64,000 bases of DNA from Phyllosticta citribraziliensis (GCF_038025025.1 NW_027117346.1:1302001-1366000), one strand, 5' to 3'. Positions 1 through 64,000 are shown, numbered from the stretch's first letter. A program made the numbers and translations. The notes: generated from the sequence alone by a model not told the origin.

Positions 1-533
1 CTTGGCAGCCATGGTTCAAAACGGACCATTCAATTCGGCCCTGTACTGGAACAAAAGTTGTGATACACAAAACGGAGAGCATGATGAGCCAGAAGAAATG
101 GAGTCCAGAAACAGGAACACAAACCTCCTCAAAGGATACGAACTTGAGCAGAAGTGTGGCGGCTTTTACCATCGAGCCTCGCATCGTGATCGATTTCCAG
201 CGGCATTGGGGTTGCACTGAAGCAAGATTGGACGAAACGCTTGGGTGGCCGATTGAGTTTCTTTCAAGCCGAGTCTAGTCGCTTGGATCTTTGATCGCCG
301 TCTTTGGTGTCGTGAGGCTGTGGCTAGCGGCGCCGTCCCTATTGAGGCCCCCTTGCGTCCTGGTTCGCTGCCACCAAAACCCAATCGACTCGGACTTGAC
401 AAAGAATTTCCTCGACGACTCTACGCATTCTCCACGCTTCGCAGGCTTGAGAGAAGCTCCACAAGCTCATCAAAATGCTGTTTATATCTATTGTTTTCCA
501 GCATTCTTCCATCAGCACCACAAAACATCAACT

Positions 534-638
534 GGGTCTGTGGTCTAGGGGTATGACACTCCCTTAGCATCTGGATGGTCTACGATCACCTGGATCCTGA
601 GCTGGGAGAGGTCCCGGGTTCAATTCCCGGCGGATCCA
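534..638 (+). tRNA. tRNA-Ala(AGC) with a 33-nt intron (570-602)
   Basis: The cloverleaf folds: acceptor GGGTCTG/CGGATCC with the G3:U70 alanine identity pair, anticodon stem CTCCC/GGGAG, anticodon AGC at 566-568, intron after position 37, T-arm CCGGG-TTCAATT-CCCGG. A TTTTT Pol III terminator follows at 643-647. Confidence 0.95.
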
Positions 639-724
639 TTCCTTTTTGGCATCTCGTGATAGAGATCGTGGTGTTGTGGTGTTGCGGTGATGGTGTTGAG
701 TTTTTGGGGATGAGGTGTGGGACC

Positions 725-743
725 TTTTTTTTTTTTTTTTTTT
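725..743. repeat. poly-T tract (19 nt)
   Basis: Homopolymer run visible downstream of the tRNA. Confidence 0.9.
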
Positions 744-1263
744 CCTTTGCCCACCACGGGCACGAGACCTCATGACCTTGCGACTCCAGTTCAATGTTGA
801 TTAAATGAACAGGATGCACAGGTAGGGAATGCAAATTTGCGCGTGGTTGATTGGTCGTCGCGAAGTGAGTGGATTTTTTCGTTGTGCGCTCGTGGAGGCG
901 GAGAAAGGGCCGACAGCCGGCGGCTGCTAAGCGCGCTCGTGTTCCCCAGTCCCCCACCCCAACAGTCGGCACGCGAAAGGTTCCATCTTCGGTTGGTCTT
1001 GCTCTGCGCTTGCATGCTCTGAAAAGGGCCACAATGATTGGTCGAAATCGCGTCGCTGATGGAAACAAAGCAAGGATGAGATGGAATCGCTTCTTATTTT
1101 CTTTTCCCCGCTGGCGACGAGTTGCTGATCTGGAAGCTGCACTGCCGCTACGAGAGCTTTTGAGTCCGCCTGAGATGATAACACCGTCCAACACCCGGCC
1201 TGATAGCCTTGAATTTGCAAGCTCCTGGAAAGTGCCCGTCGTTCAAAATAAAGGAAAGCCAAT

Positions 1264-2223
1264 TCAACCGCTCTTCGAGATCTCAGCGGTGCTTGATGGC
1301 TTCCTCGCAGAAATGGCGACGTACCGCCAGCGTCCCTGTCCCCGGTATGATTCCACTCCGGCCACAGTATTGATGAAATATTTCTCTAGCCCCAAAAGAG
1401 TGATTATGAGGAACGGGAGGTAGGCGAGTATGTAGAACAGCCTCGTCATGGGCCTGATGTTCTCAGAATAATCCCGGACGACGATGTCGGTGAACCTAAC
1501 TTCCTTAAGCATCTCTTCGAATACGCCCGGATGCGACAGAGCATTCGTCGGCATGGCGGCAAAGTCGTTGATCTTGCGCATTGATGCCGCCATCGCCTCG
1601 GGCGAGCTTTCGACGAGTTCGTGGTCATATTCGAATTGCGACAGACGACCGCCAGGGCGAAGAAGACGGTAGAAGCCAGCGAGCACCGCCTTTGGGTCGG
1701 TCGCATGCACAAACGTCTCCATCGTGTAGATGCCGTCGAATGACTCCGTCTCCAGGCTTTCCAAGTGATGGTAATCCATTTTGCCAACCGTCACCTGGCC
1801 TGAAGGGAGGCCGGAACGAGCAATGTTGCGATTTGACTTTTTCAGGTGATGGTCCACAATGTCGATTCCTTGCACCCTGTACCCGTGCTCCTTTGCAAGA
1901 CGGATTGCGACATGACCGACTCCACACCCAGCGTCGAGAACTCGCGCTCCTGGTGGGAGGTCCAGCGAGGTCGCCATTTTGTCTTCCATGGCTCGTAGCG
2001 AACGACTGAGAGGAAATGGCCAACGTGTGTCCTGCTCATAGTAGCCAAAGTGCCGGGTACCTCCAAGAAACAACCGATATCCAATCCTTGATTCAATCGC
2101 GTGGTAGTAGGATTGCAACTTTGGGTTGCTATTGATTAAAGGTTGACGTTCGGTTTCGGGCTCCATTTTGTTCATGGAAACAGACATGTTGCGAGATGTG
2201 GTTTGGCAATGATGTTTCCGCAT
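1264..2223 (-). CDS. Class I SAM-dependent methyltransferase (type 11, sterol/tocopherol C-methyltransferase-like fold), intronless; true start may be a downstream Met (2187/2175/2166)
   Basis: Motif I VLDAGCGVG, post-I GIDI, SFDGIYTMETFVH, RLLRPGG, and an N-terminal HFGYY motif typical of SMT-like methyltransferases. Confidence 0.85.
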   Translation of the reverse strand: MRKHHCQTTSRNMSVSMNKMEPETERQPLINSNPKLQSYYHAIESRIGYRLFLGGTRHFGYYEQDTRWPFPLSRSLRAMEDKMATSLDLPPGARVLDAGCGVGHVAIRLAKEHGYRVQGIDIVDHHLKKSNRNIARSGLPSGQVTVGKMDYHHLESLETESFDGIYTMETFVHATDPKAVLAGFYRLLRPGGRLSQFEYDHELVESSPEAMAASMRKINDFAAMPTNALSHPGVFEEMLKEVRFTDIVVRDYSENIRPMTRLFYILAYLPFLIITLLGLEKYFINTVAGVESYRGQGRWRYVAISARKPSSTAEISKSG

Positions 2224-3833
2224 GGATGAGGGCAGAGCATTTTATAACAAGAAGAACAATGTCTTCCACCCCAAGCGACATGGCAAAGAGGAAAATGTGT
2301 GACAGGAAACTGGAAGTGACTGGCGTGGGTCCAGCGGCTATCTCAAAGACTTGACTGGCTCAAAATACGTTGGCTATTGATAGTGACCAGGCGGCACAGT
2401 TCCATCGCTAAACAAATCCTTGCTCTTTCCAACTCGATTTGGACGAACATCTCCAAGTAGTAAAATCGCGAGCTCAGGAGCGCCTGTCCTGTCCTGACCG
2501 TATCGAGCAATGCTGTCATGGGCAGCTCTACGATTTCCGTGCGGAGCAGTTGGTGTGGTGGCGGATTGCCGCGGCCCATCAAGGAAGCCGAAGAATGGCG
2601 GAGTTGATTCTGAACATTTGCAGGACATAGCAGCCCATCACCTGGATCCATTGTTTGCTTCCAAAGCACCAACATCTTTCAGACATGTGTTACCAGACGA
2701 CAAATCAGTTCATCGGCCGCATCAAATTTCGAACCGGTGCCCACTGGTACTACAAGGTCGGGTTGGCGCAGATGATGCCATTCCATTCACCTCTAGGCCC
2801 ATAGTGTCGCAGCCCTGGAAGCGGTTTCCACAAGACGACTGACCCTGCCAGGGAATCTCGTTGGCTCCTCTGGACGCCGTCGTACCGATTGTCTTCAGCA
2901 GTCTCTTCCTCTGTGCGTGGGTTTTGGATTCTCCGACCAAGTTGAGCAGCTACTGTGGAAGATCTTTAGCGTCTGCCATGTGTTCTTTCGCTTTTACGAC
3001 AGACTGTATGATTTGGTTGAGGTGTTTACTTGCCACCGACGGGCAAAATCCTCAAAACAGGAGCGGCCATGGCCTCTTGTTGGAGATCTGGAGTCCTAGG
3101 AAACGGCTTTCTTCTAGTGACATGCCGAGTCTGGTATGCGTGAACGTTTCAAGCAATGACTCGGACGCACTCGATCTGTAGATAACGTTTTCCTGATCCA
3201 AGACCCAATCGGAAAGTGCCCCTCTGAATCATCATACCTGTAACGTTTGCTTGTTTCCTTCACTTTCCGGCGCTATTGAGAAAATTTGTCGCCCGCGAGT
3301 GCCATGTTCGGGTGTGTAAGTAACGTCGACAAATTCTTTCCATCCGTAGGGACATGAAGGGCTACTCCATTGATTTTTGTGGTGTGGCAATTTCGTCGGC
3401 CCAAAGGGGGTTCGAGGTTCAGGAAACAGTTGGTATCAGAGGAATTGGTGAGTCCTGGAACTGCGGGATGGACCAAGATTGCTGTCATTCCTGTGGAGAC
3501 TTATTATGGGGAGGGGACTCGCAGAGCTAGAATTCGTTGCGACCGTAATACTGCACCTATTGTCCCTCGACTATACCGACGTACACCTTTTCAAATAATC
3601 CTTCGTCACAATGCAGCTTTTCTGCGATTCCATCTTGCTGTCAAGTGCAGGGTCTCTTGACGAGAGGATCGCGCGCATAACCGTAACGTTGTAAACGGAG
3701 GATCGCAGGCCAAATTTCTGGCACAAACAGGTCTTTCGAGATTATACCGGCCCAGATTGCAATCAAATGGTGCAAGAGATGTCTAAATTCTACTGAATCA
3801 ATTTGACTAAGTGAGGGCAAATCACCGCGCAGG

Positions 3834-5258
3834 CTACACCAGCTTGAGTTGAAAGCCAGCCCCACCCTCTTCTCTTGAGGAGAATATCCCACTAAAGTCC
3901 ACGTCGCCTCCAATCCTCGGCGCGTCTCCTCTCTGGGGTGCTTGTGGACTTGCTCTTTTCCGCCTCTTCTCTTGGCCAGCCTTGCTTGGGAATGTGGGAA
4001 ACATGGCCGTCGATTTTGGTCTTGGGTTTTCCGAAAAGTATGCATGCTTCAGGACCTCGGAAGCTAAAGGGCGCGAGTCCGGATTTAGAGAGAGAAGCGA
4101 AGTGAGGAGAGAGGCACCTGCGGCGGTCAAGAAGGGAAACTTCGAGCGGATAACGGCGCCGGTCGTATGCGGGTTGCGAGGCAGACGAAGTGACTTCGCA
4201 TTGGGGAGACGTCGGAACCCTGGCCAGGTATCTTCGGTAGGGATGCCGCACAGCTCGAATATCTGACACCAGATTAGCATTTGCGCCTCTCTGTCTGACA
4301 TGGAGAATACCTTTGACAGCTCATCGACCTCGTTTTTGCCTTGCAGCAGCGGTTCTTTGGTCAAAAGCTCGCCGAAGATGCAGCCCACACTCCACATGTC
4401 AATGGCCTGGCCATATTCCCTTGCTCCGAGGAGAAGCTCTGGTGCTCGGTACCACAGAGTGACCACCAGCTGGGTGAGATCCGGTGGTGGAGGATCGCCA
4501 GCATACCTCGCCATTCCAAAGTCGGCAATCTTGATCTCGCCCCGATTGTTCATGAGGATGTTTGACGTCTTCAAATCTCGATGTAGTATCCAGTGATCAT
4601 GCAGATAGCCGACGGCGCTGGTCAGTTGCAGCATCAATGTCTTGATCTCCGACGGAAGAAACGGCTCTGGCATCTCCTCCTGCAGCGTCTTGAGATCGTG
4701 CTCCAAGAATTCCATGACCAGAAAGACATCATTCAGGGTGTCCCCGACGACCACTTCCCGCAAATCGACAACGTGCCGGTGCCGCGACTCCTTGAGGCAT
4801 TGAATCTCGCGCAGCGCCGTGACGGGGAATCCATCATTGAGGTTTTCCATTTTCAACTTTTTGAGCGCCACGATCTCTCCCGTTGCGGTCTCCTTTGCAC
4901 GCGAAACCCATCCATATGACCCTTCCTCAATGTGGTTCAGTCTCTCAAAATTGTCCACTCGGCGGCACGGTCCCCACTCGGGCGCCGCAAACCTGAGCAG
5001 CCTCCGTGGTTGATCTTTGGCATCCTGTGGTTCCTCTGGCGTAGACGACAGCTTTCTGCGTTTAGCTGGTCGGTCATCTTGTTCGCGTGCGGCGGCTTCG
5101 ACTTCGGCCTTCTTGCGTTCTTCCGCAGCACGAGCGGCTTCCTCGAGCTTGCGTTGTTTCTCGGCTTTGGCGCGTTTCTTCTCCTCCTTTTCGCGTTTGC
5201 GTCGTGCCTCCAATTCTGCGTCTTCTTCGTCATCTGCCCAACGTGATTTGCTGGCCAT
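3834..5258 (-). CDS. CDK11: CDK11/PITSLRE-family cyclin-dependent kinase; one 48-nt intron (4263-4310)
   Basis: IEEGSYGWV, GFPVTALREI (PITSLRE-like helix), HRDLKTSN, DFG, VVTLWYRAPE, C-terminal FPTFPSKA, and a charged N-terminus starting MASKSRWADD. Confidence 0.9.
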   Translation of the reverse strand: MASKSRWADDEEDAELEARRKREKEEKKRAKAEKQRKLEEAARAAEERKKAEVEAAAREQDDRPAKRRKLSSTPEEPQDAKDQPRRLLRFAAPEWGPCRRVDNFERLNHIEEGSYGWVSRAKETATGEIVALKKLKMENLNDGFPVTALREIQCLKESRHRHVVDLREVVVGDTLNDVFLVMEFLEHDLKTLQEEMPEPFLPSEIKTLMLQLTSAVGYLHDHWILHRDLKTSNILMNNRGEIKIADFGMARYAGDPPPPDLTQLVVTLWYRAPELLLGAREYGQAIDMWSVGCIFGELLTKEPLLQGKNEVDELSKVFSMSDREAQMLIWCQIFELCGIPTEDTWPGFRRLPNAKSLRLPRNPHTTGAVIRSKFPFLTAAGASLLTSLLSLNPDSRPLASEVLKHAYFSENPRPKSTAMFPTFPSKAGQEKRRKRASPQAPQRGDAPRIGGDVDFSGIFSSREEGGAGFQLKLV

Positions 5259-5414
5259 TGTTGCGATGGGTGGGCTGTGGAGCCGGGTGGGGTAGTCAGT
5301 GTTCGGAGTTCGGAGGTGGTGCGGCGAGCGGGAAAGTCGAGCAGGAGCTTGAGCTTTGGACGTCATGAGTCGGAGCGTCGGAGCTTCCACCAAACACCAC
5401 AACTCGTCGCCATC

Positions 5415-7166
5415 ATGCTCGCAGCCACCAACTTCACCCACCGCGCTCTGAGTCGTACTCTCGCTCGTCCCAAAAATGGCACAAGATTATGCTACTTGAT
5501 CCGAAGATGGTCATCTACCTCTGCAGAACGCTATTCGACGCCCCTCGCGAAAACGCTCGCGCAGGCTATCGATGTACGGTCTCTCTCAAAATTCTGGATT
5601 TGCGCTGACACGAACAAAGGCGACCGGACCTATTCCTGTCGCAACGTACATGCGCCAATGCCTGACAGCCCCGGAGAGCGGATACTACACAAGACGAATC
5701 GAAGGGGCAGATCAATTCGGCCAAAAAGGCGACTTCGTTACCTCTCCCGAGATATCACAGATTTTTGGAGAATTGGTAGGACTATGGATGATAACAGAGT
5801 GGATGAGTCAGGGCAGAAAGAGTTCAGGCATTCAGTTGATGGAGGTTGGCCCTGGCAGGGGCACTCTGATGGATGACATACTCAGAGTACGACTTGTGTC
5901 CAATCGAGACGGCTGTATTGACAATACAGTAGACCATCCGCAACTTCAAGCCATTCTCCTCGTCGATTGAGAAGGTCTACCTGGTCGAAGCCAGCCCTTC
6001 CTTGCGAGACGCACAGCAAAAACTGCTCTGCGGCGCTAATCCCATGAAGGAGACGGAGATAGGACATGAAAGCGTGTCAAAGTACTCGGACATAAGGATT
6101 GTGTGGACAGAGGATATCAGACTCGTACCGAGAGGTGATTCGGAGAAGCCCCACCTCGTTTCAGAAGCTGACCGTTAAAGACGACGGCAAGACCCCCTTC
6201 ATTGTTGCCCACGAGTTCTTCGACGCCCTCCCAGTCCACGTCTTCCAAAATGTCAAACCTTCGCCCACAAAGCCTGCGGAACACCCGAAAGATTTTTCTC
6301 AAGAGGAGATCATGGCATCGAGTAACATGATGCACAAGAGGCCGCGAGATCCCAATGCCAACGAATGGCGTGAGCTTCTGGTAGCTCCAACATCTCCGGA
6401 TTCGACTCACGCCTCTCTCAACACCCCCATGTCTCTTCGCGACCACACGCCGGTACCCGACTTTCAGCTAATTCTCAGCAAAGGACCTACTCCGCACAGC
6501 ATGTACTTGCCTCATACATCGCCCCGCTATAAGGCTTTGCAAAGCACTCCAGACTCTGTCATTGAAATATCGCCCGAATCCGCGGCTTACGCCTCCGACT
6601 TTGCCGTTCGCATCGGTGGCACTGCCGCGACTTCCCGCGAAAGGAGCTCTGGAGCTTTAGGTTCTGCATCTTTAGACTCCAGAACTACTTCCCGGACCAA
6701 ATCGCAACCCTCTGGCGCTGCTCTGATCCTTGATTACGGGCCGGCATCCACTATTCCCACCAACTCGCTCCGCGGCATCCGCGGCCACAAGGCCGTGTCT
6801 CCTTTCGCGCTCCCCGGAGAAGTCGATGTCAGCGCAGACGTCGATTTCACTGCTCTTGCCGAATCAGCCATCAATGCCTCGCCCAACGTCGAAGTGCATG
6901 GCCCGGTGGACCAGTCGCACTTTTTGGAGTCTATGGGAATCCGAGAACGTGCTGAAATGCTACTAAATCATGCCGCAAGCCGGACCGGCGTCACCGAGGA
7001 GGAGAAGAGGCAATTCCGGGAACGCATTGATGCCGGCTGGAAGCGACTGGTAGACAGAGGGCCGAACGGGATGGGAAAGCTGTATAAAGTCCTCGCAATC
7101 GTGCCGTATCGACCTGACGGCGCAGTCCGGAGGCCGGTTGGATTTGGTGGTGATGTGCAGGTATGA
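5415..7166 (+). CDS. NDUFAF7: Mitochondrial complex I assembly arginine methyltransferase NDUFAF7/MidA; introns 5574-5619, 5887-5932, 6135-6180
   Basis: [71 protein letters not shown]-terminus resembles a basic mitochondrial targeting sequence. Confidence 0.92.
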
Positions 7167-7843
7167 GATGGGGAGGTGAGTGTGCTAATTGCCATGACGC
7201 GGCCTTTTGCAACAGCACTCTTCGATTTGACTCGTGAGTACCCACGAGAAGCTCGACTGGACTTTTCCGTGTTGCATTCGATCGACGTCAATCGAGGGCC
7301 TAGTCATGGTTGGAGGATCAAGAAAATCAAACCCCTCAACGAGTCAAGCTAATGGCGTCGGGGCTGGCCGACTGCAACTTGAGCAGACGGCCCTAGGAGT
7401 TTCTGCACAACTCTTCAGCAAACACCGGCCTTGCTTGAGTCTCAGCCGCAAAATCTTGTTTCTAGGAGAGTCCGTGGAAGACGCAAAGCCCAGGAAACTT
7501 CATCCACCATTATCAAATTTGTGTTAGGGAACATTCTCCATTCCCTCTTTCTTCGCAACCCTCTCAGGGACCTCTATGCTCTGGATTCTCTTTCGCGGGT
7601 CTGTGTCTTTCTCGAGCGCGCCTTCGGAAGCACATCATCGATGCCGACGACGTTCGGGAGCCGTTCCGAGATCGCATCATTCTGGCCTAGGGAGAGCTGA
7701 AATTAGGACTTGAAGAGATTTTTCGCTCCTTCTCAATTCAGTTGTGCACCCTGGAGATGGAACGACAAAACGCCAAGACTGGCCTGAGTGGGTCGGTGAC
7801 CGACGCCACCACCATCCGGCGTCCTCTCCTGACTAGACAGCCG

Positions 7844-7867
7844 AAGGCTTGAGCAAAGGCTTGAGCA
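7844..7867. repeat. Perfect 12-bp tandem duplication AAGGCTTGAGCA x2 upstream of the MFS gene, containing TGAGCAAA (reverse complement of the Mac1-type CuRE TTTGCTCA)
   Basis: Repeat read directly from the sequence; regulatory meaning is inferred. Confidence 0.5.
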
Positions 7868-8065
7868 GAACCCCATGACTCGTTGTCATTCGGCGATCAG
7901 ATCACGTTCGCGGTGGCGCCAGGCCTTTTAGGAAGAAACCTCCAAGGGGTCCATGAGAAAAAAATGGGTCCTAAGCGATTGAGCGGCTAGATTCCGCAGG
8001 GCCCTACTAAACGTTCTATGGACGACAACAACGACGTTCCTACCTTCGTTGTCAAGTTGAACACC

Positions 8066-9667
8066 ATGGCGACCAGAAACCAGGACCACGAAAAGGCGCC
8101 GGAAGCCGCCACTGCTCCATCCCTGGCAACAAGTCAAGGGAACTCTTCGGAGGATGAGCCTGTGCCTGTGGTTCTGCAACCCGCAGCCGCGCCTCCTGCT
8201 TCGCCAAATGGCGGATATGGCTGGGTCTGTTGCTTTGCAATATTCTGGATCAATGCACACACCTGGGGAATCAACAGCGCAAGTCTCCCATCCAAATCAG
8301 ATTGTTTATCGATCCTGCGGCGTCACGTTCAACCTACGTGGCCAATCAATCTCGTCATGAACGCGACGAATGATGGATTGATGAACAACCTGTTTCGATT
8401 ACCTGGCTTGTACCATCTGACTTTATCTCAAGGCTTACGGAATTTTTCTCGCGCATTTCCTGACTACAAACACCTTCCCTGGAGCCACGCGTCTTGACTT
8501 TGCATTCGTCGCCGGCCTCTCTCTTTCGATGGCACAGCTGATTTCGCCCATCGCGACCATCTCGACACGCAAGTTCGGCACTCGCGTGACCTTGTTGATC
8601 GGCGTATTCTTTGAAACCCTGGCCTTGATTGGCGCTTCATTTGCGACAAAGACCTGGCACCTTTTCCTTTCGCAAGGCGTCTGCTTCGGGTGGGGAATGG
8701 GTCTGCTGTTTACAGGGTCCGTCGGAGTGATACCGCAATGGTTCACTACCCGCCGCTCTTTTGCCAACGGCATTGCCACTTCGGGAACGGGCATCGGCGG
8801 ACTCACCTACTCGCTAGCCACTGGTGCCATCATTCAGAACATCGGGGTTGGTTGGGCCTATCGTATCCTGGGCATTTGCGCCTTTTCTGCCAACCTGATA
8901 AGTGCGCTGCTCGTTCGGGACCGCAACAAGCAGGTGAGTAACTTTTTACTATCGGCCAATTTCTCTACAACGCTGACATAACCTTGTAGATTGGAAGCTC
9001 CCAACTTGCCTTTGACTACACACTCCTCAAACGAAAGGAATACCTGCTACTCCTGGGATATGGCATCCTGAGCATCCTGGGCTATGTCGTCCTGCTCTTT
9101 TCTCTTCCAAACTATGCGACTTCGATAGGCCTTACCGCGCACCAAGGCTCGGTAGTAGGAGCCATTTTAAACCTCGGTCAAGCTCTAGGCCGCTCACCCA
9201 TCGGCTATTTCAGCGATTCAGTTGGCCGCCTGAACATGGCTGGCTCCATGACCTTTCTTGCTGGCCTCTTTTCATTGGTTATCTGGACCAACGCGCACAC
9301 CTACGGCGTGCTTATTTTCTTCGCTCTCGTTGCAGGCATGGTCGCAGGCACGTACTGGGCCATCGTGGCACCTGTCACGACCGAAATTATCGGATTGGCA
9401 AACCTTCCATCGGCACTGTGCATCACTTGGCTATCTCTTGTGATCCCGACTACATTTTCGGAAGCTATAGCCCTCCAGATCACGGCATCGAGCGGCAGCT
9501 ATCTCGGGACTCAACTCTTTGCTGGCTTCATGTTCATTGGAGCCGCTACGCTGATGTGGATACTGCGCGCTTGGAAGATTGGGCAGCTGGAGAAATCTGG
9601 GGAGAAAACAGAAACAGTGCAGCACAAAACCTTCGTCGCGAGGTTGTTCGCGATGACGAGAGTGTAA
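8066..9667 (+). CDS. MFS transporter, monocarboxylate-porter (MCH/MCT-like) family; GC-AG intron 8279-8432 and GT-AG intron 8934-8989
   Basis: PNGGYGWVCC...INAHTWGINS|AYGIFL, LFLSQGVCFGWGMGLLF, QWFTTRRSFANGIATSGTGIGG, SDSVGRLN, and about 12 hydrophobic segments. Confidence 0.88.
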
Positions 9668-10051
9668 ACAATTAAGACGGGGAGGAGTAGACCAAAAAAT
9701 TCGAACAGACGACCAACGATTATGTTTCGAGCATCGGCTCAAGAGAGGATCAAATGAACAGCGAGTCCTGGCACTAACTAGCTCACGAAGCTTCATCAAA
9801 ACCGCCTTGGGAGCTGTTGCTCACCACCACAGCCACATCAACCACGCTGGCATTCATCGGCACGACTGCGCTAATGGAACTCCCATTACTTTCACACTTT
9901 TCTTGCAATAATTTAATGTTCATTGTCTACGACGACTCCAGTCTTCCAGAGGAAATAAATGAGAAGTTTTCAGAAAGAATTTCGACTTAAACGCGAAGAA
10001 AACGCCCAATAGGAGAGATGCGCGTCAACAAAAGAAAAAAGATCACACAGA

Positions 10052-11911
10052 CTATGCCCCGAAAATTCCTTCAAAATATCCAGTGGGGTCTTCCCCAGCA
10101 TACCCATTGTACATGTCGGGTCTCACCACCACGTACCCCGCGGTCCCCGCGTCTACTGCCTTCTCGCCACCATCCTCGCTCAGGCGAGCAAAGAACTTGC
10201 TGGTGCCGATCTGCTCTCCACCAGAAACAGCAGGGGATACTTTCCATGAATCCACAAAGCTGGCCCATTCAGCACCTGTAGGCGGAGTCCACGGTGCCGC
10301 ATCTCCCAATGACAGCACGATGAACTTTCCGTAGGAAGGAATGGTGTAGAGGCGTCTTCCAGGACTGTTGGACTGCTCGTGGAAGTAGATATCCGGCGTT
10401 CTTTGGCCAGGCACGAAGATGCCTGCGGGTGCGCCTTGAAGAATTGGCGTATCGGCGGCGTAGTTGACGCCCATGCCTATAGGGGCCGTGTGAGTGCCAA
10501 GTCATGCAAAACCTGCGGGAAGGGAGGCCGAAATGATAGAGTGGGGACCTACCAGTAATGTACGCCGCGTTTCTCTCGATCAGATCGACATACTCAGTTG
10601 CCGTCTTGACGGTCATCCGCACCAACTTCGCCGCCACGTCGATGATTCCCACTGCGCTAGTTCGTCGCTCCGTCTCGTACGACTCAAGAACCTCCGGGAA
10701 CCCCCGTGTCGCGAGATTCAGGCGCCATGCGAGCGCAAACGCGTCCGCAAGTCCAGTGTTAAGTCCCTGGCCTCCGTTGACGGCGTGCACGTGTGCCGCA
10801 TCGCCTGCGAGCGCAATGCGGCCCTTCGGCGAGAAGTAGGTGCGCGCAACGCGCTCTTTGATCTCAAAGGTGCTGAACCACTCGGTGGCGCGAAAGTCAA
10901 CACGGTGGGGCTCCAGGAACTTGCGAATCTCTTCCTCAACGGCTGATTGTGGCCTACGTGTTTGTCCATCATCGAAAAGGACGTAGAACCGCGCCATGCC
11001 ACGCTCTCTGTCCGTCGAATCATGGTCAGTCAAACTGCTACAAGTGGATTTCTGGGCATGTCGCAAACTACGACTTGGCAGACGAACCTTGGAATCCAGC
11101 TCACGCGCGCCTGTCCGTTGACTTGGAACGTGATGATTTCTGGGGCTACGGGGAAGTCTGTGTCGAGAAACGTGTCGAGAACGTGCCAGATCATGTTTGG
11201 CTTTGTTCCCTCAAACGGGATGTCAAGCTGGCTCCGAATAATGGACTTTGCACCGTCTGCGCCAACGGCATACTTGCTGATTACGACAGTATTTGGAAAT
11301 TCTGTCCGAACAAGGTCTTCGCCGTCGATGCTGATCTCCTCGATTCTGGTTGCTTCGCTATTGCGGTGCACAGGAGTGGCGAGCTTCAACTCCAGAGCAC
11401 GCTCAATGTCGGCTTGTCCAATCATCAGGAAATTGGGACGGTGGCAATGCTTCAAACCTGTCCACCAGTGGCTCTGTCTAGAGACGAATTCACCATTGGC
11501 GAAGGTGGAGCTGGCTGTCATTTGGTAAGTCAAGGCGCACGAGTCGAAGAATGGAGATACATACTGTTGCACTTCAAACCATATGGTTCGAGCTGATCAA
11601 GGACGCCCATCAACTCCAGGGACTGCTGTGTTCGTGCATTGAGTGCGTCTGCGCGACCAAGCTGAAGAGCTGTAGCTGATATGTCTACCGGTAATGGCAA
11701 TTAAGCTTCTATCCTGGCAACAAATGTACCATTTGATCTCCATACCTGCGATGAACACTGACAGTCCCAGATTCTGGGCCAACAAGGCGAGAGTAAGACC
11801 AGTCGGTCCAGCTGTTTCCAGAAGTCAGCAAATTGCAGAGATAGCCATAGGAGGTGGGTTCAGCATACCCCCGATTATTGTCAGGTCTGCATGTATTTCC
11901 TTTACCGTCAT
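10052..11911 (-). CDS. FAD-dependent monooxygenase (PheA/TfdB, phenol-hydroxylase-like; FAD_binding_3) with five GT-AG introns
   Basis: Spliced N-terminus MTVKEIHADLTIIG|AGPTGL (GxGxxG), GRADALNART, DG motif AVGADGAKSIIR, GD motif LAGDAAHVHAVNGGQGLNTGLADA, and C-terminal VVVRPDMY. Confidence 0.9.
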
Positions 11912-12380
11912 GGTGATGTTGTTGTTGCTCAGTTTGTTTCTTGACGCTTTTCAAAGACGAAAGAAGAAAGTAAAATACACAAGTCTGCAGCGAAGGGGAC
12001 GGGGTCTTGATTTTCCCTCTTTATGGTTTGCAATTTATGAGGTCTAATAGAAGAGTCTTCAGGCAGGCTGGTCGCCGCGACATCCCATCCTACCACAACA
12101 GGCTAGACTCTCCTGCGAATTCCGTGTCGACCGGATCTCGCCTTGTTTGTGCCCATCCCCGCGAGCTTTGACGATTGTTCCTTTTCGGGCAAAAGGCCTG
12201 GAGGTGGTGGTTTAAGGGCCTCCGAATACGAGGGGAAGCCCAAGATGTCACCCACCCTGAACAATATCTCGCGTGAGACTGAGTCGATTAGGAAGGACCT
12301 TGGTCATTCGTCATTCGGTGCTTTCCGGGGCAATACCTAGTCATGAAGCGAGGTAGCCGCGTGCTTCAGGTACCTTGCTG

Positions 12381-12399
12381 CAGATAATCGTTATCTGAT
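12381..12399. promoter_or_regulatory. Palindromic double GATA element CAGATAA-N3-TTATCTG, including TTATCTGAT (= ATCAGATAA, SreA-type consensus ATCWGATAA)
   Basis: Motif lies in the divergent monooxygenase/ICS intergenic region. A second near match, ATCCGATAA, is at 12689-12697. Confidence 0.5.
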
Positions 12400-13330
12400 G
12401 GAAACCAAAACACGAGATATGCCCGAGAGGTCACCCACCAGTTAGACTGTCTCTGGTGAGCCTGAGTCGAGCAAGGGCGGGAATCATCCTTCACTCGGGG
12501 AAGGCCGGGGATCTACGTCGGTGAGTATTTACTCAGCCCGTCCTGCTAGTCCATGTTCGCTTACTGCTGAAGAAACGAATCAGACTGCCAATATTACTAC
12601 GTCTCGACCGGCTAATAATACGCCAACATCGCGGAAAGCTGCAGACTCCTACTATAAACTCTTACCATGAGTGGGAATAAGCTTGGTGATCCGATAAACT
12701 TTTTCGAGCGGGCCGGCCCGACGTCCCACCCTGGTGTTTTGCAAATTTCCAAAAGTCTCTTGGCGGCAGGGGGACCTGAAGCGGAACCCTACCGCGCGGC
12801 TTACGAACAATAGTCTGGATTACTCTGTACAGGTGGCTATCGTGATCACGGTCCGATTGGTGGTGCAAGAGAAGAAGAAATCAGGTTTGATCACAGGCCT
12901 TACAACTCAGGCGGCACAGGCCATGGCGAGGTTCTCGGCAATTGAGCGTGATGGGTCGAGACGAGGGCGGAGCCTCAACCCCCTACTTACCGTATATGGC
13001 AAGTAGCCAAGGGAACATTCCGTCGGCACCGACCCAGCCCGTTGTATCGGAGGTGTCCATCATGGAGCAGTTCCTGAAAACGGAGTGCTAGGGTAGGGTC
13101 AGTTGTCCTCGGAGGCTGTTACCAACTGAAGAACCTGCTGTGACATGATGGATGGCCAGAGACGGGCTGAATTCTCAGTTGATCGACGAGGACGCGAAAA
13201 TTGTTCGCAACTTACCCCATGATAAAAGAGAGCTGCATTCTTTCGAGATGCGTGGTTTGTTTCCCCAATCTTCTCAGCCACTACCGAGGTCTCGCTACAC
13301 TTCTTTGCATTTCTTTGCTTGTTGTTCATC

Positions 13331-15317
13331 ATGGCACTCCACAACAAGGGACTGTCGCAGGTGGCCGACTCTGTTCTTTCTGTCATTGAATCCTACCGTT
13401 TGAGGGCCTCTCCTTTCGAGCCCAAGACGGTCCAGGATGCGAGAGATACATTCCTCCCCTACCTCACAAGCACGGTACAAGCAGAACAGCCCATAGTTCT
13501 GGTCCTGCCAGCTTTTCCATTCAAGTCGCCAAACTCCAAAGACAAGGTTCTCGGCGCACTGCCCGACAAGGCGGAGGAAGTCTCGCTCCTCCACCTCCAG
13601 TCACTGTGCAACAACATCAAGGACGTTTACGCCCCAGGAGCCGAGTTGTGGATTGTCTCAGATGGCATCGTCTACAATGGTGGGGATGGATCTCTGTTTG
13701 ATCACGACGGCTACTGACAATCATGGCAGACCTTCTTGGAGTCCCTGATGAGACCGTCTACACCTTCGGAGAGACTCTCCGGACCATGGCCAAGGACCTT
13801 GGCTGCTCTTCGATCAAGTTTGCAAGACTTTCCCAGATGCCTTCCCTCGAAAAGAACCTCCCCATCGAAATGCTCGAGTACTCGGACAGCCGCAGCTACG
13901 AGAGGATTGCGCCGTTGGTGCGCCAGAGCCTGGTATCGGCCTTTGGCTCCGCCGACCATGATGTGGACAAGGACATTGCATCCAACCCGGATATTCGGGC
14001 AACATACATGGGATACCTCAAGTACCTTTCCCACGACCTGAAAAAGAATGAGTTGGACTCTGGAGAGGTGTCTGAGTCGTCGGCTTCTTCGACTGCTTCG
14101 TCCGACAGCGAGGTGCCCAAGACCAGCCGCAAGAGCTTCAAGAGACACGTCTCGAGAGTTGCAAAGAGCATGATATATCGTGGCAAATGCTACGCAGCAT
14201 GTGTGCAACAGTGGTATCCGAATGCGGTCCGCCTTTCCATCCACGCCGCCAACTCTTCGACAAAGATTCCAATCTCCGTCATCCCAAGCACGAACGGAAG
14301 GCCCATTACGCCGTGGCACTCGACCATGGTCTGCCGCTTGGACGGTACTTTCCAACCCATGACGAGGAGCGAGGCCGAAGCTTGCTCAGATCTTGAATTG
14401 ATCTACCGCGATGGACAGCCTTGGTGTTTCCGCGAAAAGTCCTCTCTCTACGACATTCCCAACACCACCATCGAGCATGTGTACCCCTGTGGACTGTTGA
14501 TCAAGGCCGCCAAAGGAACTCACATCTCCGACGTCGACATCATGAAGGTGCGCCAACTGGCAGAACGCAACTCGCCGGTGGTTCTGCGTGACTTTGATGG
14601 TACTACGGACCGCCCGACCTTTGTGGACACCGGCCGCAAGATGGGACCCATCATGAAGTGGAAATTTGGCGAGCTGCTTGAAGTCAAGGATGGCGGAGAC
14701 AACACCAGGGGACTCAACAACGTCTTGAGCACTGAGGTAAGCTTTCAGCCCTGAGAATCCTCAACATGCACTGACAATTTCAGCCTATGCCGATGCACTA
14801 CGACGGTCTTTTCAAGATGGTCAACGGAGTCTCGACGCCGCCCAACTTCCAAATGTTTACAGCTCCTACCGCGTCTCCCAAGGGACTGGGCCGCACTCTC
14901 TTTGCCCACTCCAAGCTCGTCTTTCAGTACTTGGCCGAGCCATACACGGCGGATTCTCTTCGAGGCAGGACGTGGCGCGTCGAGACGCACTCCTTCGACG
15001 AAAGCCACTTTGGAAACCTGCCCTTGATCGTGGACCACCCGAAAACCAAGGAACCTTGCATCCGCTATCACGAAGACTGGCCTCAAGAGCGGACTGCGTT
15101 CGAGCCGACCCGCATTCACATTGAGGACGCACCACCGGCAGAAGATGACAGCATCCGCGAAGCCATTGAGAGGGTACTGTATGACTGGCGCGTCTGCCTG
15201 CGCATGGAATGGGAGCAGGGTGACCTCCTCGTCAGCGACAACATTCTCATGATGCACACGCGCGAGGGCTACAAAGCATCCTTCCCGCGCGAGCTCTGGA
15301 GGCTTCACATTGACTGA
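13331..15317 (+). CDS. Isocyanide synthase (DIT1/PvcA domain) fused to a C-terminal Fe(II)/2-oxoglutarate dioxygenase (TauD/PvcB-like), XanB-type architecture; introns 13680-13729 and 14737-14783
   Basis: PvcA/Dit1 motifs LPAFPFKSPN..KVLGALPDKAEEVSL, IVSDGIVYN|DLLGV, VRLSIH, TPWH. TauD part: PVVLRDF, WKFGELLEV, PMHYDG (HxD), WEQGDLLVSDNILMMHTR, RELWRLH. Confidence 0.92.
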
Positions 15318-16560
15318 GGGGTGGTGTCGCTTCTTTGATGTGATGCCGCAGAGCTTCTCGTTCACGTCCTTCATCGCTCTCCTTTAATACCCCTTAGATT
15401 GTCTCTGCATCATCGCTGAAAGAAAGTATTTCAGCGATGTCAAAATTCTCATACAGCGAAGAGACGCAATTTATTTAGGCGGTGCTTTCTTCATCCAAAG
15501 TTTGAATCAACCTTTTGACGGAAAATGGGAGTTACATAGCATGGTTGGAATTCTGAGCAATTTTCTGATTTTACGAGCAATCAATCCTTTGGTAACAGCG
15601 CAGTCGAAAATCCTGTCCGCTCCCCCTGAGTAGAGACCCATGTGAAAGACAGTCTTCCGCTTGACAGCGGCGACCGCTCGAATCAGGTGTCCGAGGCCCT
15701 GCTTGAGTAGTGCACCGAGCGAATAGAGAACTTTAGCAGATTAGTAATAGTGGCTGCCGACGAAGTTGTCCGAAGAGGAAGGCGCTTTGGGCCACCGAAC
15801 TGCCGGTCTCTCGAGGCAAGTCCTACCGCACTGTGCGAGAAGAATTCGCCCCATCCGCGATTCATGTTGATGCCGAGATCCTTCATCTGACTCGGCCTGG
15901 TAGCTGCTGCTGCCCTGTGTCAACCGGTGATGAAAACGAATACGAAGCCGACGGTAACAGAAAGTGTTCTCCCCTGCCGAGCCTGGACAAAAGCTTCGGC
16001 AGAATTGGGAGAGGGGATGAACATCGAAGCTGCGGATCTACAGACGCCTGGAAAATGTACAATTGGGGAAGTCGTCGAGGGGAAATGAGTAGGGCAAGAG
16101 GCAAGTGCGGGACCAAAACCGCGCTATCCGCGGCCGTGAGACATGGAGATAAAACTTCAGTTTGTTGTCGTAGTGAATGCTTTGCATAAACCAAAGTTCA
16201 GTTAATGTGAGGATGAGTCCCCTGGTGGAGAGTTATGGCGTAGATGGACAGTGGCAAGTGTTGGGGAAAAAGCATGCCAGTGGGAGATTAACGAGGAAGC
16301 AATGTATAAAATGAACAAATAATATCTTCGAGTCTGTACAAAACAAACACTTCGCCTGTCTACAAAGAGATTGCCTCGCCCAAATATCTGTCGAACCCTC
16401 TAGTTACAAGTATACGCCTAACGCCGTTGTTGATGCAATCGCTTCCTGCACAGCGAGCCGATTCGCTCATGTACACATCCTCTTCTTCGCCTCCTTCGGC
16501 ACTGCCAAAGCACCGAAGATGAGGCCACTGCTCTTGCTCAAGGAATGTAGTATTTCTTGC

Positions 16561-19500
16561 TTACTGATCCCGCTCTTGGGACCGCTGTTCCGGTGACAGC
16601 GGCGCATCTGGATCAGCGTCCTTTTGCTCAGTCTCTGCGTCAATCATTTCCGTCTCCTTTGACGGCGTATCCGGGCCAGGCTCCTCGTCTTGGCTTGTAA
16701 CCGCCTGCTCCTGGTCCTGTGTCACTTGCCCTTCTCTCTCTAAGCTCCTCGCGGGGCTCATTTCGAAGTCTGCATTGCCCCGCTTTGCCCACTCCATCTC
16801 AGCCAGATCGTTCTTTGCCATTTCCGCCATGAGTGCCAGCGCCTCGGACGGCCGCGGCCCGAGCTCGTGATCAATTTCGCTCGCCTTCATGCCGGTATTG
16901 CGCAGCGCGCGCGTCGCCCAGATCCAGACCTGGACACGGTCTGCTTGGTAGTGGTCGTCCACAAAGTCGTCACCTTTCTTGACCCGAGTGGATTGCTCTT
17001 CGTCCTCGAGCGACGCCTGGTGGTACACGATGCGCAAAAGGGGCAGCGAGGCACGCGACTTGCGGCCCCGCAGCTGCACGCGCGGCGACACGTCGATGAC
17101 GCTGGTGTTTGCAAGCTGCCGCAGCGGTGACGGGCTCAGCTGCTGCCGGTAGTGCCAGGGCTCGGGGGAGCGAGCAAACGTCGACACTTGCCACGGCTTG
17201 GAGGGCTCCTCGGTCGAACACCACGTCGTGACGAGGCGCATTGCATCCCAGGAGCCACGCGCACGCGCGACGCCCTCGATCATCTCACGCAAGTCTTCCT
17301 CCATGATGCAGTTTTCGATCTTGCGGTAGTGCGAGCGGAGGAGCGACGGGCTGAAGAGCGAGTTGCAGAATGTTTGCCATTCGGGGCCGACGGTGGCGAG
17401 AACGCTGAGAATGCCATGGAAGCGGTCGCGGTCGTTGAGCGGCGAAGTACCGCCAAGGGTGCCCTTAACCAGGCGGCGGAATATCACGGAAGCCGCTTCG
17501 AGATGATCCATACGCGTTTCTACTTTTTTGTACACGTCCTCTTTCTGCAGAAACAGTATGTATTTGGCGAGTTTGGCGGCCACACGAGCCAGGAAGTCGC
17601 GATCTTGTTCTTGAGAAAGTATGGTCAGCACGTCCTCAACAGAGCTCCAATCGCCTTGATGCATTTGCGTTTCGAGCATCGCCTCGATGACGCGAATGGA
17701 CATTTCTGACTCGGAGTGCCGGTTGAGGGCGTTGACAATAAGCCGCTGGTTGCCCGTGGCACGTCCAAATTGGATGACTTCGGCCGCGATGCTGGGATGG
17801 TCGTACAGTGACTCTGGGATGAGAGGTCCATCAATGTCCTTGGAGAATAGCAGCCACTCCCCGAATTTGAAGGCCTCTGATTGGCGAGCAAGCGCGAGCA
17901 GTGCAGCTAGAATAGCAGGAGGAAACTGAGGATACAAGACGGGATCTGGCCCTCGAGCCAAGTTGCTGTCGAATTGTGCGGGGACTTGCTGGAGTGTGTG
18001 TCTCGGACCCGCACTCCATTTCTTGAGGTTGCGGAAAAACCTCTCCGTCACGACCTTTTTATTGGAGTCTGTAAGCTTCACCAAAGCCTCAACGGCCTTG
18101 ACAGCTTTGATTTGATCGCCATTCTTGATGTACGACCAGATCACCGAGTGAAAGATTCCTAGAGGAGCCGCCGAGGGGTCCATGATATATGACGGTGCGC
18201 CCAAAGACTGAGAACCCTCTTGAGGAGCGTTCTTGTATCTGGGCGTACCTGGATAAGTGACTGCAAAGTAGCCCAGAAGCTTCTCGGTGACTTGCGGGTC
18301 CATGTCGGGGTTCGCCACGCCAGCCTCCACGAGGCGGAAAATGATGGAATCCCAGGTAGCGCCAATGAGACCCTGGCTCGATCTTTCAAGAAACCCCTTG
18401 AGCTCATTGATCTTGTTGATAATGGCATCGATACTCCATCCAATGTGACCGGCTTTGGTCCCCACGTTGATGCTATTGAGCAGAGCGTCGATGGACGCTG
18501 CAACCACCTCGACGGTGACAGTCCCTTCGACAAGATCGGAGTCTGCCTTTTCTGGGTGCATCCTCTCAAATCTTGCCTTGTCTTGCCAAGTGATATCGAC
18601 CGGATCATCCACCTGCTGCCCTGCGAGGTTGCTCCAATAGATAGCGCCCCACTTTTTGCCGTTGGCAAGGGTAGAGCTTTTGAGATTGACGAGTATCTCA
18701 ATGCCGTCCGTTATCCAAGGCCCGCGCAGGCATGACCAGAGAATCAATTCGAGCCAGACCTCTGGCCCGAGTCCATACGTCGTGCGCACAGTCGGTCGCG
18801 CACTGGGTCTTGAAAGTCCGAAAAATGATAAAGGGCCTCTGGTTTCGGATTCAGAATCACGCAGTTGCGCTTGTACTGCAGCGTCAGAAATGGCTGTGTA
18901 GATCCTGGGCGCCAGCAATGGCAAAACCGGTGGTTGGCAGAGCGAGAATGGCATGTGCGGCGGCACATGCTCGTAGACAGACTCTGGAATGACTCCGTTG
19001 TGATGCATATGAGCAATGAATTCAAGCACGTGGGTCATTATAATCTCCCTTTCCTCTGGATGGCTTCTGACAGCAATAGCGATCATATTGCCCAGGCTCT
19101 GCCATACGCGGCCTATCGCGCCGTTGCGATCGCGGACCCATCTGGCTGGAGACCAATTCACGATGCCGGCTATGGAGCTTGTCAGAGTCTCGTCGGTGAC
19201 CCTTTCAGCCCAAATTGCTTGTCCAGTCGCCTCTTGCAGGGAAGTTGGCGCGTCTGCCCATTGAATTGCGGAGAAGGGGTCTACATGTTCGAGCTGGACT
19301 GGGGCAGGCGGCTTGAACTCGGTTACTGCCTTCACAATCCAGGTCACAGTGTCCCACCTCCCCTCGGTAACAGCCAAATGTGTCAGAAAGTCGACAGGTT
19401 TATCTTGGCGCGACTCGTCCAGGAAGAAACAGACAATCTTTGTCAACAGGTAATCGGGCTCGCCCTCGGTCTCGCCCTGGGTTGTGTGGTCGGGGTCGTC

Positions 19501-19776
19501 TAGATGCGTCTTTCGGAGGCTCAGAGGCAGGTAGCGGTCGAACTCTTCGGCCCAGGCTTTTGGATTAGGACCCAGCTTTTTTCGCAATGATTTTGGAAAG
19601 CGGAGACTGGAAAGGGGAGCCGCCGTTGTGGAAGAGGCGTCGGCGCGACATGATGCGGAATAGGAGAGAAATCTGGGAGCGAAAGTCGGGCGGATTGTAG
19701 CAGCGCAGGCAAGGACTCTGCTGGTCACCGGCCGCAGAGAGGATCGACTGGGCGCATAGCGAAGGGTCAGGTACAT
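16561..19776 (-). CDS. Uncharacterised 1071-aa helical protein, probably mitochondrial
   Basis: Long single ORF with an Arg/Ser-rich, acid-free N-terminal presequence-like region. No family motif recognised. Confidence 0.7.
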   Translation of the reverse strand: MYLTLRYAPSRSSLRPVTSRVLACAATIRPTFAPRFLSYSASCRADASSTTAAPLSSLRFPKSLRKKLGPNPKAWAEEFDRYLPLSLRKTHLDDPDHTTQGETEGEPDYLLTKIVCFFLDESRQDKPVDFLTHLAVTEGRWDTVTWIVKAVTEFKPPAPVQLEHVDPFSAIQWADAPTSLQEATGQAIWAERVTDETLTSSIAGIVNWSPARWVRDRNGAIGRVWQSLGNMIAIAVRSHPEEREIIMTHVLEFIAHMHHNGVIPESVYEHVPPHMPFSLCQPPVLPLLAPRIYTAISDAAVQAQLRDSESETRGPLSFFGLSRPSARPTVRTTYGLGPEVWLELILWSCLRGPWITDGIEILVNLKSSTLANGKKWGAIYWSNLAGQQVDDPVDITWQDKARFERMHPEKADSDLVEGTVTVEVVAASIDALLNSINVGTKAGHIGWSIDAIINKINELKGFLERSSQGLIGATWDSIIFRLVEAGVANPDMDPQVTEKLLGYFAVTYPGTPRYKNAPQEGSQSLGAPSYIMDPSAAPLGIFHSVIWSYIKNGDQIKAVKAVEALVKLTDSNKKVVTERFFRNLKKWSAGPRHTLQQVPAQFDSNLARGPDPVLYPQFPPAILAALLALARQSEAFKFGEWLLFSKDIDGPLIPESLYDHPSIAAEVIQFGRATGNQRLIVNALNRHSESEMSIRVIEAMLETQMHQGDWSSVEDVLTILSQEQDRDFLARVAAKLAKYILFLQKEDVYKKVETRMDHLEAASVIFRRLVKGTLGGTSPLNDRDRFHGILSVLATVGPEWQTFCNSLFSPSLLRSHYRKIENCIMEEDLREMIEGVARARGSWDAMRLVTTWCSTEEPSKPWQVSTFARSPEPWHYRQQLSPSPLRQLANTSVIDVSPRVQLRGRKSRASLPLLRIVYHQASLEDEEQSTRVKKGDDFVDDHYQADRVQVWIWATRALRNTGMKASEIDHELGPRPSEALALMAEMAKNDLAEMEWAKRGNADFEMSPARSLEREGQVTQDQEQAVTSQDEEPGPDTPSKETEMIDAETEQKDADPDAPLSPEQRSQERDQ

Positions 19777-20180
19777 CTGCGGTATTGGCGGAGCATTGCT
19801 AGACGCGCGCGGCGGCGAAAGGTTGTGGTGTCGGAGAGGTTAAGAAAAAGTTAATGAAGTCGTCATGATTTGCACCACGGCATTGGCGGCGGCGGCGGCG
19901 GGGGGCGGCCACCAATTCCGGGAGGTCCAAGCTCCAGCTCAGCTCCGGCTCGGTTGCGACGACGACAACAACAACGGACCTCTACCTCTGCTCTTCGCTC
20001 CACCACCCTGACCCATCCTCCCCTCTCTGAAATTTTCCCTCTCTTTGCTGAGCTTCGCAATCGCCTCGGCAATCCAGGTCCACCCTTGGATCTCGGTGTT
20101 TTCTTCAAGCTCACCACCTGAGCTTCCTCCAGACACCTACCGATAAACATCCTTGCTCCGGCAAGCTCACACCAGCCATC

Positions 20181-21722
20181 ATGCCTACTGGTTACAAAGT
20201 CGGTACGTTCTTGCCCACCACAATTTCCTCTGCGACACACTCATTCCCTTCCATTGCCTGACCTTCCTCCCTCTACTCCCCACTATTTGCTGACGATCGC
20301 TTAGAGCTTAGCCCGAACAAGCGCGCCGTCTGCAAGGTCACCCATTGCCAGAAAGAAGGAATCAAGATCGAGAAGGGCGAACTCCGCTTCGGTACCCTCG
20401 TCACCATCAAGGAAAACACGTCTTGGACCTACAAGCACTGGTATGTCACATGATGAAAGGCCCCTCTGACAATCTCCCTCATTCAACGCTAACTTGCCCA
20501 GGGGATGCATCACTCCACAAGTCTTGCAGAACGTCTCGAGCTATCTCGATGGCGACTTTGACCTGCTTGAAGGCTTTGATGCGCTTCCTGAAGACTTTCA
20601 GGAAAAGGTGACCGAGGCCATCTCTCTGGGCCACGTCGACGACGGCGATTGGCGTGGAGTAAGTTTGCTACCCTGTTTGACGTTCCCCAACTTGCCGTCT
20701 CCCGCTGTTACGAAAAACACCAAAGCCTTGGAATTCAGTCCCTAACTTGTTCACAGGACGTCCAAATGAACCGCCCCGGTGTCGGTTCGGGCATGTTCTT
20801 GACCAAGGCCGCCAAGAAGCGTCTCGACATCACGAGCGTAAGTACTTCCCAAAGTTCAGTTGCAGAAGATGCTAAATAGGACAAGGACGAGGACGATTCC
20901 GACGAGAAAGTTCCCAAGCAGAAGTCAAAGAAGCGCTCTCGCACCAAGGACGCCGACGAGTCTGAAGAGGAAGCTCCCCCTGCCAAGAAGGGCCGTGGAA
21001 AGAAGGGTGCCAAGGCTGTCAAGGGCGACGACGAAGAAGAGGCTCCGGCTCCCAAGAAGGGCCGTGGAAAGAAGGTTGCCCAAAACGTCGAGGTTGAGGA
21101 TAAAGAGGACGCCGAGCCCAAGCCGAAGAAGCGTGGCAAGAAGGCTGCTCCCAAAGTCGAATCGGATGAAGAGGTCGCCACGGAGGAGCCCGAGGAGGTC
21201 CCTGCTCCCAAGGCGAAGAAGTCTCGTTCTAAGAAGACCGCCGCCCCCAAGGCCGTCTCCGATGATGAATCTGCTCCTGCTGCCGAGGTGAATGAGGACC
21301 CCCCCACTCGCAAGTCCAAGCGTAGCAACAAGAGCAAGGCCGTTGTTGAGGATACTGACCGCACTGAACAGAAGCCTGCCCCCAAGCCCAAGAGCGGCAA
21401 GAAGTCCAAGGCTGTGGTTGAGGAGGAGGTCCCTACTGTCGAAGAGGAGCCTAAGCCCGCTCCCAAGACCAAGCGCGGCAAAAAGTCCAAGGCCGCCGTC
21501 GAGACTGCAGAGACCGCCGCTGTCGATGGTGCCAACGACGAGCCTGAACCCGAGACTGACACCAAGTCCAAGCGCGGAAAGAAGGCCAACGCCGTTGCTG
21601 AGGAGGCTCCTGAGGAGCCGAAGCCAGCTCCCAAGAAGAGGTAGGTTCTTCTCTGCTCAAGTCTCATTACACTCGTCTGGCACCTGCTAACACCGTGAAG
21701 GGGCAGGAAGGCCAAGGCCTAA
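20181..21722 (+). CDS. PARP-type zinc-finger protein with a long Lys/Glu/Ala/Pro-rich low-complexity tail (five GT-AG introns)
   Basis: Spliced N-terminus MPTGYKV|ELSPNKRAVCKVTHCQKEGIKIEKGELRFG...WTYKHW|GCIT (CX4C...HXXC) and LLEGFDALPEDFQEKV. Tail has repeated PAKKGRGKK / PAPKTKRGKK units. Confidence 0.85.
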
Positions 21723-23020
21723 AGGCTGGTTGCTAGCCGACCTCTATGCGGATTTAATCCAAGTCGGACATGAGGACGCTCATATCCACCCTTGCGACAT
21801 TCACGATCATGACCACGACGCGAAACAACAAGTACAGGCGCCAAAGCCTTTTGCTTCCTAAACGCCGCTGGTTGCCTCTCTTCCACTACATCATCCACGG
21901 GTCAAGTATTTCACATGGCGGATACCCTTTCAGCGTTGCTTGGCTGCTCTCAGGTTCCTTTTCTCGGTTTTCAAAAAGCAGGTAGTCTGGTTATTTGGGA
22001 CACAAGTTTCCTTTTACCTCTCCTGTTTCTCCATAGCACTTTGTAGCAGAGTCAAATGGTCATGGCCGGTTCTACATTGGTTGCTTCTAGATCGCGCATT
22101 GTTACTTGGACTGCGACTCACCTTCGAGAGAGTACTAGAAGTATTGTTGACGAAAATACAGACCGTCATCACGGCACGGAGGTCGTCCCCAAGGGGTAAA
22201 CTCACTTGCTATGTCAGCGTCATAAAGACCCAACACGGCCACTGATCAACAGCGACAGCACGTACATCCACTGGCTACGATCTAGAGAAGCTAGCCTAAT
22301 TCACGCAACTTTGTGGTTTCAACGCCATGGCTCAGCATGTGCGATGCCTGCCGCAGCCGACGTCAAGACCCGAAGATGTGGGTTAGCTTCAGGAACGGGG
22401 CTGCGGATGTGGCTCCCAGCCACAAGCGCCGCGGTCCCCACATCAAACGTCCAGACACTCGGAAATTGCCTAGCTCTTCTTCGTGGGTCCTGTTGGCGTA
22501 GACAGCCAGAGACGCTAGTCATTGAATGGCTAGACGCCGGTCGTTGAAATCCATCTCCGCTTTGCAAGTGCTGACACTGACGCCAAACACGGTCGATTGG
22601 GTACAGAATATTCCGATCAGCACCATAGCACTTGCCTCATCCACATCTCACTTTGCGATCAGCCCCGGATCAGAAACTCTCGCGGCTGCATCGTCATGGC
22701 TGTCAGAGTCGCGTCATGAGGTCATTGTGGTAGCTCCACCACAAACACACAAGCACCTAAACCAATTCGATCCAACATAGTCCGAAGTAAAAGACGGTTG
22801 AGATGGGCGCGATACGTGACATCACTGAAGAGATTAGCGCTGGTGTAGGTGAGAAAGGAGCACAGCGGTGACGTACGCAGAAAGTACATAAAAGAGACCT
22901 CTCCACCACCAACAGGCCATCTCATCATCCGCAACACAATTCCCACATCTCACTCTCCAATCAGCCAAACCAACCAAAGCCACCAAACCCGCACAAACAT
23001 CCATCTCCAACACCATCACC

Positions 23021-23383
23021 ATGTCCGACAGCCCCGTCAACGAGACCCCCGTCGACAACTCGTACACCTCGCGCCCAGGGCAGCAAAAAGCCGGCGTCCC
23101 CGTGCAATCAGACGACGCGCCCATCGACGACCCCGTCGCCAACTCCAACGTCGATCCCGACTCGGACGAGCAGCTTGGTAAATACCCCCATCCATCTTCG
23201 TCGCCAAAAGACAGGTTTCTCACGCCGTGCGCAGAAAAGGACGAAAACGCTGCCATTGACGAGTCGAACATTCTCGACGGCGGCAAGACTAGGGGCGTCA
23301 AGGTGCCGCCGGGAACGTACAAGGAGCCGGGTGATGAGGAGGGTTTGCCGACTGAGGATGGAACGAGTGCTGGAAGGCAGTAA
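23021..23383 (+). CDS. Small acidic protein with a CHZ (histone chaperone Chz1-like) motif; likely 57-nt in-frame intron 23178-23234
   Basis: AIDESNILDGGKTRGVK resembles the CHZ signature (IDxSNII..GRRTRG). GTAAAT...CTCAC...GCAG intron signals are present. Confidence 0.65.
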   Translation: MSDSPVNETPVDNSYTSRPGQQKAGVPVQSDDAPIDDPVANSNVDPDSDEQLGKYPHPSSSPKDRFLTPCAEKDENAAIDESNILDGGKTRGVKVPPGTYKEPGDEEGLPTEDGTSAGRQ

Positions 23384-24611
23384 ATGCTGCCAATGCTTGT
23401 ATGTGGTGACTGTGTGAGGAGTGTGATGATGAGGGGAGAGTGGAAAGAGAGTGTGGAGCTGTATGAATGAAGTCTATTTCTAAGCTGCCGTGTTTTCATT
23501 GACAGAGGTGATGTTGAAATTGATGATTGTTGCTTTTGAACCCTGACGCGATCAATCCTTCCACTAACAGGCAGCCTCAATAGCCAGTACATCTTTTCCC
23601 CCTCTCGCGTGTCAGACGAAATGTCAACTTCTTGGATGCAGCAAACGGGAGGAGTAAATGCAGGCACGATTCTGCAAGGCACCAGCATTTCTTTGGACAT
23701 TGTGCAGTAATCAATAATGAATTTCTTTCTCTCTCTACGGTACAACTCAAGCAGACTTTTAACCCACACCCGGCCCCGACCGAAGCAAGGAGCTTCTTCA
23801 TCGTCCACCGTCATATGCACATCGAGCAGATGCAAACAAGTGCAAAGCAAACAAAAGGTCAAAACAATGGAACGAGACCAAGTAGAACCGAAAGTACCTA
23901 CACACGCAGGAAAAGCCGAGCAACCAGCCCACGGGGAGCATGAAGCAGCACGGCCAATCCGAGTAGACGCCAGCAAGACCCCAGGCCCACATTGCTGCCA
24001 TTCCTCTAATGGAAACGCATCCTTCCTGCCTTTCCTAGCTACAGGTACCTGACCGCCCGCCTGACGAGCCTCTCAATCAGTCCCTGCCCCTGCCCCTCTC
24101 ATAGCTAATGTCCAAACTCCACAAAGAATCAAAGAAGCCGCTCCGTCGCTTCGGCTGCTCCTCTGCTGGCGCCTGTCCCTGCACCGGCGCATCCGCACCT
24201 CGCCCTTGCGTGCTCTTGCCAACAGCGTCGCTGCTGGCACTGGCGCTTCTCCTGTCAGCTCGTTCGCTGCGGAGACGGTGCGGGACGCTGGATGCGGTGG
24301 GGACAGACGACGAGGCCGAAGCCAAGGCCTGCTGGGCGCGGCTGGGTGTAGGTGTTGCTGCCGCGGATGACGATGGCGGCGGGGGCTGAGATAGTGTAGG
24401 CGTGGAGAGCGTTGACGATGTAACGATTGGCGATGAGGCAAAGTCGGTCTGCATTAGAAATTAAGTCAGTACTGTTGTATTATGCAACGCAACCATGATC
24501 GGCCGCCAGTCTGCCAGTCTACTCGTCGTCCGTTGCCCCCTTGTCGGTGTCAAGAGCTGCGGGACAAACGAAAATCAAGAAATGGGCAGACTACATGTTT
24601 GCGGCGGGTCG

Positions 24612-27600
24612 TCACGGCCCCAGGAGCTGATCTGTCCTGACCTGTTCGATGGCAGCGTCGCCATTGTCTTCTCCGCCATTGGCATCGCCAACATGCGTCT
24701 GGTTGCCAGGACCAGCCGTCGAACTACTGCTGCTTCCTGCCGTCGTCACGTCGTTGCTCGATCCGCCGTTGGTAATTTCGGGTCCGCTGGCCATGGCCGT
24801 CGCTGTCGTTGTCGCGGTAGTGCCATTGCGAGCTGCTGTCGTGGTTGCGGCCGGGACGCTGCGCTTGCTGGTGCCGCTGCTGCGTCGTGAATCCAGGCTC
24901 TTGTTCAGCGTCTTGCTGGCATCGTTTCCAATCAAGCCCTTCTTCATGCGGATACTACCGCGGGCGTCGATTTTGGTACTGTCCACTGTGACTTTGCCCA
25001 ACCCGGGCGTCAGCGGTGCGCCTACTTTTTCCTCAGCTGCTTCGACCAGATGCCAGCGGAGACCATCCGAAAGTTCAAAGGGATTGTCGTCTTCAAAGGA
25101 GATACCAGAACGCTCCGAAGTGATGCTCCGACGATCGCTATTGATGCCACGTGTGCCATCCATAGTCTTCGAAAGGTCCACGACACGCTCTTCCACCTTG
25201 GTGATACGGGCCACAAGCCATTCCTTATTATGAAGGCGATGGCTCTCTTGTTCATGGAGAAAATAGTGAGGTGCACCGACGTTGAAAGCAGCCCAAGGTC
25301 TTGTAGCCTGGTTCCTGGTAGGTAAGAACAAGGCAAGGTCGCCCTCCTTGAAGCCGCGAATCGCTATCTTTTCGTGAGCCTCCGACTGGTAGCGATGTGA
25401 CTTGTCGCGATACGTTCGCGCTTCGCGCTGCCACTTGCGGGCGGTGTGCTCCATGTCGCGCATTCGCTTGGTGATGGTGTCGCTAAACAACTCGACGTCG
25501 AAACGCGAAAGGGCCTCGAGGAACGAGGCATATCCAGCAGAGTCATCTGCGCCATCTTGCTGGGTCCATTTGAGCAGAGACTCAATCTCCCCCTCGTCAA
25601 CAAGCTTCTTGCTCATCAGGCTGTTTGACTGGCTGCGAGCCATCGCCACTGATCCGTCAGGCAGGACGGTGCTGATACTGGCCATCTTGGATGCCCGATG
25701 AATCACCATGTGATTGTCTTGATGCGTTACGACGAAACCAAGATTTTCGAGCAGTCTGTGGAGGCGGTCGTTGTTGGCAAGGAGCTTCTCGGAAAGCTCG
25801 CGCGTTCGCTTTGCATGTAGCTCTGACAGAGAAGCACCGTTCGTGGAACTGGCTTGTAGCGAGTTGTGTTTGTCCTGGAGCTCATCCAGAGACTTCTGCA
25901 GGCTCTCAACATGAGCCTTCGCCTCGGCGAGCTCCAGGGAAAGCCGTTCGACCTTTGATTCTTCTTCTGAGACGCGTTGACGCAGCGTCTCGGCTCCAGC
26001 CTCACCCTCGGCGAACTTGGCTCGAAGATCTTCGAGATGACCACGCTCGTCTTTGAGGTCATTAGCAAGTGCCAGAGCCCGTGCACTCTCGGCGGCGAGT
26101 TCGTTGCTCTTCTTGAAAATATCTGCCTCGCGAGACTTGATGTCAGCCTCCAATTCGTTCCGCTGCTTCGCAGCAGCGGACGTCAGAGCATCATTCTCCG
26201 CCCTCGCTTTTTCCACGGCTTCGGCCAGCTCGCGGGCATATTCTTTTGAACGTAAAGCCACCTTCTCGAGCTCAGCTGCCAGCAAGGCGCTGCTGTCCGG
26301 AAGAGGGTCGTCCTTGGAGAGCGAAGTGAAGGCATTCACCAGAGTGGTGTGTCTTTCAGCGCTAGCCGCCTCACGCTCCTGTATGGCTTGCTGAAGCTCT
26401 TGGAGTTCGATTGTTGCCTTTTCAGCGCGCTGCTTCTCGCTTTCCAGCTCGCCGGCCACCTCCTTTCTCAGCTGCTCCATGTCCGCCTCTATTGATTGCG
26501 TTCTGGTTTCGTGTTCGACCCGTTCATTGTCTCTGCTGCCGAGGTTCCTATCAAGTTCCTCCTCCAGCTCTTCGTTTCGGTATTTCAACCTCCTCATTTC
26601 TGCCTCGAGTGATCGTCGCTCCTCGGCCCAGTCCTTTTGCATCGACTCCATATTTTCCATGAGATCTTTGTTGGTGGAAGTGCGCTCATCTACATGCCGC
26701 TGGAGGTCGTCGTGGCGGGCCGAGTGCTCCTTTTCGAGGCCCATCCTGGCATCTCTTTCCGTCGCAAGTTCGGCCTCTAGTTGAGCGATGCGCTTCACCA
26801 GCGCCTTCTCATCTGCAGTCCGGGTGGCCGAATAACGGCGTGACGATACTGAAGAATGACGTGAAAGATTCTCTTGTGGCCTTGGCGAAGACGCAGTTGG
26901 ATACGGCTCCATCGTTGGAGTATCGGGGGTTTGCGACGACGGCGGCGGTGCACCTCCGCTGGCAATGGAGAGGCGGCTGATGGTACTTTGACGGTGAAGC
27001 AGATCCTCGAGCTTTCGGACTCTGCTCTTTGAGCCCTTAAGTTCCTCCTCCATCTTGGCCATGGTCTCTCTTAACACCCGAGTTTCATTTTCCCCGCGCA
27101 TCAAAAGAGAGCCCTTACCCAAAGTCGCTTCGTGAATGCTTCCCGTCTTGAAGCCCTTGGCGTGCTTGATCTGCTGCCGGGTGGGTCGGTCGAGATCCTT
27201 GAAGAGTTGGACTAGCGGTTCCACAATCTGCTCAAATCCACCAATGCTCCCAATCAAGCTGAGGTAGTCTTGAAATTCTTGCCGTGTAACCATGGGCCAT
27301 CCAACATCTTGACCGCGCACGTTGATGTCGATCCCGAGGGCACTGTCGTGCGCGGCGTCGACATTGATGACGTCCGAATTATTCTTTAGCCAGCGCTTTC
27401 TTCTGCGATCTTCTTCTTCCCTGTAACCAGCAATCTCCTCCACCAAAGTCGATGAATCTTTCCGCAGCCTCTCAGCCCACTCGTGTCTTCTCACACCCTC
27501 AATGAGGAGAACCCCATAGATATATGGAACCTTGGAAATGATGGACAACGCTTCCAGCGCTTCTTGGCTTTCAGGAGCAATGTCGATTGATGACAGAGAC

Positions 27601-28799
27601 TGATTTGCGGACGCGAGAGTAGATTCAATGGTAGCAATCGTCTGCATATGCTCGATAGCCCGACGGACAGCGTGGTTCTTTTGCTCAACAGCACGACGCT
27701 CGCATTCGCTAATCTCCTTGGCAACCTCTGCAAGGTTGGGCAGATAGCTGCGCGTATGTAGCAAGGCCATTTTGGAAACCTGGGTGGTTGACTTGGGGCT
27801 TGCAGGCAGACCAAGCACGTGCTCATAATCGGAAGCCACCTTCTTGACAATTACATCGACCTCCTCCATGAGGCGCTGGGGTTCTTCCCTGTACGAGTAT
27901 TGTGACCGCGACTGGCTTTGATCGATTGCTTCCTGGAATTGGTTGTAGTCCCCTCTAATCCTGTCAATCTGGTTGTCCATGTCTGTGATCTTGGCTCCCA
28001 ACTCTTCCAACACGGTGTTGCTAAGTGAAGCGGCGCGTCGCGCTCTCTCAGCATTCGCAAATGTATCCAGAGTGGTGCGAGCATCACCTTTCCGCATCTT
28101 CTTCGGCGTGTCGTCATTGGTCGCCAAAAAGCGCTTGAATGGCTCGCGCGCGGGAATGGCCTTGAGCTTCACCAAATCTGCCTCCCAGGACTTGAGGCAT
28201 TCCTCCTGCTCTTTCGCTACTGCCTCAAACCAGGCACGCGCCTCCGCTTGCTTTTGTTCTAGACTTTGAATATGCGCCTCATGATTGCTGGCTGCGACGC
28301 GCACTCCACGCTCGACTACTGCTAGTTCCTCGATGTACAGTGTGGCGCTTTGTGCGATCCCGCGACAGAGGCCCTGGAGGTTCAGCGCCCAGTCGCGGCG
28401 CGCTCTGTACAGATCCTGCCATGACGACAGAACGTTGGGATTCTCTAACGTGTCGGGCGGATTCGCTGGGACGAAGGGTTCTGGCGAGGGAGCGGGGGGG
28501 ACGATTGCATCAACGTCTTGTGGGGCCGGGAGCGCAAAAAGGTCGCGGTCGTATAGGAATATCTCTTTCTAGGTTGCGAGTTAGAAAGCGCGGATTTTAG
28601 GAAAGCGACATGGACATGCCTCTGTGAGAAGGGTTTGGAGTTTGACATGCTTGCCGCGCGGGGTGAGCAGTATCTGGTCCGGGGGCGGGATCTTGGTGGC
28701 ATTGTTGATCCAGCTCTTCAAGGCATCCAGGGAGCTGAAGACGACCGGGGCGGCTTCGAGGCGCTGGCCCGAGTGGGCGACGAAGACTAGCAACGACAT
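24612..28799 (-). CDS. ATG11: Autophagy scaffold Atg11; GC-AG intron 28569-28619
   Basis: Exon 1 MSLLVFVAHSGQRL...DQILLTPRGKHVKLQTLLTE|KEIFLYDR, long coiled coils, and a C-terminal claw domain KIAIRGFKEGDLALFLPTRN..WAAFNVGAPHYFL..NPFELSDGLRW. Confidence 0.93.
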
Positions 28800-29063
28800 G
28801 CGCCTCTCCCGGTAGTTGTCGTGGTCGCGGTGGGCAGCGGTGGCATTCAACAAGCATGGACTTGCGGCCAGGAGGGCCGTCGGGCGGTGATGATAATGGG
28901 AGGTAGGGAAGGGAAGGGTAACGGCGAAGTGAGGTAAGCCGCCCATAAGGCCATGCCACATTTCGTCAAGTGACGGCAGTAGCTGGCGCCACGCGACCAC
29001 TAGCCACACCTCAAACCACCACCATTCCGCCCGAGACAACCAACGACATCGTCACGCGTCGCC

Positions 29064-30038
29064 ATGGACCCCGACGCGCCCTCTCACGCGCAGCTTGTTG
29101 ATCTCGACTCGCTCGACACGCCCGAAAGCGACCACGTCACGCTGACAGCAAAAGAGCAGCTCGTGCTGCGTCTGTGGGACCAACTGCGCGAGCTGGAGTT
29201 GGAACGCGCCCTGCTAAAGGCGGGAAGCAAAGGCAAGTAGTATTCTCTTCCTCATGTCTACCAATAACTTTGTCCTAAGAATTCAAAAAATTGCGCCTCG
29301 TCGAATCACCGTTAACAGTCCACAGAAACACCACCATCCCCCACAGACACTTCACCAGACGCGCTTCTCACCGCCGAGCGTGCCGCCCTCGACTCTCGTG
29401 CAACCTATCTGTTGCGCAACAGAATAACCGACCAAGTTCTCATCACCGACCCCATCCTCAAGGCCGTCCATGCCACTAATAGTGCATCCAACACCGCACC
29501 TAACCTCTTTGCTCCATTCAACTACCGCCTCCTCCCCCTGATTCACACTCGCGATGTTCTTTCCCTCTCACACGCCCAACTCACCACGGACCTTAGCGCG
29601 AGAACCACGACGCTCGCCAACGTCGGCACAGCCGTCACCGCTGCCAACGCGCGCAACAAGGTGCTGGCAGCGACGTTGCTCGAGCTCGCGGCGCGCAAGA
29701 GCAAAAAGAACCGAGGAGCCGATTCAGTGCGCGAGTATCTGGAGGCACTAGAAGGGCCCTCAACAGGCGGCGGAGAAGCACTTGATGATGAGGCGATGCA
29801 AGGAGTCGAATCTGCTTCCGTCATTCCCAATGCGCTCAAGGCAGAACTCGAAGCGGCTGAGCGCGAGATGCGGGAGGCGCAGCGACGATGGCGTGTTATG
29901 AAGGGCGTAGCAGCTGGCGTCGTGGTGGGAAGCGGGGTGGACTGGGCTGAGGACGAGGGGTTGAGGGGCTTAGTAATGGGCGCAGACGACGACGACGAGC
30001 TCGGATTCGAGGGCGATGATGAAGTGATGAAAGAGTAG
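29064..30038 (+). CDS. Centromere protein H (CENP-H) family kinetochore protein; GC-AG intron 29233-29325
   Basis: LTAKEQLVLRLWDQLRELELE, LRNRITDQVLITDPILKAVH, and C-terminal RWRVMKGVAAGVVVGSGVDWAEDEGLRGLV typical of fungal CENP-H. Confidence 0.8.
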
Positions 30039-30552
30039 GGGGCCCAAAGAGCCATCCGAAAGATGGGCGCGCGAGAGCCTGCACTTTGCTTTAGATACCC
30101 CTGTTGTTTTCAATTGTCTCTCGAACGACCTGAGTGTGGGCATGCAAGTGATGCGCAATGTTTTCTATTGGAATCTACACTCTGCTTGTGGTTGGACCTC
30201 ACACGCATGCTCATTTTAGATTTTGTTGTGTTGTTGCCTATGGATGTCTTGCTCTGCCGCACTTGGCGCGGCCGGATTCGGATCTAGCTTTTGGTGGTTG
30301 GAAAATTCAACAATCCACACCAGGTCTTGGATCACCACTTTCGGGCAATTCGCACCTATCAACAGGCAGATTCGATGGACGCGCTCTGTCCATTCGGCAT
30401 TGGAGCGTGGAGTGGTATTGACAATCGTTGGCGCCCGACTCGCGCGGCCGCAAAAGGCCGGCTTGGACATGTCTCCAGCGAACTCGCCGTTCACTGGCCA
30501 TCCATGCGTATTCGGTCGCGTTGATTCAGAGGTCGGGTTGTCGGACTCTTTT

Positions 30553-31527
30553 TCAAGCAGGACCTGGTTCCGACGCCTCGAGCATCTGCCTCCTTTCTAA
30601 CTCTGCCTCCACATCCTCCAGATTCATGGGAACCTTTCTCCTTCCCCACTTGCTCTTCTCTTCTTGGACGAAACCGGCGACACTCATCAGAGCAACAACG
30701 AGAAAGCCCAGCTCTTCTCGATCCGTGTCAAAAACCTCCCACCACTCCTCGCCAGGCAGTTTGACCTGGACCTCGCGCGCGGCCAAGTAAATGGCCGCTG
30801 TTGCAATTTGCGCCGGCTGGTGGGTAAGATAGAGAAGCTGTGGGCTGAGCAAGGCAGTGTTGAGATGCGCAAACGCACGCCTAGCGAGGTTCTGCCCAGC
30901 GGGAATATCCAGTTTGATGCCGAGCGCTTGGAGGTAGTTGATGCACAGGGTGTAGGGCAGTGCGATGTGAGTGTCAAATCCAAGCACGCGCAGAATGTGG
31001 GCTTCTGTCCTCATGAGTAGAGAACGGAGCGCATGATAGGTTCCTTCTGAGACGTAGTGGGATTCTGCGTCTGTCGACTCCTGGAATTTTGAAGATTCGA
31101 CAAAGGTGGAAGGGAACGAGTCCAGATAGACGTAGACATTGATCACGTTCCTTGGACTTTTTGGAAAAGCAGAGAGCTTGGATACCATGTACAGGCAAGC
31201 GGCAGAGACGTCCTGGCATGGCATTAATTCAAGTCCAACCATTGAATCACGTGGAGTTTGAGGGGCGCAGGTAACCTTTGCCCCGTATTCCAAAAGACTT
31301 TCCCCCTCAGCGCCGATCCAGAACCGCATAAAGACGACAATGGCCTGAGCGATGACATCTTGCGGCAAGCGAAGCAGCACACCGGCCAGCTGGGTCAGAC
31401 GGGCGCCTGCGAAGCGAATCGAGTCTTCGAGGTCGGCAGGAACGCCATCCAGTTGAGATCCTGATTGAGCAAGCTGTGCGGGAGAAGCGAGGGGGTTTGA
31501 GAGTTGCGAGGTTTGAGCAGGCGCCAT
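30553..31527 (-). CDS. Cyclin L-type transcriptional/splicing cyclin; 63-nt in-frame intron 31213-31275
   Basis: NPLAS..SQLDGVPADLE..RFAGARLTQLAGVLLRLPQ..AQAIVVFMRF, EAHILRVLGF, IATAAIYLAAR..KLP..WWEVFD. Confidence 0.85.
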   Translation of the reverse strand: MAPAQTSQLSNPLASPAQLAQSGSQLDGVPADLEDSIRFAGARLTQLAGVLLRLPQDVIAQAIVVFMRFWIGAEGESLLEYGAKVTCAPQTPRDSMVGLELMPCQDVSAACLYMVSKLSAFPKSPRNVINVYVYLDSFPSTFVESSKFQESTDAESHYVSEGTYHALRSLLMRTEAHILRVLGFDTHIALPYTLCINYLQALGIKLDIPAGQNLARRAFAHLNTALLSPQLLYLTHQPAQIATAAIYLAAREVQVKLPGEEWWEVFDTDREELGFLVVALMSVAGFVQEEKSKWGRRKVPMNLEDVEAELERRQMLEASEPGPA

Positions 31528-32483
31528 GGCTGCGGCGGGCAATATCTGGAGTTGAAGATGATTGATCGGGATGCCGTCCGGCAGCGAGCCGACCTGGACC
31601 TGAGCGCCGCAATGGATCGCGTCCGGCGGAACGTCGGTCCGTCGAAATTAGCGCCGACGGCCCCGGGCCCCTTTCAAGGAAGACATAGGTCGTTTACTTG
31701 GACGTCTGTCGACTCTGATGCTTTTCTGCTCCATACCAAGTCTCGACCTCGTCATCATTTGGAACCTAGAGGAGCATAATCTCGCCTACAATCTACAATT
31801 GATTGCACTTTTCCTCCATCTCTGTCTTTTTTTCCTTCTGTCAAAATTTTTCCAGCCACTTTGGCGCACACTGAAAGCCTGCACTAACGTCAAACAGCAA
31901 GACTTTGGGCCCAGCACCATCATCCTCATCTCGTCATCTGCGGCAGCTCGACCCCGTGCGCAGCGCCGCGGCCAGACGGGTCCAGAAGTTGTAGTAAACA
32001 TGAGACAAGCATTGGCGAGGCACGCCCCCTTGACGTCTCTTAGCGAGCCTACTTTGCGACAACATGCGCACGGAGACGGCTAGGAGCCAGGCACAGCGTC
32101 TTGAGCACCTCCAGCCTCACCCTTCCAGCATACAGCCGCCCAATCAATGAAACGTCTGCTGGTATCCGCAGTCTTTTGCGGCCTGCCCGCCGCCGGTCGA
32201 GCTTCCCCATCCAGCACTTCTCCAGGAGAGCGTGCACAAAGCTCCCTCGAGGTAGGTATATTTGACCTTGGATCCGCCTCGCAAGGCTGTTTTCCTTTCG
32301 TTCTCTACACCAAGGCGTGCCATCCATATCTCCTCTTACCTTCTCTCGCTCTTTCCGGTCTGTGACCACTCTTCTCTCTCTACACCTACATTCTTTTCCT
32401 CTGGTACAGGTACCAGCAGTCGTGAAACCTCGTCAGCTTGACGCTACACTCATTCCAACAACCAAGAAGACCAATTCGCCAAA

Positions 32484-33203
32484 ATGAAGTCGTCCTTCGT
32501 CGTCCTCCCGGCTCTTGCCTCCGCCGTCTACGGCCACGGTTTCGTCACCACTCCCCAGGCCCGCATGCCCGGTACGGCCATGTCCTCTGCCTGCGGTGAG
32601 CAGGTCTACAACAACCAAAAGTCGGACAACTACGGCAACGTCCAGGGCGAGCTCCAGGTCGCCTCGTCGCAGAGCGACTACAAGGCCGCCGAATGCAACA
32701 TTTGGCTCTGCAAGGGCTACAAGTTTGCCGACAACAAGGACAACGTCCAGGCGTACACCGCCGGCCAGAAGGTGTCGATGGTCGTCGACGTCCGCGCTCC
32801 CCACACCGGTGTTGCCAACGTCTCGATTGTCGACACGGCCAGCAACTCGGTCATCGGCAGCGCGCTCAAGAGCTGGGACGTCTACGCCTCGACCGCGACG
32901 GGCGTCACCGACGACGACAAGAACTTCGACATCACCATCCCCAGCGACATCGGCTCCAAGTGCAGCACCGCCGGCGACTGCGTCATCCAGTGGTACTGGT
33001 ACGCCGAGTCCATTGACCAGACCTACGAGTCGTGCGTCGACTTCACCGTCTCGGGCTCTGGATCTGGATCCACGACCAGCTCGAGCGCTACCTCCGGCAC
33101 TTCGGCCAGCGCTGCCGCTGCCAACGTCGTCAGCACCCCTTCGGCCTCCAAGAAGGCTTGCTCCAAGAAGGCCAAGCGCCACGCCCGCGACTTCATGGCC
33201 TAA
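32484..33203 (+). CDS. Secreted copper LPMO-family protein, CAZy AA16-like
   Basis: Signal peptide followed by mature N-terminal His (HGFVTTPQARMPG), CNIWLCKG, RAPHTGVANVS (second His), CVIQWYW, QTYESCVDF, then a Ser/Thr linker and a KRHARDF tail. Confidence 0.88.
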   Translation: MKSSFVVLPALASAVYGHGFVTTPQARMPGTAMSSACGEQVYNNQKSDNYGNVQGELQVASSQSDYKAAECNIWLCKGYKFADNKDNVQAYTAGQKVSMVVDVRAPHTGVANVSIVDTASNSVIGSALKSWDVYASTATGVTDDDKNFDITIPSDIGSKCSTAGDCVIQWYWYAESIDQTYESCVDFTVSGSGSGSTTSSSATSGTSASAAAANVVSTPSASKKACSKKAKRHARDFMA

Positions 33204-34313
33204 GCGCCTCGCTCGCAGCAAGCACGTGTCTACGGCGTACCTGACACGCCGCCGCAAGGCTAGAAACACAACACGTGTGGGGGAACTGTACGCATGGATT
33301 GGAGATCATTTTTGCGCGGATTTTATTCAGAAGAAAGCGGCAGATATGGATTGGATGCTACAACGCCTTTTCTTGCAGTCCGATTGATCGAGATTTGAAA
33401 CCCCTTCAATGTGAATATTAACTACTGCAATATTTGGTATATACATTCCTACCTACCTCGCTTGACGGCATTTATGCCATTTGCCAATTGTTTCAGTGCC
33501 GTGACTTCAGGGACCGTCAGAAATCCTTAGCTTCCAACGCCTCCATGTGCATTTCAAGACCGCTCCTTTGCTGCCGTTCCCGTCCATCCTCCTGGACTCC
33601 CTTTCCCGCCGCCTCTTCCGCGTACCCGCGCCACCCACCCACTATTTACCCCGTTTCCCTCACAAGCCCCACTTGCACAGCATATAGCCCCACGACCCAT
33701 CAGGCACGCGCCTAACTTGTCTCAAACCGCCCCCGCAAAAAGCACATCCAGCAGGCTTAACCAGATGGAGTTAAGCGACTGGCTATCTTCAAAGGGGAAG
33801 GGGATGGTCGGACCTCCGGGTCAATGGATCGCCCGTGGCCAAGAAAGCTTAAGGTTGTTGGCCCGGCCCGGGACGGCGGTAAGGTGCCCTGCCATGCCTC
33901 TTCAGGGCAGCGCATTGAAGGAGGTTGGAATAGAGCGATTTGGAGGAGGTTCGCAGTGAGTTGATGGGTAGTTCAGCAGGGGAAAGAGGGCGCGTGGTTT
34001 AGGGCGCTTATTCATTGAAGAAGTGGTTTAGACTTCGTGCTGCGCAAGAATTTTGTGCCATTGTAGAGGTGGGAGAAGGCAAAAGTACAGTAATATTGGC
34101 CAGAGTACTGAAAGGTGGGTCAAGCGAGGGGGCTAAAGTAGATGTCCAAAAGAATCCAATTCAAAAACAATATTCTCACCGCGAACACATCGGGTGCTTG
34201 TGGTTGGGTATCAAGTCTGTCTCCTTTCCACTTCCATCTCCTGTCGAATCGTACAAGCGTCCTTCCCCAGTCTTCATGGACTCATTACAAGCAACAGCGA
34301 TCCGCTCATTGCA

Positions 34314-35384
34314 TCAACTCTCCTCGCCCACGACTTTGGCGTGTCGAAAATACTTCATGCCAACCCAGGCAACGACGACCCACACCCACGCCATGACGGC
34401 TGTGAGCACCATCAGGGCCGGGTAGTATCCGACGATTGGGAGAGTTGGGTCGTCTTCCAGCTCAGGTGGTGCGTACGGTGTCTCGCCCACGTCCCACGCC
34501 CAGCTCCAGACGCCCATGCAGCTGCCCATGCCGACGACGAATACGACCCACGTCACAATGACGACGACCCAGCCCCACCACTCTGTCTCGCTGTAGTCCC
34601 ACTCGTCAATGTCCAGCGTCGCGGGTGGCAGCGCAAGCGGAGACGAGTGGCGCGTGGCCGGCGTGATTGTCTTTGTGGAGCGACGCCGTTGGACGGAGCT
34701 CGGGGGAAAGTAGCTCGAGGAGAGATGGTTCGGGACGGACGGACGAGAGGGATAGGGTAGCGAGTCGTTGTCGTCGTCAGTGGTGCTGGCGTACGGATTT
34801 GACACGGGCGACGAGATGGGTGAGGCCAGGGCGGGACGCGAGGGTTCGTGTTCTGGTGACATGGTTTTGGAGGGAGCACTCCAGCCACTCTCGGAAGACG
34901 AAGTGGCAGAGGGATTCGAATAGGTAAAGGGCCGCGGTGGGTGGTGCGATTGTTGCTGAGTTTGATGTTGCTGCTGTATTTCCTGCGCAGGCTGTTGGCT
35001 CGAGGCCAGATTATCCTTGAGCGAGGAAGCCATGCGCTGCGAGTCGTTGGAGCGTCGACGGCCGGTGCCGAGGAGCGCAGTCTTTCTCAATGAGCCCTTG
35101 CGACGGCGGCCGGTGGTCTGGCGCACGGCTTGGAGGTGTGCGGACGGAGTGATGCGTTTTGGGGTTGTTCCAGTTCCAGTTGGGGGCGCCTCCTCCGTTC
35201 GGGCCTCGGCGGGGAGAGGGAGGGAGAGAGGCAGGTCCTCACACGAGCTGCGCAGGAACGGCAGCTTGGAGAGGATATTTCCGGACAGCGTGCGTCCATG
35301 ACCGCTCGCGACCTTTCCTCTCTTCAAATGGACATCGAGATTGTCGACGCTGCTGGTGTTTGGCCCTCTGGCGGTCTGCTCCAT
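34314..35384 (-). CDS. Protein with a C-terminal PIG-Y/Eri1-like (GPI-GlcNAc transferase subunit) domain and a long disordered N-terminus; start approximate
   Basis: Two C-terminal transmembrane segments: WWGWVVVIVTWVVFVVGMGS...LPIVGYYPALMVLTAVMAWVWVVVAWVGMKYFRHA. Confidence 0.7.
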   Translation of the reverse strand: MEQTARGPNTSSVDNLDVHLKRGKVASGHGRTLSGNILSKLPFLRSSCEDLPLSLPLPAEARTEEAPPTGTGTTPKRITPSAHLQAVRQTTGRRRKGSLRKTALLGTGRRRSNDSQRMASSLKDNLASSQQPAQEIQQQHQTQQQSHHPPRPFTYSNPSATSSSESGWSAPSKTMSPEHEPSRPALASPISSPVSNPYASTTDDDNDSLPYPSRPSVPNHLSSSYFPPSSVQRRRSTKTITPATRHSSPLALPPATLDIDEWDYSETEWWGWVVVIVTWVVFVVGMGSCMGVWSWAWDVGETPYAPPELEDDPTLPIVGYYPALMVLTAVMAWVWVVVAWVGMKYFRHAKVVGEES

Positions 35385-35735
35385 CTCCCATGTCTTTATC
35401 GCATCGTTATGACACCAATTGGCGGACGGCGGAGCGGGCGACGGGCATCGGGTTGTCACCAAGGCGATGGAAGACGGTGTTGTAGAGAAGAAGAAGAAGA
35501 AGAGCAGCAGTGCAAGGCGTCCTGCGCAGCGGCATCGAATGGAGCCTGAGGTGCGGTCGCCGTGCGACTCATGAGGCGACAGGGATCTCGACCGCGTGCT
35601 ATCGCTCTGTGGCTCCTCCGCGCTTCGCCCTCCGCGTCTCCTCCACCATCTCCCGCCGTCTTGGTTCTCGCAGGAGCTGTCTTTGTCCGGCACGGCCAAT
35701 CGCTGCGCGGGATCTCTCTCCTCAGCTCTGTCGCC

Positions 35736-37290
35736 ATGGCCTCCGCCTCCGACATCCCGATTCTTGTCCCACCGCGCACGCCCACGCCATCTTCCGATGA
35801 TGATCACCAAGTGGGCCTCGGATTGAACGGGCCTCCTGTCGTCGAGCTATCGCAGGACCCCGATGCCCTCTCACCGCTCTCTGCGACCTTTCCTCAGACC
35901 GTCTCAGCACCAGCCGGTGGCGCCTCGAGCTCTTCTCGTGGACAACTCTCTCCGCGCACGCCTACAAGATACACCTTTATGGATTCCTCACCTGGGGACG
36001 GCGCTCCCTCGGGCGGAAACAGCCCGGAGCTTTCGAGGAACCCGTTCAACTTTCAGCCGCAGCAATATGTCGTAGGCGGCAAATCTCCTCCGAAATCTGT
36101 GAGTGGGCTTTCCAATCGACCCAGAAGCACTCTTCGTGCTAAGACGTTTCTCAGGACCTCGGAAGACGTCGCGGCCACAAGTACAAACACAGCAGCGTCT
36201 CCCACCAGATCTTCCTTGAACCCACTCCCCGCGAACCCCTCAAGGTCCCAGCATCACTGCCCCTACCCACGTTCGCCGAAGTCCGCAGTAGCATGACCCC
36301 CGAGCAAAAGCTCCGAGTCCTTTGGTGTGGGTGCCATCTACTTGTGGGTGGCTTTGTCAAATACAGCGCCCAAGGCTCGACTGCCATGACGGCCTTATCG
36401 CACCTCATGTTCTACGACTTTGTCGGCGCAGGCGTTTGCTGTATTGCGGATATTGGGAGCAACTTTGAGTGTTGGAGGCGCACGAGCCTGAAGCGGCCGT
36501 TTGGGTATGTTGGGCCCACGGGCAGAACCCAGTCTGGGCACATGGCTGACAGCGATCTAGGTTTGAGAGGTTTGAGGTGCTCGCGGGTCTGGCAATGGCT
36601 GTAATTCTTCTTTTTACAGGCTTTGACTTGGTCAGCCATAATCTGCAGCATGCTCTCGAGAACAGCGGTGGTCACGAAGCCCATCATGCCCACCCGGACC
36701 ATTCCAATGAGCGAGTCTCGGCGGGCAGCGTCGATACTGCTGCCCTGGCTGCCATTGTGGCCACGCTCATATCGGCACTTGTGCTGAAGAATCACGCCCG
36801 AATCTCCAAGGTTTTGCGCTTTGCATACCTCGAGTCACTGCCATCGGTCCTCAGCAACCCTTCTCATTTTCTCACCCTCTCTTGCTCCTCGCTTCTCCTA
36901 CTCCTCCCGCTCCTCTCAATTAAGATGTACATTTGGTTGGACCGTACAATCACTGCTACGGTCGCCATTTCGATGACCACCTTGGGCTGCAGGCTCATGT
37001 GGAATCTTGGTCGTATCCTGATGATGTCTTACTCCGGCCCCGGCCTGGAGAGTCTTTTGCGGATGATCGAAGCCGATCCAGCCGTGTCAAATGTCGAAGA
37101 AGCCAAAGTTTGGCAAGTCCACTATGGTCTGTGTCAAGCAAACTTCAAGCTGCGGGTTCGAAGTTTAGATGACATGGCCAGACTGCGGGAACGCATTCAA
37201 AGTCTTGTGCGCAACAAGCTTGGCGGAGGGTACGGAGCTGGTGGGCAGAAATGGGAAGTGAGTACCCAATTACTGTTGGACAAGGACTAA
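35736..37290 (+). CDS. Cation diffusion facilitator (Zrg17-like zinc transporter subunit); two introns (~36099-36154, ~36506-36560)
   Basis: RRRGHKYKHSSVSHQIFLEP, LSHLMFYD, RPFG|FERFEVLAG, His-rich loop GGHEAHHAHPDH, NPSHFLTL, KVWQVHYGLC. Confidence 0.82.
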
Positions 37291-38173
37291 AAAGAACAAA
37301 CAAAACACACGCAAGGGTGGGCTTGCTGCCCACGATCCAGAGCACTGACCGCAGCAAATCGACATTTTGCGGCAATGCCCAACGTCTGCGATCCAGTCGA
37401 TGATGTCAATTGATGTCTTGTGGCAAGGCTGAGACTCTTGTCTTCCATTATACCCCTGGGATCACGTGGAGCGGAGACCTGGAGGCCGCTCATCTCCGAC
37501 TGTCCACACACTTGGTCAGCCACAGCCACGCGCTCGCTCCTCAAAAGTTCGCGAGCCATGGCATAAATCTTGGATGTTTTTCCGTCTGCATTCAGGGTAG
37601 ACCCCGGCCATGAGATCGTCGTCCCAGATCCCTGTCTGCTGACCACGCCTGCTTGATCGAACCTTAAGTGGCTAAACGGCTGGTGTCCAACCGTCGACTT
37701 TCTCTCTTGGCACCTCAATTACCAATTATTCGTCATGGACCACTTCCTTACGTTATTTGCATATTCACTTGGGGCCTTCAGCCTGTTGGAAACTAAACAC
37801 CAACCCCCGTCAATATACGTGCTTCACTGCGGCCGGTCCCCGCCCCTCCCGAGCCTTGAATAGTGAGCTTGGCCGATTTTGCGAGGCATCCGGACGAGCC
37901 GTTCTCGGAAACTGCCAATGCCCGGGTCGTCTGAATGGTCTAGTATAGTCGTCATCCATTTCTTCGTGCCTCGCGCCCCTCGCGCCAATGTCTTTGGGTG
38001 TGCCACAGCCAGCGGGCCAGCCTGTGTGATGGGTCGGAGAATGCGGCGGAGCATCCTGGTCTAATAGACTGTTAGCTTTGTGGATACCTTCTCGAATCGT
38101 GCTTGCTTAAATATGAGATGTGCCCATTGTTCTCCCGCGGTAAGTGTTGAAGCCTACAGTCAAAGACATCAAG

Positions 38174-39917
38174 ATGCATTTCAAGAACATCCTTTTGACG
38201 GCATTCGCCAGCGTTGCCTCAGTCCACGCCCAGACCATCGTCGACGTCTTGAACAACACTCCTGAGCTTTCAACCCTCAGGTCGCTCATCACCCAATTCC
38301 AAGACCTTGTCGACACTCTCTCACAGGCGAGAGACATCACCGTTGTTGCTCCGAGCAACGACGCTTTCACCAAGTTCCTGAACGAAAACCCAGGCGCGGA
38401 TCAGAATCAAGATCTTGTCAAGAACTTGCTCACTTAGTAAGTCGTGGCAAGCAGAGTCCCCCCCACAAGAGACTAACTCGGAAAAAGCCATGTAATCAGC
38501 GGAACTTTCGATGCTGCGGCTATTACGGGTAGCCCAGGTCCAGTTTTCCCCCCTACCTTGCTTACAGATTCGGATTACACTCTGGTCAGCGGAGGTCAAA
38601 GGGTGAAGGGTGCGGCCGAGGGTAGCAGCGTTGTCTTCACCTCGGGACTTTTGAAGACGTCTACTGTCACTCAGGCTGTAAGTTACATGACTTTGTATAT
38701 GATTGTAATGCTGACCCGGTGCACAGGATGTCCGGTTCGAGGGTGGTGTCGCCCATATTGTCGACACAGTCTTGACCATTCCGGCAAAGACTTCCGAGAC
38801 TGCATCGGCGGCTGGTCTTACCCAGCTTGTTGGAGCTCTTCAGACCGCTAATCTGGTTGACGCTGTCGATACAACCCCCGATATCACGGTTTTTGCTCCC
38901 AACGACGACGCTTTCAATGCTATCGCTAGCACTGTTTCTGGACTATCCCAACAGGATCTTGTCAATATTCTTACCTACCACGTTGTCGCTGGCACTGTTG
39001 CCTTCAGCCCATCTCTCTCGGACGGCCAGCAGATCCCAACGCTCAACGGCGCTTCCGTCACTGTCCGTAAAGAAGGCAACACCGTGCGAATCAATGACGC
39101 AACAGTCGTCACTGCTGATGTGCTCCTGAAGGGTGGTGTCGCCCACGTGATTGACCAGTAAGTACCACTCCAAGCATGCCCTTTTTCCCTAGCCCTCCCT
39201 CTGCCTGTTCGTCCTTGCGCCCCTTGGTCGGTCTTGTTTGAATGCGCGAGTCCTCACACGGCCTTTTACTCCGCTTAGGGTCCTCCAACCCTCGTCCGGA
39301 GGAGGAAGAAGAGGTGGTCGGCGCAAGAAGTATTCTAAGGGCGGCTCCTGCGGTGGAGACCACCCATACGAGGTCTAGATCAAGGTTCGACTTTGACCAT
39401 AAGGATTTGCGCCGACCACCACAATTGCTGCCCTTCCCCACAAAAATTCTCCAAACAAAACCTCCGTCATTCCTTCCGACCTCCTGTCGTCCCCCGCCTC
39501 CTCCGAGATCGAGACTGCCGCGGCGAATACCGTTCAGAATCCACCGGCGCACTGGAATCTTCCTCTCCTTCTTCTCCGTCTTTCATTTCTCTCATCTACA
39601 TGACATTCGCACGCCAAAATCAAAACTAACACACGCTTCCCTTACTCAGAGTTCTCCAACCTTCGGGTCAGGCTGGCGCCGGAACAGGCCCGGGTGCCAC
39701 GGGCGGCGGTGCGGGAGGTGGTATGGTTGGCGGTGGCATGAACAATCAGACCAACGTCACCGTCCCTGGAACCAACTTCACCGCCCCTGGTGCGCCCACC
39801 CCGACAACTACGCCTGTCGTCTCTACCGGAGCTGCTGTAGCCAGCTGGGCAGGCATGGCTATCGACAAAGCCATGGCTGCCGGTCTTGCGGCTCTGGCTA
39901 TCGGCGCCGCTATTTAA
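38174..39917 (+). CDS. Secreted tandem fasciclin (FAS1) domain protein; distal last exon (39650-39917) encodes a GPI-anchor-like C-terminus
   Basis: Signal peptide MHFKNILLTAFASVASVHA and two FAS1 repeats (ITVVAPSNDAF..LTYHV..GGVAHIVDTVL; ITVFAPNDDAF..LTYHV..GGVAHVIDQVL), followed by a Gly/Thr/Pro linker and a hydrophobic C-terminus. Confidence 0.88.
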
Positions 39918-42823
39918 GCCACGACAATCGCACGCGTTCGCTGTGTACCACTCAGCGGGAGACACTGCGTGGCTCGGCGGTTTGGCGGCTCTCCCTTCTC
40001 TTTCAACCCCCTCATTGAAGTACTGCGGATGGAAACGGTAATGCTTAGTGCCCAGGGGTTCCTTCTTTCATTTCTCTCGTCTCTCGGATGGAACAAGACG
40101 ACAGAGGCAACAGACTTGACGGCGGCAAAAATCATGTATCGAGTTGGGTGGAATCGTCGCTGCATATACATATCTTTGAAAGGGGTAATTGTGGTGGCTC
40201 GCAGCAGCAACAACCTTGTGATTACGAGTCGTTTGCTTGGGGCCTTTTCCTTCTGTTTGTGTATTCTCCTTCGCGTCAGTCTTTCAGCGACCATAGCCTT
40301 GGTCAGTGGATATTGGTCCAACGGACCGTCCAAACGAATCGTCTGAAGTCCTTGTCTGTTCTCCAGATGCTTGAAGTGATGATTCAAAATTTCGAAGACA
40401 GCAGCTCACAGGTATCATGATACAACAATCCAGAGGCCTTTTCCGGCCTGCCTTCCAACAACCACGATTTCCCACAAAACTCGGAGAGTTCTCTGCTCAG
40501 ATGATAAACCCAACCGCGGCACATTTGTCACAAAGCCCAGTGACAGCCTTACAGGTTATCTTGTAATCCAAAGTTCGCTGATCACTAAATCGACGAGTGT
40601 TCTCCACAGCGAAGTCTGAATTTCGCAATCCAACGCCACTCCCCTCCGCACGTCGTCCGGATACAAACTCCCCACACAGCCTCCCCATCCCTGCTCGACC
40701 CGCCGCACTCGCACAACGCTTCTCCGCCCGCCCCTCTCAAAGCCACCACTCGAGCATCCATGCCCCTGCAATCCGTCTCGGCAAATCTTCCTGCGCGGAA
40801 CTTGCAACCCAGCTCGCGAGCTCGCTAGCTTGTGTGTCCAAGGCAGTCCCAGCCCAACCCACCCCTACAACACACTGCACAGTCAGTCAGGGGTCAGCGA
40901 TGGAGGCAGGCGGGACGATCCGAGCGTGGTTGGTTGGTTGGACCTGTCGAGAGAGGAAAGGGCGGAGATGGGGACGAGCGCGCAAGTTAAGCCAATTGTA
41001 CTGGCATGTGTGCGAGTCAAAACGAGCGAGATGCCGCGACGTCGTGACGTGATGATGACAATGTTATGTTGGGACGGACGTATGTACTCCACACCAACTC
41101 CGACCCAGGCTGGCCGGCCACCTCTGACGAGACGCAAGCGCAAAGATCGAGGACAAGGGCCGACGGGTCAAAAGAAAGGTTGAACGCGCGTTTTGGCCAG
41201 TGCAGGAAGCGGGATCGGCGAGCCAAATGTACAGCGTGCGCTGAAGATGCTCAGCCCGTGCTGTCGTGGTCCGTCGTGCATTTTCCGCTGCTGTCGGGCT
41301 GTCGGTGGCGACCGGGGCCGTTGCTTTTTCTTCTCCGACCGTGAAGGCCGACTGAGTTTGAGCCGTCTCGGTGCATAGACGAGTGTTGGGACGGCGGCGG
41401 TTGGCGGGTTGGCGGGTTGGCATTTCTGTCCTTGGCTGATGCTGGCATGGCGGAAGTGTTGGCATTGGCGGCGCCAGCCTCTTTCTTGTCGCGTCGGCTT
41501 GTCATTGTGTTGTCACTGTTAGTGGGAATTCGCTCATTTCAGACAGACTTGAAGCGATTGCACTGCCTAACGGAGGGGGATGCCCAGAAATTGCGTGATA
41601 GAATGCCCTGTTGTTGCTCTGCACTTGCCAGCATGGATTCCCCAAGATGAAGGAGTCGAAATAGAAAAGCAAGCAAACACTGAACGCATTCAATCGATCA
41701 GAAAGAGCAGCGACGACTACACCAGTACCCAAACGCCAATCCTTCTCGCTGCTTGTTCGTCCGAAGTCGTACTGCAGTACGAAGAACGAGTCGCTCCCCT
41801 GCCGGCAGGCACAGGTACAATAAGCTTAATCCGCCCAGCCCAGCTCAATTCAAAGAGCCGATGCTTGAATCAAGGACTTTGACTGGCGCACGAGGCAGAC
41901 AAGCCGCCGGACACGCAGTAGCCAAACGGCTCGGAACGGCAGTCTGTTCCGAGTCTCCGCGCGTGGCATGGCTCCATCGCGAGGTCAGGTTGCGTGCTGC
42001 GCCGCTGGGCGTGTCAGGTAAGGCTGCTAAATAAGGCACAGAACAAACAATATGTTCGCATGCGTCCACTGTGGCTTGGTATCCTTTTGGCGATCGGATT
42101 GGCGTGCGGGGTGATGAGTCGTTGGATAGTTGATTGACTTTTCGCGTCGCCCCGCAGATCTAGTCCACTGGCCAAACGATGGTGTTCCCACGGTCTCTGG
42201 AATGTTCCCTGGATAGCTAGAATGCTGCGCCTCTTGGTGTACTGTCATTGGAAGCGTCATGTCTGCAACATTGCGTCCTATTGATGAGTTGGCGCCGATG
42301 TAGCCAAGTGTCAGAGCTGAAGTCCACGAGTGACAGCTCCTTACACATCAGATCTGCATGCTTCCAGCACAAAAGTACGTGTATGTTCATAAGCACTACT
42401 GCAGATGGTTCAAGACATGACTGAGTTTCGCCGTCATGACCCCTGCTCTCCAAGACAGGGGTAGCTTTTGGAAAACGGCAACTTGTAACGGAACTCTGGT
42501 TGTCGTATTTTCGGGAGTGACGCTAGAAGCAGTAGTCTTTCCATAAACGCAGTTTGAAGGCGCCACCGCTGGATGATGCAGTTGAGTTGTGGTTTGTAAA
42601 CTAATCGATCTGGGGCATCAAGGTTGAGGCGGCAGACGTTAATGAGATTCGTTACGAATGGGAGGGAGCTCACTAATCTTGTGTATATTTCAATTGTAAG
42701 CGCTTCTCGAGTCGAGGCAAAACAAATATACTGCTGCTACGCTTGCTCTGAGGCGTGGAAACATAACCTCTCCGACCTGATGCCTGATTCTGCGCCTGTG
42801 ATCCACGTCAAAGTGACATCCAC

Positions 42824-44087
42824 CTATCCAGGTTTCCTCAAATCAAGAAGTGCAGCAAGCTTTACCTCATTCTTCTGGCCCCAACCGGCGACTCCTCCCG
42901 ATACCTCTGGCCGAACGTTGACATACCAGTTCCATGCTCTCTTATCCAGGTCTTCTTTGTTCAAAGTTTTGGCCCAGGACTGAAGAAGAAGGTCCAGCGC
43001 TCCCAACAGCAGACCTAGATTGTGATCCTTCTCAGCCTGCTTCGAGACAGCCGATTGCTTGCCCGGATTCTTTTTCTCACGAACATGAAGGGAATCGAAA
43101 GATTTAAGTAGATATGCGCGGGCGGACTCGGCGTTGTGTATTGGAAGGCCACTTGGGTTTGAGGGTGCTTTTTTCGAGGATCCGAGCTTCCGGAGTGCTT
43201 CGAGGTCAACTCCCCACAGAGGTGGCTCGTAGGTAGAAGCATTCTCTTCAACCTGTGGAACTGCTTCAACCTTGGCATCTGCAAAGCCCTCCTGCTTTGC
43301 AACCTGCGCTTCCGAATCTTGGGTCGTGTTTGCCTTGCCCTGTCGATCATCCTCAGATCGCCATTCGTATCCCTCTCTTTTCATTACACGAATCTCTCTG
43401 CCCATGACTTTAGCCGTCGGCTGCCCTTCTCCCCAACCCTCTTGCTCCGCAGTCTTGCCGTTGTCGAGTCCGAGGCTCTGTGCCTTGGTCTGGCTATTCG
43501 CGCTGACAACGGCTTGAGCCAAGCTCAATCGGCTAGAAGGCGGTTGGTCGGGCTTGGTGTAGTTCAAAAGTTGAACGGCAAACGCCAACAGTAAGGGGGC
43601 TCTGTTTGTCACCAGGACGGTATTTCGCAGTTCCTCTTCATCGGTGACAGGCTCCGGCAGTTCCAGCGATGCCTCAACGGCTGCTGGAGTGTCGGGCGCG
43701 TGCTCTACTTTTGCCTTCTTGCTCGCTCCATGATCGACCAAGGAAGTGCGCTTCTTGCTGACGCGTTTCGCAGCATTCAACACCTGCTTTGCCAACTTCT
43801 CGTCCTGAAACACGTTTTGGAGGGTCTCAACTTTGCCTTTGGAAATGTCGGTCGAACTGCCGCGCCAACTGTCTTAGCTTCGTGCCGATATATCGTAAAT
43901 GCAAAGTTCAGCCATAGTAGGGGAGTGGGTTGTTGTAAGTCGCGGCGCATCCACAATGCATTGCGTCATACCTTGAAAGGCCTGCTTTCTGAAGCTCTTG
44001 GACTTTGTTCATGGCAGCTGACAATGGAACTTTGGCCTCTTGGGTGAGGAATCGGAGGAGTGCATGAAAATCGCCAGCTGAAGACAT
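42824..44087 (-). CDS. Conserved-looking fungal hypothetical protein; intron 43857-43971
   Basis: Exon 1 MSSAGDFHALLRFLTQEAKVPLSAAM... splices in frame (GTATGA...GCTAAG...CAG) to the long ORF containing TNRAPLLLAF, RLSLAQAV and YVNVRPEV..GWGQK. Confidence 0.75.
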
Positions 44088-44606
44088 GTTATCGGGGTGG
44101 ATGGAGAGTTGTGGCTAGAAGGGCGGGTGATTGTTTTGGAACAGCATGGCACGCTTGCGCGGTCTCACATGTCTGCATCGGAATTACTTCGGTGATGGTC
44201 GCGTCCGAGCGTGGCCGGCGGCATGCCTGTTGACCTGACGCTCCCTCGACACTGAGGCTCCGGAAGCTTGTTGCGTCCATAGCTCTGGTCTGTACTCCTC
44301 GTCCTCTGACGCTCGACCCTCAGGCATCCTGACAAGAGCTTCCACGAGAGACACGGTAAGCTGTCGAATCTCTTTCTTAAACGTCAATACACACAAATGG
44401 CGTGCTGCAACTAACTTGGTCCAGGATTATCTGCAACTCTACCTCATCACCAGCTGCAGTCCAGCTCTCCTCTCTCCATGTCCCTTCAGACTCGATAGCA
44501 CTCGCCCCTGAGCCGATTTCCTTTCGAACCAACCTTTCGCCGCATAAGACTCATTCCCGTCTGCGGATCGATCGTCGTATTAGAAAGTTGTTTCGCGAAG
44601 CTCGCT

Positions 44607-47018
44607 ATGGACAAGAAAGAGTCATCGGGGACGAAGGATTTCTTCGATGTGTCGGAGAAGCTCAGCGCGCCAGGCAAGAAATCTTTGCGCGAGCGCCAGC
44701 GTGAAGAAGCGGAAGCGAAGCGATTGCGAGACCTCAAGGAAACAGAAGCCACACTCGAAGACTTCCGTAAATCTTTTGGAGTTGACGACGATGAAGACCC
44801 GAGTCCCATACTCAGCAGCTCAGGGCCCCCTCGGATGGGTACGGGCAGGCACTTTGCTCCACGCGGACCGAGAGGTGCCAGTGGACCAGGGTCACTGGGA
44901 CCACCACCTCCTTCGAGGAAAAGGGCTTTCGATGGGGCGCCAAGGGAAGAAAGCAGAGCACTTCCTGGACATAACAACGCTAGCGGTCCAATAGATGCCG
45001 CAAAAGCCTTTCAGGAGTCGGATGATGAGGATGATGGTGCCAAAGGCTCAAAGATCACAGAAAAAGCGTTGCCCAAACCAACTATGCGCTTGTCGTCTCT
45101 CCCACCAAATGTCACTCAGGCGGAAATCCGGAAGTTAATTCCTTCGACACTTTCCGTGGAAGCTGTGAGAATTACGCCTTCTCAAGATCCGGGATCAATG
45201 GACCGTAGGTCAGCGTCAGCCATTGTGACCCTTTCGCAAAACACACCCGCCAAAGATATTGATGCCGTCGTCAATGTCCTGGAGAAACGCTATCTTGGCT
45301 TTGGATACAATCTGTCCATCTCTCGGCACTTGTCTTCGGCAGCACTGGAATCGACCACGGCCAATCTTCCAACAATCGCTTCCTCATCTCAGCCTTTCGG
45401 CGCCAAGACCAAAGTCGCATCCAATCCACAAGGGGCGTCTTTGAGCCGAGCACCACCACCGCCTTCGCTGCGCGGCGCAATCCCGCCCCCAGCATTCTAT
45501 GGATCGCCAGGCTACCAAGGCCAATATGGTAGAGCTTCGGTACCAACGCAAGTCTCGGTCAAACCTCCTTCCGACCTTAAGCAGGTCAAGCTGATCAACC
45601 GGACCATCGAGTCACTCATCAACCTAGGCCCTGAGTTTGAGGCTTTGCTCATGAGCCGTCCGGATGTTCAACGGAGTCAGAGGTGGGAGTGGCTTTGGAA
45701 CCCACGATCACCAGCCGGAGTTTGGTACAGGTGGCGGCTCTGGCAGATCATTACCGGGGACGAATCGCGAAGTACTCGCTTCAGGACCCTTGAGCAGAAG
45801 CTTTTCCAAGAGGGAGTGCCTTGGGTCGCTCCAGAACAACAGCTTCCATTCGAATTCACCACGAAATTTGAGGACATTGTGACCGATCCGGACTACGATT
45901 CCTCTGACGAAGAGGCTTCTGATGATGAGTCGAGAAGGCCAAACATTGGTGTTGCGCAACCCGAGAGCGGACTAGATCAGGATGATCTCAAAGCCTTCCT
46001 CAACCCGTTGAAAAAGAGTAAACTCACACATCTACTCGCTCGATTGCCGACTTCTACAGCCAGGCTTCGCAAAGGAGACGTTGCAAGGGTCTCTGCGTTT
46101 GCCATTAGTCACGCAGACAAGGGAGCCGATGAAATTGTGGAAATGCTCATCGACAATATCATGAAGCCTTTCGCCTTAAGCAAGGCCAACCCTGATGTCC
46201 AGGCGCGTCAAGATGAGGAGAGGAAGGAGGACGAAGAAGCAGAAGCGCGAGGCGAGAAGAAGCCCGAGCATGATCCCTCTTCAGCCAAGTTGATTGGTCT
46301 TTTCATCATTTCGGACATTTTTGCTTCATGCGGCATCTCAGGCGTCAGGCAAGCATGGCGCTATCGAGAATGGTTCGAGGCAGGATTTAAGAAGCGAAAG
46401 GTCTTTGAGCATCTGGGGCGACTTGACAAGGAGTTGCAGTGGGGCAGGCTCCGAGCTGAGAAGTGGAAACGCAGCATCAACAACCTGCTCAATGCTTGGG
46501 ACAGTGGAAACGTCTTTTCACCGGCCGGTCTAGCGCATTTTGTGGAAATCTTCAACAATCCACCGCCCACCGAAGAGGAAAAGCGGGCAGCCGAGAAGAT
46601 TGAGCTAGAAGCGACCAAGGCTGCAACGAAATCGAAGTGGAAAACGGTAGACGTGAGCACTCCACCCCAGCAGGAATCGAGCAAACCTGCGGCACCCCCT
46701 GATGGCACTCATGCCGTTGATGAAGACGTGGACGGGGAGCCAATGGCTGGCGACGACGTAGATGGCGAGCCGATGGACGGAGATGTAGATGGCGAACCGA
46801 TGGAGGCTGATGATGCCGACGGGGAGCCAATGGAGGACGTTACACCAGGGGAACAAGGCGAGGTCAACGGTCAAGCCATAGAGAGAGACGCACGAAATGG
46901 GTCCGACGGCCAGCCGGTGAAGGATGAGCCAGGCCTGGCCGGTGAGACGGAGGCAGCCAAAGCACGGAGGAAGCGACCCAGGGCTGAGGACATGTTTGCA
47001 GATTCGGACGGAGAGTAG
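44607..47018 (+). CDS. U2 snRNP-associated SURP-motif protein (SR140/U2SURP-like: RRM, SURP, CID)
   Basis: RRM-like MRLSSLPPNVT, SURP region GPEFEALLM..WYRWRLW, CID-like KLIGLFIISDIF..AWRYR..WGRLRAEKWK, and acidic DGEPM repeats. Confidence 0.82.
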   Translation: MDKKESSGTKDFFDVSEKLSAPGKKSLRERQREEAEAKRLRDLKETEATLEDFRKSFGVDDDEDPSPILSSSGPPRMGTGRHFAPRGPRGASGPGSLGPPPPSRKRAFDGAPREESRALPGHNNASGPIDAAKAFQESDDEDDGAKGSKITEKALPKPTMRLSSLPPNVTQAEIRKLIPSTLSVEAVRITPSQDPGSMDRRSASAIVTLSQNTPAKDIDAVVNVLEKRYLGFGYNLSISRHLSSAALESTTANLPTIASSSQPFGAKTKVASNPQGASLSRAPPPPSLRGAIPPPAFYGSPGYQGQYGRASVPTQVSVKPPSDLKQVKLINRTIESLINLGPEFEALLMSRPDVQRSQRWEWLWNPRSPAGVWYRWRLWQIITGDESRSTRFRTLEQKLFQEGVPWVAPEQQLPFEFTTKFEDIVTDPDYDSSDEEASDDESRRPNIGVAQPESGLDQDDLKAFLNPLKKSKLTHLLARLPTSTARLRKGDVARVSAFAISHADKGADEIVEMLIDNIMKPFALSKANPDVQARQDEERKEDEEAEARGEKKPEHDPSSAKLIGLFIISDIFASCGISGVRQAWRYREWFEAGFKKRKVFEHLGRLDKELQWGRLRAEKWKRSINNLLNAWDSGNVFSPAGLAHFVEIFNNPPPTEEEKRAAEKIELEATKAATKSKWKTVDVSTPPQQESSKPAAPPDGTHAVDEDVDGEPMAGDDVDGEPMDGDVDGEPMEADDADGEPMEDVTPGEQGEVNGQAIERDARNGSDGQPVKDEPGLAGETEAAKARRKRPRAEDMFADSDGE
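46725..46832 (+). repeat. Four coding repeats of D(V/A)DGEPM within the U2SURP-like gene
   Basis: DVDGEPM-AGD-DVDGEPM-DG-DVDGEPM-EAD-DADGEPM. Confidence 0.85.
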
Positions 47019-47358
47019 GATGGATAATCGTAGTCAGTATCAAAACCCATGATCTGGATGTACACACTGCACTTCACCGAGTCGTGACATGATTGGTGAG
47101 AGCGCGGGGTAGCAGGAGCAAGGGTCTTCGGCTCAACCTCGGATGCTGGAACGCCTGGTGGACTGGGAGAGCACATGATGAAGCTGCCCAAGTTCAACTT
47201 CGATACAACACATCTTACTGCGCAACTACAACCCTCGTCCTCCAAGATCCTACAAAAGCTCCTGGCCCTTCACCCTCGATCCCTACACTCATACACCCTC
47301 GGATGGCAGCATCTCCCCTCTCCCCGCGACACTGAACGGCCCGGAGGCCACCGTCAAC

Positions 47359-50300
47359 ATGGCGCAAGCTTCGCCCGAGACCGTGGACCGGTTGTTCAAC
47401 GACCTGAAGTCGAGGTAAGGCCCTGTACGCTGTGAGGTTGGCGATAGGGGCTAACGCCGTCAGGAACGGTGATGCGAGAGAAAACGCGGCCAAGGCTCTG
47501 CGCCAAAGCCTGGAGGCGGCCCATCGAGGTAAGTAGCCTCCAACCAATGTCTGGACCTCCCAAGCTCACCTCTGGTTGCAGAACTGCCCCCCGGACAATT
47601 TGCAAACTACTACGACAGAGTATGCAACCGAATAAATGGTCTTGTGGTGCAAGGCAGTGAAACAAATGAACGACTCGGTGGTATCCAAGCCCTCGACCAG
47701 CTCATCGACTTCAAAGGCGATGACGCCGGCCAAAAGACGACGCGATTTGCGAGCTACTTGCGCGCCATTTCACAGGGAAACGATAATGCCGCCATCGACG
47801 CCGCATCACACGCGCTGGGAAGACTGGCAAAACCAGGAGGAACGCTCACTGCGGAGCTTGTGGAGGCGGAGGTGAAGAGCGCACTTGAATGGCTGCAGAT
47901 GGATCGCCAGGAGAATCGCCGCTTCGCCGCAGTGTCCAACCTGCGGGAACTGGCCAAAAACTCGCCAACTTTGATGTACCAATGGGTTGCTCAAATCTTC
48001 GAGGTCATCTGGTACGCTCTGCGAGATCCCAAGGTCCGCATTCGACAGGCCGCCGCAGAAGCCATAAGTTCCTGTTTGGAGATCATCTCAGCGCGCGACC
48101 AGCAGATGCGATCACACTTTTTCAACAAAGTATACGAGCAAGTCCTCCACGGTTTCTCGGTAAATACGGTCGAGTCCATTCACGGTTCCATCCTCGCCAT
48201 GAAAGAGTTGCTGAGAAGGGGTGCCATGTTCATGCATGGCACGAGGTACATTGAGGCCTGCAACAATGTTTTGCGCTACAAGGACCACAGAGACCTACTC
48301 ATCCGGCAAGAAGTAATCATCACCATCCCGCTGCTTGCCGCATATTCTCCCAACGACTTCTCTCAACACTACCTTCATACCTGCATGCTTCACCTCCAGG
48401 GTCTCTTGCGCGAAGAGAACAAAGACCGCAGCGCAGCCTTCATCGTCGTCGGCAAAATTGCCGGCGCTGTCGGCAGCCACTTTGGCAAGTACATTGACGG
48501 CACGCTGAACGTGATCAAGAATACTCTCATTCGCAAGACGCGATACAGGGCGCAGGAAGAGCCTGCAATCTTCGAATGTCTCAGTATGCTGGCGATTGCA
48601 GTTGAGCAGGCGCTCAGCAAGCACGTGGATTCGCTCCTTGATCCCATGTTCTCGTGCGGACTGAGTGACCCTCTCACGCAGTGCCTCGTGGACATGGCGC
48701 ATTACGTGCCATCGAGTCGGGCTGCCATCCAAGAGCGTCTTCTAGACCTTCTCAGCCAGGTCCTTTGTGGAAGGCCATTCGTGCCCATGGGCAGTCCACA
48801 GCATCACAACGCACCACCTCCCCAGATTTGGACTCGCGACCACAAGCCTCCGGAGGCCATTCGGCAGAAAGAAGGAGAAATTGCCCTGGCCCTTAAGACA
48901 CTTGGCGACTTCAACTTCTCTGGGCACGTGCTGAACGAATTTGTTCGCGACGTCGCAATCAGATACGTCGAGGCTGACAACCGGGAAATTCGCAAGGCTG
49001 CCGCCCTCACAGCCTGCCAGCTCTTCATCGCCGATCCCATTGTGACGCAGCAAAGTCAGCATGCCATTCAGGTTGTCGGAGACGTCATTGAGAAGCTCTT
49101 GACTTGCGGTGTGGCAGATGTCGACCCCGACATTCGTCATACTGTCCTCAGAGCTCTCGACTATCGCTTCGATCGCCACCTTGGCAAAGCTGAAAATGTC
49201 CGAAGTCTCTTCTTGGCCCTCAATGACGAAGTATTTGAGATTCGGGAGGCCGCCATGAACATTATCGGACGTTTGACCTCCATCAACCCAGCATACGTCT
49301 TTCCCTCGCTGCGCAAAGTGCTTGTGCAGCTTTTGACGGAGATCGAGTATTCAAACAGCGCACGCGACAAGCAAGAAAGTGCCAGGTTGATTAGTACTCT
49401 CGTTGGTGCCTCGTCGAAGTTGATCAAGCCATACGTGGATCCCATGATCACCGTCCTTTTGCCAAAAGCAAGGGACCACAATCCGGAGGTCGCTTCGACT
49501 ACCTTGAAAGCGATAGGTGATCTCGCCGGAGTTGGAGGTGAAGATATGAAGCAATACGTCCCTGAACTAATGGAAATCATCATCGAAAATCTCCAGGACC
49601 TGAGCTCTGAGTCCAAAAGGATGGCTGCCTTGATCACTCTGAGCCAGTTGGCGGCCAACGCTGGTTACGTGATAGAACCGTACAAGGAACACACGGAGCT
49701 TCTCACAATTCTAATCAACATTGTCCGCACAGAGCCGGCCAATACCCTCAGGAAAGAGACTGTCAAGCTCATGGGCGTGCTTGGTGCTCTAGACCCTGAT
49801 GAGTATCAGAACATTGTCGAAAAGTCGCCCGAGTACAACCTCATGGCAGAGGCACAAGCGGTGACTGACGTTTCTCTGATCATGAGCGGTATCACTCCCT
49901 CTAATGAGGAATTCTACCCAACGGTTGTCATCAACACGCTTATGGGACTTCTCAAGGACACGTCGCTGCAGCAATATCACTCGGCCGTGGTCGACGCTGT
50001 GATGAACATCTATGCCACCATGGGCTTGAAGTGTGTGCCTTTTCTTCCGCAGGTGGTTCCTGGATTTCTGGGCGTCATCAGAGGAGCACCAGCGGGCCGC
50101 GTCGAAGGTTACTTTAACCAGTTGAGCCAGCTGGTCAGAATTGTGCGGCAACATATCCGACCCTTTCTGACTTCCATCTTGGACACGGTTCAGGAATTTT
50201 GGAATGGGGGCATTCAACTCCAAGCCACTATCTTGTCGCTCATCGAAGCCATCGCTCGGGCTCTCGAAGGAGAATTCAAGATTTATCTTGCAAACGTTCT

Positions 50301-53300
50301 TCCCTTGATGCTGGGAGTTCTCGATCAAGACAACTCGGTGAAGCGGCTCCCTTCGGAACGCGTCCTCCACGCCTTCCTGGTTTTCGGTTCCAGTGCCGAG
50401 GAGTACATGCATCTCATCATCCCGGTCATTGTGCGCATGTTCGACAAGCCGGGCCAACCTCATCTCTTGCGGAAGTCGGCAATTGAGACAATTGGGCGCC
50501 TCTCCCGTCAGGTGAACATTTCGGAATTCGCTGCAATGATCATCCATCCGATTTCTCGCGTCTTGGGAGGGAGCGACAGTGCTCTGAAGCAGACCGCGCT
50601 CGACACCTTATCCGCTCTCATATTCCAGCTTGGCCCGGATTACATCCACTTCATCCCTACAATCAACAAGATCCTAGTTCAACACAAGGTGCCTCATTCG
50701 AATTACGCACTCATTGTGTCAAAACTCCAAAGAGGCGAACCGCTCCCTCAAGATCTCAGTCCAGATGAACGTTATGGCGACGATGACGAGGACCTCAATT
50801 CGACGGAAATCTCCACCAAGAAGCTGGCAGTCAACCAGCAGCATTTGAAAAATGCCTGGGACGCTACCCAAAAGACAACCCGTGAGGACTGGATAGAGTG
50901 GATGAGACGCTTCAGTGTCGAGCTCCTGAGGGAATCGCCACAGCAAGCGCTCCGTGCATGCACGCCACTCGCCAGCGTCTACAATCCAATCGCAAAAAGT
51001 CTCTTCAACTCGGCCTTTGTTAGCTGCTGGACCGAGCTTTACGATCAATACCAGGAGGAACTGGTGAGATCGATAGAGATTGCGTTGGCGTCTCCCAACA
51101 TTCCGCCCGAAATCCTCCAAATTCTTCTCAATTTGGCAGAGTTCATGGAACACGACGACAAGGCGCTTCCAATCGACGTTCGCTCCCTGGGCATGTATGC
51201 CGCTCGTTGTCATGCGTACGCCAAAGCACTGCACTACAAAGAGCTCGAGTTCAATGCAGAGCAGAATGCCAGGGCCGTCGAAGCCTTGATCAGCATCAAC
51301 AACCAGCTTCAGCAGACTGATGCCGCCTTTGGTATTCTTCGCAAGGCGCAAAATTACCAGGACGTGGAACTCAAAGAAACGTGGTTTGAAAAGCTGGAGA
51401 AGTGGGAAGAGGCGCTCAAGTCTTACCAGCGGCGCGAAAGAGACGAGCCCGACTCGTTTGAGATCACCATGGGCAAGATGAAGTGCCTTCACGCACTTGG
51501 CGAGTGGGAGGTCCTGTCCACGTTGGCTCAGGACAAGTGGATCCACGCGCCTCAAGAGTACCGTAGGACGATTGCTCCTCTGGCAGCAGCTGCTGCCTGG
51601 GCGCTCGGACAATGGGAGCTGATGGACCAATACCTCTCGGTCATGAAGTCGTCCTCTCCTGATTGGTCCTTCTTTGGTGCCATTTTGGCCATCCACCGCA
51701 ACCAGTTCGAGGAGGCACAGAGGCACATCTCCAAGGCCCGCGACGGCTTGGACACACAGCTGAGTGCCGTCTTTGGGGAGTCGTATCAACGGGCTTACTT
51801 GCCTCTTGTTCGCGTCCAAATGCTTGCAGAGCTCGAGGAAATCATCACCTACAAGCAAAACAACAGCCACCCCGAGAAGCAAGCAAGCATGCGGGCTACT
51901 TGGGACAAGCGTTTGCGCGGCTGTCAGCCCAACCCTGAAGTCTGGCAGAGGATGCTCAAGGTGCGCGCTTTGGTCATTTCTCCAAGAGAAAACATGCACA
52001 TGTGGATCAAATTCACAAACCTCTGCCGCAAGAACCAGAGAGTTGGTGTGGCTGAAAAATCCTTGCGATCGCTCTTGGGCGGCACTCACGAAGACATTTT
52101 CACCTATGTCCGGAACCACGCTCATGAAATCCCGCATCCCATTTCCTACGCCGTGTTCAAGTTCATGTGGTCTTCTGAGCGCACCGAGGAGGCCCTCGAT
52201 CTGTTGAAGGACTTTACTGCACGGGTCGCCGACGACTTGCAGATAAAGTCGAGGGACAACATGGGCCCGAATGGTACCTTGACGAACGGCGTCAATGGCG
52301 TGCATGCTGTTAATGGTGTGCATGGTCTCACTAGCATGGTCAATGGCCTAAGCCTCAACTCAAACCACGGCCATGGTTCGCAACAGTACGACTTGGCCGA
52401 AACGCAGAAGCTGCTCGCAAAATGCTACCTCAAGCAAGGAGAGTGGCAGACGCACCTTCATCACGGCGACTGGACCCACGAACAAGTTCACGAAATCCTC
52501 TCCTCATACGCAGCTGCGACAAGGTACAACCAGAACTGGTACAAGGCATGGCACGCCTGGGCACTTGCCAACTTCGAGGTGGTCAACGCGATGACAACTG
52601 GCGAGAGGGCCACTCCCGAGCTTCCTCCCAGCGCTGTCCACGAGCACATTGTCCCGGCCATCCACGGATTCTTCAAGTCAATTTCGCTGTCATCCACCAG
52701 CTCTTTGCAAGACACGCTGCGTCTGCTCACCTTGTGGTTTGCTCATGGCGGCCACCCTGAAGTCAATTCAGCCGTCACGGAAGGCGTTAGCACTGTCAGC
52801 ATTGACACCTGGCTTGAAGTCATCCCACAACTGCTGGCGCGCATCAACCAGCCCAATGTCAGAGTGCGGCAGTCAATCCACAATTTGCTGTCCGAGGTTG
52901 GACGAGCCCATCCGCAGGCGCTTGTGTTCCCTCTCACCGTCTCGATGAAGTCCGACGTGTCTAGGAGATCACGGTCGGCTACGGCTCTCATGGACGCCAT
53001 GCGCCAGCATTCTCCAAAACTTGTGGACCAGGCCGACCTCGTTAGCCACGAACTCATTCGCATTGCAGTGCTTTGGCACGAGCAATGGCACGAGGGACTC
53101 GAGGAAGCATCCAGGCTGTACTTTGGCGACCGCAACATCGAAGGCATGTTTGCCACTCTTGCGCCGCTTCACGCCATGCTCGACAGAGGCCCGGAAACTC
53201 TGCGCGAGATTTCCTTCATCCAGTCATTCGGGCGCGAGCTTCAAGAGGCGCGTGACTGGTGTCAGACTTTCCGAAACTCTGGCGAAGAGGGCGACTTGAA

Positions 53301-54682
53301 CCAGGCTTGGGACCTCTACTACCAAGTCTTCCGGAAGATTGCTCGACAATTGCCATCGCTCATGACGCTCGAGTTGCAATACGTCTCGCCCAAGCTGAAG
53401 GATGTGCATGACCTCGACTTGGCGGTACCAGGCACTTACCAGAGCGGCAAGCCGATCATTCGCATCCAGTCTTTCGACCCCGTGTCAACCGTTATTCAGT
53501 CGAAACAGCGTCCAAGGAAGCTCGTGATCAGGGGAAGCGATGGTGTCAACTACATGTACGCCCTCAAGGGACACGAAGATATTCGTCAAGACGAGCGCGT
53601 CATGCAGCTGTTTGGCCTTGTCAACACACTGCTCGAGCACGACGCCGAGTCTCGCAAGCGCCACCTCAACATTCAACGTTACCCTGCAATCCCGTTGTCG
53701 ACGCAGTCAGGTCTACTTGGATGGGTCCCCAACAGCGATACCCTCCACGTGCTAATTAGGGAATACCGTGAGAGCCGTAAAATTCTGCTCAACATCGAGC
53801 ATCGAATCATGCTGCAAATGGCCCCCGACTACGACTGCCTGACGCTGATGCAAAAGGTCGAAGTCTTTGGATATGCACTGGACAACACGACCGGCCAAGA
53901 CCTGTACAGAGTGCTCTGGCTTAAGAGCAAGAGCTCGGAGGCCTGGCTTGATCGTCGAACCAACTACACGCGCTCGCTTGCTGTCATGTCCATGGTCGGA
54001 TACATCCTCGGCTTGGGCGACCGCCACCCGTCCAACCTGATGCTTGATAAGGTCACTGGCAAGATTATCCACATTGACTTTGGAGATTGCTTCGAGGTTG
54101 CCATGCACCGAGAGAAATACCCCGAGCGCGTGCCTTTCCGTCTCACTCGCATGCTCACGTACGCCATGGAAGTTAGCAACATTGAAGGTAGCTACCGCAC
54201 CACATGCGAGCACGTCATGCGCGTGCTGCGCTCCAACAAGGAGTCCGTCATGGCGGTGCTTGAAGCTGTGAGTCACTTCGCCGTCCATTTTTTCGTCCAA
54301 ATACTGATAGTTACAGTTTATTCACGACCCCCTTCTCAACTGGCGTCTGGGCAATCGCGAGTCACCGCCAGAGCCCTCATTCCAGTCGCAACGCCGCGCC
54401 AGCATCATTGGCGCCGAGATCGCACCTGGCGAGCGTCCCGAATCGTCCTTCAGGCCTCGCCACCGCTCGAGCGTCGTTCCACCCGGCGATCCAGAGGCCA
54501 GGGAAGAGCAAAATGCGCGCGCGTTGCAGGTCCTGAGCCGCGTCAAGCAGAAGCTCACGGGCAGGGACTTCCGTCCTTCCGAGGAGCTCAGGGTCAACGA
54601 CCAAGTCGACCGCCTCATTCGCGAGGCCACGAACCTGGAGAACCTCTGCCAGCACTACATAGGATGGTGCAGCTTCTGGTGA
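47359..54682 (+). CDS. TOR: TOR serine/threonine kinase (PIKK); three introns (~47415-47463, ~47529-47581, 54268-54316)
   Basis: HEAT repeats, FAT domain, FRB (LWHEQWHEGLEEASRLYF...LNQAWDLYYQVF), kinase motifs (SKQRPRK, LKGHEDIRQDER, GLGDRHPSN, HIDFGD), and FATC NLCQHYIGWCSFW* after the last intron. Confidence 0.97.
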
Positions 54683-56248
54683 TTCCAAACACCCGACCAA
54701 AAAAGATTGTTTTGTACAATATGCAAAGTCGGTAGGCGAGGGAGGAAAATGGCGATGCTTAATGGGGGGTGCTTTTGGTCGTTTCTTGCACTTGCGTTTC
54801 CTTTGCCCAACTTCTTCACAACCCATTTTCCCTTTTCTTTTCAGTCAAGGGACTGGAGCACGGTATGGACTGGCGTGCCATGGAAGGCGATCGGAGGCTT
54901 CTTTTTTGCTTTTTTCTGCTTCTGAATCATTACAGGCTCGGCATGACGACTGGCGTCATTAGTGGAAATTGCTCTTTATTCCCCCTCCCTCGGTGCCGTC
55001 CTGCGGGCCTTCCATTTCTTTGGTCTCACATTTTTCCTTCCTCTACTTTTGCTTGCCGTTCCATCCCATCTGACCCTAGATTGATCCTTTCCTCCCGTTC
55101 GTCAACTTCCCGATTCCCCTCCCCCCCCCTTGGTTGCGGTCTGGTTGATGCATGCATGCTCGCGCATTCTCCTTTGCTTCGATTTGCTTTCTCGAGCGCT
55201 GCTTTTTCATCACGATACCTCCTACACATTTCTCGCTTTCGCGATGTGGCCAGCCTCCTCCCCTTGAAAAATGATCTTGGCGATTCCACGTTCCCTCATC
55301 TCTCTCGCTCTCTCCTTTCTCTTTGCTGGACGGCTGATCATGATGATTGAGCGGAGGGATGATTGCATTTCACTATTGATTCCCTTTGGCTGGTGGGGGT
55401 TGACAGGGCGAGGCCAGGCCGGCATAGAAAAATGTCATTTATCTGGGGCTTTGAGCGTGCAAGCAAGTGTGAGCGTGGGTTAGCGCGTGTGTCGGCGGAC
55501 GAGTGAGCAGTCTAAATCTCTGCAACCACCTTTGGATTCAGAGGCAGGAAAACACCACAGAGTGGCGCGTGATGGGTGCGTCTCTTCGCAGTCCAACTCC
55601 AACCCTCCTCCCATATGCAGTGCTCCTTCACGAACTAATCATCTGGCCATGGATGCAGCGCGTTGAGATGTTCCCATGCCACAGTTCTCGTGCCGCGCCA
55701 AAGCCGCTGGGGACTGAATGCGCCTTTGTCTGGTCTCACCCCGTCCTCGCCGCAGAGCCATCGACGTCAGATCTCGCACTACCGCGATTCCCGGTGCTGA
55801 AAGGGATTTTCTGTTGATGAGTGTTTGTCGCTCACTTGTGTGCTGAGCGTGTACCGGGCAGAGTCAGGTGCGCAGAAGAAATCCATGTCCCGTTGCTGCT
55901 TTCTTTTCAAGTCGAAGGCGACGGTCGCCGAAATGGCTCTGTTGCATGGACGTGAAAGTGATGCATTATTGCTGCGGTGCGCGAGATGAGGCCATGTGAC
56001 TACCGAAGCGAGAGCTCTTCCTCTCACACGTCAAATTGCGCCCCTCATTCGTCTTGCCATTCGTCTTTCATTTTTTCCTTCGGCCTTTTGCAAGGTCGTC
56101 TGCGGTACGGCGAACGCTGCTCTTCATCTTTTGCTGCACGTTTCCCATTCTTTCCATCTCCCTCTCCCTCCCCATCTTCCACGAAGAATTTGCATGAAAC
56201 GCGAGACGAACTCATACTGGTCCTTGCGCCACTGCCACCACCACGTTG

Positions 56249-58209
56249 CTACTCGAGTACAAAAGAAGCTTTCTTCGGTCGCATCTCGAGCCACATCGAG
56301 AAGTCGACGAATCCGAGACCAATCGGGCGAGACACTCCACTATCCAGCGTTTCGATAGCCATGACGCAAAAGTAATCGACGTCATGTTCCTCGCGATTCC
56401 ACTTGTCGAGCTCAAGCACGAGGCATTGCAAGATCTCCACGTCAGGATTCTGTTTGCCGAACTGTGAAAAAAGGCCACGCTTCCAGCGCCTGGAAGCCCA
56501 TATGGACACAAACTGAACCTCTTTCGTGCTCTTGAGCTTCTCTCGCCCATGGCTTTGGTCATCGAACGAGACCATCCCGGCTTTCTCACCTCCAATATAC
56601 ACTCCGCATCTGTTTCCTCCTTCCAAAGGTTCGCCATGCTCGAGTGCCTGCAAAGTAGGAGAGTCGTCCAAAGTTCGTCCGAAGCGAGTCTGTAGCGTCG
56701 GCGACTTTCGTGCGTCGTTAAGACATGGGTGAAAAACGGTCTCCGAGTCCTCCCAAGCTTCGATAGGCAATACAGCAGCCTGAGAGAAAACGAGGACGCG
56801 TCCCGGACTCGCAGCAAGCCGCTTCTGCTCTTCCGGAATTTCCGCAAGATAAGCTGGCGACCCGCTTTCGTCGAATGCCTGGCAGCCTTCCCAGAACTCT
56901 TTGGGCGATCGCCATTTGGACTCTATGTAACGTGCTTCGGTCCCGCTACCCGGCTCGTAGGGGAGCAACGTGGGAGGTACCGTGGGCATGCAGCCAGAGC
57001 GGCAAGCCCAACCCGCTACAGAAACCACTGTGTGCCATTGACCGGGATCTAGGACGTCCAATGTCAGAGCTGAAGGATCCAAATGCCGAGTGGAGACTTG
57101 CCTGGTGGTCTTGGAAAGGACATTGAAGCTTTTCCAGACGTGTTGATCCGATCTACGAAAACCCAGGATGACACCGGGAGTGTATCTGTGCCCCATTTTC
57201 CAAGGTCTTCACTCGAGTCGATGGATATTTGCCCTTTGACAGAAATCCAGGACCAGGTTGGGAAGATGTGTTGGCCTTGAGAGGGCCTCCTCTCGTGTTC
57301 GTCGTGGACTGGCAGCCAACTGACTGCATTGTGAAAACTGTTCAGGGGAATGCCGAATCGATGGTCCTCGTCAAACAAATAGTCGCAGACTCCATGGAAA
57401 GCATTCAAAACGTCGTTCAGGTTGCTTAATGCTCGTTGTGTGTAATTCGAGACAGCCTGACGGTAGGTAATAGCAGGACCGTGAAACCAATGGAATGACG
57501 AGGGTACGCGGTGAAGGGGGTCCTTTTCACGCTCAAAGAATACGTCGCTTGCGGTAAACATCATGAGTTGGCGAGAAAGTATTGCTTCTTGATATGTCCA
57601 GCCACGCTTGGCCCATTTCGATACCCCAATGGCAGAGTCTTTCATATCGAACGATCGCCAGAAGTGTTGCGTACGAATTAGGCTTTTCGATACTCCACGT
57701 AATCCAGAATTTGCGTCTTCACCCTCCGTTGCGGCAAGGCCAACGAACGCATGACTGTAGATGCGGCCCATGTTGTCGATTTGCGCCTGTTTCTCCCCGT
57801 CCGGATCATCGTCGTCTTGTATGATACAGAGTCGGTCCACCCAGAGATAGCCTATACCCAGACGGCGGCATGCAGTCATTGCATCTCGAATCGTTGCAGG
57901 GACATCTTTGTGCGCAAGACTCCCTTCTCTTTCAAGCAGATGGATACTTTCTCGCGTAGCTTGGTAACTTGTGGTTTGTCCCCAGACGTAACTTAGACAG
58001 GCGTACTTCAAGTGCGTCGAAAATGGCGGCGCTCGAACGACGCTTTTACTTTGCACGTCAATGAGGCGGAATCCGGCGGGAATTGGTTCTAACGTCGAGG
58101 TAGGACGCTTTAGATCAAGCCATGACCTTGCCCATGTCCAGTCAAGCTCGCCTTTTCGACTGTCAGGATATGGGCGCTGCCTCGGACACTTGGCCAAGTC
58201 TTCGTCCAT
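56249..58209 (-). CDS. HET-domain (heterokaryon incompatibility-like) protein; GC-AG intron 57049-57101; start could be further upstream (58326)
   Basis: FRLIDV, YACLSYVWG, PATIRDAM..LGIGYLWVDRLCIIQDD, QIDNMGRIYSHA, WAKRGWTYQEAILS, YTQRALS..DVLNAF, FPTWSW. The intron joins the two ORFs in frame. Confidence 0.88.
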
Positions 58210-60230
58210 CTTGGATGTCGATCGCTTGGATTTGGCCAGTGAACAAATTTGCGCCGTTGTTTGGCGACGCTGTTGAATGTGTTTTGTGTCGGGCGTGCGG
58301 TCTGGGGCTCGCGGAGACGCGCTCATTGAAGAGAAGAAAAGAACCGGTTGGTTCATGCAATGAGAAGTGGCTCGAGTTTCTTCGACGGCGCTACCCACGA
58401 GGTCTTGTCAGCAGTATCGAAACTTATTTGGCCAATGGGATATGCATCTCGAGGTGGCTCGGGTGATCATCTCATACTTCGCCCCCAACTCCACAGACTT
58501 CCAGTAGGACTGACGAAATGTAAGCGCCGTAGCGAAGGGGATGCGAAGAGTCAAACTGCAGTCAAGCCAGAAAATGAACTTGCCAGGGCATCTTCCCCCG
58601 CAAAGTCCTGACAGACTGATGAGTACTCTCCGGGGTGAATATTAGCGCCAGCGTAAGCCACGAGACTCTGTAGATCCGTAGATCTGTTGCGCCGCCGCCG
58701 CCGCCGCCCCATCTTCGAGTCGAGACAGGTGAGACTTTGAACCGTTGTGTCGTGACCTGCGAAGGAGGAAATGGATGCGCATCGCTGTTGACTGAGAGCT
58801 GACGTCCAGCACCGCAGACAACCAAGACGAACCCACCCGTCCCGCTTCGCCATCGCGTCCGCACACAGTCGGGACATCCACAGCTTCAAAAGGAGATGAT
58901 GGTGGAAGCGAGAGAAATGTCGCCTACCACACAAAGATGGATCTGCAAGGCTGGGCACTGTTTGCTGCTTGCGCGCATTGCAGAGAAGTGGAAGGAGGGA
59001 AGGAGGGACCGGATAGTCCGACTGCGCGCAGTACTCCAGCAGACGTGCAAGCACACCGCGATTAGAAGTGACGACCCAACAAGTCCTCCACAATGAGTGT
59101 GGAAAGATGAGCCTCCCTGGGTCTAGTCGCAGCAATGAACGACTATTTCTTGAGCATGAATGTTGTAGCAAATGAATTTTTCATGACAGCGTCAAGCGCA
59201 CGCTACCGGATCATCCATCCCTGAAAGACAGCCTGCGCGGCACAGAAAGTGAAGTCGCGCGTAGCGCTCTGCTGGAGACAACAGGCGCAAGGATTTGGAG
59301 AGAGAAAAGGAGAAGAGAATGAAGGGAGGGATAGTGGAAATCTCGGGAAGGCTTTGCAGCAGCTGAAAGAGGTGGATGCTCGAACTCAGAGCCGTGTTTC
59401 TGGGCACGTAGAAAGACGCAGAAGGGAAAGTCGACGCGAGACGCGAAAAGCAATGAATTCTATGCGGAATGGGTGAAGTCGGGTAAAGAGTCCACTTTCA
59501 TTGATTAACCAAACGGAGAGCCAAATGACAGGTGTATTCATCGCGGCCTTGGGAGTACATAGGGGAGAAAGGGAACAAGGGGCCTTTGACTGAAGACCTA
59601 ACTGGCGTTCCGGTCTCGCAACAGACCACCCACCTGACGCCACAGACTGGCTCGATGTCGCTGACCACCATCAACATTTACCCACGAAATTCTCATCAAG
59701 ACACACATACACATACACGCACAATCCAAAGCAGCGCAACCTCAGCTCTACTTGTCTTGGCCTGGCCTGGCCAGGCCCAGCTCGGGACAGCACACGGCCA
59801 AGAAATCGGAGCTTGCTGTCCGGAAGCAAAGACTTTTCTCAGTTCGATCTGCTTGCGTAGTCACAAGCGTGCCGTTCGCCTGCCATGATCACAGCCACCA
59901 CCGCATCCACCGCTGCGGCATCTTGTCACTGTCACGTCCAGTCGTATTTGTCACGCTCGACTCATCCTGTCTGGCAAGCTGTGCGCGTCATCATCGATGG
60001 CAATAGAAGACGTCCAGCGCCGGGCCGGCGCCGCCGCAGTAGCCAAGGCATTCTCCTCTGATCCCTCATCTTGGGTCACGAAAAAGAGGGTGAAGCGAGA
60101 GGGGGAGACGACGAAATCCCCAAGACCCAAGAGCGGCGGCGAAGCGTGGCGCGGCTCACACACACCACACGCTCTCGCTCTGAGTCAACGCCCATCCATC
60201 CGCTCTCGCGGGCTGCTTGATTCATCGCTT

Positions 60231-60235
<5 letters not shown>

Positions 60236-60267
<32 letters not shown>
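60236..60267. repeat. (CTGG)8 microsatellite
   Basis: Read directly from the sequence. Confidence 0.85.
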
Positions 60268-60269
<2 letters not shown>

Positions 60270-61133
60270 TGTCATGGCGGCGTCACAGACACCTACAAGC
60301 CTCATCCCGCAACAGTCACCCGGCGGCGCCCGAGGAGCAGTCATCTCGAGTCGCTGAGTGCCGTCTTCCCAGTCAGGGGCGAAAGAGCCCACCGTCATCG
60401 AAGGCCGACGTGGACGGGCCGAGAGCTGGTCGGAGGCGACGGGCAGGAGGACGGCACGCAGCCGTTGGCTGACAGGTGCCATGGGCAGGTCACCGGGACG
60501 CATGCGAAACGCGACGGGCGAGCCGAAGCGGCAAAGGACTAGTCAGAGCAACGAGACGAGACAGGAGACAGGAGACGACGCGACGAAACGGGTCGAAACG
60601 AAACGAGACGAGGCGGCTAGATGCGGCTTTTGCGTCGCATGTGGTTGACGGGCTAGACGGATAGATGGCAAACTGTTTGCTACGCGGCGCGCCGTGGTGT
60701 GGCAGCGATTGCAGTGGTAGAGGTAAAGAAGGTGGCGATGGTCGTGGTGATGGCAGCAACGCCACTTGCTTTTGGGAGGCTTCTGTTTCCAAACTCTTGA
60801 CCGGTGACGAAAATGCTGCGCACTTGGAGCCTTGACGACGGGTGACCCATCGAAGCGGTTGGAAGCAAACCCGGAGATGCGACAGGACAAGACGAGACGA
60901 GCCGTCTGAAGACAGGGAGGCAGCAATGATGACGAAGAACGAAACAAACGAAACGGCAAAAGGAGACGAGGACTGAGCCGGGATGGGCGAGTTTGGCCCG
61001 TTCCTGAGCCAAGTGCTGCGCACTATTGGGTAGCGCGTGGCGGTACGGAAGAGGTTTCAGGATCGGGGGGTTCGCAGTCTCAGTAGGTGTTGACGTGGTT
61101 GAATGACAGCCCATTCAGGTGTGCTTTTTTCTG

Positions 61134-61138
<5 letters not shown>

Positions 61139-61169
<31 letters not shown>
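61139..61169. repeat. poly-G tract (31 nt)
   Basis: Read directly from the sequence. Confidence 0.9.
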
Positions 61170-61171
<2 letters not shown>

Positions 61172-63441
61172 AATCAGTTGGATAGGAGCCAAGCTGGCCG
61201 GGATCCGTCGCCCTATTCTGACCTGTCGTCTTCAAGAAGCGATGGGAGATGAGTTGCGATTCGGCCTCGTCGAAAATGAACTTCTCCAGTCTCCAATTCC
61301 TCTTGACCGACCCGCGCTCATTTTCCCACGTGCGAAGTGTGCTAGAGGGCATTGCCGTGGCCTAAGAGCCCTCGGCCCGCTGCAAGATCTCCAATTCTCA
61401 AACGGCGGGTCTGTACCATGGTCAGTCATGAATTTGGTGGTTGGTTGCGAGCGCGCCTGTGACATCAACCCAAGTGCTTTGTATCCATTGGTCCAACCAA
61501 TGCTGCAGTTGGTATGCCGTCTCCCAAGACATATGACTCCCCCACGTCGGTGTTTTTCCACTGTCGATGCCGTCTCGCCGCATCAGCCGGGCCATTGGCT
61601 GCGCGTTGCGACACACCAGAAAGCCCAATGGGTGATGGCGTCGGCAACAGCAGGCCGACAAAGTTTGTCTGGCAAGTCGCAACGGCTGGCCTCCACGAGG
61701 CAAAAAAGCGCAGGGCTGGAGAAGCAGCCGCTTGGGTGGCTGTCTGCGTGCCTAAGGCGCTTGTCGCGGCGCTGAAACAAACCTTGACAGGCACCAATGA
61801 CATCACAACGAGTCGCCTGGGTCGCCAGAGGGAGGAAAGAAGGGTCACGGGAAAGGCAGAAAAAAGTGCGCGGGACACGCGGATCGTGGGTATTTGCGAT
61901 TCAGGCAGGCCGAGGGGGGCAGTGCGAGCGCACATCAGGCGGGGTGGTGGTGGTGATGATGACGAGCTGCGGCTGGGTTGTAGCGTCGCTGTGTGAGCGG
62001 AAAAAGGAGCATGGTGGCAGTGGTCGAGGTCGAGGTTGATTGCATTCTGGCCTAGCGTGAGAGACGACGGTGCGCGGAGAGGTGGTTGTTTTTTTTTTTT
62101 CCAAGAGGCTGGTGGGTCGAGGTGGAAAGATGTTCTAGAATGCGCATCGAAGGCGGGGGAAGGGTCATGGATCGACGAGAGCATGCTTAAACGACGTCGT
62201 ATTTTCACTCGGGGTGGAATTCTAGCGGCATGTGTGGCAGCTCGTGTTTGCGGCCAAGGGACGGAGGCGTGCGGGTGAGAGGAGAGAAAGGAGATTCGAG
62301 ATTCGAGAGAGGAGAGATTGCGCGGTGTGGCAGGCTTTGCGGACATGAGCCTGGTTGGCTGGGCAATTTCTTTGCAGAGGTTGCGATGGATGGATGAGAT
62401 TAAGCATGCCGACGTGGGGACGGCGTCGAGGGTCGTGATTGGACGGTCGCAAGCCACTGGTGGTTATTTTGAGAAGACCTACCTACGCTACAGCTGGTCA
62501 GGCTGCGAGGTCTCGGACTTCACCTCAGCCCTATATTCCAACAGAGTGTTTCTATTCTATTCTGCGCTGTCTCGCCCCAAAGGGATACCGTGTTTGTCGT
62601 TCCGTAACCGTCACGGCGCGGCGTTTGGATTGCGAGAGACGGTGTTTCAGGGATTGTAGAGAAGAGTGGTTCTGTTGTTGTCGTGGGATTGAGGCGTTTC
62701 AAAGGCCGGGAAGCTCGTGGCCGGCGCATCCGCTCGCTTGGGACGGTGGGGCGGCCAAGATTATTTCGCCCACCACTCACTCCATGTCGGCTGCATCTCT
62801 CGACCTGTACAACCACCAAACCCACATACATGTGCTTCCAACACGAACCCGGCGGGACCACGAAAACCAGCGCCCGTGTCCGTCTCTCCATCAAGAGCTG
62901 GCTCATGGCCTCGTCGACTGGACTGGACTGTACGCCGTTGCCCCCCGCCTCTACCTGAAACATGTCCCGCGTCGACCGGTCATGGCTCCCGGACGCCTCA
63001 ACGTCACCCAGCCCAGCCCTGCCGAGTCTCGTGTCGTGCTTGCGTCTGCTCTGCTCGGAGCGCTCCGCCGACATCAAGGGCCTGGCCTGGCCCTGGCCCC
63101 CCGAAGCTTGCTGAGAATTGCGGCCCACCCTCTGCGCGGGGAGCATCCCAGCAAACCAAGGCCGGCCCCTTCATTTGCGTGAGACTGCCACCTCGACAGG
63201 CCTCACTGCACCGCGAACCGTTGCTGCGGCCCTAACTTTCGACTTCTGACCGCTACCCTTTTGTATTGCGGCTCCCCTCTCCTCCTGCTCGTACCAAGCA
63301 CCTTGTCACGACTCGATCCACGCACGCGCTATCTCAACTTTCTTACCCTGTTGGCACTGGAGCCGTCCTATCCTTTCAACATCCTTCCCACCCTTCCGCC
63401 TCCTCCTTCGACCCTACAGCTCTCCCGATCCGCTCCTCCTG

Positions 63442-64000
63442 ATGGCCACAAAGTCCCTGTCACGCTCCAAGTCCATGAACCTGAAGCGCTCCAAGCGCTC
63501 CGACCAAAAAGCCACTGTCCCCGACTTGTCTGCGCCACGCGTCGCCGTCCCTGATGTGAAGCCCCGCCGTGACGCCCGGAACACCAACAACCCTCCTCGA
63601 GATCATCCACACCGTGCAGATAGTGGCACAGCCTCGGGGAACGAATCCGAGCTGCAACGACCAAAGACGGCCACCGCCAAATCCCACCAGGAACCAGCTC
63701 CTCAGGACCACCAAGTTCGCATTGTGCTCAACGCCGACGCTGAGCCCGCAAAAGATCCCACGCCTGCTCCCGCCGCCGTCGTCAAGGACTCTGCCGAAAT
63801 TTTACGCCAGGAAACCAACATGCCCATCGGGATGGCGCTTGGTAGCCCGTCCCACATCACGCCGGGCATGTGGAAGCAATTCAACCCTCCAACGCCCTCC
63901 CAGACTGACTTCACCGCCGAGCAGACTCTGGCACCCGCCGCGCGTCCCATGACGAGCGACGGCGGCAAGAAGAAGTCAAACATCTGGAAGAGTCTGTTTG
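63442..64000 (+). CDS. 5' part of a fungal hypothetical protein running off the window
   Basis: Frame open from ATG 63442 to the window end (MATKSLSRSKSM...PIGMALGSPSH...KKKSNIWKSLF), with C-ending codon bias and a pyrimidine-rich leader. Confidence 0.65.
   Translation, partial: MATKSLSRSKSMNLKRSKRSDQKATVPDLSAPRVAVPDVKPRRDARNTNNPPRDHPHRADSGTASGNESELQRPKTATAKSHQEPAPQDHQVRIVLNADAEPAKDPTPAPAAVVKDSAEILRQETNMPIGMALGSPSHITPGMWKQFNPPTPSQTDFTAEQTLAPAARPMTSDGGKKKSNIWKSLF

Follow-up and report, generated by a model that had tools for sequence, protein, structure and literature searches.

We consider it moderately likely that the best explanation of the locus described here is a divergently transcribed two-gene cassette, in which tyrosine would be converted to a vinyl isocyanide and the phenol ring of this compound oxygenated by a flavin monooxygenase (FMO). 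The window (the whole stretch of DNA that was analysed, 64,000 nucleotides from Phyllosticta citribraziliensis) contains at 8066-15317 three genes, which encode an MCT-like MFS transporter, the FMO, which belongs to the group A FAD monooxygenases, and a fusion of an isocyanide synthase with a TauD-type dioxygenase (ICS-TauD); all three lie where a preliminary description of the DNA had placed them, and in the orientations that it gave. The locus is a real but ordinary addition to a catalogued cluster family, with a product chemistry predicted from sequence.

Gene models, domains and transcripts

All three spliced reading frames are open and intact (Table 1). The ICS-TauD translation is 100% identical (629/629) to an annotated protein of Phyllosticta citribraziliensis (P0001), the FMO is a single open frame with 90% identity over 510 amino acids to its P. 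capitalensis orthologue P0107, and P0226, the orthologue in P. citricarpa, shows 94.6% identity to the spliced MFS model. FMO and ICS-TauD are arranged head-to-head with their start codons 1419 bp apart, while MFS and FMO converge, with 384 bp between the stops at 9667 and 10052. The flanks of the locus consist of housekeeping genes (kinase, NDUFAF7, ATG11, CENP-H and TOR); NDUFAF7, identified by its Methyltransf_28 domain, is located upstream of the trio, and a 1071-aa ORF without Pfam match downstream.

Table 1. Features of the locus (positions counted from the first nucleotide of the window)
Feature	Position	Strand	Details
MCT/MCH-like MFS transporter gene	8066-9667	+	463 aa, 3 exons: ~8066-8278, 8433-8933, 8990-9667
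Group A FAD-dependent aromatic-ring monooxygenase (FMO)	10052-11911	-	511 aa, 6 exons
FMO introns	~10474-10549, 11008-11087, 11515-11564, 11685-11745, 11812-11868	-	all 5 spliced in RNA contigs X5, X6
Divergent intergenic region	11912-13330		1419 bp, common to FMO and ICS
Direct repeat family D1, 50 nt, 2 copies	12238-12287, 12421-12470		76% identical
ICS-TauD fusion gene	13331-15317	+	629 aa, 3 exons: ~13331-13679, 13730-14736, 14784-15317
Isocyanide synthase domain DIT1_PvcA (PF05141)	13469-14382	+	aa 47-334, across intron 1, Pfam 9.6e-84
Fe(II)/2-oxoglutarate dioxygenase domain TauD/TfdA (PF02668)	14530-15305	+	aa 384-626, across intron 2, Pfam 1.4e-30

The nine introns (two of MFS, five of FMO and two of ICS-TauD) are all confirmed in RNA contigs from four runs: X1 and X2, which are 100% identical to the window, and X5 and X6, plant-sample RNA runs that represent a relative with 90-95% identity. 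This relative has spliced RNA contigs for all three genes, and those of ICS and FMO are fully spliced. Both ICS-TauD introns are present as joints in X1, X5 and X6. Intron 1 of MFS has a GC..AG donor and its joint is found in X1 and X2; X5 and X6 show it too, but with a single additional letter. The joint of intron 2 is found in X1, X5 and X6.

Pfam profile searches agree with the domain calls of the preliminary description (DIT1_PvcA, TauD, FAD_binding_3 and, for the transporter gene, MFS_1 with 1.4e-16 on exon 2). Matches with E-values of this size go far beyond what chance would give. The isocyanide synthase domain scores 281.5 bits (cut-off of PF05141: 26.4) and matches the solved structures of PvcA (3e59, 1.7e-29) and of a Tyr/Trp isonitrile synthase (9dhm, 6.6e-27); a set of 105 homologues keeps its motifs LPAFPFKSPN, RLSIH and TPWH at 97% conservation or more. 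By profile and core motifs the domain is a member of the PF05141 family, with a predicted isonitrile-forming activity.

The TauD domain matches PIsnB (7tcl, 2.9e-24) and PvcB (3eat, 3.1e-22). Its iron triad H457/D459/H610 and the 2OG-binding arginine R612 align to LHWDG and LLHGRE of both proteins, and within the 105 aligned homologues these residues are conserved in 104, 105, 101 and 100 proteins, respectively. Two further positions, K463 (aligned to K107 of PIsnB; kept in 101/105 homologues) and H548 (aligned to N188 of 7tcl; kept in 103/105), are both of the vinyl-isonitrile type, according to a rule that is correlative (the single-point mutants described with it gave no product switch): Lys/Arg at K107 and Asn/His at N188 characterise vinyl-isonitrile formers, Leu and Cys the PvcB type (PMC9467999). 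No domain apart from PF05141 and PF02668 was detected by Pfam in the 629-aa protein.

The window exons of the FMO match FAD_binding_3 (PF01494) with 1.4e-22 and 1.4e-11 (80.8 and 44.7 bits, cut-off 22), the orthologue P0107 with 1.8e-57 (195.6 bits). The translation carries GAGPTG, GADGAKS and GDAAH, corresponding to the GxGxxG, DG and GD fingerprints, and by fingerprints and profile match the protein is a member of the group A flavoprotein aromatic hydroxylase family. [quoted passage not shown]

The region between FMO and ICS-TauD probably contains a bidirectional promoter, and the repeat pair at 12238-12470 is a candidate regulatory element. In culture-type runs, the region is also part of a spliced plus-strand leader, with GT..AG joints 11880>12059 and 12519>12572 in X1 and without any ORF of more than 83 amino acids. 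An X1 contig spanning 8988-11525 is unspliced over the FMO gene, and there are GT..AG joints of the plus strand over this gene, 11523>11619 in X1 and X2 and 11880>12059 in X1 only; the signal of the FMO region in these runs may thus be largely antisense or read-through, and FMO and ICS may not be co-expressed in the X1 condition.

Conservation of the gene pair and the place of the transporter

ICS-TauD and FMO lie directly next to each other in 12 further species, as judged by consecutive accessions, consecutive locus tags or adjoining rows in a cluster table. In Table S4 of Nickles et al. 2023, a FAD_binding_3 gene adjoins ICS-TauD in Auricularia, Saccharata, Aplosporella and Hirsutella, and is three genes off in Coccidioides posadasii (PMC10153163). 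Further direct neighbours are found in Neoarthrinium, Neonectria, Diplodia seriata, D. intermedia, Lasiodiplodia theobromae, L. hormozganensis, Neofusicoccum parvum and N. ribis, and in Aspergillus tanneri, as in C. posadasii, the two genes are three genes apart. For 26 of the 120 FMO relatives among the matches listed, the ICS-TauD of the species is on a contig of the same size (or, in one case, has an adjacent locus tag), and 13 of these contigs are smaller than 500 kb. The association is not universal: the two locus tags differ by 114 in Curvularia, and the FMO is absent from two ICS-TauD clusters, cluster 128 of Auricularia and cluster 74 of Trichoderma atroviride.

The trees of ICS-TauD and FMO are congruent. 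In both, Phyllosticta (represented by the ICS-TauD of the window and, for FMO, by the orthologue P0107) falls into an 11-row clade with an SH-aLRT of 100, composed of Botryosphaeriales with a nested Auricularia, a basidiomycete. Across Dothideo-, Sordario-, Eurotio- and Leotiomycetes, the two genes of the cassette appear to travel together, by inheritance and now and then by transfer. Adjacency across four classes together with mirrored trees is the pattern expected of consecutive pathway steps, and the functional coupling of the two enzymes that had been proposed from the DNA is backed by the neighbours in 12 species and by the trees.

The same proposal had included the MFS gene, and here the pair recurs outside Phyllosticta but the trio does not. 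In all five related genera that were compared (Saccharata, Aplosporella, Diplodia intermedia, Lasiodiplodia theobromae and Botryosphaeria dothidea) the closest MFS relatives are off the ICS/FMO contigs, with no MFS orthologue beside the pair in any of them, and the published cluster rows of Saccharata, Aplosporella and Auricularia have no MFS next to it. In the tree, the MFS is a Phyllosticta-specific paralogue, which makes its cluster membership doubtful; it looks like a genus-specific duplicate of a widespread, housekeeping-type MCH-like transporter. A single minimal cluster made up of all three genes, with the MFS as dedicated exporter of a hydroxylated isocyanide, is possible, but we rate it well below an even chance. 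Such a cluster would agree with the short convergent distance to FMO, with the spliced RNA of all three genes in the relative sampled by X5 and X6, with the stem branches of the two Phyllosticta MFS paralogues (0.39 for the copy at the locus vs 0.24) and with P. capitalensis, where the MFS (P0227) is kept beside the pair and shares a contig of 4,210,002 bp with the ICS (P0003). About 60% of ICS clusters contain an MFS (PMC10153163). An MCT-like MFS is also fused or adjacent to FMO in four of the 120 FMO gene models among the matches listed, all from Xylariales; however, this MFS has only 29% identity to the MFS of the window and its branch measures 4.66 changes per column, so that it is not an orthologue. 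The situation in P. capitalensis and Xylariales leaves room for a transporter role, and the MFS may have been recruited as exporter while standing outside the conserved unit.

Predicted pathway and alternatives

In the two-gene pathway that we favour, the ICS domain would convert L-tyrosine to tyrosine isonitrile; the carbon donor of this enzyme family is ribulose-5-phosphate. The fused Fe/2OG domain would then form 4-(2-isocyanovinyl)phenol in a decarboxylative desaturation of the PIsnB type, and the phenol-hydroxylase-like FMO would oxygenate the phenol ring, most likely by ortho-hydroxylation to a catechol vinyl isocyanide. Intact genes, their transcription and splicing, the domains, the catalytic residues, the shared location and the matching trees are observed; substrate, product and order of the steps we infer, and tyrosine is suggested by the kind of enzyme that accompanies the ICS and, by analogy, by precedent in the family. 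A tyrosine-derived vinyl isocyanide had already been suggested in the preliminary description and fits both the predicted PIsnB-type markers K463 and H548 and an FMO resembling phenol hydroxylases. The catechol, if made, would likely be a metal-binding small molecule.

The last step is where other outcomes have to be weighed. The nearest solved relatives of the FMO are VibO (7yj0, 5.6e-45), followed by phenol 2-monooxygenases (phenol hydroxylase, 9.2e-36). A Baeyer-Villiger-type ring expansion as in VibO, or another dearomatising oxygenation, would lead to a rearranged, non-aromatic isocyanide; we regard this as unlikely, because the match to VibO, although the best, is generic over the FAD and substrate domains and the FMO relatives in the structure match list are mostly plain hydroxylases. 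We know of no residues that are diagnostic for ring expansion. Both VibO and phenol 2-monooxygenases act on phenol rings, and VibO converts a para-substituted phenol to an oxepinone as well as to a catechol (PMC10257657); as VibO thus also performs ring expansion, hydroxylation is one possible outcome of the FMO reaction among others.

The FMO could also act elsewhere, either on a phenolic precursor before the isonitrile is formed, or in detoxification or degradation of the isocyanide or of host phenolics, its linkage to ICS reflecting shared regulation. Relatives of phenol hydroxylase are often catabolic, and RNA over the FMO looks for the most part unspliced or antisense in X1 and X2 while ICS is spliced; yet the tight adjacency over four classes, the mirrored phylogenies and the X5 and X6 contigs, fully spliced for both genes, make such a role rather improbable. 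Three unrelated neighbours with no common pathway would be in keeping with the housekeeping flanks and with scanned ORFs in which neither a transcription factor nor a P450 nor an isocyanide hydratase turned up, but are very improbable: ICS and FMO adjoin each other in 12 further species, one of them a basidiomycete, and the two trees agree.

A wider scenario, which we offer as speculative and think unlikely as a whole, would make the pair an ancient, self-sufficient and horizontally mobile module that passed from Botryosphaeriales-like ascomycetes to Auricularia and probably Acanthamoeba. Its product would be a catechol or ring-expanded vinyl isocyanide serving as copper/iron metallophore; Phyllosticta would have added a duplicated transporter of the monocarboxylate type to it, and control would be exerted by overlapping antisense or long-leader transcription.

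Comparison with known systems

The novelty of the locus had been overrated, as ICS-TauD genes beside FAD_binding_3 genes are already present in the cluster tables of Nickles et al. 2023 (PMC10153163). GCF 6 of that study has an ICS-TauD backbone and comprises Eurotio-, Sordario-, Leotio- and Dothideomycetes and a single basidiomycete (PMC10153163); the window has the same backbone and its relatives are spread across the same classes, including Auricularia, so that by our own reading of the available part of that study the family fits GCF 6. The available part of the publication contains no occurrence of Phyllosticta among its 3,300 genomes and names no product for GCF 6 (PMC10153163), and our literature searches located no product name for the ICS-TauD/FMO family. 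A connection with the cyclopentyl isocyanides known from Trichoderma found no support: cluster 74 of T. atroviride, an ICS-TauD cluster, has no FAD_binding_3 gene.

Domain content, the tree and a scan of neighbouring ORFs agree with the earlier view that the locus is distinct from xan, crm and dit. XanB of the xan cluster (xanthocillin, Aspergillus fumigatus) has the same ICS-dioxygenase fusion architecture, and XanB-named entries are among the 105 aligned homologues, of which 101 conserve K463 and 103 H548; exon 2 of the window gene shares 36% identity with P0086, the XanB of A. fumigatus, and 37% with the XanB-named P0069. However, branches with an SH-aLRT of 100 separate the window protein from the four XanB-type rows, and in place of the dimerising P450 of xan the ICS is accompanied by a flavin monooxygenase. 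The scanned ORFs nearby have no P450 (XanG), isocyanide hydratase (XanA) or transcription factor (XanC): p450, DJ-1/PfpI and Zn_clus had no match in 33 ORF translations from across the window, a scan that short exons could escape. The DIT1_PvcA domain is common to dit1/dit2 and crm too, but Dit1 is a single-domain protein divergently paired with the P450 Dit2, whereas the ICS of the window has TauD as its fusion partner and the ORF scan brought up no P450; the NRPS-like domains of CrmA (AMP-binding, PP-binding and transferase) are absent from the 629-aa protein.

A functional parallel suggested before was pvcABCD (paerucumarin, Pseudomonas aeruginosa). Its logic is alike, with an isonitrile synthase, a Fe/2OG desaturase and a flavin ring hydroxylase acting on a tyrosine skeleton, and among solved structures PvcA and PvcB rank first or close to first as matches of the two window domains. 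The parallel holds for function but not for homology of the hydroxylase: PvcC/D is a two-component HpaB/C-type system not homologous to PF01494, and the sole flavoenzyme at the locus is a single-component PF01494 protein, which speaks against identity with pvcABCD. In addition, synthase and dioxygenase are separate in pvcABCD and fused here, and PvcB is of the Leu/Cys type that leads to an isocyanoacrylate, while the window domain has the Lys/His of the PIsnB type. The latter links it to IsnA/IsnB and PIsnB (rhabduscin, 7tcl), with which it shares both vinyl-isonitrile marker residues; the bacterial genes are separate and without a flavin monooxygenase, whereas those of the window are fused and accompanied by one. 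The tailoring step of the rhabduscin pathway is a glycosyltransferase.

VibO (vibralactone, 7yj0) and PHHY (1pn0, 1foh) differ from the FMO in length (about 650 vs 511 amino acids), in their substrates and in having no linkage to an isocyanide synthase. Like the FMO, they belong to group A and carry the same FAD motifs, and both act ortho to a phenolic OH.

Gene content of the locus

The preliminary description had placed three genes in this part of the window, encoding an isocyanide synthase fused to an Fe/2OG dioxygenase (ICS-TauD), a group A FAD monooxygenase (FMO) and an MCT-like transporter (MFS). All three were found, with the coordinates and orientations claimed there, and all three have open spliced frames. 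The Pfam profile check that it had proposed was run and DIT1_PvcA, TauD and FAD_binding_3 were all matched. The predicted ICS-TauD is 100% identical to a P. citribraziliensis NCBI entry named "putative pyoverdine/dityrosine biosynthesis protein". The C-terminal Rng_hyd_C domain of FMO scores 25.1 bits on the window exon (cut-off 27.5) and 28.1 bits in P0107, the FMO orthologue of P. capitalensis.

Features of the locus (window coordinates; domains in amino acid positions)
Feature	Position	Strand	Description
MCT-like MFS	8066-9667	+	3 exons, 463 aa
FMO	11911-10052	-	6 exons, 511 aa; exons match FAD_binding_3 (Pfam)
50-nt direct repeat, first copy	12238-12287		76% identical to second copy
50-nt direct repeat, second copy	12421-12470		
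ICS-TauD	13331-15317	+	3 exons, 629 aa
DIT1_PvcA domain of ICS-TauD	aa 47-334		Pfam 9.6e-84
TauD domain of ICS-TauD	aa 384-626		Pfam 1.4e-30
1071-aa ORF	16561-19776	-	no Pfam match
Cation_efflux (CDF) ORF	36577-37290		weak, 24.3 bits (cut-off 26.6)

FMO and ICS-TauD are arranged head-to-head with 1419 bp between their start codons, and MFS and FMO are convergent, with stop codons separated by 384 bp. The flanks of the three genes are of the housekeeping type (protein kinase, NDUFAF7, ATG11, CENP-H, SURP protein, TOR), and the 33 window ORF translations scanned with Pfam returned no match to a P450, a Zn2Cys6 factor or DJ-1/PfpI. The 1071-aa ORF lies downstream of ICS-TauD; at position 16292, a contig of the sequencing run X2 has a T run that looks like the polyadenylated end of the corresponding transcript.

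Conservation of the ICS-TauD and FMO pair

Full-length relatives were sought for the ICS exon (105 matches) and for the FMO exon (2,726 matches, of which the best 120 were compared), and the two lists were matched by organism, contig size and locus tag. Among the best 120 of the 2,726 FMO relatives, 26 are from species that have an ICS-TauD on a contig of equal size or with an adjacent locus tag; one of the 26 rests on an adjacent locus tag. Thirteen of the shared contigs are smaller than 500 kb and six are 4-8 Mb, a size at which sharing means little. Direct adjacency, seen as consecutive accessions or locus tags or as rows next to each other in Nickles et al. 2023 (Table S4), was found in 12 other species: Auricularia subglabra, Saccharata proteae, Aplosporella prunicola, Hirsutella minnesotensis, Neoarthrinium moseri, Neonectria ditissima, Diplodia seriata, D. 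intermedia, Lasiodiplodia theobromae, L. hormozganensis, Neofusicoccum parvum and N. ribis. A spacing of three genes was seen in Aspergillus tanneri and Coccidioides posadasii, and in Curvularia kusanoi the locus tags of ICS-TauD and FMO differ by 114. Counter-examples with no FMO neighbour are the second Auricularia ICS-TauD (cluster 128) and the ICS-TauD of Trichoderma atroviride (cluster 74). The conserved unit is the pair of ICS-TauD and FMO, which is real and well supported.

The preliminary description had counted the MFS as the third member of the cluster, and this could not be upheld: the closest MFS relative lies off the ICS/FMO contig in all five genomes compared (Saccharata, Aplosporella, Diplodia intermedia, Lasiodiplodia theobromae and Botryosphaeria dothidea), and only in P. 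capitalensis are MFS and pair on contigs of equal size. Relatives of the MFS exon are very many, 58-76% identical across Dothideomycetes and lichen fungi, a pattern in line with a housekeeping-type transporter that is inherited vertically. A second P. citribraziliensis copy, on another contig, is 65% identical to the window exon and 67% to P0226, the MFS orthologue of P. citricarpa; in a tree of 27 rows both Phyllosticta copies group as sisters (support 91), with a stem branch of 0.39 for the copy at the pair locus and of 0.24 for the other. The Phyllosticta MFS thus appears to have been acquired locally rather than conserved with the cluster, and membership of the pathway should not be assumed for this transporter.

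A broad-type MCT-like transporter does recur beside FMO. Four Xylariales models (P0165, P0174, P0199 and P0207, 924-933 aa) link an FMO with an MCT-like MFS encoded on the same strand; each is either a genuine fusion or a model that combines two neighbours. With the Phyllosticta MFS, their transporter part shares only 29% identity, and it lies very far away in the tree.

Quick maximum-likelihood trees, with SH-aLRT support only and with rows hand-picked from the match lists, were built for ICS (45 rows) and FMO (39 rows), and the two trees mirror each other. Phyllosticta, represented by the window ICS-TauD and, for FMO, by P0107, falls within an 11-row clade (support 100), which in the ICS tree consists of Botryosphaeriales and Auricularia. 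Auricularia subglabra (P0010 and P0114) is nested in the Botryosphaeriales in both trees, with support of 98 for ICS and 100 for FMO, and this position of a basidiomycete copy points to transfer, suggesting that the pair may have moved horizontally. The FMO of Acanthamoeba castellanii (P0116), 70% identical to the window exon, groups as sister with that of Auricularia (support 99); ICS proteins from one species of Amoebozoa are reported by Lim et al. 2018 (PMC5974471).

In Aplosporella (cluster 1172) the pair lies at the margin of a larger predicted cluster with NRPS, P450, GMC oxidoreductase and GST, and in Hirsutella (cluster 335) at that of one with a type III PKS; the pathway that the pair feeds may differ between lineages. 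A Cation_efflux gene directly adjoins ICS-TauD in Saccharata proteae (cluster 1141), a P-type cation ATPase is two genes away in Coccidioides, and the Cation_efflux ORF of the window is 21 kb downstream of ICS-TauD. Such neighbours possibly indicate a link to metals, or are a coincidence.

Predicted chemistry and relation to known clusters

The ICS domain carries the conserved core motifs of its family, and among solved structures it matches PvcA and a Tyr/Trp isonitrile synthase best. In the dioxygenase domain, the Fe triad (H457/D459/H610) and R612 are present. According to PMC9467999, enzymes that form vinyl isonitriles by decarboxylative desaturation have Lys/Arg at the position of K107 in PIsnB and Asn/His at that of N188, and PvcB-type enzymes that make isocyanoacrylates have Leu and Cys there; the rule is correlative and single mutants do not switch the product. 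In an alignment to 7tcl, the window residues at the two positions are K463 and H548, which are present in 101 and 103, respectively, of the 105 ICS-TauD homologues. In FMO, the fingerprints GxGxxG, DG and GD were all found, and the solved structures that score best are those of VibO (5.6e-45) and of phenol 2-monooxygenases (about 1e-35). VibO converts a para-substituted phenol to an oxepinone, with a catechol as side product (PMC10257657).

The best argument for tyrosine as the amino acid is the phenol-specific partner enzyme. In the pathway that we infer throughout, tyrosine would be converted to tyrosine isonitrile and this to 4-(2-isocyanovinyl)phenol, the ring of which would then be oxygenated, most likely to a catechol and less likely with ring expansion.

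The parallel to pvcABCD that had been drawn in the preliminary description holds for the outline of the locus and goes no further, as the window locus differs from it in hydroxylase family and in dioxygenase type; the locus is thus not a member of this group. Its distinction from xan, crm and dit was borne out: the window ICS-TauD is outside the XanB clade and the P450, hydratase and transcription factor of xan were not found nearby, NRPS-like domains as in crm are absent from it, and, unlike in dit, no P450 was found among the scanned ORFs and the ICS is not single-domain.

ICS-TauD genes with FAD_binding_3 neighbours are already listed in the available part of Table S4 of Nickles et al. (PMC10153163), in which PF01494 has at least 412 occurrences. 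The same source describes a gene cluster family (GCF 6) that has an ICS-TauD backbone and is wide across four ascomycete classes plus a single basidiomycete; the window pair fits GCF 6 by description. Phyllosticta is not among the genomes that the available material of this study names. No product of the ICS-TauD and PF01494 family is named in the literature searched, and the accessible text of PMC13005658, PMC13439684, PMC13071329, PMC11509074 and bioRxiv 10.64898/2026.09.15.751736 does not characterise such a cluster. A connection with the Trichoderma cyclopentyl isocyanides was considered and rejected as unsupported, as the ICS-TauD cluster 74 of T. atroviride is without FAD_binding_3; no Trichoderma with ICS-TauD and FMO on one contig was found among the 105 ICS matches and the best 120 of the 2,726 FMO matches. 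The pair belongs to an already catalogued yet chemically uncharacterised kind; it will not surprise a specialist and does not overturn current understanding.

Among fungal natural-product genes, isocyanide clusters form a large class, and the product is known for very few of them. Here, one widely distributed isocyanide family reduces to two genes with a testable prediction, a tyrosine-derived, ring-oxygenated vinyl isocyanide, and this concrete product prediction makes the small two-gene cassette a cheap target for heterologous expression. Phyllosticta is a genus of citrus endophytes and pathogens, for which this would be, to our knowledge, the first predicted isocyanide.

Transcripts of the locus

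Assembled contigs of four public sequencing runs were compared with window positions 7000-17000; such contigs show presence and splice joints and are no measure of expression level. X1 and X2, from two studies, match the window at 100% identity; their record as RNA is a guess only, and they were treated as RNA because their contigs show spliced joints. X5 and X6, both from one RNA-seq study of plant samples, are 90-95% identical to the window, hence from a related species. All nine modelled introns (MFS 2, FMO 5, ICS 2) were seen across the four runs: the FMO introns 5/5 in both X5 and X6, and both ICS introns spliced in X1, X5 and X6. MFS intron 1 (8279-8432) has a non-canonical donor (GC..AG), confirmed by the X1 and X2 RNA contigs. 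Contig depth in X5/X6 is 9-11 for MFS, 45-46 for FMO and 60-68 for ICS, values that cannot rank the genes.

The FMO body is present in X1 as one unspliced contig (8988-11525). The same run has GT..AG joints on the + strand, 11523>11619 (also in X2), 11880>12059 and 12519>12572, which continue into the ICS coding exons and give a leader that is at least 1.4 kb long and contains 16 upstream ATGs; this spliced + strand transcript of X1 (partly X2) is antisense to the 5' exons of FMO. There is, in the condition of X1, antisense or long-leader transcription over the FMO 5' end, seen in contigs that cannot phase strands. The overlapping transcript could be a regulatory antisense, or it could be read-through from MFS. 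A hidden gene was looked for in the 1.4-kb intergenic region and the spliced leader, where the longest ORF has 83 aa and nothing is gene-like.

The intergenic region shared by FMO and ICS also contains the 50-nt direct repeat. The cores common to both copies are GTCACCCACC and CTGAGTCGA, and the repeat is a candidate for a shared regulatory element of the two genes.

Contigs of X5 and X6 extend beyond the ICS stop codon, with joints 15415>15520 (CT..AC) and 15582>15749 in the region 15415-15806; these could stem from a convergent transcript of the - strand or from sequence divergence of the relative sampled in X5 and X6.
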